A DNA stretch of 52,602 bases, taken from a virus. Its lineage: Duplodnaviria > Caudoviricetes. The stretch spans positions 1 through 52,602 of IMG/VR virus record IMGVR_UViG_3300032287_001223. The stretch is one strand, 5' to 3'. A model generated the notes under the pieces. It ran no database searches, was not told the origin of the DNA, and saw nothing but the letters and a program-made list of their open reading frames with translations. Positions 1-52,602 of this stretch are shown here, in pieces (within the stretch, counting starts at the first letter, position 1; every line of letters starts with the position of its first letter). The position numbers were made by a program, and so were the translations under genes.

Positions 1-123
1 CCTCTAGGACACAAGGCCGCTAAAGCCTTGAACCATCCCTTCGGAGCTTTAGCTCCTCCGGAGTCCACTTGTACTGAGTGTCAGGTCGAGAACCTTCGGT
101 TCGTTGCGTCACCGAGAAATTTC
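1..123. repeat. Terminal direct repeat (left copy), identical to 52480-52602
   Basis: Exact 123-nt match from cctctaggac to gagaaatttc at both ends; most likely a circular-assembly overlap. Confidence 0.95.
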
Positions 124-216
124 GCTTAGTCCCCACTGGACTTCACCTATACGTTTCACGGTGCTTACAGCACTTACTGGTGGTTTCATCGGGTTGTTGC
201 CGAATCGACGTTTTGC

Positions 217-260
217 AGTTGACCAGATTGTTGACGCTGTGTCAAGTCTTTTTTTCATTT
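217..260 (-). promoter_or_regulatory. Candidate leftward (early) sigma70 promoter overlapped by a TTGAC-N5-GTCAA palindrome
   Basis: Minus strand TTGACA (245-240), 17-nt spacer, TGg-TCAACT (poor -10 with extended TG) and an A-rich UP-like tract; palindrome at 231-245. Confidence 0.4.
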
Positions 261-810
261 CGACCCCTATTACTACGTAAAAAAGTTGGAAATAGGTGTT
301 GTTTTGGGGTTGAACGACGATTCTAGGCCGCAAAGCTTCAAGGCAGGCATCACATACACCGCTTTGCTGATAGGTAATGTAGGGGTGAAACGAGAGTGAA
401 TGAGTGCATGACGCTGAATGCAAAGCATTGAAACGATTGGATTTTTGGGTATGGCAAAAACGATATTCAGTAAATTGCTCACACTTTCCTACGGAAAACG
501 GCATTCCGACCCTCCATGCGCCCATGCCATGACCCACATCTACCCTCTTTAGAGGGCAAAATCAGGGGAAATCACGGTCTACAGCTCACCAAAATCGACA
601 GATCTGTCCCTTTGGGACGGCGTGCGCCTGCTATGACCCTTGGGTGCGATCAGGGGCAGGGGGTGGCGTGGCCGTGCCTTGCGTTGCGTGCGTCCTGAGC
701 CTCTAGCTATAGGTATTACACAAACACTAAACCTTTTTCATGCCCTCGTCTCAAAAACACCGGGGTCTATACAAACACCGCTAATTATTTTTTCTACAAA
801 ATACTCAAAT

Positions 811-884
811 TCTCTGCAATCAGTTCTGAAATCAGAGCTGAAAACACGATGCAACCCAATAACCCATAAACCCAATAACCCACT
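811..884 (+). repeat. Iteron-like array: CTGnAATCAG units at 12-bp spacing, then GATGCAACCC and AACCC repeats
   Basis: CTGCAATCAG 814, CTGAAATCAG 826, CTGAAAACAC 838, GATGCAACCC 848, four AACCC units; same layout as 38913-39004. Confidence 0.75.
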
Positions 885-1026
885 CTACTGGGTATCCTTT
901 ACTTTCACTACTTTGAATGCACTGCTTTGGTGCGAACTATCATCCCTTAATGAGGAGAGCAAAAATACATTATCAACTGGCGAGTCTCTGAGATCAGAGT
1001 TGTAATCAGGAATACTGAAAAAGGTA

Positions 1027-1055
1027 TTGCATATTCCGGATCGGGTGGGTATATT
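1027..1055 (+). promoter_or_regulatory. Putative late sigma70 promoter
   Basis: TTGCAT (1027-1032), 17-nt spacer, TATATT (1050-1055), upstream of the terminase operon. Confidence 0.6.
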
Positions 1056-1081
1056 CCCTGCCAATGATGGACAAACCATCT

Positions 1082-1174
1082 CAAGACGCATGGGGATTGT
1101 GGGCAAGGTTAAGCGACTTGACGCTAGGCCGTTCGATTCGGCAAGCCCATCAAGAGCAGTCTCCATCCGTGTTG
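1082..1174 (+). ncRNA. Candidate structured RNA with a tRNA-like T-arm
   Basis: Stem ATGGGGATTG/CAGTCTCCAT encloses TGGGC/GCCCA, an AGCG/CGCT hairpin and GCCG-TTCGATT-CGGC. Confidence 0.45.
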
Positions 1175-1260
1175 GCACAACTGAAAACACTCCGCCTTGA
1201 GTACCGAGGACTGAATCTTTCGTCCCTTGAAGAAATCGGTTATGGCTGTCAACAACAAGT

Positions 1261-1320
1261 TTGGCGAAAGCGGATGCTGTAATCTTCGGGGTTCGTACAA
1301 CAGACGTAGCGAGTAGCCGA
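1261..1320 (+). ncRNA. Candidate structured RNA with a loop-E/sarcin-ricin-like internal loop
   Basis: TTGGC-GAAA-GC-GGATG-CTGT...ACAG-ACGTA-GC-GAGTA-GCCGA; contains a GAA/AGUA internal loop. Confidence 0.45.
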
Positions 1321-1337
1321 CAAACAAAGAGGAAACA

Positions 1338-1619
1338 ATGGCAACAAAGAAATCTACTGAAGCAGTGAGTGCTCGTCGGGAGCAGCTTCGGGAAGAACAC
1401 GCCGTTGCTGTCCGTGAAAAGATTCAAGTGTCAAGCTTGGTCACCACTCTAGAAAACTTTGCTCTCGGCAAGGGAACCGCCAAGTTGACTGCGGCTCGGA
1501 TCAAAGCGATTGAGATGTTGCTGGACAAGACACTGCCGAACTTGGCTTCGATCAAGCACGAGACAGATGCGAAGAGTGTTACATTCATGATTGGTTCAAC
1601 CTTTGTAAAGCCTGAATGA
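1338..1619 (+). CDS. terS: Terminase small subunit
   Basis: 93 aa, GAGGA RBS, ATGA-coupled to TerL; ARIKAIEMLLDKTLPNL motif typical of small TerS. Confidence 0.7.
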   Translation: MATKKSTEAVSARREQLREEHAVAVREKIQVSSLVTTLENFALGKGTAKLTAARIKAIEMLLDKTLPNLASIKHETDAKSVTFMIGSTFVKPE

Positions 1620-3052
1620 CTGTTATCCAGTACAACCCGCCAGGACAAGTGGCAGCCGACTTTCATATTTCTGAAGCGGATGTCCGAGGAATCAAAGGGC
1701 CGGTCGGTTCTGGAAAATCCTCAACCTGCTGCATGGAGATTGTCAAACACTCCCTCAAGCAAACCCCACACAATGGTTGGCGCAAGGCTCGATGGGCTGT
1801 CATCCGTAATACCTACCCTGAACTGAAGTCCACAACGATCAAGACTTGGCAGACTTGGTTCAATGATGAGCTGGCTCCGATCAAGTGGGATGCCCCAATC
1901 ACAGCTCACATGAAGATCAAAGACTGTGGAGACGGCAACGGACTAGATCTCGAAGTCATCTTCATCGCTTTAGATAAAGCTTCCGAAACCGGCAAGCTGA
2001 GATCTCTCGAACTTACTGGAGCTTGGATCAATGAAGCCTCAGAGGTTCCGCATGAAGTCTTCAACATGGTTACACAGAGGATCGGTCGTTACCCCGCGAA
2101 GACTCACGGCGGCGGCCCCGTTCATCCATGCGTCATCCTCGATACCAACCCGCCTGACGACGATCACTGGTATTACAAGATTGCAGAAGAAGACACCCCC
2201 GAAGGATGGGAATTCTTTAACCAACCGGGTGGTCTCATTCGTCTTCAAGAGGGCGATGATGTTCAATACAAGCCGAATCCGGATGCGGAGAATGTGTTCA
2301 ACCTTCCTCAAGGGTATGAGTATTACCTGAAGATGATTAAGGGTAAGTCCGACGACTGGATAAAAGTCTTCGTCCTCGGCCAGTACGGAACCACCGCTGA
2401 CGGAAAGCCAGTCTACCCAGAGTACAACGACAGAATCCACACCTCGGAAGAGGAGATCCTTGTGAACAGAGGACTACCTCTGTACCTTGGATGGGACTTC
2501 GGACTCACCCCAGCCTGCATCGTCGGACAGATTACTGCCCGTGGACAGCTTGTGATTCTTGAAGAGTTCCTAGCTGAAGACATGGGTATCAGACAGTTTG
2601 CTCAGGAAATCGTCAAGCCAGCCTTGATGACGACCTACTCTGGAATGAGGTTCATCTCTGTTGGCGATCCTGCTGGAACGCATAGGTCTCAAGCGGATGA
2701 GAGAACCTGCTACCAAGAACTTCTGGAATCAGGGATAGCAAGTGAGCCGACCAATACAAACGATTTCATACCACGCAGAGAATCTGTTGCGTACTTCCTC
2801 AACAAGTTGGCTGGGGGAGAACCTGGATTTCTTCTCTCGCCAAACTGCCGCCAACTCCGCAAAGGGTTCCTCGGTGGTTACAGGTACGAACGACTCAAGG
2901 TTGCCGGTGAAAGATACCGAGACCGACCAGTCAAAGACAGATTCAGCCATCCACACGATGCACTCCAGTACCTCTGTTTAGCAGCTCGTAGCGGCAAAGT
3001 AGAAGTGAGAGCACGGGTAATTAAAAAAGCGTCCAGCAAAGCATGGGCATGA
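1616..3052 (+). CDS. terL: Terminase large subunit
   Basis: Walker A GPVGSGKS, Walker B AWINEASE, DTNPP coupling motif, nuclease GWDFG and HPHDALQY. Confidence 0.95.
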   Translation: MTVIQYNPPGQVAADFHISEADVRGIKGPVGSGKSSTCCMEIVKHSLKQTPHNGWRKARWAVIRNTYPELKSTTIKTWQTWFNDELAPIKWDAPITAHMKIKDCGDGNGLDLEVIFIALDKASETGKLRSLELTGAWINEASEVPHEVFNMVTQRIGRYPAKTHGGGPVHPCVILDTNPPDDDHWYYKIAEEDTPEGWEFFNQPGGLIRLQEGDDVQYKPNPDAENVFNLPQGYEYYLKMIKGKSDDWIKVFVLGQYGTTADGKPVYPEYNDRIHTSEEEILVNRGLPLYLGWDFGLTPACIVGQITARGQLVILEEFLAEDMGIRQFAQEIVKPALMTTYSGMRFISVGDPAGTHRSQADERTCYQELLESGIASEPTNTNDFIPRRESVAYFLNKLAGGEPGFLLSPNCRQLRKGFLGGYRYERLKVAGERYRDRPVKDRFSHPHDALQYLCLAARSGKVEVRARVIKKASSKAWA

Positions 3053-3062
3053 GGAATAAACC

Positions 3063-5087
3063 ATGACACAGGTGTATCAGGCAGCCGCGCCAGTCGAAGC
3101 AGACATCAGCGCCGTCCAAGCACAGGGCGTGGATAACTCCGACCTGATCGCTATGGGCATCTCTGGTCACATCAATTCTTGCTGGACTCAAGCGAAGATG
3201 GCTAAACAAGACATCACAGAGCGCCTACTCCAGTGCGAGCGCCAGCGGCGTGGTGAATATGATCCAGACAAAGCTATGGACATAGCCAATACTGGCGGAT
3301 CAGACATCTTCATGATGCTGACAGACGTTAAGTGTGCCGCCGCCAAGTCGTGGATTCAGGACGTAATGCTCCAAGCAAACCGTCCTTTTGACCTTGTACC
3401 CGCTCAGGAACCACAGATTCCTCCTGAAGTCCGTCTGTCGATCATCGACTTGGTTCGGACAGAGGCAGAAGATTACGTTCTTGCTGGTCAGGAACTACAC
3501 CCAGAGACATTCCGCAAGCGGATGAACGAAGTCCACGACATGATTTCTATTCGTGTCAAGGAAGAAGCCAAGGCTACCGCAGAGAGAATGGCTCAGGTCA
3601 TCCAAGATCAACTGGATGTTGGTAAGTTCAAGCCTGCCATGCAGGACTTCATTGATGACTTCGTGACGTTCCCCACGGCCATCCTCAAAGGCCCAAGCGT
3701 TCGCCGCAAGAAGCAACTCCAATGGGGGCCAAACTTCATGCCTATCGTTGTGAACGATATGATTCGTGAGGTTTCAAGGGTTTCTCCTTACGACATCTTC
3801 CCAAGCGCCAACTCAATGGGCGTGGATGACGGCTTCCTGATCCAGCGTCACCGTCTGTCGGCTAAGACCTTGGAGTCCATGAAGGGTGTCCCCGGATACT
3901 CGGACGACGAGATAGATCAAGTCATCATCCGTTACGCAAGAACTGGTTACCGGTACAACGAGTTCGGCGACCAACAGCGTGACGACCTCGAAGGCAAGAC
4001 GAATTCCCAAATGCACAACGATCACCTGATCGAAGCACTGGAATTCTGGGGGCCAGTCATGGGCGACCTGCTCATGCAGTGGGGTATGAAGGACGTAGAA
4101 CCCAACAAGGTCTACGAGATCAATGCTTGGCAAGTGGCAAACTTCACAATCAAGGTGGTTCTGAATCCAGATCCACTTGGTGAGCGCCCTTACGAGATCG
4201 CCTCATGGAGAACCATTCCTTCAGCTTTCTGGGGCATGGCTCTTCCTGAGAACATGCGCGATGTGCAAATCATGTGCAACGCCTCTGCTCGCGCACTAGC
4301 GAACAACATGGGTATCGGCTCCGGCCCTCAAGTTGAAGTGGCTGTGGACAGATTGGCTGACGGCGAAGACATTACACAGATGTATCCTTGGAAGATCTGG
4401 CAGACCACATCGGATAAAACTGGTGGCGGGCAGCCGGGTGTTCGCTTCTTTATGCCTGAGATGAAGGCTGCTGAGTTGATGGGCATCTACAACCAGTTCG
4501 CCAAACAAGCGGACGAAGTGACAGGTATCCCAAATTACATCTACGGTTCTGGCTCTGGAGCAAGTGGCGCAGGCCGCACAGCTTCTGGTCTGTCTATGTT
4601 GATGGACAACGCCGCCAAGGGAATCAAGATGGCGGTCGGCACAATCGACGATGTTGTCGTCATGGTCGTCAATCGCTTCTACATTCACAACATGATCTAC
4701 AACCCAGACCCCTACATCAAGGGTGACTTCCGTGTTGTAGCCAAGGGTGCAATGGGATTGATTGCCAAAGAACAGATCCAGGTTCGCCGCAATGAGTTCT
4801 TGAATCTTGTGCTCAGCAACCAGATCGCTCTACAGATTGTTGGCCCAGAAGGTGCTGCTTATCTGTTGCGCGAAACAGCGATGGGCTTACAGATGGATAC
4901 CGACAGATTGGTTCCATCGACAGAGATGATGAAGTTCAAACAAGAACAGATTCAGATGGCAATGCAACAGTTGCAGGCCACAATGCCACAACAACAGATT
5001 GCAGCACCAGAGGCAACAAACCCAGCCGGAGACCAAGCGCCTCCTGCAATGAATACAGTTCAACCCCAACAAGGAGTATCAGCATGA
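3063..5087 (+). CDS. Portal protein
   Basis: 674 aa directly after TerL; ADEVTGIP...RTASGLSML motif and Gln-rich C-terminus typical of podoviral portals. Confidence 0.85.
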   Translation: MTQVYQAAAPVEADISAVQAQGVDNSDLIAMGISGHINSCWTQAKMAKQDITERLLQCERQRRGEYDPDKAMDIANTGGSDIFMMLTDVKCAAAKSWIQDVMLQANRPFDLVPAQEPQIPPEVRLSIIDLVRTEAEDYVLAGQELHPETFRKRMNEVHDMISIRVKEEAKATAERMAQVIQDQLDVGKFKPAMQDFIDDFVTFPTAILKGPSVRRKKQLQWGPNFMPIVVNDMIREVSRVSPYDIFPSANSMGVDDGFLIQRHRLSAKTLESMKGVPGYSDDEIDQVIIRYARTGYRYNEFGDQQRDDLEGKTNSQMHNDHLIEALEFWGPVMGDLLMQWGMKDVEPNKVYEINAWQVANFTIKVVLNPDPLGERPYEIASWRTIPSAFWGMALPENMRDVQIMCNASARALANNMGIGSGPQVEVAVDRLADGEDITQMYPWKIWQTTSDKTGGGQPGVRFFMPEMKAAELMGIYNQFAKQADEVTGIPNYIYGSGSGASGAGRTASGLSMLMDNAAKGIKMAVGTIDDVVVMVVNRFYIHNMIYNPDPYIKGDFRVVAKGAMGLIAKEQIQVRRNEFLNLVLSNQIALQIVGPEGAAYLLRETAMGLQMDTDRLVPSTEMMKFKQEQIQMAMQQLQATMPQQQIAAPEATNPAGDQAPPAMNTVQPQQGVSA

Positions 5088-5353
5088 TGACCAAAAAAGT
5101 TGCCAAGAAAGGCATGATCCCCGCAGGCTACGCCAACGGCGGTAAAGCCATGAAAGAAGAAGGCAAGGGCCACGCCAAGAAAGAAATGGCTGCTTTGAAA
5201 AAAGGCGGCGCTTCCAAGAAGATCATGATGTCCGAAGCCAAAGAGTACGGCATGAAGATGGCGAATGGCGGCAAGGCATTCAAGCCTTGCGCTGGTTGCC
5301 CCATGCCAAAGAAGTGCGCTGCCGCAGGTAAGTGCTTGAAGGGTGGAAAATGA
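5084..5353 (+). CDS. Small Lys/Met-rich basic protein with A(N/K)GG repeats and a Cys cluster
   Basis: AAGGAG RBS, ATGA overlap; YANGG and MANGG motifs; CAGC...C...C. Confidence 0.75.
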   Translation: MMTKKVAKKGMIPAGYANGGKAMKEEGKGHAKKEMAALKKGGASKKIMMSEAKEYGMKMANGGKAFKPCAGCPMPKKCAAAGKCLKGGK

Positions 5354-5433
5354 TTTCCAAGATCGTTGAGCAGGTCAAGGCTTTGCTTGCCAAGGTCATG
5401 GAGCAAGTCAATAAGTTGAAGGAAAAGAAATGA
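5350..5433 (+). CDS. 27-aa amphipathic peptide MISKIVEQVKALLAKVMEQVNKLKEKK (not in the ORF track)
   Basis: ATGA-coupled at both ends, filling the gap exactly. Confidence 0.6.
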   Translation: MISKIVEQVKALLAKVMEQVNKLKEKK

Positions 5434-6431
5434 AACCAGATTGGCAAAACAAGAGCTACGCCAAGACAAGCTCACCCACCGCCCCTTCGACTATGCACTC
5501 TAAGTTGAAGGTGGGCATGACCAGCCTTCACTCGAAGATTGCTGTCTCCAACCACAACATGCCTAGTCAGCCAAAGCCTGCTGTTCGCAAGTTTGCTGAT
5601 GGTGGTGCTGTGATGACTCGCTCAGATGATGAGATTGGTGATACCAATCCTCGCACGGGCAAGGTAGATCCTGGCAGCTATGACCGTCGAATGGCTGAAG
5701 GTGCAAAGAACATGGAGCGCCTGCGCTCTGCCGCCGACAGTATCAAGTCATTCTTCTCTGGTGAAGACAAATCCTCTTCAGACAAATCCTCTTCAGACAA
5801 CATCACCAACAATGATGGAGCGAATGAGTCTGACAAGGCAAAGAGAGAAATCATCTCTGCTGCAATGACACCAAAGTCAGAGACAAGTACAGCGATGACA
5901 GAGACAAAGACAGAACCCCCTTCATACATGAAGGGTGTCCGCGAGACTCTGATGAAGCCAAAGGCTGAGTCAACCATGACGATGCCAGCAGAAGAGGCTA
6001 AAGCACCCAAAGTATCCAAGTCTCCCAAAGCTCCCTCAGAGCCAGTTGCAGAAGTTAAGACAAAACCCATTAAGCCGGTTGGCAAGTCAGCCAGATTGAG
6101 TCCTATGGGTCAGTCGGCAAAAGACATTGAGGCAATGGTTGAAGAGAAAAAGAGACAGAAAGACATTCAGCGGAATAGCCCAGACACTGGAGACGAAGCA
6201 AAACGCCTCCGTGATCGAACAAGCAAATCTATCCCAGGTGTTGTTGGTCGATTTGATCTTCAAGGAAACCAAATTCCTGTCGGACTCGGGCCAAGATCTT
6301 CGCAAGTTTATAGCGGCGATGGAAGTACCGCTATGAGTCGCGCCGAAAACAGATACCTTCAATCGCGCATTGATGCTGGTAACTTGACAGCGATGGAGAG
6401 AGCGCAGGCTAAGCGAGCTGGCTTGATCTAA
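5430..6431 (+). CDS. Low-complexity basic protein, possibly internal to the head
   Basis: 333 aa, Lys/Ser/Pro-rich, KFADGG motif, in the head module. Confidence 0.7.
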   Translation: MKPDWQNKSYAKTSSPTAPSTMHSKLKVGMTSLHSKIAVSNHNMPSQPKPAVRKFADGGAVMTRSDDEIGDTNPRTGKVDPGSYDRRMAEGAKNMERLRSAADSIKSFFSGEDKSSSDKSSSDNITNNDGANESDKAKREIISAAMTPKSETSTAMTETKTEPPSYMKGVRETLMKPKAESTMTMPAEEAKAPKVSKSPKAPSEPVAEVKTKPIKPVGKSARLSPMGQSAKDIEAMVEEKKRQKDIQRNSPDTGDEAKRLRDRTSKSIPGVVGRFDLQGNQIPVGLGPRSSQVYSGDGSTAMSRAENRYLQSRIDAGNLTAMERAQAKRAGLI

Positions 6432-6664
6432 TGCTTCAGAAGCCATCAATACAAGTTTTAAACGCCCTTGCTTCACTCAAGGGTAACCCTCAGTTTGAGA
6501 CCATTCAGCAATGGATGGCGGCTTCACTGCAAGACCTATACCGCGACAGCGCCAGCACAAAGGATGAAGTCCTATGTCGTTGGCAGCAAGGAGCGGCGCA
6601 GGCTGTGAGTGAGTTTTTAGAAAAATCAAAGGATGCCGAAGAGGTTATCCGAAAGTTGCGGTAG
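6431..6664 (+). CDS. Conserved small head-module protein
   Basis: 77 aa helical protein with RWQQGAAQAV, typical of genes between portal and scaffold. Confidence 0.7.
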   Translation: MLQKPSIQVLNALASLKGNPQFETIQQWMAASLQDLYRDSASTKDEVLCRWQQGAAQAVSEFLEKSKDAEEVIRKLR

Positions 6665-6794
6665 ATAGTCTTAGGACTGTCTAGCAGCATTTTGCTGCAA
6701 CAGGTGCTGGCCTTCCCAGCAACCGTTGAACACCGAACAAATCACTCGAATACCGCAAGACTCGAATGTGACTGTCTCGGCTCACGGAGAAACG

Positions 6795-7679
6795 ATGTCT
6801 ACATTACCACGTGCAGTAATCGCCGCTGAAAAGCGAGCTGATGAAATTTTGCAAGAGATAGAGAAGCAGAGCCAGATGGAGCAAATGCCTCAACCTCCGG
6901 TTGAATCGCAAGACCCTCCAACTCCCCAACCTCCTATTGACTCCACGCCTCCTCCTCAAGAGGAAAGCTGGGAACACCGATTCAAGGTTTTACAAGGGAA
7001 GTACAACGCTGAAGTTCCTCGCTTTGCACATGAGAATAAAGATTTAAAAGGTCGTCTCCAGTCTCTCGAAGAACAACTCGAAGATATGAAGAACGCAAAA
7101 CCTGTCGAGCTTTTGGTTAAGCCAGAAGAGATCGAGCAATACGGTGAAGGTTTGATTGACGTAGCCCGTCGAGTCGCCAGAGAAGAGCTGGCATCGAAGG
7201 ACGCACAGATTGCAAAACTCCGATCCGAAATTGATTCTGTCAAATCTGTTCAATCACATGTCGTGCAGGACAACTTTTTTAAATCATTGACTGAAATGGT
7301 TCCCGACTGGGAGGCCCTTAACGCCGACGCTAATTTTCTAAATTGGCTCGATGGTGTTGATGACCTTACAGGAGAAACCAGACAGGCTCTTCTCGGCAAA
7401 GCAGAAAATCAACGTGATCCAGTTCGAGCTGCGAAGTTCTTCAACATGTATAAGAAGACATCACAATCGTGGGCGGCACAAAGTAACGCATCGATGGAAC
7501 AGCAAATTGTCCCACCAACAAACCAAGCTCCTTCTACACCGCAAGCGAAGAAGATTTGGACTCGCGCAGAAATCACAATTTTCTACGACAGGGTGAGACG
7601 AGGAACTATTTCAGATGCAGACGCAAGTGCCATTGAAGCTGATATTGCATCAGCATCTTTCGAGGGTCGTATTCGATGA
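6795..7679 (+). CDS. Capsid scaffolding protein
   Basis: GGAG RBS before ATG 6795; acidic coiled-coil, WEHRFKVLQGKYNAEVP, C-terminal EGRIR; directly before the capsid gene. Confidence 0.8.
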   Translation: MSTLPRAVIAAEKRADEILQEIEKQSQMEQMPQPPVESQDPPTPQPPIDSTPPPQEESWEHRFKVLQGKYNAEVPRFAHENKDLKGRLQSLEEQLEDMKNAKPVELLVKPEEIEQYGEGLIDVARRVAREELASKDAQIAKLRSEIDSVKSVQSHVVQDNFFKSLTEMVPDWEALNADANFLNWLDGVDDLTGETRQALLGKAENQRDPVRAAKFFNMYKKTSQSWAAQSNASMEQQIVPPTNQAPSTPQAKKIWTRAEITIFYDRVRRGTISDADASAIEADIASASFEGRIR

Positions 7680-7713
7680 CCCAAACAAATCAATCTTTTT
7701 TTAAGGAAATACC

Positions 7714-8712
7714 ATGTCAATTGGAGTAGCAGGCGCAGGTTCCGCAGCCCTAATCAGCGGAGCATATCCCCAGTATTCAACTGCCAGCACAACTAAATTC
7801 ATCCCTGAAGTTTGGTCTGGCAAGTTGCAAGCTAAGTTCTACAAGACAACCGTCTTGTCAGAAATCACCAACAACGATTGGGAAGGCGAGATCAAGGGTC
7901 AAGGCGATAAAGTCTATATCCGTTCAATCCCCACCATCACCATCCGCTCATACACCAAAGGTATGAATCTGACGAACGAAGTCCCCACATCCACTCCTTT
8001 GGAGTTGAACATTGACCAAGGTCAATACTTCTCCGTAGTGTTGGATGACGTTGATGCCGTTCAAGCAGACGTTAAGTTGATGGACATGTTCACCAACGAT
8101 GCCAGCGAGCAAATGAAGATCACTATCGACACTGATGTGTTGAACGGTGTGAAAACAGGCGCAGCATCTACCAACAAGGGTGCAACTGCTGGTGCTTTGT
8201 CGGCAAACATCAACTTGGGTACAACCTACGCTACCCGCGCCATCAGCAAGACCAACGTGTTGGACTTGATTTTGGACATGGGCCAAGTGTTGGACGAATC
8301 CGATGTTCCTGAGAGTGGTCGTTGGTTGGTCATTCCTTCATGGATGGCTGCAATGATTAAGAACTCTGACCTGAAGCAAGCGTACTTGACCGGCGACAGC
8401 CAGTCTCCCTTGCGTAACGGTAAGCTGGGCATGATCGACCGCTTCACCCTGTACGTCTCTAACTGCCTGCCTAACGCAGTGGATTTGGGTTCCGACTCAT
8501 CTACCGGCGGTACAGGTACTGCTGCTGACGTTCGTGGTTGGAACATCCTTGCCGGTACTCGTGATGCAATCTCCTTTGCTTCACAAATGGCAAACGTCGA
8601 GACTATCCGCGCTCAATCCACATTCGGTAACATCGTCCGTGGTTTGAATGTGTATGGTTACAAAGTGACCAAGCCAGAAGCTCTGGTCAACGCACTGGTT
8701 TCCAAGGCCTAA
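7714..8712 (+). CDS. Major capsid protein
   Basis: 332 aa, strong TAAGGA RBS, FIPEVWSGKL...EGEIKGQGDKVYI coat-protein signature, followed by a terminator. Confidence 0.9.
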   Translation: MSIGVAGAGSAALISGAYPQYSTASTTKFIPEVWSGKLQAKFYKTTVLSEITNNDWEGEIKGQGDKVYIRSIPTITIRSYTKGMNLTNEVPTSTPLELNIDQGQYFSVVLDDVDAVQADVKLMDMFTNDASEQMKITIDTDVLNGVKTGAASTNKGATAGALSANINLGTTYATRAISKTNVLDLILDMGQVLDESDVPESGRWLVIPSWMAAMIKNSDLKQAYLTGDSQSPLRNGKLGMIDRFTLYVSNCLPNAVDLGSDSSTGGTGTAADVRGWNILAGTRDAISFASQMANVETIRAQSTFGNIVRGLNVYGYKVTKPEALVNALVSKA

Positions 8713-8729
8713 GCAGTTGCCATTGGATT

Positions 8730-8757
8730 GGGGGAGGCTTCGGCCTCCTCCCTTTTT
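8730..8757 (+). terminator. Rho-independent terminator after the capsid gene
   Basis: GGAGGC-TTCG-GCCTCC hairpin (cUUCGg loop) followed by TTTTT. Confidence 0.8.
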
Positions 8758-9792
8758 ATGCGATACATCCGCAATACACAAACCAGCAAGCTTCATGCTT
8801 ACGATAGATCCCTGCTTGAGCTTGGATACTACGCAGAGTATGAGGACGATCCGCAAGATCCGCCAAAGAAAACAAAGGACATCACGTTCTATGTCTCTGC
8901 CGTGGGGATTGGGGATGCTGTTTGCGGACTGTATGCAGCTTGCGCGATAGCAGATCAAGGGTTTAACGTCACGTTCCACACAAGGCACGTTGACTGGCTC
9001 TCCGCTGTTTCGCATCCAAATGTGAGTATCTGTGATGAATCTGATTACTCAGCAGATGCAAACCTTGATTACCAAGGTCAGCTACGGGCTGGCAGGGACA
9101 AGAGCTTCAGCTCAAGGCCGAACTGGTACATCAAAGGCGTGAGGCGGTATTACGAAATACCTGAATGCCAAGCAACAAGACCCGCAACGGTTAAGAAGTT
9201 TGACAAGTCTCAGAAGATTGCAGTGATTGTTCCAACCAGCATCTGGTCTGTAAGATCCTGGAATGAGGACAGATGGACAGATCTGTCGAATCTGTTGACA
9301 GATAGTGGCTATCTTGTTGTAGCCATAGGCTCTGGAAAAGAGAAAGATCTTCTGGACAGGATTCCTGCCAGCAAGGTTTACTGGAACAGGCCAGCATCTG
9401 AAATTATTGACCTCATTGGTGGTGCGACAATCCTTTATGGAAACGACAGTGGGATGGTTCATGTCGCCGGATTGCTGGGAACACCAGCAGTAGCGGTCAC
9501 TGGCCCGACCACAAGAGACTTTGTTTTTGATTGCGGAGAATCTGTCGTTGGGATAAGCTCTGACATGCCATGCACAGGATGTTATTGGCAAAGAGACCAC
9601 GGCTGGGACGAGCGATGTGTAAAAAACTGCGAGTCTTTGCAGTCGATCAAGCCAGAATCAGTATTCCAGTTGGGAGAATCACATGTTCATGAGAAACAAG
9701 CGCACGGGCAGGATAGTGGTTTACGACGAGAAGTTGCTGGAGTTGGGGTACGAGGCGGTCGTAGACGAGCCAAAGCCAAAGAAACCAACTGA
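8758..9792 (+). CDS. Glycosyltransferase family 9 (heptosyltransferase-like) with an N-terminal phage peptide
   Basis: GIGDAV, PTSIWSVRSW and GNDSGMVHVAGLLGTPAVAVTGPT GT9 motifs, C-terminal Cys cluster; start codon uncertain (8728 TTG or 8758 ATG). Confidence 0.85.
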   Translation: MRYIRNTQTSKLHAYDRSLLELGYYAEYEDDPQDPPKKTKDITFYVSAVGIGDAVCGLYAACAIADQGFNVTFHTRHVDWLSAVSHPNVSICDESDYSADANLDYQGQLRAGRDKSFSSRPNWYIKGVRRYYEIPECQATRPATVKKFDKSQKIAVIVPTSIWSVRSWNEDRWTDLSNLLTDSGYLVVAIGSGKEKDLLDRIPASKVYWNRPASEIIDLIGGATILYGNDSGMVHVAGLLGTPAVAVTGPTTRDFVFDCGESVVGISSDMPCTGCYWQRDHGWDERCVKNCESLQSIKPESVFQLGESHVHEKQAHGQDSGLRREVAGVGVRGGRRRAKAKETN

Positions 9793-9850
9793 CGATGAGA
9801 TTTCTGTGCAGGACGAGATAACCATCAAACTCTACAAAGAGGCAGCATGA
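9683..9850 (+). CDS. 55-aa capsid-module protein MFMRNKRTGRIVVYDEKLLELGY... (not in the ORF track)
   Basis: GGAGA RBS, stop ATGA-coupled to 9847; paralogous to the GT9 N-terminus; overlaps the GT9 3' end. Confidence 0.75.
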   Translation: MFMRNKRTGRIVVYDEKLLELGYEAVVDEPKPKKPTDDEISVQDEITIKLYKEAA

Positions 9851-10158
9851 AGGCCAAGGACGTTAAACGAGAGGGCGGTAAGCTCGTCTATCACGGACAA
9901 GAGTTCGACGGCTTCAACAAGCCAAAGAATGCCCCTGCTGGTGCAAAGCAAAAGAAGGTCGTTCTCGCCAAGAAAGGCGATGAAGTGAAGCTTGTTCGCT
10001 TTGGACTTCGAGGGATGGAGGACTTCACCCAACACAAAGACCCTGAGCGCCGGAAAAACTACCTCGCTCGGTCAGCAGGTATCAAAAATAAAAGCGGTCA
10101 GCCCACCAAGGATGATGTGTTCAGTGCAAACCACTGGGCTAGAAAGGTACTTTGGTAG
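9847..10158 (+). CDS. Basic protein, DUF5754/DUF6321-like
   Basis: VRFGLRGMEDFTQHKDPERRKNYLAR...SANHWARKVLW; family recalled, not searched. Confidence 0.65.
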   Translation: MKAKDVKREGGKLVYHGQEFDGFNKPKNAPAGAKQKKVVLAKKGDEVKLVRFGLRGMEDFTQHKDPERRKNYLARSAGIKNKSGQPTKDDVFSANHWARKVLW

Positions 10159-10163
10159 TATAA

Positions 10164-10511
10164 ATGGCAACATTTCAAAATGTAATGGACGATGCGCGGA
10201 TCATTCTCAACGATCAAGTCAGTGAGTTGAACCCAATCCCTCGCTATACGGAGGCCCAGTTGTTGAGCTACGCTCGCTCGGCTCTTATCGAAGCTCGTCG
10301 GGTCAGGCCAGATCTGTTTCTGTCAAACCTGACCACTTCCTTCGCAAGCTACACGGTTTCTTCCACGATTCCAATCTCTGATGACTACCTGCTTGCGATG
10401 GTTGACTACGTTGTCCACCGCTCAGAGCTGAGAGATGACGAGTTTGCCGTTGACGGAAGATCAGCCGCCTTATATCAGAAGTTTAAATCTGGACTTTTGG
10501 GAATCACATGA
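10164..10511 (+). CDS. Head-tail adaptor-like virion protein
   Basis: 115 aa, ARIILND...RYTEAQLLSY...RPDLF; position after the capsid gene. Confidence 0.65.
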   Translation: MATFQNVMDDARIILNDQVSELNPIPRYTEAQLLSYARSALIEARRVRPDLFLSNLTTSFASYTVSSTIPISDDYLLAMVDYVVHRSELRDDEFAVDGRSAALYQKFKSGLLGIT

Positions 10512-11158
10512 AGACACTTGAATCATTCCTGCCAGAGATCCTTCCTGACGTACCCGGATGTACGTCCGATATGGCTATCCGCGCTCTTCGCAACACAATT
10601 ATTGAGTTCTGTGAGAAGAGTCTGATTTATCAAGACACAATGGATGCGGTCACGGTTTTGCAGGGCATAACAGATTACGATCTGGAGCCGCCAAAGGATT
10701 ACCGGATTCAAAAAATCATGAAGATGTGGTATCTGGGGCAGGAGCTTGAGGCTTTGGCTCCAGATGCTATTGGTGTGCCAGATGCCTACCGAACCAACAT
10801 AACTGGCTACAACCCCAGCAGTGGCCCACCCGCCGGATATACACAGAAGGACGTTGACACCTTCACAATTCTGCCAATTCCGGATCAGAAGTATGCAGCA
10901 TCTATTACAATGAGAGTTGCTCTCGTTCCCTTGCGAACAGTGACAGAGGTTGCTGACTTCTTGTTTGAGATCTGGGGCGAGACTCTTGGGTTTGGCGCAA
11001 AGGCGAGGTTGATGCTCACACCTGGAAAGCCATACTCAAACAACGATTCGGCAAACTTTAATCAGGTTCGCTACATGACTGGATTGAATGACGCAAGACA
11101 GAGAGCTTTGCGCGGCAATGTCCGATCTACTTTACAAGTCAAGTTGAGGAAGCCATGA
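10508..11158 (+). CDS. Tail adaptor/tubular protein
   Basis: FLPEILPDVPGC...IEFCEKS...GAKARLMLTPGKPYSN, a family seen in podoviral tail modules. Confidence 0.65.
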   Translation: MKTLESFLPEILPDVPGCTSDMAIRALRNTIIEFCEKSLIYQDTMDAVTVLQGITDYDLEPPKDYRIQKIMKMWYLGQELEALAPDAIGVPDAYRTNITGYNPSSGPPAGYTQKDVDTFTILPIPDQKYAASITMRVALVPLRTVTEVADFLFEIWGETLGFGAKARLMLTPGKPYSNNDSANFNQVRYMTGLNDARQRALRGNVRSTLQVKLRKP

Positions 11159-11487
11159 CAGACAAAATTAAACTTGTTCAAGGCGATACTCGTCCAGCCA
11201 TTGTCTGCACGATCACTGATGAGACAACAGGAGCTGCTGTCAACATCACTGGAGCCACTGTCCTCCTGAAGTTCCGCCCAGTCGGAAGCACGACTCTCCA
11301 AGCTACCGTAACAGGAACAGTGACATCTGGTTCTGCTGGACAGGTCGCTTTCTATCCAGCCTCTACGCCAGCAATGCTGACAGGCGATGCAGGAGATTAC
11401 GAGGGTGAGATCGAGATCACGTTCAGCGATGGACAGATTCAAACTGTCTACGATCTTTTGAAATTTAAGATCCGCGAGGACTTCTAA
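11155..11487 (+). CDS. BppU-N-like tail/baseplate protein
   Basis: IKLVQGDTRP...GDYEGEIEITFSDG beta-sandwich pattern. Confidence 0.6.
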   Translation: MTDKIKLVQGDTRPAIVCTITDETTGAAVNITGATVLLKFRPVGSTTLQATVTGTVTSGSAGQVAFYPASTPAMLTGDAGDYEGEIEITFSDGQIQTVYDLLKFKIREDF

Positions 11488-12458
11488 TGGTCAGCAAGGT
11501 CACGGCTTCGGTAACGAACGCCAGACCAAGGCTAAGTGTTACGCTCGTCGATGCAATTGTTGAGTCAGGTAGAGTAATACCAGTAGCTGATGTATCTCGG
11601 GTTGCTCCAAAAATATCTGTCTCCTATAACAATCCAGCGGCAGCAGCAAGTTACACAATACCTGCTGCTGACATAGCCTATATCAATCTATTCTTGGATG
11701 CAGAAATCGATGTGTCTGGCTTGTTTAGATACACAACAGAATCTGTCACACTAAACGATGGATCTGTTATTGCATTTTCCAAAGTACAAGCAGACTCAAT
11801 TTCATTAAGTGATCTTATTTATAAAAGCACCGAAAAGCAGTTTGCGGACGCTATAACTTTTGCAGACTTGGTTGTAAGGACACTTGTATTCATACGAAGT
11901 TTTGCGGAAACTCAGTCAATTAGCGACAGCACTGCCCGTGTTTTTGCAAAGCAGGCTGCAAGTTCTGTTTTGCTGTCAGAGAATCTTTCCAAGGCTGTTG
12001 CAAAAAACCTAGCAGAAACAGCTTTAATTTCTGAGTTGGCTTCACGTTCAGTTGCAAAGTATTTAACAGAATCAGTTTCATTTGCAGATGCCAAATTCTT
12101 AAGTAGCCAAAAGCAACTTGCGGAAGTTCAGTCAGTGGCAGATGCGGCTGTTAGAGATATTTCAAAGCTACTTACTGACTCAGCAGTACCTAGCGATGTC
12201 ATTGCGTTTGATATATCCAAAGCCCTAAGTGATGGATTTGCAATGAACGACTCGGCAGACGCTGCTGATGGGCTTAGGTTTTCATTCTCAATAGGTGTGC
12301 AAAATATAATTTTTGCATCAGACGCAAGTTTAAGAAGTTTTCAAAAGCCGAGAACAGATTCTGTTTCTATGAGCGACTCTGGTTTTGTGTTGCAACAAGA
12401 TTATTGTGATCTAACATATTTTGCTGAAGATTACGTTGGTGTTGGATTTGTTTTTTAA
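11487..12458 (+). CDS. Virion protein with ~19-aa K-x-L-x-D/E-S-V repeats
   Basis: Repeated units such as KQFADAITFAD, KNLAETALISE, KYLTESVSFAD; C-terminal YFAEDYVG. Confidence 0.65.
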   Translation: MVSKVTASVTNARPRLSVTLVDAIVESGRVIPVADVSRVAPKISVSYNNPAAAASYTIPAADIAYINLFLDAEIDVSGLFRYTTESVTLNDGSVIAFSKVQADSISLSDLIYKSTEKQFADAITFADLVVRTLVFIRSFAETQSISDSTARVFAKQAASSVLLSENLSKAVAKNLAETALISELASRSVAKYLTESVSFADAKFLSSQKQLAEVQSVADAAVRDISKLLTDSAVPSDVIAFDISKALSDGFAMNDSADAADGLRFSFSIGVQNIIFASDASLRSFQKPRTDSVSMSDSGFVLQQDYCDLTYFAEDYVGVGFVF

Positions 12459-12470
12459 AAGAGGTTAATC

Positions 12471-12920
12471 ATGATTAAAGAAGAAATTAAAATTACTGGG
12501 CATGTAGATATTGTTGTCACCGACAAAAACGGTAACATCAAAGACACACGTAGCATCAAAAACTTGGTTCTCACTACTGGTAAGACTTTTATTGCCGCGA
12601 GTATGTTGAAGACCACAACCAACAGCCCTGTAGCTATGACGCACATGGCGATTGGGTCTGGGACAACTGCCGCAGCAGTCGGAAATACAGCAATGGAGAC
12701 TCAGTTGGCTAGAGTTGCTTTGGCCTCTGCTACGTCATCCGGAGCTGTAGTCACATACACCGCATCTTTCCCTGCTGGCACTGGAACTGGTGCTGTTACT
12801 GAGGCGGGTACTTTTAACGATGCCTCAGCAGGAACAATGCTTTGCCGAACTGTCTTCTCTGTTGTCAACAAAGGCGTAGATGATGCGTTGTCTATTACTT
12901 GGACAATCACCGTATCCTGA
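12471..12920 (+). CDS. Tail structural protein
   Basis: KNLVLTTGK...MAIGSGTTAA...TEAGTFN...TWTIT family. Confidence 0.65.
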   Translation: MIKEEIKITGHVDIVVTDKNGNIKDTRSIKNLVLTTGKTFIAASMLKTTTNSPVAMTHMAIGSGTTAAAVGNTAMETQLARVALASATSSGAVVTYTASFPAGTGTGAVTEAGTFNDASAGTMLCRTVFSVVNKGVDDALSITWTITVS

Positions 12921-12932
12921 TTGGGGTAGTAA

Positions 12933-14294
12933 ATGTCAACAATTGTCCTTCGTTCGGTTAAAGGATCGCCGTTAACCAACACGGAGGTCGATACCAACTT
13001 TAGCAACCTCAACACAGACAAGATTGAATCTATTACATCGACAGATGGATCTGTCTCGATAACTTCATCAGGTACTACCCGCGACTTGAGTGCCGCTTTA
13101 GCTGCATCTACTACCAATGTTGTTTGCTTAGTTCGTAATACAACAGGCGCAACTCTCACTAAAGGAACTGCCGTCTATATTAACGGCGCTATTGGTCAAA
13201 ATCCTACAGTTACCAAAGCAATGGCAGATATAGATGCCACATCCGCTCAGACACTTGGGTTGATGACCGCTGATTTGGCTAACAACTCAAATGGATATGT
13301 CACTGTTATTGGCTTGATTAGCAATATCGATACGTCTGCTTATACAGATGGAGCGCAGCTTTATCTCAGCCCAACAGTATCTGGTGGGCTGACTACGACC
13401 AAGTCATCCGGCGGAGACCATTTGGTTTATGTTGCTGTTGTTCAACACGCCCACCCTACTCAAGGTAAATTATTTGTCAAAGTGCAAAACGGCTATGAGA
13501 TGGATGAGTTGCACAATGTGTCTGCTCAATCTCCTACCAGTGGACAGATCTTAATTTATAACGCTTCTACATCTTTGTGGGAAAAAGCAAATCTGACCCC
13601 CGGTACAGGTGTCTCTGTAACCAATGGTGCAGGCTCTATATCTTTGGCATTGGCTAGTAATTATGGCGATACTCAAAATCCTTACGCTTCTAAGACTGCA
13701 AACTACTTCTTAGCCGCACCCAATGGGTCTGCTGGCGCACCAACATTCAGGGCTATTGTTGCTGCTGATATTCCTACATTGAATCAGAATACTACGGGCT
13801 CCTCCGGCTCTTGTACAGGTAATGCGGCTACTGCTACAACAGCAACCACAGCAACCACAGCAACCACAGCCAACGCAACAAATACTGCAAACAATTTTCA
13901 AATGAATAGTTTGGGGATTGGTACGGCTGGATCGGGTACTGCTGGAGAGATTAGAGCAACCAACAACATCACGGCATATTACTCAGATGAGCGACTGAAA
14001 ACTAAAATAGGCGATATTGAAGATCCTATTGGAAAGGTTCGCGCAATCAAGACAATGCTGTATCACGCAAACGAAATAGCGGTGTCTCTTGGATACGATG
14101 CGTCTGTTATCGAAGTTGGTGTAACAGCTCAATCCGTACAGGCAGTGCAGCCTCAAGCAGTAGCGCCAGCGCCTATTGATGAGCAGTATTTAACGGTTAG
14201 GTATGAACGTCTCGTGCCTCTTTTGATTGAGGCAATTAAAGAATTGTCTGACAAGGTAATAGTTCTCGAAGAAAAACTGAAAGAGGGGGCGTAA
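12933..14294 (+). CDS. Tail fibre with C-terminal intramolecular chaperone (peptidase S74-like)
   Basis: N-terminal LRSVKGSPLTNTEVDTNF; TAT repeats; YSDERLK...GVTAQ...YERLVPLLIEAIKEL. Confidence 0.85.
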   Translation: MSTIVLRSVKGSPLTNTEVDTNFSNLNTDKIESITSTDGSVSITSSGTTRDLSAALAASTTNVVCLVRNTTGATLTKGTAVYINGAIGQNPTVTKAMADIDATSAQTLGLMTADLANNSNGYVTVIGLISNIDTSAYTDGAQLYLSPTVSGGLTTTKSSGGDHLVYVAVVQHAHPTQGKLFVKVQNGYEMDELHNVSAQSPTSGQILIYNASTSLWEKANLTPGTGVSVTNGAGSISLALASNYGDTQNPYASKTANYFLAAPNGSAGAPTFRAIVAADIPTLNQNTTGSSGSCTGNAATATTATTATTATTANATNTANNFQMNSLGIGTAGSGTAGEIRATNNITAYYSDERLKTKIGDIEDPIGKVRAIKTMLYHANEIAVSLGYDASVIEVGVTAQSVQAVQPQAVAPAPIDEQYLTVRYERLVPLLIEAIKELSDKVIVLEEKLKEGA

Positions 14295-14998
14295 TGCCAG
14301 TCTTATTTACAAATAACGCAACCACGACCCTTGGGTCTTCAATCCTCATCGGAGATCTGTCGTTGACTGTTGCGTCAGGAACAGGTGCTCTGTTCCCGGC
14401 AACAACAAGCGGATTTTTCTACGTTGCTCTTGTCAACTCAAGTAACCAAATTGAGTTTGTTAAGGTTACTGCGAGATCTTCCGACACGTTCACTATTGTC
14501 AGGGCGCAGGGTGGATCAACTGCAAGAGCCTATACAGCAGGAGCCAAAGTTGAACTTCGTTTAATTTCGACTGCTCTTGAGAATTTTGTCCAGCTCGACG
14601 GCACTCAAACCATATCAGGTAACAAGACCTTCAGTGGAACTGTTGCTTTGAGTGGTGGCGGATCTGTGTCTGGAACCTATACCGGCAGCCCAACACTTTC
14701 TGGAAACCCCACTTTCTCTGGCGCACCGACATTCAGTGGTACTCCTGTATTTAACACTGGCGCATCATTAGCTGGAACATTCACTGGTACGCCGACAATA
14801 TCTGGCAACTTTGATTTCAGTGGCACTCCTGTTTTTTCAAATGTACTTTCGCTGACTGGATCTATCAATACGACAAACTTTAAGATCCTACAAGAGAGTG
14901 GGAAGCTCGTTATAAAGTACGGCACAACAACAATCATGTCTATTTCATCTGCTGGTGTGGTTTCCGCATTGGATAGCTTCGCTGGCGGCGGAGTTTAA
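14294..14998 (+). CDS. Tail fibre-like protein with GxPTFS hexapeptide repeats
   Basis: FTNNATTTL N-terminus; repeated TFSG/PTFSG units. Confidence 0.7.
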   Translation: MPVLFTNNATTTLGSSILIGDLSLTVASGTGALFPATTSGFFYVALVNSSNQIEFVKVTARSSDTFTIVRAQGGSTARAYTAGAKVELRLISTALENFVQLDGTQTISGNKTFSGTVALSGGGSVSGTYTGSPTLSGNPTFSGAPTFSGTPVFNTGASLAGTFTGTPTISGNFDFSGTPVFSNVLSLTGSINTTNFKILQESGKLVIKYGTTTIMSISSAGVVSALDSFAGGGV

Positions 14999-15011
14999 TT
15001 AAGGAGTAATC

Positions 15012-15653
15012 ATGGCAACAACAAGCATTGGCGCAACGGGCGTGACATTTCCGGATGGTGGGGTTCAAACAGGGGCAACAAATGGCATACCTGTTTTAAA
15101 TGTATATACATCTTCATCAACATGGACAAAGCCAGCAACAGTTAAAGCAATCAAGGTAACCGTGGTTGGCGGCGGCGGTGCAGGTGGTGCAGGAAGTGAG
15201 CCAACAGGAGGCGTAAATGCGTGTGGTGCAGGCGGGGGCGGTGGAGGAACGGCTATCAGGGTTTATCCTGCGGCATCTTTACCTGGCCCTCAACCTTACA
15301 CGGTAGGCGGTGCTGGTGCTACTTCTTCGTTTGGAGTTTCCCCTGCAACTGTTATATCCGCAACTGGCGGAGCAACTGGCGGGGCAGGAGGCCAAAGCAA
15401 CGCTGGGGCGGGAGGTATTGGATCAAGTGGACAACTAAATATTGCAGGCGGTGCTGGTGGTGGCTTTTCCTCACAAAACACGAGTGGCTCAGGCGGATCA
15501 AGCACTCTTGGTGGAGGTGGGGCCTCAGTAGGTGTTAATTCCACTGTTGGTAATGCTGGTCGTGCATATGGTGGCGGCGGTGGCGGCGCTAAAACTATAG
15601 GCCCAGGCGGTGCGGGAGCGGCAGGCGTAGTAATCGTTGAGGAGTTTTATTGA
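15012..15653 (+). CDS. Glycine-rich tail fibre/adhesin protein
   Basis: VTFPDG N-terminus; WTKP...VTVVGGGGAGG...GAAGVVIVEEFY Gly-rich domain. Confidence 0.75.
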   Translation: MATTSIGATGVTFPDGGVQTGATNGIPVLNVYTSSSTWTKPATVKAIKVTVVGGGGAGGAGSEPTGGVNACGAGGGGGGTAIRVYPAASLPGPQPYTVGGAGATSSFGVSPATVISATGGATGGAGGQSNAGAGGIGSSGQLNIAGGAGGGFSSQNTSGSGGSSTLGGGGASVGVNSTVGNAGRAYGGGGGGAKTIGPGGAGAAGVVIVEEFY

Positions 15654-15856
15654 TGAAAGCACTTATTTCTTCTATCGAACCTCGTGAAGCAGGATATAGA
15701 GTGGCGCAAGTTGTAACGAACAACGCTACCTTTCCTGTCGCAGAGCCCGATCTGTTTTGGGTTGACTGTGAAGATAATGTTGTTGCAGATTTATTTTGGT
15801 ATAACCCATCTGACCAACAAATTAAACCTATTTCGCAGCCACCTGAGGGATCTTAA
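15650..15856 (+). CDS. Small tail-fibre assembly-like protein
   Basis: RVAQVV...FPVAEPDLFWVDCED, following a Gly-rich gene. Confidence 0.6.
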   Translation: MMKALISSIEPREAGYRVAQVVTNNATFPVAEPDLFWVDCEDNVVADLFWYNPSDQQIKPISQPPEGS

Positions 15857-16971
15857 TGTGCAATCAACTGTCTCAGTTTACTGTCGATAAATATGTTCAC
15901 CTCAAAGGGTTCCTTGATATTGGAAATTGCAATGAGCTGACTGTTGAACTGAAACGATTGGTTGACGCAAGAGCAACGCATAAAGACACTCAATGCCCAG
16001 CCTCAGAAGCAATTCATGGTGCTATGGTATTTGACAAGCTTCTCGTGGATCTTCTTCCTCACTTTGAGAAGGCGGCAGGCAAGCGGCTTCATCCAACTTA
16101 CAGTTACGCTCGACTATATAAAAAAGGTGAGAAGTTAAAAATTCACACCGACAGAGAGTCTTGCGAGATAAGCGCAACTCTGACGTTGGGTTTTGATGGA
16201 GAAGCATGGCCTATCTATATGGGCGATGAGGGCAAAGAGAACGCATCCAAAATCGTCATGGATGTGGGTGATGTCGTGCTTTATCGTGGAATGGAGAAGC
16301 ATCACTGGAGAAAGAAATTCAAAGGTGAATGGCAAGCACAGGTTTTCTTGCATTACGTCGATGCTGATGGCCCACACAAAGAGTGGAAGTTCGACAAACG
16401 CCCCGGCTTAAACTTACCAGCTACTAGCAACGAGCTGAACTATTGGATGTTCACAGACATCTTAAGTGCAGAAATGTGCGACTCTATTATTTCCTCTTAC
16501 ACAAATTCTGCTGTAAAAAAAGAGCCACCAGTGATAGGGACTGGTGATGGTGAGATAAACAGAGAGATTAGAAACGTAGAGCGTGTCATGCTACCTACAT
16601 ACAAAGATCTTGGCGGGTTGCTTACTGCTGCTGGCTTATCTGCAAACCACCAGTCATTCAAGTTTGATGTCACCCACGCCAATCAAGCAGAATTTCTAAT
16701 CTACCCTGCCGGTGGTAGATACCAATCCCACGTAGATACTTTTCTTGCTCATGGCGATGAGTGTAGAAAGTTAACCGTACTAGCTTTTTTAAATGACGAC
16801 TTTAAGGGCGGTCGGTTTTACTTGCAAAATGGCCACGAAAGAATGTATCCGCCACAAAGCAAGGGAACAGTTTTGGTTTTCCCAAGCTTTGTGATGCACG
16901 GCGTAGAAGACATAGAAGAAGGAATCCGATACTCAGCAGTCTGCTGGATGCTCGGGAAATTTTTTAGATAG
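15856..16971 (+). CDS. Tandem two-domain 2OG-Fe(II) oxygenase (prolyl-4-hydroxylase-like)
   Basis: Domain 1 HTD...HWR...FLHY; domain 2 HVD...RKLT...FPSFVMHGV...RYS. Confidence 0.85.
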   Translation: MCNQLSQFTVDKYVHLKGFLDIGNCNELTVELKRLVDARATHKDTQCPASEAIHGAMVFDKLLVDLLPHFEKAAGKRLHPTYSYARLYKKGEKLKIHTDRESCEISATLTLGFDGEAWPIYMGDEGKENASKIVMDVGDVVLYRGMEKHHWRKKFKGEWQAQVFLHYVDADGPHKEWKFDKRPGLNLPATSNELNYWMFTDILSAEMCDSIISSYTNSAVKKEPPVIGTGDGEINREIRNVERVMLPTYKDLGGLLTAAGLSANHQSFKFDVTHANQAEFLIYPAGGRYQSHVDTFLAHGDECRKLTVLAFLNDDFKGGRFYLQNGHERMYPPQSKGTVLVFPSFVMHGVEDIEEGIRYSAVCWMLGKFFR

Positions 16972-16979
16972 GAACAGAA

Positions 16980-17189
16980 ATGGGCGAGATTGATCCAATT
17001 GCTTATGGCGCACTGACCGCCAAAGTAGAGAACCTAGAGAAGAAGCTGGACAAGCTCGAGGCTTCCATCGAGGAGCTTATCGCTTTGGTCAACAAGGGCA
17101 AGGGAGGAGTGTGGATGGGCATTGCCATCGTTTCTGCAATCAGCTCTGTTATCGGTTTCCTTAGCCACAATCTGTTCGGCAAGAGTTAA
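16980..17189 (+). CDS. Small coiled-coil/one-TM protein (holin or antiholin-like)
   Basis: N-terminal coiled coil, KGKGG, then a C-terminal hydrophobic helix. Confidence 0.55.
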   Translation: MGEIDPIAYGALTAKVENLEKKLDKLEASIEELIALVNKGKGGVWMGIAIVSAISSVIGFLSHNLFGKS

Positions 17190-17192
17190 GAC

Positions 17193-18143
17193 ATGGCGAT
17201 TCCAGGCCCAGGTGTACCGATTTCAATGACTACATTGAACACCGAGTTTGGTGGTGGTTTTTCTTTGTCTTCGTATTACCGAGGTGGATCATTTGTTCCA
17301 AACACTCCGCAGAATGCAGCAGTTCCAACCAGTGGAGCTATTTCGCTTGGAAACTTTTACGGGGCAGTAAACAGAATAATAATATCGCTAACAGCAACTG
17401 GCAATAACTACGATGTGTATGCAAACAGAGGGCCAACGTACTCGCCAGGGATTTCAGACTTAACTATCACTGTACCCGGAACTGTTGGAAGCGCATCCAC
17501 AGGCTCATATGCCATGCTTGTGCCAAATGCCTTTAACCCTACGGACACTGTAACAATTGTCAACAACGGCGTTATTCAAGGTATGGGCGGTGCTGGCGGT
17601 GGCGGTGCGGCAGCAGTTCTTATTCCAACCCCTTTACCAGCAGGATCTCCCGGCGGCGGCGGCGGAAACGCTATTTACATCAATAGGCCAACAACAATAA
17701 CAAACAATGGCACTATTGCAGCGGGTGGTGGCGGTGGTGGCGGTGGTGGCGCAGCTCGCGCAGTGAGTAAGGGTATTCATAACCTTGCTGGAGGTGGAGG
17801 TGGGGGCGGAGGTGCTGGAACAAATGGCGGTGGCGCAGGGGCTGGAGGCACTGCCTCTACCGGCCCTAATGTAGTGCGATCAAGTCCAGGATCTCCAGGC
17901 GGCGCAGGAACATCCCCCGCAGGTGGCGGTGGCGGCGCTCGCGGAACTAATCCTATTGTTACTGGCGGCAACGGCGGCACTGGTGGTGGTAGAGGTGCTG
18001 GCGGAGCGGCGGGAGCGGCGGGAACTTTGCCAGCCACAGTCGTAAGCCCTGGCGGCGCTGCTGGCGCTGCTGGCTCTTATCTTGTTGGAAATCCTTTTGT
18101 AACTTGGCCTGCTACAGGAACAAGGCAAGGAAATGTATCTTAA
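17193..18143 (+). CDS. Gly-rich receptor-binding adhesin (T-even gp38-like polyglycine domain)
   Basis: ISMTTLNTEFGG...SLGNFYG N-terminus; IVNNGVIQGMGGAGG and ITNNGTIAAGGGGG motifs. Confidence 0.75.
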   Translation: MAIPGPGVPISMTTLNTEFGGGFSLSSYYRGGSFVPNTPQNAAVPTSGAISLGNFYGAVNRIIISLTATGNNYDVYANRGPTYSPGISDLTITVPGTVGSASTGSYAMLVPNAFNPTDTVTIVNNGVIQGMGGAGGGGAAAVLIPTPLPAGSPGGGGGNAIYINRPTTITNNGTIAAGGGGGGGGGAARAVSKGIHNLAGGGGGGGGAGTNGGGAGAGGTASTGPNVVRSSPGSPGGAGTSPAGGGGGARGTNPIVTGGNGGTGGGRGAGGAAGAAGTLPATVVSPGGAAGAAGSYLVGNPFVTWPATGTRQGNVS

Positions 18144-18152
18144 GGAAGTTAT

Positions 18153-18494
18153 ATGCAAACATTGAAGATGAAAATTGTTGGATATGAAGATGAATCACAT
18201 TCATTGATTGTGAGCTTTGCTTCTGACGAAACTGCATCGCAAGACCCATCCACCTATCCAGCTTATGCTTATCAACCAATGTCGATGTGGCCTGATATAA
18301 CTGACGCAGAAGAGTTGATTAAAAGAATTGGTCATGCAGGAATTCACATGGCTGAACAGCAAAAAATTAAAGAGCAATTTGTTTCTAATGAGACTTTGAT
18401 AAATGGATTAAAAGGTTTTGTTGGTCAAGAGTTAAGTTATTCTATAAATGACTTAACAAGCCAAGAAGAGTATACAAATGAGGTGGAAATATGA
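18153..18494 (+). CDS. Hypothetical protein, tail-fibre associated
   Basis: 113 aa, TAAGGA RBS. Confidence 0.6.
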   Translation: MQTLKMKIVGYEDESHSLIVSFASDETASQDPSTYPAYAYQPMSMWPDITDAEELIKRIGHAGIHMAEQQKIKEQFVSNETLINGLKGFVGQELSYSINDLTSQEEYTNEVEI

Positions 18495-18982
18495 TTTACC
18501 AAAATTTTGTACCTTGCCGAGCTTTTTCTCTTTGCTATGGCAGCATGAGCGCCAATGAATTTATGTCTTCCGACTACAGCATTGTTGGCGCTCGCAACCT
18601 GTCTATTTATGTGCATCAGGGATCAGTACAGATTAAGTCTATTGACCAAGGCTTATTTGACTGTCAAAAAGGAAACCTTGTTGATTTACAAGCCATCACA
18701 AACGGATTGGTTGAGTACAGTTCAGGCGACAGCGGGTTAACTTGGATGTGCATCAACAACAATCAGCGTGAAAAAGAATTTAATTTTGAATTGATAAACC
18801 AGCCAACCACACGAACTGTAGTTGGATCAGAAAAAGAAACTTACCTCGTGTGCATTGAGAAGACAATTACATGTAACGAAAAACCTATTGCTTCAAACAA
18901 CTATGCAATGATAAGACAAGGATCGCAGGCAGTTATTGTTATTCCTGAACATGCTGTTGCTGTTCTGATGATTGAAAAATAG
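18491..18982 (+). CDS. Hypothetical protein, possibly cupin-like beta fold
   Basis: 163 aa, ATGA-coupled, beta-strand-rich pattern. Confidence 0.55.
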   Translation: MIYQNFVPCRAFSLCYGSMSANEFMSSDYSIVGARNLSIYVHQGSVQIKSIDQGLFDCQKGNLVDLQAITNGLVEYSSGDSGLTWMCINNNQREKEFNFELINQPTTRTVVGSEKETYLVCIEKTITCNEKPIASNNYAMIRQGSQAVIVIPEHAVAVLMIEK

Positions 18983-18992
18983 GTAGGGCAAA

Positions 18993-19682
18993 ATTGATCC
19001 AATCTCAATCTGCCTTCTCGCCGCTGGCCTTGTAAAAAATATACAGGCGGGGTGTGATCTTTACAAGCAGGCCAAAGAATCATTTGTAGAGATAAAGAAG
19101 ACAGCCAATGACGTAGTAGCCATTGGTAAGGAAGTACAGGGAGTCTGGGGTACGCTGAAAAAGTTATTCGGCGGAAATCCTAAGACAGATTCTCCAAAAT
19201 CTGTTGCAAAAAATAAGAAGTCTGAATATGTTGCTGTTGACGAGACTCAAGTCAAGGCTGACATTGTTAAGAACCTTACTGAGTTCTTTAAACTACAAGA
19301 ACAACTCGAAGCCCACATTAGAGATTCAGAGGAGAAAGCAAGGACAGTGGTCTTTGCTGACGATGTGAACATAATGGAAGAGGCTCTGAACAGAGTCTTG
19401 GCGCAACAGGAGATGGAAAGACTTGTAGTCCAGATCCGTGAGTGCATGGTCTATCAGTCTCCTCCCGAAATGGGTGCTCTGTATAGCGAAGTGTTCAGCA
19501 TGAAGGACATTATTTCTGGAGAGCAAGAGAAAGCAAGAAAGAGGCGGGACGCAGAAGCATGGCAACGCAAGGAAAAAGAACGCCTCCTCCAAGAAAAACA
19601 GGCATATCTGTTGGCAGCTTTCCTATTCCTCCTGTATCTATGGATGGTAATCGTGTTCGTGAGCAAGATTGGGAGAGCGTAG
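18993..19682 (+). CDS. Lysis-cassette membrane protein with probable ATT start
   Basis: Frame is open from the in-frame TAG at 18984-86; (I)DPISICLLAAGLVKNIQAGC N-terminus; C-terminal TM helix; no ATG/GTG/TTG until 19347. Confidence 0.7.
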   Translation: MDPISICLLAAGLVKNIQAGCDLYKQAKESFVEIKKTANDVVAIGKEVQGVWGTLKKLFGGNPKTDSPKSVAKNKKSEYVAVDETQVKADIVKNLTEFFKLQEQLEAHIRDSEEKARTVVFADDVNIMEEALNRVLAQQEMERLVVQIRECMVYQSPPEMGALYSEVFSMKDIISGEQEKARKRRDAEAWQRKEKERLLQEKQAYLLAAFLFLLYLWMVIVFVSKIGRA

Positions 19683-19846
19683 TGGGATGGATTGCTGCTT
19701 GTGTTCTTGTCGCATTACTGTTGCCAATCATGGCTATGCTCCTGATTGAGACTCTTGAAGCAAAGCACGAGGTAAAACAACAGGTCGAGAAGGTTGAGAA
19801 ACTAAGAAGACAGATTGAACAGAAAGAAAGGGAGAAACAAAAATGA
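19682..19846 (+). CDS. Small signal-anchor + coiled-coil protein (lysis cassette)
   Basis: GTG start coupled to the upstream TAG, GGAG RBS; TM helix then coiled coil. Confidence 0.6.
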   Translation: MGWIAACVLVALLLPIMAMLLIETLEAKHEVKQQVEKVEKLRRQIEQKEREKQK

Positions 19847-20028
19847 ACATTTACTGTATTTGGGGCTTATCAGTCCTGTTGTTTCTGTTGGTTGGCTGTG
19901 AGGACAGATTCCGCTATCCCTGCCAAGACCCACAGAATTGGCAGAACACTGAATGTAAGCCGCCAATCTGTACCGCTACTGGTACTTGTCCTGAGCAACT
20001 TGTTAAACCTGAACCGGAGAAAAAATAA
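19843..20028 (+). CDS. Cys-rich lipoprotein (lysis cassette)
   Basis: Lipobox LLVGC; RYPCQDP...CKPPIC...GTC. Confidence 0.75.
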   Translation: MNIYCIWGLSVLLFLLVGCEDRFRYPCQDPQNWQNTECKPPICTATGTCPEQLVKPEPEKK

Positions 20029-20348
20029 TGCCTACAGTTGGATACAAACCTAACAACCGCCTGACTCCTGAGGAAATTGAAGTCAGGATCTGGGCCATTG
20101 TGATCTTTTCATTGACCATGATCCTTCTGGGATCTGTCGCTATGTTTTTGTATTCTGTCTCATTTGTAACCCAGCCCATGAGTGGTATGGCGGCCATTGA
20201 TAAGGTGTACACCCAACAGATCAATACCATCATGGTGTTCATCACTGGTGTTCTTGGCGGCGTTGCTGGTCGAACCGCTGTTTCTGCAACTGCTAAGGCT
20301 ATTGCTACGGCAGAGGCAACAGATAACGACGAACCCCCAAAGCCATGA
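20028..20348 (+). CDS. Two-TM holin-like protein
   Basis: Two hydrophobic helices; upstream of the spanin and endolysin genes. Confidence 0.6.
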   Translation: MPTVGYKPNNRLTPEEIEVRIWAIVIFSLTMILLGSVAMFLYSVSFVTQPMSGMAAIDKVYTQQINTIMVFITGVLGGVAGRTAVSATAKAIATAEATDNDEPPKP

Positions 20349-20827
20349 GCATATTCAATCCCTACGTCATGCTGGGAATCTTGCTTGCTATTCTTTCTGC
20401 CGCAGGCAGTGGGTACTACAAGGGCCAGCATGATGAGGTTACAAGACAGCAGTTAGAGATCGCCGAGCTTAATGCCCAAGCAAGGGCAAAAGAGCAGGCT
20501 CTGATTTCTGCTGTGACCACCCAAGCAACCAAACTTCAAAAGGCCAACTATGATGCAAAAATTGCTGCAAAGGAGCGTGATGCTGCTATTGCCTCTGGCA
20601 ATCTCAAGCTGCGGATTCCTGTCAAAAGCCCCGTCTGCCCCGTACAAACCGCCGGAGATCCCACCCCTCCCGCCGGAGATAGCGTTCAAACAGGAGGCGA
20701 ACTTGACGCAACGACTGCTCAATCTCTTGTCGCCATCACCGACCAAGGAGATGCCAACACCCGACAGCTCAACGCCTGCATCGATGCCTACAACACCGTC
20801 TACCAAACCCTAAGGAGTAAACCATGA
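20345..20827 (+). CDS. Rz: Inner-membrane spanin (Rz-like)
   Basis: N-terminal TM, coiled coil, GNLKLRIPV, QLNACIDAY. Confidence 0.8.
   Translation: MSIFNPYVMLGILLAILSAAGSGYYKGQHDEVTRQQLEIAELNAQARAKEQALISAVTTQATKLQKANYDAKIAAKERDAAIASGNLKLRIPVKSPVCPVQTAGDPTPPAGDSVQTGGELDATTAQSLVAITDQGDANTRQLNACIDAYNTVYQTLRSKP
20550..20813 (+). CDS. Rz1: Outer-membrane spanin (Rz1-like), embedded in Rz
   Basis: +1 frame fully inside Rz; signal peptide with lipobox LAISSC; Pro-rich mature part. Confidence 0.75.
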   Translation: MMQKLLQRSVMLLLPLAISSCGFLSKAPSAPYKPPEIPPLPPEIAFKQEANLTQRLLNLLSPSPTKEMPTPDSSTPASMPTTPSTKP

Positions 20828-21291
20828 CACAACTGACAGCCAACTTCAGCCTGCACGAAATGTGCAAATCAGAGACAGCCATGCGTATGGGTTTTGACAA
20901 TACGCCGGACGACGAGGCAACAGAGAATCTACGCCTTTTGTGCGAAAAAGTATTACAACCTATCCGAGATCACTACGGAAAAGGGGTGAAGGTGAACTCT
21001 GCCTATCGCTCTCCAGAGAGTAATGCAGCAGTGGGAGGATCAAAAACCTCAGATCATTGCCGTGGGATGGCATCCGATATTGAGATTCCCGGCGTAGCAA
21101 ATGCTGACTTAGCGCAGTGGATCATGGATAATCTCGAATATACGCAGTTGATTCTGGAATTCTACACACCGGGTATTCCTGATTCTGGCTGGGTACATGT
21201 CAGTTACGATCCGAACAACTTGAAAAAGCAGGAGTTGACTGCCACCAAGGTTGCCGGTAAGACGACTTACTTGAATGGATTGGTTGCTTAA
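20824..21291 (+). CDS. Endolysin, peptidase M15A family
   Basis: NFSLHEM...SAYRSPESNAAVGGSKTSDHCRGMASD...WVHVSY. Confidence 0.9.
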   Translation: MTQLTANFSLHEMCKSETAMRMGFDNTPDDEATENLRLLCEKVLQPIRDHYGKGVKVNSAYRSPESNAAVGGSKTSDHCRGMASDIEIPGVANADLAQWIMDNLEYTQLILEFYTPGIPDSGWVHVSYDPNNLKKQELTATKVAGKTTYLNGLVA

Positions 21292-23103
21292 ATGTCTGGA
21301 CTGAAGATCTCCGCTTTTGCTGGCATTGCGCCAAGGGTAGGCTCTGCTTTGTTGAAAGAAAATGAGGCTACCTCAGCAATCAATACAAAGCTGTATAGCG
21401 GAGAGCTTCGGGCGTGGAATAAACCCGGTGTTGTTCAGGGCGCGGCATCCTTGGCTGCCAGCGTTAAGTCAATCTACAAACACAAAGATGTAGCTGGGGA
21501 TGATCTTTGGCTATCTTGGTCAACAGATGTCGATGTTGTTCCCAGCCCCATCTTTGATACTGGCGAGAATCCAATCTACTACACAGGCAGCGGCACTCCA
21601 AAGAAAACAAACTCAACACTCTCAGAGACTGGCACAGCGCCATTCCCCGGCGATTACTATGAGATGGGAGTCCCAGCTCCAACGACAGCACCAACAGTAT
21701 CTGCTGCCGGTGGATCTGGCACAGCAGAGAGCCGTGTCTATCTGTTCACATACATATCTGCATTTGGATCTATCGAGGAAGAGTCAGCCCCGTCTCCTGC
21801 ATCATCTGTTCTATCTGTTCTGCCCGGCGGAACTGTTACTGTGTCTGGTCTTGGGACAACAGCCCCTGCTGGCGACTACAACATAACAACGAAAAGGATC
21901 TACCGAGCCGTATCCGGTACGTCCACGACCATATACCTTAAGGTCGCTGATGTAGCTATTGGTACATCATCGTACTCAGACACAAAAACAGCCGCTCAGT
22001 TGGGTGGCGCTCTTGAGTCGTCCAACTACAACACGCCGCCAACAGATCTTTCTGGAATTGTGGCGATGGCTAACGGCATTTTGGTTGGGTTCAGAGAAAA
22101 CGAAATCTACTTTTCAGAGCCTTACGTTCCTCACGCATGGCCTGTTATTTATTCCCTAACAGTTGAGTACCCAGTTGTTGGTCTTGGTGCATTCGGCGAA
22201 TCTGTTGTTGTCGCAACAAAGGGTAATCCATTCATCATCAGTGGAACAACACCATCCTCAATGTCTCAGGCAAAGATACCTCTCTTCGAGCCTTGTGTTT
22301 CTAAGAGGTCAATCGTCTCAGACGACACAGGCGTGATGTATGCGTCACCCAATGGGGTTGTAAAAATCTCTCAAGGCTTTGCTGGGGTAACAACAAATGG
22401 ATTGTTCACTCGTGATGAGTGGCAATTACGATACCCAGCTACCATGCTTGGCGCTGTTCTCGATGGCGCTTACTATCTGTTCTGGGAAGATCAAATCAAT
22501 AATGTTCAGGAGTGTTTGATTCTGGATAGGAACGAAGCTGCGTCTGCATTAACAACGTCTAGTATTTACACAACAGCCGTATTCATTGACCCAACTACAG
22601 CTCAACTTTTCTTTCCATACGCAGGGGTCGTTAGTGCATGGGAGTCGGACGCATTAAACTTTCTGACTTACGACTGGACATCTAAGCTATACATACTCCC
22701 AAGACCAGTTAATTTTTCTGCTATCCAAATAGACGCAGCCTTTGAAGACAATACCTTACTTGCCGCTTTACAAGACGAGGTTGATGCAATCATTGCCAGT
22801 AATCAAGCAGTCTTTGCATCTGGTGTTAATCTCTTGTCTACTCTTGGCAGTGTTGATATTGGCACAATCGTTTTGGGTGGTTCGATCCTTCAGCCAATTC
22901 CCGGTGTAGTGTCTTCCTTGAGTCTTCAGGTAAAAATTTACTGTAACGGGATATTGGTATCAACAAGATCCATTACAGATAGATCAACATATCGCCTACC
23001 ATCTGGATTCAAAAGCGACAGATGGCAATTTAGACTCAGTGGTAATGTTCCATTGAGGACATTCAAAATAGCAGAGACGGCCAAAGAGCTTGCCCAGCTA
23101 TGA
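21292..23103 (+). CDS. Tail nozzle / DNA-stabilisation protein
   Basis: 603 aa, FAGIAPR N-terminus, IYFSEPYVPHAWP, YRLPSGFK; precedes the ejection proteins. Confidence 0.7.
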   Translation: MSGLKISAFAGIAPRVGSALLKENEATSAINTKLYSGELRAWNKPGVVQGAASLAASVKSIYKHKDVAGDDLWLSWSTDVDVVPSPIFDTGENPIYYTGSGTPKKTNSTLSETGTAPFPGDYYEMGVPAPTTAPTVSAAGGSGTAESRVYLFTYISAFGSIEEESAPSPASSVLSVLPGGTVTVSGLGTTAPAGDYNITTKRIYRAVSGTSTTIYLKVADVAIGTSSYSDTKTAAQLGGALESSNYNTPPTDLSGIVAMANGILVGFRENEIYFSEPYVPHAWPVIYSLTVEYPVVGLGAFGESVVVATKGNPFIISGTTPSSMSQAKIPLFEPCVSKRSIVSDDTGVMYASPNGVVKISQGFAGVTTNGLFTRDEWQLRYPATMLGAVLDGAYYLFWEDQINNVQECLILDRNEAASALTTSSIYTTAVFIDPTTAQLFFPYAGVVSAWESDALNFLTYDWTSKLYILPRPVNFSAIQIDAAFEDNTLLAALQDEVDAIIASNQAVFASGVNLLSTLGSVDIGTIVLGGSILQPIPGVVSSLSLQVKIYCNGILVSTRSITDRSTYRLPSGFKSDRWQFRLSGNVPLRTFKIAETAKELAQL

Positions 23104-23300
23104 AGAAGCCAGCTATTCCAACATCTTTATCTATACAGGATGCTTCTATTGCCACAATACTTAGGCCGATGAAAGAAAACATAGAGATCATCACCGGTAT
23201 TCGTGAGGGAGCAATAACTAAGCTTCCGACAGATGCGACTCTTGCACAGGCGGTTGCAAAAATTAACGAGATCATCACAAGGCTTAACTTCAATGAATGA
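23100..23300 (+). CDS. Small virion-associated protein
   Basis: KPAIP...MKENIEIITG...ATLAQAVAKINEII; ATGA-coupled. Confidence 0.6.
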   Translation: MKKPAIPTSLSIQDASIATILRPMKENIEIITGIREGAITKLPTDATLAQAVAKINEIITRLNFNE

Positions 23301-23736
23301 CGATATAGAGTTCCTTACGTTTGCAATGCGCGGAGACATGGACGCAGTTGGCCTTGTGATGTCTATTGTGAAAATCGTCGATGTTTGGGACAACCTAGTA
23401 GACAAAGATAAGCCGGTAAGTGATGAGGAAATTAACCAAGCATTTTGGCTGGCGCTTGTTGATATACCAAAGAATCCAGCATTCCGCAAATATCAGTTGG
23501 ATGTAACGACCGTCATCAGCACAGGAATAATCAACTGGCATATTGCCAACAAGCTTCAAAAAGGCGATGACCACGCGAAACAGATTGCTCACGTTATCCG
23601 TTATTCAATATCAGACATTACTTTGTACTTAGCAGCAGCGATTGGCGGCCCAGAGTGGGCGGCTGAGGTAGGCCCTGAACTTCGTCTTCGATCACAGAAA
23701 GACAAGCTAGAGAACTTCATGAAGGAAATGAAATGA
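23293..23736 (+). CDS. Helical protein with an Asp-rich DVWDNLVDKD motif
   Basis: ATG 23293; sits between the nozzle and the ejection proteins. Confidence 0.65.
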   Translation: MNDDIEFLTFAMRGDMDAVGLVMSIVKIVDVWDNLVDKDKPVSDEEINQAFWLALVDIPKNPAFRKYQLDVTTVISTGIINWHIANKLQKGDDHAKQIAHVIRYSISDITLYLAAAIGGPEWAAEVGPELRLRSQKDKLENFMKEMK

Positions 23737-24887
23737 AAGTTAAAACCAAAAAACAAATTGCTCAATATAAGCTCGACTATATTAGAGAGCAGAACGGTGC
23801 ATGTGGCTCATCTGTTTGTCACTTTGATTTGGGTGATAGTCCATCCGCGCCAAATCCAAATCCTGGAATGATCGCTGCTGCGGAGGCCAGCAAGGAAGTT
23901 GGACAGATGCAAAAAGATGTTGCAATGGAGTATCTGACTTTCTCCAAGCAACAGTATGCCGACTTCAAAGATGACCTAAAAGAAATTGCCGCGGCTCAGA
24001 AAAAGATCATGGCTGATACTGCCAAGAGAGCAGAAGATTACGCAACATACGAGCGCGAGACGTTTCGTCCTTTAGAGAAAAGACTTGTCTCAGAAGCGGA
24101 AGAGTTCAATACCGCCGCCAAACAAGAAGAGATGGCCTCTCAAGGGATGGCTGACGTAGCTAGTGCTTATCAGGTTCAACGCCAGCAGGCTTTGGACACA
24201 ATGGCTAAGTACGGCATCAATCCAAACTCTGCTCGCTTTGCAGCAATCAATGCTCAACTTGGTCAAGGTGAGGCTGCATCTCGTGCTGGTGTAGCCACTA
24301 AGTCTAGGATTGCAGCAGATGAGATGGGTCGTGCTCGTCTATACGATGCCGCCGCTCTTGGTCGTGGTCTGGCATCCAATGCTACTGCGGCGGCCAGCAC
24401 AGCCGCATCAGCAGGAACGTCGGCAGGAGGAAGCTACATGGCTCCTGCCGAGTTTATGGGTAAGTCCTACGGACAGACTGGACAGATGCTGGGTGGAGCC
24501 TCTTCATCTTTTGGCACAGCCGGAAACATCTACGGGCAAGAGTTCAACTCAAGGATGCAAGGCTACAACGCACAGATGGCAAACCAATCAGATATGTTTG
24601 GTGCTCTAGGAGGTGTTGCCGGTATGTACTTGGGAGGGCCAGGAGGCGCGAAACTGTTTAGGGCTGACGGCGGATCTATCAAGCGCCTTGGTCGCGGCGG
24701 CAAAGTGACCGGCCCGGGTGGGCCTATCGATGACAAGATCCCAGCAATGCTGTCAGACGGCGAGTACGTTATCCCAGCAGACACGGTAAAAGCAATCGGA
24801 GTCAAGAAGCTCGACAAGTTGGTCAAGGCGACTCACACTCCAGCGGCTGTTCAAAAACGCAGAGCACTGAATAAAAGGAGCGCATGA
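23733..24887 (+). CDS. Internal virion / DNA-ejection protein
   Basis: Ala/Gly/Gln-rich helical protein; C-terminal ADGG...GPGGPIDDKIPAMLSDGEYVIPAD. Confidence 0.7.
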   Translation: MKVKTKKQIAQYKLDYIREQNGACGSSVCHFDLGDSPSAPNPNPGMIAAAEASKEVGQMQKDVAMEYLTFSKQQYADFKDDLKEIAAAQKKIMADTAKRAEDYATYERETFRPLEKRLVSEAEEFNTAAKQEEMASQGMADVASAYQVQRQQALDTMAKYGINPNSARFAAINAQLGQGEAASRAGVATKSRIAADEMGRARLYDAAALGRGLASNATAAASTAASAGTSAGGSYMAPAEFMGKSYGQTGQMLGGASSSFGTAGNIYGQEFNSRMQGYNAQMANQSDMFGALGGVAGMYLGGPGGAKLFRADGGSIKRLGRGGKVTGPGGPIDDKIPAMLSDGEYVIPADTVKAIGVKKLDKLVKATHTPAAVQKRRALNKRSA

Positions 24888-26191
24888 TGGCAACAGGATT
24901 AGGAGCCTTCGTAAAAGGCGCGGTCGAGGGATACAAGACCAGCAAAGAGATGTCTCGCATGGATGCCTTGCAGAAGCGCGAAGAAGAGCGAGACGAAAGA
25001 GAGCGCCAGCGTTTTGCCTTGGAACAAACAAGGGCGCAGCGAGAAGAGGAGCAGGCTAGGATTGCCAGTGAAGCTCAGGCAGAAGCTCTTTCTGTTCTGG
25101 AAGATGCCAAGCGCGGTACTGGTAAGTTCGCTTCACTCGCAGATCCCGCTGCTCTTCAGGCGCAACAGCAGGCCACCCAATCTGTTGAACAGAAGGCTGG
25201 CATGAGCTACGACAGGGCAGAGGCTCGACGACTTGGACGAACTGGCCTAGACGAGACCCAGACAGCATCGGTTACTCCACAAGAAACCAACCTCTTCAAG
25301 TCTGGCGGCGAGGGCTTGTACAAAAACCAGACCGCTGCTGACAATCTGAAGTACCAGCTAATTGGTGATGCGATGAAGAAGTCTCTCCTCGCAAAAGGTG
25401 ACTTCGGGCGAGCCATGATGGTTGACCAAGATGTTGAGAAGATGAAAGAGCAGGGGTACGAGCTTGTTCGCAAGAAGGCCGCCGCCCTTGTCATGGCTGG
25501 CGCACCACCTGATTCTGTTATCCCTGCGCTTCAAAAAGTGTATGGGTTTGTTGATGACGGCAAGTCCATTGATCCAACCAAATCAACATACGATGCAAAA
25601 ACTGGCACATACAACCTGAGTGTTGTTGACCAGAAGACTGGCAAGGTTGAGATGCGGCCACTGAATCAACAGTCAATGTTGTCAGCTTTGAACCAACTCG
25701 ATCCAGTTAAGGTTCTTGAGTTGAACATTGGATCTCAGCGCCGCGCAGAGGATCTTGCAACAGCGGCAGCCAACCGCAAAGAAGATGTTGCCCTCCAGAG
25801 AGAGAAGATTGGTGTTGAGCGCATAGGTGCTCTTGCAACTGCTGACCTTCGCTCTGCTCAAAAGGCTGCCTTAGCAGATCAAGTCAAGGGTGCTGATGTC
25901 AGAGCCAAGGTGGAGAGTATTACAAAGAGCTTCCCGAACGCCGACAGGGTTCTCAAGCTAGAGGAAAGTGTTGGGCCAGATGTTGAGGCTACAAAACTAT
26001 CCATTCAAAATGATACTGTTGGTAGAAATATCGCAGTCAATCTGGCTTCTTTGAATCCAAAAACTGATCCGCAAATTTTGATTGGTGCTGCCAAGGCCGC
26101 AGCATCGGGCAAACTGCCTGCGAAAAAGTCTGATCCAAAAACAGGGCGCTCGTATTTTGACTACGGCGGCGTACAAATCTTTGCTGATTAA
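24884..26191 (+). CDS. Internal virion / DNA-ejection protein
   Basis: GLGAFVKGAVEGY N-terminus, coiled coil; between an ejection protein and the giant protein. Confidence 0.65.
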   Translation: MMATGLGAFVKGAVEGYKTSKEMSRMDALQKREEERDERERQRFALEQTRAQREEEQARIASEAQAEALSVLEDAKRGTGKFASLADPAALQAQQQATQSVEQKAGMSYDRAEARRLGRTGLDETQTASVTPQETNLFKSGGEGLYKNQTAADNLKYQLIGDAMKKSLLAKGDFGRAMMVDQDVEKMKEQGYELVRKKAAALVMAGAPPDSVIPALQKVYGFVDDGKSIDPTKSTYDAKTGTYNLSVVDQKTGKVEMRPLNQQSMLSALNQLDPVKVLELNIGSQRRAEDLATAAANRKEDVALQREKIGVERIGALATADLRSAQKAALADQVKGADVRAKVESITKSFPNADRVLKLEESVGPDVEATKLSIQNDTVGRNIAVNLASLNPKTDPQILIGAAKAAASGKLPAKKSDPKTGRSYFDYGGVQIFAD

Positions 26192-26202
26192 AGAGGCAAT
26201 CA

Positions 26203-29200
26203 ATGACAATAGGTCTTTCGTTAATTGGCGATGAGGACATTGATAGAGAAAATGACTCTCTTTATCTTTCAAAAGATGAAGCTCTAAGAACTGAGGTTCT
26301 TCCTAGATCTTACGGCGGGGACGTAAAACCCAGAACCGCCATCTCTACCCCCTCATCATCGGCTTCAATGCAGCAGACAGAATCTTCTGATCTGTTCTCC
26401 TTGAGTGACCTCATGGGATCGACTGTTCGTCAGCCGTCTACATCGGAGACCCAGACAGCAAAACCCAGCGAGTTGTTCAGCGTCAATGACCTGATGGGCA
26501 TAAAGTCTGCTCCAACAACCACGCCAGTTGAGAAAGCTCCAGCCGAAGACACTGGCGACTTCATGCGAGGAGCTGGCACGGCACTGGCACAAACACCCGC
26601 TCTGGCTTACGGCGCTCTTGGTCTTGTTGGAGCCGCTGGCGAGAAAGCCTTTGGCACTGGCGGGGCAATGTCTTCTCTCAAGAAGTTTGGTCTCGACCAG
26701 TACCAGACAAGGATGAAAGAGATTGGCGCTACAGCCAAAGAGTCTGATGATGTGACCAAGGCTTGGGAAAAAGCCAAGCAGGGCGACATTGGTGCATTGG
26801 CTGATTGGGCGCAGTATGGCATTGGCTATCTCGGTGGGAACATTGTAGAAACTGTCGCAACATCCGCCCTTGGCTCTGCCATTGGCGGATTTACTGCTGG
26901 CCCTGCTGGTGCTGTGGCTGGCGCTGGCGCTGGTGTTGTTGGAAGGCAGGCTGTCCAAGGTGTCGCCAAGAACCTGATTGAAGGCATGGTCGCCAAGGAA
27001 GCTGCACGTATTGCTGAGAAGGCAGGAGTTGAGGTAGCGACAGGTCAGATGCTCAAGGAGGCAACAAAGAATGTCGCCAAGGGTATTGGCTCAAGCATGG
27101 CCTTGGTTGGTTCGAGCCTCATCAAAGAGACTGGCGGTATTTACGGCGAAGCAGAAGAGCAGGCAGCAAAAGAAGGGCGCGAGCTGGACGGAGGAGATCT
27201 TGCAAGGATCTTTGGATCTGGCGTTGTTGCCGGTCTGTCGGAGTTCGCAGTAGATAAGCTTGGCCTTGATGTTGCGGCTGGAAAAATCAAGATCCCCGGA
27301 GGTGGAAGAACTGGCCGCTCCATAATCGGCGGCGCAGCAGGCGTTGGCTTCGAGGGTGGAACAGAACTGTTCCAGACCGCTGTCGAGCGTTTCGGTGCTG
27401 GCAAAGCCTTGACCGGCGAAGATGCCATGAACGAATACATCAATGCTTTTGCATTGGGTGGCTTGGGCGGCGGTACGGTCGGCGCTGCGGTCGGCGCATT
27501 CCGTGACGGCAAGACATCTCCCGACAGAGTTCGACAGATTCTGGATCAGGCTCAGGCCGACATGACATCCGATGATGGTCGTCAGGAACTGTTCGACTCC
27601 ATGTACGACGATCCTAATCTTGGCTCAATCCTTCAAGCCAACAACATTGAGTCAGGCGACGACCCAAGATTCCAAAGCGTAGTCACTAGAGCACTGGCTA
27701 CTCAGCGCATGTTGGTTGACCTTGAGGCTCCAACTCCTGAAGTCAGAGCTGAAACCAGAAAGCAGCGTGAGGCTGACATCCTTGCCGCTTTTGGCGAGAC
27801 AGCATCCACCGCAGTCGGTGGCGATACAGGCGCAATCGAGCCTGTCATCCAGCGAGCCAGCGTAACTCCCAATCTTGAGACCCGCACCCTCGAAGGTGAA
27901 GCTCAGCCAGTGATCCTGCCGGAGACAGCAGGCGGTCAGGCTGGTACGGTCGCTCTGTCGCCTGAAGACTTGGTTGCCAGACAGCAAGGCTTCGAGCCAT
28001 TGATCGGCATCACAACAGACAAAGGCCCAGTCGGGAACAGATTCCCATCACCCCAGGCTGCCGAGACTTTTCTGTTCGGCCCGAAAGACGCAAAGACAGG
28101 ACAGCGCAGCGGTGGCTACGCCCAAACGAACTTGGTTGGACAGGGGCTTGAGGCGCGAATCCGTCAGGGTAAACGCTCCAAAACCGAGGGAGGCGGCACG
28201 TTCTATTTTGTGGAGACCCGCAAGAAGCCAGTAGAGGCAGCTCCTGCGGCAGCTCCCGCTGCTCCGGTGGTAACACCATCTGCTCCGGTAACAACCGCTG
28301 CTGCTCCGGTAGTAACTCCTGCCGCTCCGGCAGTAACGCCAGCCGTTACTCCTGCCGTGCCAGTAACCCCCACAAAAGGCAAGAAGGCTGCTATTCCTGC
28401 GCTCACTCAAGAGGAAGAACAGCAACAGATTCCACTTCGTGTTCGCGCCGAAGAAATAGCGAACGAGCTTGAGACTCTGGGTGGTGACAAAAATTTAATC
28501 AGTGGAATCCGTAGCGTCGTATCCAATAAACGCCGCATTCAAAACAACGATTTTTATGAAGGCAAGTTAGCTGAGCTAAAGGCGCTTAAAGGCGCTGGAG
28601 TGCAAAAAACCACAGAGAAGCGTGGCGTGTCAGACTATCTCTCTGGAAGCAAGAGAGAGCAAGGCCGCTACGACGAATACAAAGGTAATGCAGACATAGG
28701 CCCATTCTTGCAGTCGGCTGACGATGCGATTCAGCAACTGACAACATTCGTCAACAATCTCGGTTATGCGGTTGCTGATGTCAACAATGCAACTCCTGAC
28801 AAACGTGCATTGTTTGCGAAGAATCTCATGTCTCAGATTGCTGGCTCAACAACTAGGATGTTGTTAAAGCGTGAGGCTTTCGACAAGAAGTACAAGAACG
28901 CAAGCCTTGAGCAGAAGAACAAGTCCCTTGTGGATTTGCAGAAAGATCTTGTCGCCGCACAAGAATACATAACCAAACAAGGAGAACCAGATGCCACTCA
29001 AGCAAGGCAAGTCACAGAAGGTGGTGAGCAGCAACGTCAAGGAGCTGGTGAACAAGTTCCAGCGGTCGGGGAAGATCGGGGAGTCAAAGCCGAAGAGCAA
29101 ACAGGCGGCGGTGAAACAGGCGGTGGCGATCAGCCTGTCGAAGGCGGGACTCAACCGCAAGAAGTAAAGCCAGCAGTTGACCCTGTAATGCAGGCTCGTG

Positions 29201-32200
29201 TTAAGGAGCGCATTAACAGAGCAGACGAAGACGGCGGCCTTGACTTTGAGGACGTTGTTAAGCTGAACAAGATGGTTGATGACGGCGACCTTATGGGCGC
29301 AATCAACAGCATGAAGAAGATTGTCGAAAGCAATCTTGGTGCTGGAGCTGGCGCGAAGTACAGCCTAAGCAGAGCACCACAGCCAACCACAACAGGAAGG
29401 GACTTTGCATATGGCAAACTCAAAACCGTTGACGACCTCAACAAAAATGTCAGAGGATACCTTGCAGCACAAGGAATCACAGACAGCTTTACCGCAGCGA
29501 GAGTACCTATCGGCAATCTTGCTGGAAAGATTCCCGGCCTCCCTTCCATGCAACGCATTGCCGATCTGTTCGGAAAGAAGCTCGTATATTTTGCAGTGGA
29601 GAAGGGAAGTGTTGACTTCATAGACGGCGCTGTCCTCAGTGGATCAGACACAATCTTCATCAATGTAAACAGTACCCGACCACACATTCGGGTGTTGGGC
29701 CACGAGATGGTTCATGCTTTGCGGTTCAGTAATAAAGAAATTTATACAGCACTGACAAAGCATTTGTCGCCTTATCTGGATCAGGGTGGCATGAATGCCT
29801 ATCGAGCGCAGCTCAACAAAGAGGGCATGAAAGATCCAGCATTGATTCTGGAAGAAGCTATTGGCGACATCGTTGGAGACAGATTCGGTGAATCCTCCTT
29901 CTGGCAGATGATGGCCGATGAGAATCCAAGTATGTTCACACAGCTTGCAAGAATTGTTGTGGACTTCCTTGATTCAGTAATGAGCAAGATCCGCAGCAAG
30001 CAGACTCTGGACTCCAAGAATCTGTTGACAGATGTCGCCGCCGCACGCCAGGCAATCGTCAGCGTTCTGGCAGACTTTGAACAGAAGCAGCCAACAGCTC
30101 CAGCAAAGCCGACAGGTTTGCCATCCTTCTCTCAGAAGAGGATGGATCTTCCTGCGGAATTCGGCACTCAACCAATACCAGATGGGTATGTTCGCCTATA
30201 CCACCAGACAGATACGGAGTCATTGGATAAGATCGCCAAGGAAGGCTTATCAATTAAGTACGCTAAGGGTATTGAAGGGCCGAGAGCAATCTACGCTGGC
30301 GAGACACCCTTCTATGGCCCAGTAGAAACAAGGCCAACGCTAGAGTTTGTTGTTCCCAAAGATCAGTGGGATGCTCCGTTTGTTCTTCAGGACGTACAGC
30401 CAAATCAAATCATTGCTGCTCACTATCCTTGGCACAGAAGAGTTCGGTATCTTGAAGATGCGGACAATCAAGACGTTCTGCAAAAAGCCTTGGCTGGGGA
30501 ATTTGATAATCTTGAAGGCGACTACAAGCTTGCTGTTGAGTACGTGAAAGATAAGTACGGTAAGCCAGCGGAAGAGGCTGCGCCAACTATGTTCAGCCGC
30601 AAGCCAGAAGGCGAGACCTTCTACTCTGCGATGGAGCGTGGCTTTGAATCTGTCAAGCAAGCATCTATGCCTGCCCAGCAGTGGAAGTCATGGCTCAACT
30701 CGAACAAGGCTCAGCTTGGTATTAAGAATGCTGAGATCGAGTGGACTGGCATCAATGAGTGGCTCGATCTGCAAGAAGGTAAGGTCGAGAAGCAAACTGT
30801 TTTAAACTGGATTGCAGGGAATAAGGTTCAGCTTAACGATATTATCCTTACCGGATCTGGGAGGTATATATCCGATGATGATCTTCGAGATGCGTATGTC
30901 GCAGCTAGTGATGAGTTTATTGAGGATGTAAATTTAAGCAGGCAAGAATTGCTGGCCGAGCTTGGATACCCAGCTGATATGCAGGCATCAGGCCCGCAGC
31001 ATAAAAAACTCACTCTTCCCAATGGCAAGGATTACTTTGAGCTTATTTTGACCGAGCCATCTATTGACCCATATAAGTCAGATGATGACATTCACTTTGG
31101 CGACTTGTCTGACGGCAAGCAGATTGGCTGGATTCGTGGAAACATAAGAAAAGATAAAGACGGAAACAGCGTTTTATTTCTTGAAGAGATACAAAGCCAA
31201 AGGGCGCAAGAGGGTAGAGAACGTGGCTTTGTTGAAAAGATAGAAGTTAAAAGGACTTTGTATGGTCGTTGGCGGGATGCAATTCGGTCTGGCGAGGTTA
31301 AGACAGAGGGAAGAAAGAAGTTTCTAAAGTGGTTTAACACTCAGCCTGAATCTGAAGGTGTCTCAGAAAGTGAGGCCATACAAAAATATCAGTTTTTCTT
31401 ACGGGCTAGACTACCAGAGTCTGCTTTTAATTTGGATGATGTTCCGGTCGCTCCATTTGTCGGAGAAACTAAGTCTTGGGTATCTCTTTTGATGAAAAGA
31501 GCTATCGCATATGCACAGTCAAAAGGCATAGACAGGGTTTCATGGACAACCGGAGACCAGCAGAACGACAGATACAGGTTATCTAGATCCATTGATGAGA
31601 TTTACTATGACCCATACGAGGACGGAAAAACATTTGAGGTGACCGCCTTAAAGGATGGGAATGAGGTAGGCCAAGGCAGTGGTCAGATGGGATTGGAGTC
31701 AATCCGCCGGACGTATGGAAAAGACATAGCCAAGATGATGGTCGATGGTGTCGGTGAGCAAGTTGACGACACCGTTAAAGCTATTCGTGGAGAAAATCTT
31801 GATGCTGGTGGCGCAGGTATGCGCGAGTTCTACAACACCATTGTTCCTTCTGTCGCTAAGTCTATCGTCGGGAAAGATTCGGTCACCGTAATGGAGCTTG
31901 AGGATACGGGACAACAGCTTGGCTTTGTCATACCCGAAAAGCTACAAGAGCAGGTCGCCAATGATGGCTTCCCAATGTTCAGCCGCAAGCGTTACGAAGA
32001 TCAGTTCTCTGATGTCAGCCCTGACACCCGCGAACGTGCGCTGAACAAAGGCTTCTACTCTCCTCCCACAATCAAGGAGAGACTGGATCGCCTCCGTCCA
32101 AACTTCGCAATGCGTATCGTTCAAGGTACGTTCGACAAGTTCCGCTCTGTTCGTGACATCAGTCAGAAAGCCTACCTCATGCTTCGCATGTCGTCTGGTT

Positions 32201-34578
32201 CTCAGGATGGTGCTGTCTCCGCTCTTCTGCACTACGGTCAAGTCTTCAATGATGACGGCGCACTGAATGTGAAGAAGGGGACACAGGGATTGCTGGAGGT
32301 TCTTGATCCTGTCGGCGGAGAGGTTGATCGCTTCCTGCTTTGGATTGCGGCCAACCGTGCGGCGGCTCTGTCGAAGGATGAGCGCGAGCGTTTCTTCAGC
32401 CCAGAAGACATCAAGTCTTTGCGTGGCCTGAACATGGGTACGATGAAGAATGGCAAGTCTCGTCTTGCTGTCTACGCCGAGACCCTGAAGAATATGAACG
32501 AGCTGAACAGATCTGTTCTGGATGTCGCCAGGGACACCGGGTTGATTGATGCCGAAGGGTACAAACGCTTCTCCGCAGACATCTGGTACATCCCGTTCTA
32601 TCGACAGATGGAAGATGACGGCAGCCTGTCGGCAGCCCAGACAAGTTCCGGAGCTGTTGGTCAGTATCTGTCCAAGAAGCTAAAGGGCAGCGAGCGTCCG
32701 CTCAACGACCTGATGGAGAACGTCCTGATGAACTGGACGCACATCCTATCAGCCTCGATGAAGAACCAAGCAGCCGTGGAGACATTGACCTCCGCTACAG
32801 CTATGGGCGACATCGTGACCAAGCTGGAGAGACAAGAGAAGGGCGCTGTCAAGGTTATGGAGAAGGGCAAAGAAACCTTCTACCGCATCGACGACGAGTT
32901 CCTTCTGACATCACTGTCTGCTGTTGCTCAGATGCCCAGCTACGGATGGGGCATGGACATCATGCGTGGCTTTAAAACTACGTTGACTCGCTTTATCTCC
33001 TTGTCTCCCACCTTCAAGATCAACAACTTGATCCGAGATTCGATCCAGTCTATCGGTCTATCTGAACTCAGCAGAAACCCAATAGGCAACGTGATGCAGG
33101 GATGGAGAGCCTACAAGACAGAACGTGCCGAGGCTCTTGCTGGTGGCGGCCTGTTCGCTATGGGCAACGCCTTCGACGGAGATCAGTCCGCATCGGTGAA
33201 GCGCCTGCTCAAGACGGGCGTGAACAAAGCTGACATCTTGGACACACCAGAGAAGGTGGCTTCCTTCTTTGGAAAGATGCAAGACAAGTACGACGAAGTG
33301 AGCGATGCCTCTGAGAATGCCAACCGCCTTGCGCTGTACCAACAACTCCGTGCAAAGGGAGCCTCACATCTTGAGGCATCCTACGCCGCGAGAGATTTGC
33401 AGGACTTCAGCTTGCAAGGTAGCTGGTCTGCCATCCGCTATGCGGCTCAGGTTCTGCCGTACTTCAATGCCAGACTTCAGGGCTTGTATAAGCTGGGTCG
33501 TGATGGACTAGACCCCACCATACAGGTGCTAACAGGCAAAGCTTCAGATACCGAGAGACAGAAAGCGGCAAAGTTTGCTACCGTCACCGGAGCTGTTGTG
33601 GCTGTTGCAATGATCTTGTATCTGTCGCAAAAGGACGATGAGGATTGGAAGAAGCGTGAAGACTGGGATCGTGATGCCTTCTTCTGGTTCAAGATCCCCG
33701 GAACTCAAACAGCCGTTCGGATTCCTAAGCCATTCGAGATGGGTGCAATCGCCACCTTGGTTGAGCGTTTCACAGAACAGATGGCTGATTCCAGTGTTGA
33801 GGGCAAGGTGTTTGCCAAGCGTCTCGGGGCTGTATTCCACGACACTTTTGCCGTCAACCCAATACCACAAGCTATTCGCCCTCTCTACGACATCGCCCGT
33901 AACAAGGACGGCTTCACTGATCGGCCAATCGAAAGCATGGGTATGGAGCGGATCTCTGTTGAGAACAGGGTTAGCCCCGGAACATCTGCCGCTGCCGTGG
34001 CACTTGGAACTGTTAATAGTCTGTTCGCTGAGTTTGCTTCTAAGGCTACCGGCGGGGCTATCAGCACACAGTCTACGCAGCTATCGCCAATTCAGTACGA
34101 CTACTTGCTCAAGGGATACCTTGGCTGGGTCGGAACAGTAATTCAGACGGCATCCAATGTGGCGGCTACTCCATTCAAGGATGGCGCATCGTCACGGTAC
34201 GAACGCATTGATGACTTCTTGGTTGTGGGCAACTATGTCAAGACAGTTCCTCAGTCACAGTCTCGCTATGTCACATCGTTCTATGAGAACGCCAAGGACA
34301 TCGCAACCGCAACATCAGATGTAAGCCACTTCCTGAACTCAGGTCAGCTTGAGAAAGCCAAGGAGGCGTTCGTGGAGAAGAGCGACAAGATTGCCCTAGC
34401 CAAGCTGTACACCAAAGGAACCAACATGATGTCAACCATTGGTAAACAGGTGAGGATAGTGGAAGATGATCCCAAGATGAGTGGCGCAGAGAAGCGGCTT
34501 GAGATTGAAAGACTGCAACAGCTTCGCATCCAGATAGCCAAGGATGTCGAGGACATTCGTATCGCAGCCAAGAAATGA
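26203..34578 (+). CDS. Giant polyvalent / ejection protein (metallopeptidase-like HExxH, ART-like domain, LPD38-like C-terminus)
   Basis: 2791 aa; VLGHEMVH (29701), VRLYHQT...IY...LEF (~30190-30350), LFLEEIQSQ, DWDRDAFFWF...RIPKPFEMG. Confidence 0.85.
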   Translation: MTIGLSLIGDEDIDRENDSLYLSKDEALRTEVLPRSYGGDVKPRTAISTPSSSASMQQTESSDLFSLSDLMGSTVRQPSTSETQTAKPSELFSVNDLMGIKSAPTTTPVEKAPAEDTGDFMRGAGTALAQTPALAYGALGLVGAAGEKAFGTGGAMSSLKKFGLDQYQTRMKEIGATAKESDDVTKAWEKAKQGDIGALADWAQYGIGYLGGNIVETVATSALGSAIGGFTAGPAGAVAGAGAGVVGRQAVQGVAKNLIEGMVAKEAARIAEKAGVEVATGQMLKEATKNVAKGIGSSMALVGSSLIKETGGIYGEAEEQAAKEGRELDGGDLARIFGSGVVAGLSEFAVDKLGLDVAAGKIKIPGGGRTGRSIIGGAAGVGFEGGTELFQTAVERFGAGKALTGEDAMNEYINAFALGGLGGGTVGAAVGAFRDGKTSPDRVRQILDQAQADMTSDDGRQELFDSMYDDPNLGSILQANNIESGDDPRFQSVVTRALATQRMLVDLEAPTPEVRAETRKQREADILAAFGETASTAVGGDTGAIEPVIQRASVTPNLETRTLEGEAQPVILPETAGGQAGTVALSPEDLVARQQGFEPLIGITTDKGPVGNRFPSPQAAETFLFGPKDAKTGQRSGGYAQTNLVGQGLEARIRQGKRSKTEGGGTFYFVETRKKPVEAAPAAAPAAPVVTPSAPVTTAAAPVVTPAAPAVTPAVTPAVPVTPTKGKKAAIPALTQEEEQQQIPLRVRAEEIANELETLGGDKNLISGIRSVVSNKRRIQNNDFYEGKLAELKALKGAGVQKTTEKRGVSDYLSGSKREQGRYDEYKGNADIGPFLQSADDAIQQLTTFVNNLGYAVADVNNATPDKRALFAKNLMSQIAGSTTRMLLKREAFDKKYKNASLEQKNKSLVDLQKDLVAAQEYITKQGEPDATQARQVTEGGEQQRQGAGEQVPAVGEDRGVKAEEQTGGGETGGGDQPVEGGTQPQEVKPAVDPVMQARVKERINRADEDGGLDFEDVVKLNKMVDDGDLMGAINSMKKIVESNLGAGAGAKYSLSRAPQPTTTGRDFAYGKLKTVDDLNKNVRGYLAAQGITDSFTAARVPIGNLAGKIPGLPSMQRIADLFGKKLVYFAVEKGSVDFIDGAVLSGSDTIFINVNSTRPHIRVLGHEMVHALRFSNKEIYTALTKHLSPYLDQGGMNAYRAQLNKEGMKDPALILEEAIGDIVGDRFGESSFWQMMADENPSMFTQLARIVVDFLDSVMSKIRSKQTLDSKNLLTDVAAARQAIVSVLADFEQKQPTAPAKPTGLPSFSQKRMDLPAEFGTQPIPDGYVRLYHQTDTESLDKIAKEGLSIKYAKGIEGPRAIYAGETPFYGPVETRPTLEFVVPKDQWDAPFVLQDVQPNQIIAAHYPWHRRVRYLEDADNQDVLQKALAGEFDNLEGDYKLAVEYVKDKYGKPAEEAAPTMFSRKPEGETFYSAMERGFESVKQASMPAQQWKSWLNSNKAQLGIKNAEIEWTGINEWLDLQEGKVEKQTVLNWIAGNKVQLNDIILTGSGRYISDDDLRDAYVAASDEFIEDVNLSRQELLAELGYPADMQASGPQHKKLTLPNGKDYFELILTEPSIDPYKSDDDIHFGDLSDGKQIGWIRGNIRKDKDGNSVLFLEEIQSQRAQEGRERGFVEKIEVKRTLYGRWRDAIRSGEVKTEGRKKFLKWFNTQPESEGVSESEAIQKYQFFLRARLPESAFNLDDVPVAPFVGETKSWVSLLMKRAIAYAQSKGIDRVSWTTGDQQNDRYRLSRSIDEIYYDPYEDGKTFEVTALKDGNEVGQGSGQMGLESIRRTYGKDIAKMMVDGVGEQVDDTVKAIRGENLDAGGAGMREFYNTIVPSVAKSIVGKDSVTVMELEDTGQQLGFVIPEKLQEQVANDGFPMFSRKRYEDQFSDVSPDTRERALNKGFYSPPTIKERLDRLRPNFAMRIVQGTFDKFRSVRDISQKAYLMLRMSSGSQDGAVSALLHYGQVFNDDGALNVKKGTQGLLEVLDPVGGEVDRFLLWIAANRAAALSKDERERFFSPEDIKSLRGLNMGTMKNGKSRLAVYAETLKNMNELNRSVLDVARDTGLIDAEGYKRFSADIWYIPFYRQMEDDGSLSAAQTSSGAVGQYLSKKLKGSERPLNDLMENVLMNWTHILSASMKNQAAVETLTSATAMGDIVTKLERQEKGAVKVMEKGKETFYRIDDEFLLTSLSAVAQMPSYGWGMDIMRGFKTTLTRFISLSPTFKINNLIRDSIQSIGLSELSRNPIGNVMQGWRAYKTERAEALAGGGLFAMGNAFDGDQSASVKRLLKTGVNKADILDTPEKVASFFGKMQDKYDEVSDASENANRLALYQQLRAKGASHLEASYAARDLQDFSLQGSWSAIRYAAQVLPYFNARLQGLYKLGRDGLDPTIQVLTGKASDTERQKAAKFATVTGAVVAVAMILYLSQKDDEDWKKREDWDRDAFFWFKIPGTQTAVRIPKPFEMGAIATLVERFTEQMADSSVEGKVFAKRLGAVFHDTFAVNPIPQAIRPLYDIARNKDGFTDRPIESMGMERISVENRVSPGTSAAAVALGTVNSLFAEFASKATGGAISTQSTQLSPIQYDYLLKGYLGWVGTVIQTASNVAATPFKDGASSRYERIDDFLVVGNYVKTVPQSQSRYVTSFYENAKDIATATSDVSHFLNSGQLEKAKEAFVEKSDKIALAKLYTKGTNMMSTIGKQVRIVEDDPKMSGAEKRLEIERLQQLRIQIAKDVEDIRIAAKK
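28231..28372 (+). repeat. Degenerate GCTCCGG(T/C)AGTAAC tandem repeats encoding a Pro/Ala/Val/Thr linker
   Basis: APAAAPAAPVVTPSAPVTTAAAPVVTPAAPAVTPAVTP. Confidence 0.7.
28991..29167 (+). CDS. Nested 58-aa basic protein MPLKQGKSQKVVSSNVKEL...KQAVAISLSKAG in the +1 frame of the giant gene
   Basis: AAGGAG RBS upstream of the ATG, TAA at 29165; resembles the phage MPLKKGKS...KQAVAIALS family. Confidence 0.75.
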   Translation: MPLKQGKSQKVVSSNVKELVNKFQRSGKIGESKPKSKQAAVKQAVAISLSKAGLNRKK

Positions 34579-35201
34579 AAGAGTGCAGCAAATCCATGAC
34601 CCGCAGAGTTCGTGACCCGAACTTTGCGAAGCGTTACTTTGTTGGTAGTGGAGTAGACATCGGCGGTAGGCCAGATCCAATCTCGGCGCATCGAGATATG
34701 TTCAGCGGCATGGGCGATGTCAGGATATGGGACTTAGAAGATGGGGACGCACAGTTCATGGCTGGCGTTCCGGCTGAGTCTCTAGACTTTGTTCACAGCA
34801 GCCACTGCCTAGAGCATCTTGTCAATCCACGGGCTGGCCTCAAGGCTTGGTTCAATCTCCTAAAACGTGGAGGCCATCTCATTGTCACCGTCCCCGACGA
34901 GGATTTGTATGAGCAGGGTGTATTCCCAAGCACATACAACTCAGACCACAAATGGACGTTCACCACGCACAAGAAATACTCTTGGTCAGATCAGTCCATC
35001 AACGTAACAGATCTGTTTGTCGATCTTGGTGAGGCAGCGGAAGTAATTAAGATGGAACTCATAAGCGATGGCTATGAGTACGGTGCAAAGCGTTTAGACC
35101 AAACAATGTTCCCCGGAGTCGAGTGCGCCATTGAGTTCATCGTCAGGAAGAGAACAGTACAAGAGCTTGCAGACAGAGGAAGATGGAGGAGATCACCATG
35201 A
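34575..35201 (+). CDS. Class I SAM-dependent methyltransferase
   Basis: VDIGG motif I, LDFVHSSHCLEHL, LKRGGHLIVTVP. Confidence 0.85.
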   Translation: MKECSKSMTRRVRDPNFAKRYFVGSGVDIGGRPDPISAHRDMFSGMGDVRIWDLEDGDAQFMAGVPAESLDFVHSSHCLEHLVNPRAGLKAWFNLLKRGGHLIVTVPDEDLYEQGVFPSTYNSDHKWTFTTHKKYSWSDQSINVTDLFVDLGEAAEVIKMELISDGYEYGAKRLDQTMFPGVECAIEFIVRKRTVQELADRGRWRRSP

Positions 35202-35587
35202 CGACATACACAAAGCCTGAGTTGCGTGATCGCATCAAGAAGCAGGTAATGGCTGGCAGCAAGGGCGGTGACGCTGGCGAGTGGTCTGCCCGTAAAGCTC
35301 AACTGGTGGCTCAGAAGTACGAGGCTGCTGGCGGCGGGTACTCTGGTGGAAAGACTGGAGAACAGAAGTCTCTGTCTAAGTGGACGAAGGAGGATTGGAA
35401 GACCTCCGATGGCAAACCTTCCGAGGGTAAAAAAAGATACCTCCCCGCAAAAGCTTGGGACAGTTTGTCACCCAGCGAGAAGGCTTCAACAAACAAAGCC
35501 AAATCGCAAGGCAACAAACAAGGGAAGCAGTTCGTGCCACAGCCTAAGAAGATTGCTCAGAAGACGAAGGTGTTTCGCCGCCCGTAG
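35198..35587 (+). CDS. Basic protein, DUF5872-like
   Basis: GGAGGA RBS, ATGA-coupled; YTKPELR...GEWSARKAQLVAQKYEAAGGGY...WTKEDW. Confidence 0.75.
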   Translation: MTTYTKPELRDRIKKQVMAGSKGGDAGEWSARKAQLVAQKYEAAGGGYSGGKTGEQKSLSKWTKEDWKTSDGKPSEGKKRYLPAKAWDSLSPSEKASTNKAKSQGNKQGKQFVPQPKKIAQKTKVFRRP

Positions 35588-35759
35588 CGTTGCGATGCCC
35601 ATCAATCCAGTCTACTATGTCTTCTCGATAGGCTTTCCACCGACCGTTCTCATCGAACCGAAATGCCGGAATCTTTTTTGAGACGCACCACTGTCGGGCT
35701 GTCTCAGGTACAACCCCAAGCATTCGTGCAATCTCACCGACTCCGATCACTTCTTTCAT
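35544..35759 (-). CDS. Excisionase/MerR-like HTH DNA-binding protein
   Basis: GVGEIARMLGVVPETARQWCVSKKIPA. Confidence 0.75.
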   Translation of the reverse strand: MKEVIGVGEIARMLGVVPETARQWCVSKKIPAFRFDENGRWKAYREDIVDWIDGHRNATGGETPSSSEQSS

Positions 35760-35962
35760 AGCTCTAGCTCCCCTTGTTCTCCATCGGAGGCATTCTCTAC
35801 TGCGATCTGTCGGCCAAGAGCCTCGACCAGTTCGTCTTGGTTTGCAACCTTGACGTTAATCAAAGACTTGGCGACATGGCTCAGTGCCTGTGAACGATGA
35901 GAGGCGCGAACCAAGCGAATGGTTTGGCCGTGGCCTACGATATATATGCGTTGCTGTTTCAT
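35756..35962 (-). CDS. Hypothetical protein
   Basis: MKQQRIYIVG...RLVRASHRSQALSHVA; stop coupled to the next gene. Confidence 0.65.
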   Translation of the reverse strand: MKQQRIYIVGHGQTIRLVRASHRSQALSHVAKSLINVKVANQDELVEALGRQIAVENASDGEQGELEL

Positions 35963-35972
35963 TGGTGTCTTC

Positions 35973-36212
35973 TTAAAATTTGTTTTCGTCAATACGGTGA
36001 TCGCCGCACCAGTCATTCACGAACACTACGGGGTATCCGTTCATTGTTGGAGCGTGGCGGCGGCATCGACCTAAGTCGTAGCCAAGCTTGTTCTCTGCCT
36101 GCTTTGGAACAAACCATATACAGGTTTTACAACGCATTCCCTCGGAGCGATGAATCCAAGGATCTTGCTTGGAGACTGCCTCCTGCTTAATAACTGTTTC
36201 CTGCTCTCTCAT
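35973..36212 (-). CDS. Small Cys-rich metal-binding protein
   Basis: CKTC...GRCRRHAP...DWCGDH. Confidence 0.65.
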   Translation of the reverse strand: MREQETVIKQEAVSKQDPWIHRSEGMRCKTCIWFVPKQAENKLGYDLGRCRRHAPTMNGYPVVFVNDWCGDHRIDENKF

Positions 36213-36529
36213 TGCTTGCTCACTTTCTTTGTTTCTCTGTATTCCCACATCCCCACATAGTGAGGGAACATGAGGTCGAACAGTCTCGCTAGGTACGGAC
36301 TATGGTTGTTGTTGATCTTCCACTCTCCGCCAGTCTCAGATACAGCGGAGTGGTGTCTCAACACGTGGATGATGGTTCGCGCAGAGTAGTGCTTGAATCC
36401 TTTGCTACGAACCTTGTTGGCCTCTCCAACAAATGCGTCCCATACATGGAGATTCTCAGGGAGCCATGCAATGAAGTCATCACTGAATAGCTCCTTGTTG
36501 TCGGACATGACTTGAACGATTGGGTGCAT
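36209..36529 (-). CDS. Conserved phage hypothetical protein
   Basis: HYSARTIIHVLRHH...KINNNHSPYLARLF. Confidence 0.7.
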   Translation of the reverse strand: MHPIVQVMSDNKELFSDDFIAWLPENLHVWDAFVGEANKVRSKGFKHYSARTIIHVLRHHSAVSETGGEWKINNNHSPYLARLFDLMFPHYVGMWEYRETKKVSKQ

Positions 36530-36531
36530 GG

Positions 36532-36921
36532 TCAGAAGGGCAGGTCGTCGTCCGCTGGAAATTCTTTTTCCGGCGCAGGCTTTGAGTCACCAGACCTCCT
36601 TGTCCCGCCAGAGATAAGCTCAATCTCCCCGACAGATCCGGCCATCTTTACGCCAGCTCCGCCGTCCTTCTTCTTGAACTCCTCGATGTGAGGGTCATTG
36701 ATTACGGCATATATCAACTGGCCTTTGACTAGGTACTGGGCAAGAGTGGATGCACGTTTGCCCCATAAGCTTGCGTCCAGCCACTGGGTTGGTCGGCTTC
36801 CGTCTTCACCCTTGCGCCCGTGGTTATAGGCTAGAGATAAGTTGCAGACATCCTCTCCGCTAGAGGTTTTGCGGATCTCTGCGTCACGACCAACACGAAA
36901 AACACCTGATAGATTTGCCAT
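36532..36921 (-). CDS. ssb: Single-stranded DNA-binding protein
   Basis: RVGRDAEIR...TQWLDASLWGKRA OB-fold; acidic tail DDDLPF like the bacterial SSB C-terminus. Confidence 0.9.
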   Translation of the reverse strand: MANLSGVFRVGRDAEIRKTSSGEDVCNLSLAYNHGRKGEDGSRPTQWLDASLWGKRASTLAQYLVKGQLIYAVINDPHIEEFKKKDGGAGVKMAGSVGEIELISGGTRRSGDSKPAPEKEFPADDDLPF

Positions 36922-36923
36922 TT

Positions 36924-37544
36924 TTAATCCTTCAATTTGTAAAGAAAAGTTGCATGTGATTCGAGCTTTGGTGGTTGGGATTTCTTTTCTCTTGGTGGCT
37001 CTACTTGGGCTACCACCCAACACCAAAAGTCAGCCAGCCGCAGATGCAGCCAAGCCCAATACTCTGTTGATCTGTCCACTCTTGTGACAGACATTATTTC
37101 CGGTGTCCATACCACGAAGTCGCAGTAGGATCTTCCTGTGATTTGCATCCCGCCTTGGATCTGCGCCATATAGTACGGTGGTATTTCGGGGTAGAGGGTT
37201 TGGGAGTACGGGCATTTAACTTCGCCATACCCCTGATCCCCAACAAGAAAATCGGGTGAACCTCCAAGCCAAGCCATCTTCGGATGGGGTACGAACCCCA
37301 CCAAATCGAGGCGAGTGTCCTTTTCCATGTGCCGATTACGGTACTCCTCAATCGCCGCAGCTTCATTCTGTTCACCCCAATCTGTTGCTGTGTTTCCAAC
37401 GAAAGGTTCTTCCAACCCCATCATCCTGCGCCACAACTGTTGCCGTGATCCAGGCCCGAGTCCGGCTGCTTGACCGAAGGCAGAAGCTGTCAGCTTCCCT
37501 TCTCTGTCCTTATGCCATTGCTCTGTCTTTTGGTTTGGATTCAT
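36924..37544 (-). CDS. YqaJ / lambda-exonuclease family protein
   Basis: QKTEQWHKDREGKLTAS, GGSPDFL, EVKCP, YMAQIQGGM. Confidence 0.9.
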   Translation of the reverse strand: MNPNQKTEQWHKDREGKLTASAFGQAAGLGPGSRQQLWRRMMGLEEPFVGNTATDWGEQNEAAAIEEYRNRHMEKDTRLDLVGFVPHPKMAWLGGSPDFLVGDQGYGEVKCPYSQTLYPEIPPYYMAQIQGGMQITGRSYCDFVVWTPEIMSVTRVDRSTEYWAWLHLRLADFWCWVVAQVEPPREKKSQPPKLESHATFLYKLKD

Positions 37545-38317
37545 TCCAAACTCTCGGCAAGAGCTTTACAAAATTCCTCAGTCACAGCCTTCTCATCCGG
37601 AGACAGAAGGGCAAACTGACCACGAAGAGTATCTTTTGACTTGCACTCGGACAGTCTGCGCTTCAATGCGTCCACCTGTTCGGCTGTCATCTTGGCCTTG
37701 ATCTCAGCCTTGGGTGCGCCAGCTTTAGCGGCTTCTGCCTTGCGGTCATTGACGTACTTGTTGTCGTCAAACAGGCCGAGGTAGATGTCAGCAGAGAATC
37801 CCAGCATTGACAGAGCCTTACCGATAGCATCTGTTAAGGATTTCTTTGGGGCTTCCTCGTCTGTGAAATAGCCGAACTTATTCTTGCCGACAAAGGTTGT
37901 TTGACCGAAGTGCTCCACCTCACCAGTACCGGTGTGGACATCCTGACCCAAGTCGTTCTTTGCGAAGATCGGGTAGCGCAGTTTTATCCTGACGAAGTGG
38001 ACAGACTCGCAGGCCACAGAGTGCTTGTGTGTGATTAACTTAGTTAGCACCCGCTCACCTTTGTCGTCTAACGACCACTCCTCGGTGACATCATCGACGA
38101 TGATCGGTGTGCCGTACATGAGACCCTGCTCAATGATATGCACTCCCCACATACCGCCCATTGGCCCCCACATTTCAGTGGCTTTGCGGAGTTGGTAGGT
38201 GTGATTGATGGCTGTGCCGGAGAAGCCGCCGCCCCTGCTGAACGATTTAACGTGGCGCGGGTCGGTTGTGCATGAGGCGTTCCATACACTCAAAAACTCA
38301 TTGTTTTGGTCTGACAT
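37541..38317 (-). CDS. Rad52/Sak-like single-strand annealing protein
   Basis: AAAGGA RBS before ATG 38317; ATEMWGPMGGMWG...EEAPKKSLTDAIGKALSMLGFSADIYLG; next to the exonuclease and SSB. Confidence 0.8.
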   Translation of the reverse strand: MSDQNNEFLSVWNASCTTDPRHVKSFSRGGGFSGTAINHTYQLRKATEMWGPMGGMWGVHIIEQGLMYGTPIIVDDVTEEWSLDDKGERVLTKLITHKHSVACESVHFVRIKLRYPIFAKNDLGQDVHTGTGEVEHFGQTTFVGKNKFGYFTDEEAPKKSLTDAIGKALSMLGFSADIYLGLFDDNKYVNDRKAEAAKAGAPKAEIKAKMTAEQVDALKRRLSECKSKDTLRGQFALLSPDEKAVTEEFCKALAESLE

Positions 38318-38389
38318 AGTGTTCCTTTGTTGACGCATTGTAAAGAGATTGCAGTTTAAATCCAGCAAATAATGCTGTCTTTCACCACG

Positions 38390-38420
38390 ATTATACAATG
38401 TATTGTAGTTTTCTACAATA
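38390..38420 (-). promoter_or_regulatory. Sigma70 promoter for the recombination operon, overlapped by a palindromic operator
   Basis: Minus strand TTGTAG (38418-38413), 17-nt spacer, TATAAT (38395-38390); palindrome TATTGTAG-TTTT-CTACAATA at 38401-38420. Confidence 0.7.
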
Positions 38421-38594
38421 AAGACCAAGTAAACCACATGGGTATGCTTGCTTTTTATTTTCAGATGCGTGACACTCCTTCCCGCAGGGTAGGTTCTTGG
38501 TCGCTCTAAGAACTGAAAGCACTGGTAGTTTGTTCCTTTCGACCAGTGTTCCCTGCCCCTTCGGGGTATCAAAAGAAAGGTGAGAAAGGATTAA

Positions 38595-39272
38595 ATGTTC
38601 AGCTATCAATTTCATATCAGGGACTACCTGACGAAGACAAGGCATCTCAGCCAAACCGAAGACCTCGCGTACCGCAGGCTGATGGATGTGTACTACACAG
38701 AAGAGAAGCCACTCCCCCTCGAATCAGAAGACTGCGCTCGTTTGATCGCCATGCGCGACCACGCCAAGGACGTTGATCGTGTGTTGCACGAGTTCTTCAC
38801 GAAGGCTGACGATGGCTGGAGGAATGATCGTTGCGACTTCGAGATAGAGAAGTACCACGGCAAGGCTGAGTCTGCGAGACGAGCCAACAAAGCCAAGATC
38901 AGCAAGAAGGAATCTCTGAAATCAGAACTGAAATCAGAACAGATTCCAGAACCGATTCAGGATGCAACCCACAAACCCAAGAACCCAAGAACCCTTAAAC
39001 CCACCTTACCTACGAAGTGGTTCGATTCCTTTTGGTCAGCATACCCACGCAAGGTAGCGAAGGCAGAGGCATTGAAGGCGTTCACAAAGATCAATCCTGA
39101 TGAGACCGTCCTTGCCAAGATGCTTGCATCTGTCAACACATCCAAGCAATCAACCGACTGGCTGAAGGATGGTGGGCAATTCGTTCCGTTCCCCAGTACA
39201 TGGTTGAACCAGCGTAGGTGGGAGGACGAGTCATCAGAACAAGCCAGTGCTCATTTTGAAGGGATGCTATGA
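38595..39272 (+). CDS. Replication initiator, YdaU/DUF1376-type
   Basis: YQFHIRDYLTKTRHLS...AYRRLMDVYY N-terminus; FDSFWSAYPRKVAK...PSTWLNQRRWED C-terminus. Confidence 0.85.
   Translation: MFSYQFHIRDYLTKTRHLSQTEDLAYRRLMDVYYTEEKPLPLESEDCARLIAMRDHAKDVDRVLHEFFTKADDGWRNDRCDFEIEKYHGKAESARRANKAKISKKESLKSELKSEQIPEPIQDATHKPKNPRTLKPTLPTKWFDSFWSAYPRKVAKAEALKAFTKINPDETVLAKMLASVNTSKQSTDWLKDGGQFVPFPSTWLNQRRWEDESSEQASAHFEGML
38913..39004 (+). repeat. Putative replication origin iterons inside the initiator gene
   Basis: TCTCTGAAATCAGAACTGAAATCAGAAC, GATGCAACCC and AACCC repeats in the inter-domain linker, as with lambda ori inside gene O. Confidence 0.6.
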
Positions 39273-39466
39273 AGACGGAAGAACAATTAAAGTTTGAGGC
39301 TGACTTGCTTCGGCTAGAGCAAGAGATGGATGGGATTCAAAGATGCCTTGATAACGTCCGTAGCGAGGTCATTGAAGAGGTGGCGCAGCACGTTGAGAAG
39401 CTGAAGGGCTTTGGTCAAGACACCGTGAGTTCACTGGCAATCTACATCAGGGAGATGAAGCAATAA
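39269..39466 (+). CDS. Hypothetical protein
   Basis: RSEVIEEVAQHVEKLKGFGQDTVSSLAIYIREMK; coupled at both ends. Confidence 0.65.
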   Translation: MKTEEQLKFEADLLRLEQEMDGIQRCLDNVRSEVIEEVAQHVEKLKGFGQDTVSSLAIYIREMKQ

Positions 39467-40011
39467 TGGGAACAATTGAATCATGGTTTCCAACTACGGT
39501 TTACTACGAGCTGGCTGACCAAAACACAAAAGACAAGATTGATTCCGAGTACCGAAAGCATGAAGCCAAAGTGATCGAATCATTATCCACCTTTACGTGG
39601 GATGACAACATTGAAACAACCTTTAAAACTCCCGACCTGATTCAAAGGTACGAGTTAAAGGCGCTTCACGATTTCATAATGAGATGCGCGGAAGAGTACA
39701 CCGGTTGTTCGGGACTGGAGATTTATGATAGTTGGGCGAATTACTCTAGAAGAAACAATTTTCAAAGAGTTCATAACCACGACCCAAAAGTTATAAGCGG
39801 CACTTACTACATCCAAACAAGCGGGGACGATGGTGATTTTGTGTTGCGCCATGTGATGCCAGTGATAAACGATGGACAGATTAACTACAAGCCGGAAGTT
39901 GGGAAAATTCTGTTGTTTCCAGGATGGGCGCAGCACTCTGTCAATGTAAATAAGACTGACTCTGTGAGGATCTCTATAGCTTTTAATATAAGGGAGGACA
40001 GTTTGAAATGA
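39466..40011 (+). CDS. Putative 2OG-Fe(II) oxygenase (TIGR02466-like)
   Basis: WFPTTVY, SWAN...HNH...SGTYY...LLFPGWAQHSV...RISIAFN. Confidence 0.85.
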   Translation: MGTIESWFPTTVYYELADQNTKDKIDSEYRKHEAKVIESLSTFTWDDNIETTFKTPDLIQRYELKALHDFIMRCAEEYTGCSGLEIYDSWANYSRRNNFQRVHNHDPKVISGTYYIQTSGDDGDFVLRHVMPVINDGQINYKPEVGKILLFPGWAQHSVNVNKTDSVRISIAFNIREDSLK

Positions 40012-40553
40012 AGCATGTGACCGCAAGCGGAAAAAAAATAAGGGTATGGGACGGCTTAGTACCAAGATCTTTGCAGTTAATCTTTCACCAATTTGCGCTT
40101 AATTCAAAATACACAATTGGTTGGAGTGATAGTTGCACGGAAACTGCCGCTAGACACGAGTATCTTAATTGTTCGCTCACCGAAGAGGAAGCAACCCAAG
40201 CTGGAATTTTTCCTTTAATTAACAGCTTGCCAGTAAAAAAACATTTAGAAGGGTATGAATTTTTCCGCTCCGTCATCAATCTTACAACGCCAAATGACGT
40301 GCATTTTTTTCATACTCACCACCCAAGTGAAATTGTTTTGCTGTATTACGTTAATGCAATATGGCAAAGCCATTGGTATGGCGAAACTGTATTCGCCGAT
40401 GAAAATTCAGAGGAGATTGAGTTTACTGTTCGATACAAGTCTGGCCGACTTGTTTTGTTTGATGGCTCTATTCCTCACGCGATCAGGCCGCAATCCAGTG
40501 AAGGCGACAAATATCGCTTTACATACGCAATGTGTTTTTTAAAGAAGGGGTGA
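40008..40553 (+). CDS. 2OG-Fe(II) oxygenase (prolyl-hydroxylase-like)
   Basis: HTH, LLYYVN..W...WYGETVF, GRLVLFDGSIPH, R. Confidence 0.8.
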   Translation: MKHVTASGKKIRVWDGLVPRSLQLIFHQFALNSKYTIGWSDSCTETAARHEYLNCSLTEEEATQAGIFPLINSLPVKKHLEGYEFFRSVINLTTPNDVHFFHTHHPSEIVLLYYVNAIWQSHWYGETVFADENSEEIEFTVRYKSGRLVLFDGSIPHAIRPQSSEGDKYRFTYAMCFLKKG

Positions 40554-40557
40554 CAGT

Positions 40558-41022
40558 ATGAAGCCATTACCTGATGGAGCAGACAGAATTTGGGAATCAA
40601 GGATGCTTGGCTTCAAGCCAAACGAAATGGTTCTTGTGTCATTGGTTGGAGATCTTGTTGATGGCAACTGGCAGATCTTTCTGTCGTCATCTGTCCACCC
40701 CAGAGATTATGAATGGCGATGGGTTCGTGACCTTCAGATATGTTTGGTCTACGACAGCACCTGTAGTCAGGAGCGAATTAAGGATACCGCCCTTGCGATT
40801 GCTGAGAATAAATCTGTTGGCGAGGATTCCATCAGCGATGGATTTCATGGATCACTATTTCTGTGGAACGTGAGTGTCGAGAAAGGCGCACACATGAAGC
40901 ACACACCTGAGATATATGGCGACCCATACTTATCTCTTCCATCCCACTCTGAGGAAATCAAGTACAGGGGTTTGTACCCATACGAGATACCGTTCTTTCA
41001 AGGAATAAAAAATGTCATCTAA
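40558..41022 (+). CDS. Hypothetical protein
   Basis: 154 aa, overlapping the helicase start. Confidence 0.6.
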   Translation: MKPLPDGADRIWESRMLGFKPNEMVLVSLVGDLVDGNWQIFLSSSVHPRDYEWRWVRDLQICLVYDSTCSQERIKDTALAIAENKSVGEDSISDGFHGSLFLWNVSVEKGAHMKHTPEIYGDPYLSLPSHSEEIKYRGLYPYEIPFFQGIKNVI

Positions 41023-41959
41023 CATGATCTTCTCGGCTGACAGCATTGACTTTGCTGAGTACGCTAGCGAGCCACACGACAAGGACAAGATCTCTGAGCC
41101 AAAGGCATACAGAGACGAGACCATTGAACTACTGAATGGTGGGGAGATGGTTAAGGGAGCTACTCTTCCTTGGGTCAAGACGCATGACCACATCAGGTTC
41201 AGGGCTGGCGAGGTGAGCCTGTGGATGGGCATCAATGGTCACGGCAAATCCTTGCTGACCAGCCATGTCATGCTGGACTTCTTGCATCAGAATCAAAAGG
41301 TTTGTATCGCAAGCTTCGAGATGAAGCCAAGAGCCACGCTTGCTCGTATGTGTAAGCAGGCGGCTGGCGCTCCTCAACCAACGAATAGATTTGTGGATGC
41401 GGTAATCAACCATGCGACAGGAAGACTTTGGCTGTATGACAAGATGGGACAGACAGATCCCTCACATCTGTTGGCAATCATGAGGTACGCAGCAAAGAAG
41501 CTTGGCATCCAACACTTCGTAGTTGACTCGCTCATGAAGGTTGTCAAAGGCGAGGACGACTACAACGGTCAGAAGAACTTCGTTGACAGCGTGTGTGCAT
41601 TTGCTTTGGACTACAACGTCCATGTCCACATCATCCACCACAGCCGCAAGCTTGGCGATGAGATGCAGATACCAAACAAGATGGACGCAAAGGGCAGTGG
41701 CGCAATCGTAGATCAGGTGGATCAGTGCTTTACTGTGTGGAGAAACAAACGCAAGGAACAGCAGGTTCAGGCTGGCAAAGAGGTGGACGAGGGTATGCCT
41801 GATGCAATCTTGGTGTGCGATAAGAATCGACACGGAGATTGGGAGGGCAAGGTTGGTTTGTTCTACAGGGCTGGCGCTTGCTCATACTCTCAGTCACCCA
41901 GCCATCCGACTTATTACAGGTACGACAGATACATGCAGGAAGAGGGAGTAGCAATATGA
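41012..41959 (+). CDS. DnaB/gp4-like SF4 replicative helicase (no primase domain)
   Basis: Walker A GINGHGKS, ASFEM, FVVDSL, HHSRK, KGSGAI, KNRHG. Confidence 0.85.
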   Translation: MSSNMIFSADSIDFAEYASEPHDKDKISEPKAYRDETIELLNGGEMVKGATLPWVKTHDHIRFRAGEVSLWMGINGHGKSLLTSHVMLDFLHQNQKVCIASFEMKPRATLARMCKQAAGAPQPTNRFVDAVINHATGRLWLYDKMGQTDPSHLLAIMRYAAKKLGIQHFVVDSLMKVVKGEDDYNGQKNFVDSVCAFALDYNVHVHIIHHSRKLGDEMQIPNKMDAKGSGAIVDQVDQCFTVWRNKRKEQQVQAGKEVDEGMPDAILVCDKNRHGDWEGKVGLFYRAGACSYSQSPSHPTYYRYDRYMQEEGVAI

Positions 41960-42276
41960 CTAGACCAGTAGAAGACTTACTCATGGAGCTTGAGTCAGCC
42001 CATATGATGCTCGATGCCTATAAGCAGGCTGTCCACCAGCTTTCGTTTGATCTTGAGATGACCAAAGAGAACCCAAACAAGGTTGCAAATGTTGCCGCAA
42101 TAAGAAAGATCGCTCTTAGTCAGGCCGCAGATTTTGTTATGGACTGGGGGACTCCAAAGTCTGGGGAGGATCTTGTTAAGTTGTGCGAACAGATAAGGTC
42201 TCTTCACGAAACAAAGGCAGCCGTTGTAGCGAGAGGATTGGCTGCCATAGGAATTCAATACGGAGATAAACCATGA
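41956..42276 (+). CDS. Hypothetical protein
   Basis: GGAG RBS, ATG 41956, ATGA-coupled. Confidence 0.6.
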   Translation: MTRPVEDLLMELESAHMMLDAYKQAVHQLSFDLEMTKENPNKVANVAAIRKIALSQAADFVMDWGTPKSGEDLVKLCEQIRSLHETKAAVVARGLAAIGIQYGDKP

Positions 42277-42536
42277 AAGATGTTGCCGACATCAAAGACC
42301 AGATCCGAGAGGAGCAAAAGAAAAAGAACAGAGAACAGATGCCAGAGATAGCCAAGTTGATGGATCAGGTTAACGCCAGGTTCCCTGGATCAAAGCTTAT
42401 CTGGGCGAAAGATTTAACGACAGGCAAAGAGATTGGAAAGAAGACGGAAGAGAAGAATCTGTTCCAAATCCCAGCAAACTACAGTGTACAGGCGGAGGTG
42501 AAGAATGTACGAAAAGGCAGAAGCAAGACTCGCTGA
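42273..42536 (+). CDS. Hypothetical protein
   Basis: NREQMPEIAKLMDQVNARFP; GGAG RBS. Confidence 0.6.
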   Translation: MKDVADIKDQIREEQKKKNREQMPEIAKLMDQVNARFPGSKLIWAKDLTTGKEIGKKTEEKNLFQIPANYSVQAEVKNVRKGRSKTR

Positions 42537-42843
42537 GATGCGGGATAAGGCGGGTCTGTTCTCAGAGGCTCAGGCGAAAAGGAACTACCTTGAGAAGTAC
42601 CGAGAGTCGTTGCTTGCAATCCTCATGAAAGAGTATGAGCTTCAAGGATTCAAGACAGCCGCTGCTCAGGACAGAGAAGCAAGGGCTGATGCGAAGTATC
42701 TTCAGATGTTGATTGACCTTCGCACGGCAACAGAGATTTCAGAGAAGCTTAAATGGGAGTTGGAGATCTTGAGGCTGGGAGTTGCAGTGTGGCAGACAAC
42801 ACAGGCGAACGAGCGCATAGAGCGCAAAGGCTATGGGGCATGA
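42505..42843 (+). CDS. Coiled-coil phage protein
   Basis: GGAGG RBS; AAQDREARADAKY motif. Confidence 0.65.
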   Translation: MYEKAEARLAEMRDKAGLFSEAQAKRNYLEKYRESLLAILMKEYELQGFKTAAAQDREARADAKYLQMLIDLRTATEISEKLKWELEILRLGVAVWQTTQANERIERKGYGA

Positions 42844-43181
42844 AGGTAATCCCGCCGTACCTTACTTTTAAACAAGCCCTGACCAATGGATATGTGGAGC
42901 GCATGGAGTCTCCAGCCTACACAAAGTGGGTGAAGACGCTTAGGTGCGTGAGTTGCAACACACCGGCAGACGACCCACATCATCCGCACGGGGCTGGGTT
43001 CAAGGGCATGGGTACGAAGGTTCCTGACTGGTGGGCCATCCCAATCTGTCGGCCTTGCCATGATGAGCTGCATCATGATGTCCATGCGTGGGAGGATGTC
43101 AACGGATCACAGTTAGAACACGCCGCCTTGACTCTGTTGCAGGCAATAAGAGAAGGGGTGCTTCATCTTGGAAAAGAGTAG
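42840..43181 (+). CDS. DUF968-like (HNH-related) protein
   Basis: YTKWVKTLRCVSC...DDPHH...GMGTK...IPICRPCHDELH. Confidence 0.8.
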   Translation: MKVIPPYLTFKQALTNGYVERMESPAYTKWVKTLRCVSCNTPADDPHHPHGAGFKGMGTKVPDWWAIPICRPCHDELHHDVHAWEDVNGSQLEHAALTLLQAIREGVLHLGKE

Positions 43182-43692
43182 AACAGTACGGAAGTGTCAG
43201 TCGGATAGTTGTGAACAGCCATCGGGTTTTTATGGATACTGCCTCGGACACGAGCCTGAGTTTGTTGCGAAAGAGTTCGACAGATTGGTTGCTACGGGAG
43301 TAGCAAAGCAAGACAAGCCGACTTGTTACGAGAGCCAGCGTAAGTGGTCTGAGTACGTTGTTGCATTCGTGCATAGCAGTGCGCCCGACCGCAGGGCAAC
43401 GGTAACAATCGAACACTGCAAAGACTGCACCCCAATCTACAGAGACGAACAGTATGGGCTTGGTAGGTGCGAGCATCCTGAGACTGTGTTCGTCAAACCC
43501 GATACCAGCAACGGCGGTCTTGTTGGGATACCACTGAAGAACGTCAGAGACTCACGGAGATGGGAGCAGGCAATGATGGGTATGCTTGGTCAGGTCGTAT
43601 CTCTCCCAAGCACGAAGGCTATGGAGGAGATCATGAACAAGATCGAGGCATCCAAGAAGAAGGTTGGCAGGCCGAAGAAAGAACAGACATGA
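43168..43692 (+). CDS. Cys-rich hypothetical protein
   Basis: CQSDSC...CLGH, PTCY, CKDC, RCEHP; C-terminal GRPKK. Confidence 0.6.
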   Translation: MEKSRTVRKCQSDSCEQPSGFYGYCLGHEPEFVAKEFDRLVATGVAKQDKPTCYESQRKWSEYVVAFVHSSAPDRRATVTIEHCKDCTPIYRDEQYGLGRCEHPETVFVKPDTSNGGLVGIPLKNVRDSRRWEQAMMGMLGQVVSLPSTKAMEEIMNKIEASKKKVGRPKKEQT

Positions 43693-44084
43693 TCTTGCCG
43701 TACCCGATCAGCACGAACGTGTACTGGAGAAACTTTCGTGGGCGCATGGTCAGGAGCAGTGCCGCTATCGCGTACAAGGACGAGGTGGGCTGGATAGCCA
43801 AGGCCAATAAGTTGCAACTGTTCACTGTCCCAGTGGCGGTGGTGTTGGTGCTTCACCCTCTGAGGCCAGCGGATGCGGAGAAGCGAGAGAAGAAAGACAG
43901 GTTGTGGGGATTGGGTGTGCGGAGAATAGATATAGATAACGCACAGAAGGTAGCGTTAGATGCGCTACAGGGGATAGCCTATGAGAATGACAGGCAGATA
44001 ACATCCTTGTGGATTAAACTTGGACAGCCAATTAAAGATGGCGGTCTCCATGTAACGATCACCGAAGACAAGGATTGGATATGA
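43689..44084 (+). CDS. rusA: RusA-like Holliday junction resolvase
   Basis: LPYPISTNVYWR...DIDNAQKVALDALQGIAYENDRQI. Confidence 0.85.
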   Translation: MILPYPISTNVYWRNFRGRMVRSSAAIAYKDEVGWIAKANKLQLFTVPVAVVLVLHPLRPADAEKREKKDRLWGLGVRRIDIDNAQKVALDALQGIAYENDRQITSLWIKLGQPIKDGGLHVTITEDKDWI

Positions 44085-44575
44085 GATTTCACAGTGTCGA
44101 GCAGGCGATTAAGTTCTCGTTTAATGTCAGCGAGAGGCAGGAGTTCAGCCGAACAGATTTGCTTGGCACGAGAGGCACGAGTCAGGATGACTTGTCGCCT
44201 ATGGACTTACACGCACAAGCAGCGATGATCCAGTCTATGGTGGGCAGGCTTCATCAGGTGGAGAGAGATTCGATTCTGTCGATGTATGGGAGGGGTCGGA
44301 TTAGGTCTAATGCGATACGTGGGTTCGCAGGATATTTGCACCATCATGTAAGCGGTACTGTACCTAGTGTCCGTGAGTTGCAGATCATTCTCATGCACTG
44401 GTCAACCAAGAGACCAAGCATACGGAAGATTGCAGAGGAGAGGGGTGTGAGTTACAGGCAAGTCTGCAACTGGCGCAACGCTGTTCTTCGTGCTTGGATG
44501 CCAGTGCAGGTACGAGCCATTGAGAGATTACATGAACAGATGTTTACCGATGGCGGCTTCGAGCTTGCCGCTTAA
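44081..44575 (+). CDS. Antiterminator Q-like / late regulator with C-terminal HTH
   Basis: Last gene of a nin-like block; SIRKIAEERGVSYRQVCNW HTH. Confidence 0.55.
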   Translation: MRFHSVEQAIKFSFNVSERQEFSRTDLLGTRGTSQDDLSPMDLHAQAAMIQSMVGRLHQVERDSILSMYGRGRIRSNAIRGFAGYLHHHVSGTVPSVRELQIILMHWSTKRPSIRKIAEERGVSYRQVCNWRNAVLRAWMPVQVRAIERLHEQMFTDGGFELAA

Positions 44576-44742
44576 TCGCAGTGGGACAAGCCATCGTAGA
44601 AGCCATACTCCACAGCCTTAGATGCGATAGCCTTAACGACTGACTCGTACTCAGCCCTCGTCATTACGACCATAGCCATGTCTTTGCTTGGGCGAAACTC
44701 TTCGCAGACTTTTGCGATGGACAGATCTGTATCTTCATTCAT
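44572..44742 (-). CDS. 56-aa hypothetical protein (not in the ORF track)
   Basis: MNEDTDLSIAKVCEE...; AGGAG RBS, ATGA-coupled. Confidence 0.55.
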   Translation of the reverse strand: MNEDTDLSIAKVCEEFRPSKDMAMVVMTRAEYESVVKAIASKAVEYGFYDGLSHCD

Positions 44743-45167
44743 GCTTGGACTCCTTTTCTGTATGTGAATGAGTTGTGTGATCGTGATGGTAATTCGTAGG
44801 CATCGTATGCCCCACGCCGCAGACAGGTATCACGAAGTTCTTCTCCGCCATAGCTACCCCTCTCAAACAGATTGTTCTGTTGTGCCATCACGGTTTTGCG
44901 TGGCATCTTGTATAGCTTGTCGGCATTGCCGAGTTCTATCTTTGCGTCCAGTCCCTTGTTGGTCAGACCCCATATCTTGTTGTCTGTCGCAAGGAGAATC
45001 ATGCCAGCCGGAAGAAGTTCTTGGAACAGAACATTCTCTATGTCTACCAGTGACTTACCAGCCAGTGCGCCAGTCTTCTTCATACTCTCGACTGTCATCT
45101 CTCCGTTAGTTGCGAGCAATGACAGGATGCGATGAGCAATACTACCAACCTTGATTGTTATTTCCAT
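44739..45167 (-). CDS. Hypothetical protein, possibly winged-helix
   Basis: AAAGGA RBS at ATG 45167; C-terminal YGGEEL...RRGAYDAYELPSR. Confidence 0.6.
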   Translation of the reverse strand: MEITIKVGSIAHRILSLLATNGEMTVESMKKTGALAGKSLVDIENVLFQELLPAGMILLATDNKIWGLTNKGLDAKIELGNADKLYKMPRKTVMAQQNNLFERGSYGGEELRDTCLRRGAYDAYELPSRSHNSFTYRKGVQA

Positions 45168-45327
45168 TTTGATTTCCTTTGCAGTTATGGGATGTGGCTT
45201 CTTCCCTGCCGAGCCACACGTTCTTACACCTGGGGCAGAACCAAGCAACAGATTCGACGACGACTGTCCTCTTGTCTATGTGCAATCCACACACTCGTCC
45301 ATAGAATGTGCGAATCATTTCTATCAT
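45142..45327 (-). CDS. Small Zn-finger-like protein
   Basis: AGGAG RBS; CPRC...H.C. Confidence 0.55.
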   Translation of the reverse strand: MIEMIRTFYGRVCGLHIDKRTVVVESVAWFCPRCKNVWLGREEATSHNCKGNQNGNNNQGW

Positions 45328-45339
45328 TTGATTTTCTCC

Positions 45340-45576
45340 TTAGCAAGCATCTAAAAAAGTTCCATCGTTATCCAATAGCACGAATCGAATCGTCCCCTTG
45401 CCACCCATCATGTCGGCGGTTATGGATATAGCTCCCAGCGTATCAGCCAAGTCACCACCCACCTCATACAGGCTTCGGTATTCGGTTTCTAAGCCACCGA
45501 TCTCACGCAGTCCACCCATCTTTTTTGCCTCAGTAAACGATGAGTATTGATCTGTTCTCCAAAAACATAAATTCAT
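45340..45576 (-). CDS. Hypothetical protein
   Basis: AAGGA RBS before ATG 45576; the alternative start at 45672 also has an RBS. Confidence 0.5.
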   Translation of the reverse strand: MNLCFWRTDQYSSFTEAKKMGGLREIGGLETEYRSLYEVGGDLADTLGAISITADMMGGKGTIRFVLLDNDGTFLDAC

Positions 45577-45652
45577 TTTGTTTTTTCCTTTCAGGTTTGG
45601 GATTGGTTGTGCATCCAACATATCTCGACACGCAATGATGGATGTAATGTCA

Positions 45653-45799
45653 TCACTCACAGGCTCTGTCATGCTTGTTCTCCCTTCGCACCTTCCGCCT
45701 ATAGCTTGCGTCAGCTATCCATATAGATAGCGCACCGATGACAACGACAGATGAACCGCCGATGAATAAAAGGATGAGTGTCCATATAACATCTAGCAT
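45653..45799 (-). CDS. 48-aa single-TM membrane protein (not in the ORF track)
   Basis: MLDVIWTLILLFIGGSSVVVIGALSIW followed by a basic tail. Confidence 0.5.
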   Translation of the reverse strand: MLDVIWTLILLFIGGSSVVVIGALSIWIADASYRRKVRRENKHDRACE

Positions 45800-45999
45800 A
45801 GCTTCACCCTGTAGTCGCTGAGTTTTACATCTGTGAGATCACCCACTGCTACGGCTTCGAGTGCATCCTTTAGGTATGCACACAGTTCCATGTAAGCCTC
45901 GTCCTCAGAGGCGAATGTGACCGGTTCTTCGTTGTCATCTGTCCAAGTATTTATCCAGCCGTCACACAGTGTGAGGTGTTGGATTTCGTATCTGTTCAT
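45793..45999 (-). CDS. Acidic hypothetical protein
   Basis: YEIQHLTLCDGWINTW...TFASEDEA; AAAGGA RBS. Confidence 0.65.
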   Translation of the reverse strand: MNRYEIQHLTLCDGWINTWTDDNEEPVTFASEDEAYMELCAYLKDALEAVAVGDLTDVKLSDYRVKLC

Positions 46000-46192
46000 T
46001 CTGTTTGTCCTTTACGTTGAGTGAGTTGCGTGGGATGCACCATATCTCTCGACCGTCTCCGCAGTCTATGAGGAATGCGCCAGCAATGCGACCAGCCTTG
46101 AGAAGCTGATGCACACGCTGACGGGATACTCCCATGAGTTGCGATGCAACGGTGAGAGATACGTGTCCCCGCTCTAAGCGGAGACTGAGCAT
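45962..46192 (-). CDS. HTH DNA-binding protein
   Basis: SLTVASQLMGVSRQRVHQLLKAGRI. Confidence 0.7.
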   Translation of the reverse strand: MLSLRLERGHVSLTVASQLMGVSRQRVHQLLKAGRIAGAFLIDCGDGREIWCIPRNSLNVKDKQNEQIRNPTPHTV

Positions 46193-46902
46193 TACAGACC
46201 ATCCTTCTTCATAGCTTTGATGAGTCCCTCTATGCCATGCTCTTCGCATGACATAACATTGGAGGCGCAGTCCATAAGCTCCTTGGCTTGTTCATCTGTA
46301 TTGAAGTCCAGCTTGGATGCCTCACACGCCTTAGAGATTGTCCGTATGGAAATCTCGCCGTCGATTTTTTCCAAAGCCTTGCGAACAGATTTCGGCATCT
46401 CTGTCATATCGGAAAGCATCTGCAACAACAAATCCATGAGTTGTCTACGCTTGAGTGTGAGGATGACAAGCTCAACCATCAGTGCGTAGTCCTCGCCCTT
46501 GGTCTTTTGAATGTTCTCCATCACAGCGAATGCGGATTCAAACGCCTTCTCAACATCATCCTTGGGTTGCTCTTCGCTCTCTCTCGACAGATCGATGGCA
46601 ATCTGCACCATCGTGTGAGCCGCAGAGGAAAGACCACCAACGTGCCAGTTTGTTATCTTCTTGGTGGGCAGACCAGCCTCACCAAGATACGCCAATCCGT
46701 CTTTCCAGTTATAGACAGTCGCAATGGTTCCGTCAGAGAACTCGACAATCCACTGAGCATCCACCTTGTCACACTCCCAGTCCAGTGGCTTACCGAACAG
46801 AGAGCGAAGCTCCCTATATGTAGCCTTCACCTCACCCACTAGGGATACTCCGTTAACTGCGTCCTCTAAAGTCTCTTTGTCGTTGTGTGTTTTGAAATTC
46901 AT
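46192..46902 (-). CDS. Phage early protein
   Basis: GGAG RBS; ATYRELRSLFGKP...KVDAQW...ATVYNWK...WHVGG plus a helical C-terminal domain. Confidence 0.7.
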   Translation of the reverse strand: MNFKTHNDKETLEDAVNGVSLVGEVKATYRELRSLFGKPLDWECDKVDAQWIVEFSDGTIATVYNWKDGLAYLGEAGLPTKKITNWHVGGLSSAAHTMVQIAIDLSRESEEQPKDDVEKAFESAFAVMENIQKTKGEDYALMVELVILTLKRRQLMDLLLQMLSDMTEMPKSVRKALEKIDGEISIRTISKACEASKLDFNTDEQAKELMDCASNVMSCEEHGIEGLIKAMKKDGL

Positions 46903-46925
46903 GCTTGTTGCTCCCATTAGTTTGT

Positions 46926-47279
46926 TTAAGCAGCGATCCATACAACCTCCCCATTTACTCGAATGGGCATCACCCATTCCACATCATCTGTCAACTGTTC
47001 CAGTGTCATTGAGGCATCGGCAGACTCGCCTGTCTCCATGTAACAGCCAAGCACAAGACCCTTGCCAGCCAGCGGGTTGGGGTAGAACTTGTGCTGAAAG
47101 AACCGCTGGTCTTCAGCGTATAGACCCTCGTCATCTACATAGATGCCATCGCCATTTGCGTTAAGTCGGGCAACATCGAACAGCTCTGCGTCTATCAGTT
47201 CGCAAATCTGTTGGTAGTTTCCTGTGTAGTTAACCTCTGTGACCTCTTGCTTGAAGGGGTCGATTAAAAAAGCTCTCAT
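46926..47279 (-). CDS. DUF3846-like protein
   Basis: MRAFLIDP...IYVDDEGL...PLAGKGLVLG. Confidence 0.7.
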   Translation of the reverse strand: MRAFLIDPFKQEVTEVNYTGNYQQICELIDAELFDVARLNANGDGIYVDDEGLYAEDQRFFQHKFYPNPLAGKGLVLGCYMETGESADASMTLEQLTDDVEWVMPIRVNGEVVWIAA

Positions 47280-47290
47280 GTGATTTCCTT

Positions 47291-47506
47291 TCAGTGTGTG
47301 AGCAAAACAAATACAGCTACGGGTAACAGAACAATCAACGCACCAACCCACATATCTTCGCCAAACCCATAGGGTTCGTAGCTAGGTTCAATGGGTGGCG
47401 GCGCAAATAATCTTTGGGCAAGATCATCTTCGCTAGTCCATCTGTTGACAGACGGAGGTTCATAGTCAGCATCAATGCTGACGTTGTGCTTAGGCCAAGC
47501 TTTCAT
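47291..47506 (-). CDS. Small C-terminal-TM protein
   Basis: AAAGGA RBS; C-terminal hydrophobic helix. Confidence 0.55.
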   Translation of the reverse strand: MKAWPKHNVSIDADYEPPSVNRWTSEDDLAQRLFAPPPIEPSYEPYGFGEDMWVGALIVLLPVAVFVLLTH

Positions 47507-47735
47507 CTTTGGTTCCTTTCTTTTGAATGTCACAAGCTTTACGTACTTTGGCAACTGCACCAGCAATAGCCTTGTCACCCTTGCCGCGAGACTCCAACAG
47601 ATTACAGACAGCCTCCATCGCGGTCATCATTCCAGCAGGTGCTTGGGTTCCGTTCTTGATAGCCTCGTCAGCTACCTTCTCAATCATAGATACCACACCG
47701 CTTACAGTAGCCAACTGAATGCTTTGCATTGTCAT
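47490..47735 (-). CDS. Hypothetical protein
   Basis: AAAGGA RBS; packed within the operon. Confidence 0.55.
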   Translation of the reverse strand: MTMQSIQLATVSGVVSMIEKVADEAIKNGTQAPAGMMTAMEAVCNLLESRGKGDKAIAGAVAKVRKACDIQKKGTKDESLA

Positions 47736-47934
47736 TTTTTTTCCTTTGTTTACGTTTCTGTTTTCGCTCTATCGATTCCTTGGCCTTCGCCTTAGAACGT
47801 TCCTTGCCAGCCCGTTGTATCTGCTGGGTCGTGAGTGGTGTATCAGGTGGGGGTGGCATCATGCTCACCCCTGCACCGCCCATCATTACGGCAAGCACCA
47901 GCCTACCGATAATCTCATGCGGATTGAACAGCAT
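47680..47934 (-). CDS. Membrane-anchored basic protein
   Basis: N-terminal hydrophobic segment, PPPP, Lys-rich tail, CKRC. Confidence 0.5.
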   Translation of the reverse strand: MLFNPHEIIGRLVLAVMMGGAGVSMMPPPPDTPLTTQQIQRAGKERSKAKAKESIERKQKRKQRKKNDNAKHSVGYCKRCGIYD

Positions 47935-48340
47935 TCTGTTTGTCCATGAGGTTCATGTAATGAACGATCAGGTCGCCTAACCCAAGCTGATACTTGGGGT
48001 GTAGGTACGATTCGGGAAACTTCCACAGAGGATTGAATCCGAGGTTGAGAGCCGCATCTGTCAACAGAATCAATCCGACAACGTGCTTAACGCCATTGCC
48101 ATGTAGATGCAGTGGGTGGTCGGGCAAACCCAAGTCGCCATACACCATGCGAAACTTGTGCATGAATGCTAGGTTGTGCTTGAGTTCTTTCCAGTGTGAG
48201 TCGATAACTAAATGAGCCATAGCCAGTGTCTGCATTGGGTCGATGGTCACCGTGTCATCACGGTCGTTCTCGATCTCGTCAATCCCATCATGGAACAACA
48301 GATTGATCGGTGCATCTGTCTTTACTTCGCTTAGCTTCAT
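47915..48340 (-). CDS. Hypothetical protein
   Basis: 141 aa, ATGA-coupled. Confidence 0.6.
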   Translation of the reverse strand: MKLSEVKTDAPINLLFHDGIDEIENDRDDTVTIDPMQTLAMAHLVIDSHWKELKHNLAFMHKFRMVYGDLGLPDHPLHLHGNGVKHVVGLILLTDAALNLGFNPLWKFPESYLHPKYQLGLGDLIVHYMNLMDKQNAVQSA

Positions 48341-48612
48341 AGTGATTCCCCTTCGTTGAGTAGTTCAAAAATTTCCATGTCGGTGTCGATGGTTACGCTC
48401 TCGCCATTGACGCTAACAACACACCTCATGTGAGGGTCTACTGATAGACCTCCAGCGTGTTCATGAATCATTGCAAACATGACAGGAAACTTGTCGCTTG
48501 CTTTGGTGTCAGACCATACCTTGTCTGTCTCTAGTTGTCTGTTATAGCCTCGCTTCTCAGCGAGAATGCAGGCCACAATAAGCTCTGCTTGTGTGAAATA
48601 CTTCATGGTCAC
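48337..48612 (-). CDS. Hypothetical protein
   Basis: AAGGAG RBS; AEKRGYNR...FPVMFAMIHEH...PHMRC. Confidence 0.6.
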   Translation of the reverse strand: MTMKYFTQAELIVACILAEKRGYNRQLETDKVWSDTKASDKFPVMFAMIHEHAGGLSVDPHMRCVVSVNGESVTIDTDMEIFELLNEGESL

Positions 48613-48800
48613 TCCTTGAATACGTCAGCCACGCCGACACGGTTTCCGTTAATGTCGCGGAGGATGAACACATCACCCACCTTGAGTTGCTTGGACTCTG
48701 TGTAAATTTTCTTACCCAGTTCAGCCAACAGACGCATCGCCTCGTCATTCTGTTGATCTTCTTCGACATGGCCTAAGCCAAACATTACATTTACTCGCAT
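48609..48800 (-). CDS. Hypothetical protein
   Basis: LRDINGNRVG motif common in small phage early proteins. Confidence 0.65.
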   Translation of the reverse strand: MRVNVMFGLGHVEEDQQNDEAMRLLAELGKKIYTESKQLKVGDVFILRDINGNRVGVADVFKE

Positions 48801-48934
48801 GGTTGTTCCTTTTCTTTTGATTCAACATTGACCCAACCAGTGTCGCCACAGGCAAAACAGGTATAGGGTCGTCCTTGTTCGTCCATCTCAGGGTTGCATG
48901 GGTCGCAACATGGACACTCCTCTTTACTCTGCAT
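48791..48934 (-). CDS. 47-aa Zn-ribbon protein (not in the ORF track)
   Basis: GGAGG RBS; CPCC...CFACGDTG. Confidence 0.55.
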   Translation of the reverse strand: MQSKEECPCCDPCNPEMDEQGRPYTCFACGDTGWVNVESKEKEQPCE

Positions 48935-49091
48935 CTGTCACCTCCCTTAGATCATGTATCTCGCTCTCTCCGTATGCGTTGCTACGTTCAAAGGCGTCAT
49001 ACATAAGATTGCTTGCTTGGTCTTCATCTTCGGCCTCAACTTCAACCTCTTTGTAGTATGTAAATACCACCACTCCTCTGTATCTTTTCAT
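48924..49091 (-). CDS. 55-aa acidic protein (not in the ORF track)
   Basis: AAAGGA RBS; MKRYRG...VEVEAEDEDQA. Confidence 0.6.
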   Translation of the reverse strand: MKRYRGVVVFTYYKEVEVEAEDEDQASNLMYDAFERSNAYGESEIHDLREVTDAE

Positions 49092-49285
49092 GTCTGTTCC
49101 TTTCCGTACTTCATGAATGTGATCGTTCCGTCAAAGTAATGTGGGATTACGTAGTCGCACCCACCCAACTCCAACGCCTTGCCTTCTACGTCATCGAGGT
49201 TCATCACCTCAGTGTGAAACACTCGGTGAATGAGACAGCCACCACCAAAGAATTCCATGTCACCAAACATTACAAATGCTTTCAT
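49088..49285 (-). CDS. Hypothetical protein
   Basis: AGGAG RBS; ATGA-coupled. Confidence 0.55.
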   Translation of the reverse strand: MKAFVMFGDMEFFGGGCLIHRVFHTEVMNLDDVEGKALELGGCDYVIPHYFDGTITFMKYGKEQT

Positions 49286-49293
49286 GCTTACTC

Positions 49294-49746
49294 CTACCAG
49301 CTTGATTGATATTCAAAGTCGAGATGATCTACACCATCGGAAGACAGAATCTGTCCCAATCTGTCCACCGTTTCTTGCAGGTCGTCGTAGTACCACTTGT
49401 CGTACTCGTCAGACCCAAAGAAGAACCCACTGCGGAGCGGCAACAGATCAGGGGCAGAACCCTTGTCCTCTAGCACCTGTTTGCACAGTGCCAGTAGCTC
49501 ATGTAGTTGCTCGTGGCTTACCTCGTAAGGCTTGCAGTCATCCTCGCCATCCTGTACGTTGTCCACAAACCAACCATGAATATGGTTGGACTTTCGCCAG
49601 TACATCGCACTGAATGAAACCTCTTTGGGTTCCATTCCGACAGTGCCTTTGATGTTCAGATCAGCGATTGCTTTTATCGCAGACAGATCTTCGTCGTTGT
49701 ATGAGCGGAGATACCTCTTCGCCCTCAAATACATATCCAGTCCCAT
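49294..49746 (-). CDS. Conserved phage early protein
   Basis: MGLDMYL...YWRKSNHIHGWF...GFFFGS..YD..Y...YQSSW. Confidence 0.8.
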   Translation of the reverse strand: MGLDMYLRAKRYLRSYNDEDLSAIKAIADLNIKGTVGMEPKEVSFSAMYWRKSNHIHGWFVDNVQDGEDDCKPYEVSHEQLHELLALCKQVLEDKGSAPDLLPLRSGFFFGSDEYDKWYYDDLQETVDRLGQILSSDGVDHLDFEYQSSW

Positions 49747-49764
49747 GATGTTTCCTTTCGTGAG

Positions 49765-50028
49765 TTATTTGTAAAACAAAGCCAAAATCTGTCGCACTAC
49801 GTCATGACCTTCGGTGTCATTAGCACCCCAGTAGTTGTACTCTGCGAGAGCCTCTTCAATTTTTCCGATTGCCGTACCTTTGTAGAAGTTATTCAGTGCG
49901 ACAGAGACAGCTTTATTCAAGCCGTCAGCGGCGGCATCTCTACCATCTATGTGGTAAAGAGCCCATTCATCCGCTGTCAGAGACAGATAGATAGTCTTTT
50001 CAATGTGAACGTGATCGCTACTAATCAT
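49765..50028 (-). CDS. Hypothetical protein
   Basis: AAAGGA RBS; WGANDTEG motif. Confidence 0.6.
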   Translation of the reverse strand: MISSDHVHIEKTIYLSLTADEWALYHIDGRDAAADGLNKAVSVALNNFYKGTAIGKIEEALAEYNYWGANDTEGHDVVRQILALFYK

Positions 50029-50188
50029 GTGTGTTCCTTTCGTGAGTTGCGTCGTCAGACAGAAAGCCCGACAGATTTTCTTCAGGTATAAGCATCAGCA
50101 ATTCTTCTATTGCTGTCCAGTCACCCGCTGAAATATCCATCTTCATTTGCTCAATAGCTTGGTCAACCAAGCTTTGTTTGCTTTGCAT
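50021..50188 (-). CDS. Small acidic protein
   Basis: AAAGGA RBS at ATG 50188; DISAGDWTAIEELL. Confidence 0.65.
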   Translation of the reverse strand: MQSKQSLVDQAIEQMKMDISAGDWTAIEELLMLIPEENLSGFLSDDATHERNTHD

Positions 50189-50215
50189 GATGTTCCTTTC
50201 ATGTGAGGCGGGATG

Positions 50216-50271
50216 CCTCTGTCTATCCACTCGATTGAATGGATAGGCAGAGGGGCAGGGATGACCCTGCC
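50216..50271. other. Two intergenic hairpins (possible RNA processing or stability site)
   Basis: CCTCTGTCTATCCA/TGGATAGGCAGAGG 14-bp stem and GGCAGGG-ATGA-CCCTGCC. Confidence 0.55.
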
Positions 50272-50277
50272 ACCCTG

Positions 50278-51147
50278 TCAGGCGGCCTTGAGTTCGGGGT
50301 TGGCGATCTGTTCGAGGACAGATTTCAACCAAGCTTCGGCAGAAGATTTGTTCTTCACCGTAGAGGGTTGGATGATTGCTTCCTGTGGGATGGGCAGAGC
50401 CTTGATTCCTTCGGCGATGGTTTCATTGCCGGACTGACCGAGGCCGTAGTCAACACGCTTGCCCAACTTATCAGCCGCCCAAATGATGCCGGTGAACAGC
50501 GATGTTCTAAAGAAACCAGCGAGACAGGTTAGAGATGCCAATCTGTCCATGTCCATCGGGGCATCTTCGGCCTTGATTTCGACAAACTGAGCCAGTCGTT
50601 GGTCGCCAGTCGAGTCGATTCGGACAGCACCAGCCGCACCGTAGATAGCTACGGAGTAGCCAGCATTGTCCAGTTCGTTTGCCAGTCGGAGACCAGCCGC
50701 GCCTCTCCAAAAGAGTTGATCTGATGTGATGTTGGCATTACCGCAGAGGTCGATCACAATCGAGACAGATCGGACAGATGTTCTGCTCTGTCGCTTGGTT
50801 CTAGACCAAGCCCTGCTCAGGTCGCCACGGTACACGGCCTGCATATCCAGCTCATCACCTTGATCGGAGCGGACACGGCGGCGGCGAATATCCTGCGGTT
50901 CAGGCAGATCACCTACGGTGATTTGCTCCAGCTTGGCGACACCAGCAGGGTATCCTTTCTGTAAGACAGAGCGAAGCTCTGCGACAGAGGAGACACCGAG
51001 CCAGCTATGCTCTGATTTGCGCTTCCAGTGCTCCTCAGCGGAGGACTTATTGCCCTCCACCTTCCAGTCGCCCTTTAGCAGGGCTTCGGGTTCGTTCACA
51101 CTATCCCAAAGGATAGTAGTCAAAGTACCTTTATGATCGTAGATCAT
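50278..51147 (-). CDS. vWA-like partner of the AAA+ ATPase
   Basis: GDELDMQAVYRG, then SIVIDLCGNAN (degenerate MIDAS)...ELDNAGYSVAIY; directly downstream of the ATPase. Confidence 0.7.
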   Translation of the reverse strand: MIYDHKGTLTTILWDSVNEPEALLKGDWKVEGNKSSAEEHWKRKSEHSWLGVSSVAELRSVLQKGYPAGVAKLEQITVGDLPEPQDIRRRRVRSDQGDELDMQAVYRGDLSRAWSRTKRQSRTSVRSVSIVIDLCGNANITSDQLFWRGAAGLRLANELDNAGYSVAIYGAAGAVRIDSTGDQRLAQFVEIKAEDAPMDMDRLASLTCLAGFFRTSLFTGIIWAADKLGKRVDYGLGQSGNETIAEGIKALPIPQEAIIQPSTVKNKSSAEAWLKSVLEQIANPELKAA

Positions 51148-51148
51148 C

Positions 51149-52300
51149 TTAAACCTCCACTTTGCTACGTTCGTCAGACTTCCAACCTACGAAGTAGGTG
51201 TCTTGGATGGCCTTGACAGATTTGCCAGCCTTGAGCAACTTCGTTGCATCAAGTAAGAACCGAGTTGACATAACCCGATTGAGCCTTGCCTCAGTGATTC
51301 GTTTACGAATCGCCCAACCCCATGCCAACAGGTCGGGAGCCACTACCTTACGTTCAAAGGTTTGGTCATAGTCAAGGACTATGGTTCCGGCACGGAATCT
51401 GTCCAGTGTCGCTTCGTCGAGTCGCTCACGGCCTGCATAAGTCTGATTTGCTCCAGTACCGAAGGTATTGGCGGCGGCAATACAGACAAAATCGGGGTGA
51501 CGCTTCACCACCGAAGCATTCTTACGAATGGGGAGGAAAAACGAACCGTTAGCTAAAGCTTGGTTGACAAACAGCAATGTATTGCTGTCAGCGGCATCGA
51601 TCTCATCGAACAGGAAAACACCGCCTTCTTCGTACATTTTCACGAAGTCACTGGACAGATACTGGAAAGCACCACCGTCAGAGGGAATCAACCAGCCCTG
51701 AAGGGCTGACTCTGACATTCCGGCGGTACAGGACACCGAAGCAAAGGGTCTACCAAGAGCTTCAGCTACTTGGTGGGCTAAGTGAGTCTTGCCGGAACCG
51801 GCAGGGCCGACGAGCAGAATATTCAAGCCACAGGATGCTGAAAGCAATACGTCCTTGAATTCGGGGCGAGTGTGACCTTCCACTTTGTGGGCTGAACCGT
51901 CAGGTCGAATGATCTCGATCTTGACCACTGGACTATCGTCCATTGCTTTTTTGACCTCTGTCATGACAATCTGTCGGACAGTGGCTTCATCTACTGTCGG
52001 AGACAGTAATTTACGGAGAGCGTCGAGGGCATCAGTGTCTGATGCTTTGGGAGCCGAAGGCTTGGAGGCAGGAGGCATAGGGCGATTTTCCTCAGTCATT
52101 GCAACCCCTTTGGGGTTTACGGTTGGGAGACCATTGGCGATGGCCTCGGAGATCTGACCTTCAGAGAAGGTCAAGAGAAGCTTGTCGATCAAGTCCAATT
52201 TTTGGACAGTCTCGAAGTTGAAACCTACGGTTCCACCGTTGAGGTGACGAAAAATCCACAGGATTTCGGGCTTGGAGAGGGAGACGAGTGAGTCACGCAT
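51149..52300 (-). CDS. MoxR/CbbQ-like AAA+ ATPase
   Basis: AAAGGA RBS at ATG 52300; GPAGSGKT, FLFDEIDAAD, AAANTFG, LDEATLDRF. Confidence 0.9.
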   Translation of the reverse strand: MRDSLVSLSKPEILWIFRHLNGGTVGFNFETVQKLDLIDKLLLTFSEGQISEAIANGLPTVNPKGVAMTEENRPMPPASKPSAPKASDTDALDALRKLLSPTVDEATVRQIVMTEVKKAMDDSPVVKIEIIRPDGSAHKVEGHTRPEFKDVLLSASCGLNILLVGPAGSGKTHLAHQVAEALGRPFASVSCTAGMSESALQGWLIPSDGGAFQYLSSDFVKMYEEGGVFLFDEIDAADSNTLLFVNQALANGSFFLPIRKNASVVKRHPDFVCIAAANTFGTGANQTYAGRERLDEATLDRFRAGTIVLDYDQTFERKVVAPDLLAWGWAIRKRITEARLNRVMSTRFLLDATKLLKAGKSVKAIQDTYFVGWKSDERSKVEV

Positions 52301-52479
52301 GGGATTCCTTTCGAATGCAGTGAGTTGCGAATCAGCGGCAAAGCCGCTAAAGACAGGACAGAGCGTCCAGTGCATAACAGTCAGAGACTGCCATGCCCTT
52401 GAAACTCGAAGAGTTATTGACCGCCGATAACGTCATCACGACAGATCGGGGTTTATTTGTAAAGGGATAAACCCTTTAC
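52301..52479 (-). ncRNA. Hairpin-dense untranslated leader of the early operon (continues through the junction to about 205)
   Basis: About ten short stems in roughly 380 nt with no credible ORF. Confidence 0.45.
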
Positions 52480-52602
52480 CCTCTAGGACACAAGGCCGCT
52501 AAAGCCTTGAACCATCCCTTCGGAGCTTTAGCTCCTCCGGAGTCCACTTGTACTGAGTGTCAGGTCGAGAACCTTCGGTTCGTTGCGTCACCGAGAAATT
52601 TC
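52480..52602. repeat. Terminal direct repeat (right copy of 1-123)
   Basis: Exact match to 1-123. Confidence 0.95.

Follow-up and report, generated by a model that had tools for sequence, protein, structure and literature searches.

Overlapping genes of the phiX174 type place two proteins on one stretch of DNA in different frames, with asymmetric selection and with one ordered and one disordered partner. Phage genes may also be embedded completely, as in the two-component spanins treated by Kongari et al. 2018 (PMC6139136), where lambda Rz1 lies inside Rz. There the embedded gene, a small phage gene with its own Shine-Dalgarno (SD) sequence, is enclosed entirely by a larger gene of the same strand that is read in a different frame. 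Gene callers routinely overlook such genes, and members of the class are found in 'overlapped' and 'separated' architectures as well. The pairing of Rz with Rz1 is fixed, each being an obligate partner of the other in a single complex. According to that paper, no spanin family combined embedded members with members of another architecture.

Here we analyse a variation on these known embedded genes, located in a complete phage of 52.6 kb (hereafter the window, meaning the whole stretch of DNA that was analysed). A small gene lies within the gene of a giant protein, and we consider dual coding to be the best explanation of the overlap, with a probability of roughly 0.85: an older gene, whose product is predicted from sequence, would be read through as a spacer by the giant. 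The layout is that of Rz1 within Rz, yet unlike Rz1 the nested gene belongs to a free-standing family (phrog_2423), it occurs inside giant virion genes of at least four unrelated kinds, and the overlapped part of the host is a predicted disordered spacer and not a functional domain. Moreover, in contrast to the spanins of PMC6139136, this one family can be traced through free, 3'-overlapped (with the portal gene) and fully embedded states. The locus also resembles phiX174-type overprinting in having two frames on one stretch, asymmetric selection and an ordered/disordered pair (compare the review PMC8227390). However, overprinting concerns a new, short, often disordered protein born in an old gene, whereas here the short protein is old, widespread and predicted to be folded, and it is the reading of the long gene that is new and disordered. 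The locus would thus represent a clean and well-replicated natural case of overprinting in reverse, in which a younger frame, needing only openness and disorder, accommodates an old gene that encodes a folded protein. The giant itself is similar to the polyvalent proteins of Iyer et al. 2017 (PMC5512222), and another nested host carries MuF_C; a term search of that paper gave 0 occurrences each of 'overlapping' and 'frameshift', and it does not describe a second gene concealed in a polyvalent-protein linker.

The overlap, its two readings and its start signals

Table 1 Coordinates of the giant gene, the nested gene and associated features in the window
Feature	Position	Strand	Remarks
Giant gene, 2791 aa, polyvalent-type virion protein	26203..34578	+	LPD38 + phrog_18222
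Small-frame TAA stop	28970..28972	+	18 nt 5' of nested ATG
Shine-Dalgarno-like AAGGAG	28979..28984	+	6 nt 5' of nested ATG, inside giant coding sequence
Giant-frame reading of the overlap: 59-residue acidic Gly/Gln/Glu-rich spacer	28990..29166	+	pI 4.1
Nested gene, predicted 58-aa basic protein, phrog_2423 family, putatively DUF6496-related	28991..29167	+	+1 frame of giant gene
HEMVH (HExxH) motif, domain downstream of linker	29701..29715	+	H1167, E1168, H1171
LPD38 domain of giant	33637..34182	+	Pfam 2.4e-33, residues 2479-2660 (C-terminal)

A first-pass annotation of the window had drawn attention to an ORF in the +1 frame wholly inside the giant ORF, and its coordinates, start and stop are confirmed here. 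The nested ORF runs from an ATG at 28991 to a TAA ending at 29167 (58 codons), entirely within the longer same-strand ORF 26203-34578, and is in the +1 frame because a giant codon starts at 28990, one base before the nested ATG. The expectation that gene callers would overlook it is consistent with the source calls, which appear to include the giant and to omit the small ORF. We found no second, free copy of the small gene elsewhere in the 52.6-kb window, and a DNA search of a phage collection with positions 28000-30200 as query returned no match.

The small protein is strongly basic (pI 11.0, with 15 K+R and 2 D+E), while the same bases read in the giant frame give 12 D+E and 4 K+R. AlphaFold (AF2) predicts two helices for the small protein (residues 9-26 and 37-51) at a pLDDT of 89.4; in the giant-frame fragment, residues 61-119 are predicted coil without secondary structure at a pLDDT of 24-33, followed by values of 66-84 downstream, and the earlier description of the host reading as a featureless acidic linker (whose quoted reading is the same as ours) therefore holds. 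This spacer has a hypervariable region on one side and a conserved helical domain on the other. With the small protein as query, no PDB fold matched at E <= 0.001; helical hairpins resembling it, among them the N-terminal region of EF-Ts, were dismissed (TM about 0.5), and BFVD returned uncharacterised relatives only (E >= 0.015).

The giant matches phrog_18222 at 1.5e-181 and, alongside its own LPD38 match and length, PF18857 is present in 27/27 relatives. Its gene stands in the late/structural module after internal-virion-protein genes, with a phrog_511 internal virion protein and a phrog_8003 virion structural protein as upstream neighbours, a neighbourhood that speaks for putative packaging into the virion and delivery to the host. 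HExxH is a mark of zinc peptidases. The three motif residues listed in Table 1 are invariant in 28 giants, and no family match was obtained for the domain that contains them.

We assembled 31 nested copies (the window, 8/80 viral loci, 17/28 giant-protein loci and 5/5 metagenome loci). All 31 keep a start codon (ATG in 28, GTG in 3) and an SD core (GGAG, GAGG or AGGA at -17..-4), the latter in 16 distinct upstream strings and against a background of 12.6% of positions in the giant ORF, and the stop is kept in every copy not cut by a contig end. Preservation of start, ribosome-binding site and frame in related giant genes had been named beforehand as a point on which the nested-gene claim would turn, and all three are preserved in 31/31 copies. 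A sigma-70 promoter scan of 28300-29500 found one weak site (28796-28824; 1 found vs 0.5 expected from shuffles), no more than shuffled sequence gives, so that nothing is concluded on an internal promoter. Among the sequencing runs listed as containing the stretch there is no RNA run; one DNA run, perhaps its source, covers it completely, and the remaining runs contain small shares of it.

The retained starts bear on the alternative that survives best, although we regard it as improbable: that the basic domain does not come from its own start but forms the C-terminus of a truncated giant, a +1 shift (by ribosomes, or through a DNA indel) upstream of the cassette joining the N-terminal ~930 residues to the basic domain. 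One database record, P0053 (785 aa), has the N-terminal part of the giant fused in frame to the small protein, and the small frame of some loci stays open over 87-282 nt ahead of its start. P0053 is a single record, however, and a sequencing indel would yield the same result; a fused product could occur in some genomes, and the P0053 contig was not among the 5 metagenome loci returned (best identity 72%). In the window and in two further loci (L006, L044) the small frame has a stop 15-18 nt upstream of the start; in the window its open stretch begins at 28973, and the preceding TAA closes the small frame to ribosomes coming from upstream. Conservation among the nested copies begins at the SD, with no conserved sequence farther upstream, and free homologues start with the same Met-Pro-Leu as the nested protein. 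All of this argues for an independent start, even if internal initiation within a heavily translated ORF may be inefficient.

Selection on the two frames

Frame-specific dN/dS, a check proposed in the first-pass annotation, points to purifying selection acting on the small frame, whereas giant-frame amino acids show none: values are 0-0.58 in 28/28 pairs for the former and 1.19-6.10 in 27/27 computable pairs for the latter (Nei-Gojobori estimates, which are biased for overlapping frames and are comparative, not absolute). Pairwise differences at small-frame codon positions 1/2/3 number 422/311/599, an excess at third positions, and between L044 and L048 the small protein is identical at a pS of 0.18 while the giant frame is only 86% identical. 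As a control, a 167-aa alternative-frame ORF in the same giant (33638-34141) is broken by 1-6 stops in 19/21 relatives.

These patterns largely refute the possibility that the small gene is a decaying relic, a free gene recently swallowed and now silent, which would still be intact through short elapsed time or through constraint from the giant frame. In its favour, relatives lacking the gene are viable designs: the nested gene is missing from two complete relatives of the window's phage (giant identity 49% and 59%), and is thus dispensable for that virion design. Nevertheless, at protein identities down to 55-60% and pS values as high as 0.67, nested copies retain start, SD, stop and the invariant residues of the family; changes concentrate at synonymous sites of the small frame and the giant frame varies freely, the opposite of the pattern expected from giant-frame constraint; and the control ORF decays where the nested one does not. 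We consequently hold a relic to be very unlikely.

Codon choice in the small gene keeps the giant frame open. Across 19 distinct nested copies, T occupies 4/988 small-frame third positions, vs 827/3640 in free copies, and it is this near-absence of T through which the giant frame stays open. Of 70 free copies, 0 leave the giant-equivalent frame open (mean 3.97 stops per 50 codons), and synonymous resampling of the window's ORF left the giant frame open in 8/20000 trials. The synonymous sites of an old gene thus do double duty, with T reduced to 0.4% and G-rich third positions that yield Gly, Glu and Asp in the other frame.

Nested copies occur in about 28 further contigs, and 27 further LPD38 giants share the segment at the protein level. 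The relative frame is identical in all nested loci, the ORF is intact in every related giant gene carrying the segment, and the 19 distinct complete nested proteins measure 56-68 aa. The host giants fall into at least four groups that align with one another only over the cassette and that differ in their domains (LPD38, a DarB-like phrog, MuF_C). Many nested copies are closely related, with 19-20 distinct sequences in roughly four giant-gene groups, and because of this kinship the counts are not independent events. Two additional candidates, L097 and L107, which have a weak giant-frame match (36% identity, residues 934-1049), were rejected as nested hosts: their +1-frame ORF of ~50 aa does not resemble the family, and searching both records with the family profile gave nothing at E <= 1.

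The small-protein family and the direction of the overlap

The nested peptide matches phrog_2423 at E 7.7e-10 (residues 1-58 on profile positions 1-43/52), and a free copy in L024 matches the same profile at 6.3e-10. The peptide also matches 23 small proteins in a collection of 5.8 billion proteins, and the family comprises 2246 representative clusters at E <= 1e-3, mostly of 55-200 aa with the domain N-terminal. The homology search supports the earlier suggestion of a widespread family whose members usually stand alone: 72/80 viral loci lack a long overlapping ORF and 8/80 are nested, and free copies were found in 80 bacterial loci (lengths 50-133 aa). Free copies usually lie directly after a phage portal gene or in betaproteobacterial chromosomes. 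In at least 31/72 free viral loci an ORF of >=688 aa ends <=19 nt from the small start, and the ORF ahead of the free copy was identified as the portal in L024 and is annotated so in the deposited record of phage DSL-LC04. In two complete chromosomes, housekeeping genes adjoin the bacterial free copies.

The label 'DUF6496-like', given in the same annotation, would stand by transitivity only. Pfam sets a gathering score of 24 bits for membership in DUF6496 (PF20106), and the window peptide falls short of it, with no match at E <= 1 and none in the six-frame window at E <= 10. Profile-found relatives do match in 14/126 cases at E <= 0.01 (best 3.4e-7), while close homologues give 3/24 sub-threshold matches (best 0.064) and bacterial copies 0/10 at E <= 1. 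Atlas matches consist of 'hypothetical protein' clusters only, and in one cluster close to the query 17% of the members carry DUF6496. DUF6496 proteins are similar in size to the window peptide and are likewise small proteins without an assigned function, and the literature searched yielded no mention of DUF6496. An 89-aa basic protein directly after the portal in the window (5084-5353) was considered as a relative of the family or of the C-terminal extensions of free copies and was rejected (best E 0.041).

Two relatives of the small protein carry histone-H1-like tails. Given these tails and the position of free copies between portal and capsid genes, we tentatively suggest, at somewhat less than even odds, that the small protein is a head-associated or nucleic-acid-binding accessory protein. 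The family is large, common to Betaproteobacteria and their likely phages, and wholly uncharacterised, and its nested copies argue with unusual strength for a function in phages.

Since the family is widespread as a free gene in phages and betaproteobacterial chromosomes, of the two partners the small gene has the greater age and the tighter constraint, and the giant's reading is the younger frame. The converse, that the small protein arose de novo in a giant linker and was freed later, is highly improbable. It draws on a tree in which nested and free copies are interleaved, with at least 2 changes of state and 4 in the most parsimonious reconstruction; this tree is unrooted and does not give direction, was built on the first 60 residues (few columns and many open forks), omits L062 (whose match begins at residue 10) and includes only 8/17 of the extra LPD38-group nested copies. 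Against such a birth, free copies are far more numerous and diverse and occur also among bacterial housekeeping genes. The giant's reading, in comparison, is restricted to nested loci and is stop-ridden elsewhere, with about 4 stops in the equivalent frame of free copies. Additionally, the small protein is predicted with confidence to be folded and the giant-frame reading to be disordered, and the younger frame of an overprinted pair tends towards disorder (Rancurel et al., as cited in PMC6139136). Least probable of all is that the conserved island in this variable linker, for which nothing more specific can be adduced, reflects an RNA structure or a packaging or regulatory site with no second protein, given the protein-coding signatures of three-base periodicity, a kept ATG/GTG and stop, and free coding homologues.

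Probable arrival of the cassette and its possible consequences

Under dual coding, a ribosome-binding site (AAGGAG, 6 nt, ATG) would lie within the late mRNA of the giant gene, at giant codon 930. Initiation at the nested ATG would take ribosomes through the +1 frame to make a 58-residue, strongly basic, two-helix protein. For those on the giant frame, the same 177 bases would encode an acidic, Gly/Gln/Glu-rich disordered spacer connecting the N-terminal part of the giant with its downstream HExxH-containing part. The giant reading would be held only stop-free and hydrophilic, via synonymous codon choice in the small gene. Internal initiation, late timing and the route by which the cassette arrived are what we infer from the patterns above.

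Polyvalent-protein linkers can conceal conserved genes that standard gene callers skip, and phage proteomes and counts of 'accessory' genes are in consequence underestimated.

A more far-reaching proposal, which taken as a whole we consider doubtful, is that the small gene acts as a portable cassette. The 58-codon gene with its SD, its synonymous sites purged of T, would become read-through-proof, and recombination could then place it, correctly framed, in disordered linkers of unrelated giants, which would remain unbroken. The recipients would be giant ejected or virion proteins, and the cassette might have spread among at least four giant-gene lineages. Synthesis of a small basic protein derived from the (betaproteobacterial) host would thereby be tied to that of the giant, and the oppositely charged acidic spacer might be a docking site for it. 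If so, the arrangement would be more than economy, as the small protein would ride the giant into the capsid or the next host.

The first-pass annotation had supposed that the giant absorbed an intact gene, and the part of this claim that concerns read-through as a spacer stands; for the acquisition, a fusion of flanking genes is no better a fit than insertion into a linker that already existed, or than the trading of a ready-made cassette between giant genes. The most likely route appears to be that a stop-free cassette entered recombination-prone giant linkers by insertion or by recombinational exchange. In the LPD38 group, upstream flanks are unalignable between subgroups, and large insertions start right after the small stop.

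A complete small gene within a giant gene

The window, a complete phage genome of 52,602 bp with direct terminal repeats, carries a small ORF that is entirely enclosed by a giant one, and since the codon phase of the giant ORF lies one base earlier, the small ORF occupies the +1 frame. The first-pass annotation had proposed such a complete ORF, read by the same bases as a basic protein and an acidic linker, and both observations are confirmed: the ORF is preceded by an AAGGAG motif, and its product has a pI of 11.0 (15 K+R, 2 D+E), whereas the giant-frame reading of the overlap (59 residues; 12 D+E, 4 K+R) has a pI of 4.1. The AlphaFold2 model of the small protein, with 126 relatives aligned, reaches a mean pLDDT of 89.4, with helices at 9-26 and 37-51 and a short hairpin between them, and fold searches with the small protein gave no informative match. 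In a 269-residue piece of the giant protein modelled from 14 sequences, residues 61-119, which are exactly the overlap, have a pLDDT of 24-33 and are without secondary structure; a helical domain directly after the overlap is predicted at 66-84.

The giant protein matches phrog_18222 and, at residues 2479-2660, Pfam LPD38 (2.4e-33), which is among the domains named by Iyer et al. (PMC5512222). Upstream, in a podovirus-like late module with terminase, portal and major head protein, lie the genes of phrog_511, an internal virion protein, and phrog_8003, a structural protein of the virion. Two further window genes look auxiliary; one combines ferrochelatase-labelled phrog matches with a 2OG-Fe(II) oxygenase, and the other encodes an ATPase labelled 'porphyrin biosynthesis' (phrog_249).

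Coordinates of the features discussed (L handles denote homologous loci in other contigs)
Feature	Record	Position	Strand	Remark
Nested small ORF	window	28991-29167	+	58 residues
SD-like AAGGAG	window	28979-28984	+	six bases 5' of nested ATG
TAA in small frame	window	28970-28972	+	shuts small frame just upstream of nested start
Giant ORF	window	26203-34578	+	2791 aa
Control ORF	window	33638-34141	+	167 aa, alternative frame, LPD38 region of giant
Lys/Gly-rich basic protein	window	5084-5353	+	89 aa, ATGA overlap with portal stop
Auxiliary-looking gene	window	15856-16971	+
Auxiliary-looking gene	window	51149-52375	-
Free copies starting inside portal 3' end	L024	3633-6258		overlaps 11 to 41 nt
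	L009	3654-6300
	L038	3861-6174
Insertions directly after nested stop	L095	12275-13081		~80-90 residues
	L087	8866-9672
Acidic linkers of giants without nested gene	L107	13178-13600
	L097	1970-2392

Free and nested copies of the family

The peptide had also been taken for a member of a widespread, usually stand-alone family, and this proved correct. It matches phrog_2423 at 7.7e-10, and a search of a 5.8-billion-protein collection returned 23 small proteins of 47-91 aa; M1, P2, L3, S13, N15, Q43, A44 and A46 are invariant across its homologues. A profile of these homologues matches 2246 representative clusters at E <= 1e-3 (248 at E <= 1e-10), and among the 150 matches listed (55-507 aa) the domain is N-terminal in nearly all. 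Pfam HC2 (histone H1-like nucleoprotein) tails occur in 2 of the 126 aligned relatives (best 2.4e-08), a hint that some family members may bind nucleic acid. We found no published description of the family. The more specific label 'DUF6496-like' fared less well, as the window's peptide itself has no match to Pfam PF20106, and support is indirect only: sub-threshold matches in 3 of 24 close homologues, and matches at E <= 0.01 in 14 of 126 wider relatives (none of 10 bacterial copies at E <= 1). No mention of DUF6496 was found in the literature searched.

Seventy-two of the 80 best viral loci are free of any long overlapping ORF. In at least 31 of these, an ORF of at least 688 aa ends no more than 19 nt from the small start, usually with an 11-nt overlap. 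In L024 the ORF ahead of the free copy is a portal (phrog_1216), and in L009 and L038 a portal-sized ORF runs 26-41 nt into the small gene; the deposited annotation of phage DSL-LC04 likewise places the portal before the small gene, there called a 'hypothetical protein'. By coordinate arithmetic, the common 11-nt overlap sets the portal frame in the same relation to the small gene as that of the giant frame in the window. In the window itself, the position held by free copies in other phages is occupied exactly by the gene for a Lys/Gly-rich basic protein, which we exclude as a family member since it is without similarity to the free copies (best E 0.041). A scan of bacterial genomes yielded 80 further loci with free copies (50-133 aa, mostly 58-69 aa), overwhelmingly of Betaproteobacteria according to record titles and including complete chromosomes, two of which carry the copy among housekeeping rather than prophage genes. 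In three bacterial contigs (L155, L167, L184) the free copy lies within the span of a longer ORF on the same strand but in another frame (367-405 aa), which may have arisen by chance in a GC-rich genome.

Nested copies were likewise found in other giant genes, a search that the first-pass annotation had suggested. The remaining eight viral loci (L001, L002, L003, L006, L041, L044, L048, L049) enclose the gene in ORFs of 2.4 to >7.8 kb, always in the identical relative frame. An alignment of 28 LPD38 giants retrieved 28 loci (one of them, L085, being the same contig as L001), 17 of which carry the nested gene, in every case starting with ATG behind a GGAG-type SD, complete to its stop, and with the giant frame uninterrupted across it; four end short of the region (L083, L093, L094, L098), three are remote partial matches (L108-L110), and four span the region yet lack the gene (L097, L101, L106, L107; 49-59% identity). 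Five metagenome loci, one of which matches a viral contig in length and may duplicate its record, add four complete nested copies and a cut one. Start, ribosome-binding site and frame are thus preserved: all 31 nested copies have a start codon (28 ATG, 3 GTG) and an SD core at -17..-4, in 16 distinct upstream strings, versus 12.6% of giant-ORF positions, and the 19 distinct complete proteins measure 56-68 aa. In two complete relatives that lack the nested gene, no copy was found elsewhere (0 of 5 records, E <= 1) by a search that recovers the window's own copy at 1e-33. Two gene-less giants (L107, L097) have a different acidic linker in the same place, with an unrelated ~50-aa +1-frame ORF whose end falls at about the same position, ahead of the conserved domain downstream.

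Selection on the two frames

Pairwise comparison of eight distinct nested copies over 51 codons gave 422, 311 and 599 differences at small-frame positions 1, 2 and 3. Estimates of dN/dS, which are comparative only because they are uncorrected for overlap, range from 0 to 0.58 in the small frame (28 of 28 pairs) versus 1.19-6.10 in the giant frame (all 27 computable pairs). Small-frame protein identity exceeds giant-frame identity in every pair; between L044 and L048 the small proteins are identical at a pS of 0.18, and the giant frame is 86% identical. A control ORF in an alternative frame of the giant's LPD38 region is interrupted in 19 of 21 relatives, by 1-6 stops each, and is therefore a chance ORF.

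Among 70 free copies the giant-equivalent frame contains on average 3.97 stops within the first 50 codons, and not one copy keeps it open; when the window's small ORF was redrawn synonymously under the phage's own codon usage, the giant frame was open in 8 of 20,000 trials. Small-frame third positions, which are giant-frame first positions, have no T in the window's copy, and in the 19 distinct nested copies T occurs at 4 of 988 and G at 517 of 988, versus T at 827 of 3640 in free copies. This bias removes stops and Phe/Tyr/Cys/Trp/Leu/Ser codons from the giant frame and favours Gly/Glu/Asp/Ala/Val; thus the giant frame would be selected for an open and hydrophilic reading rather than for any particular sequence.

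Origin of the nested gene and known parallels

The enclosing giants fall into four groups: the window and L001 (LPD38), L002/L003 (DarB-like phrog_10089), L006/L041/L044/L048, and L049 (MuF_C). BLAST likeness between groups is essentially confined to the cassette of nested gene and SD, except that the second and third have an N-terminal domain in common and match more weakly at the C-terminus, and that L049 has one distant domain, located before the cassette there and after it in the window. Judged by sequence, the giants with a nested gene belong to more than one family. Within the LPD38 group, four unalignable sequence types occur just upstream of the SD, and insertions in two loci start directly after the nested stop; conservation therefore runs from SD to stop. 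The linker acts as an indel hotspot, and the cassette marks a limit that stays in place.

An unrooted tree built on 60 columns from 17 nested and 71 free copies (88 in all), in which many forks are open, contains a well-supported clade of 26 rows where 15 nested copies interleave with 11 free ones. Nested copies of LPD38 giants group with those of the unrelated L006, L044 and L048 giants, and the nested/free label changes at least twice, four times most parsimoniously. Free copies are widespread, their giant-equivalent frame contains stops, some relatives lack the gene, and the boundaries are cassette-like; from these four observations we infer that giant genes received a pre-existing gene into their linkers, or swapped it among them. 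The small gene is less likely to have been born de novo within a giant gene. The earlier interpretation, that the giant absorbed an intact gene, is supported as to the existing gene, with absorption now read as probable placement or exchange.

Embedded genes are established in phages: among the 528 two-component systems of a spanin survey (PMC6139136), 182 have the o-subunit gene inside the i-subunit gene, where it often goes unannotated, and the survey found no family that combines embedded with other architectures. We found no literature on a gene hidden inside a polyvalent protein. On sequence evidence, the nested gene looks functional and would be a new, dual-coding variant on this theme. 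One protein record, P0053 (785 aa), carries the N-terminal portion of a related giant followed, without a change of frame, by the small protein up to the small stop; it reflects a frameshifted or split form of the giant gene that exists in nature, or else an indel introduced during assembly.
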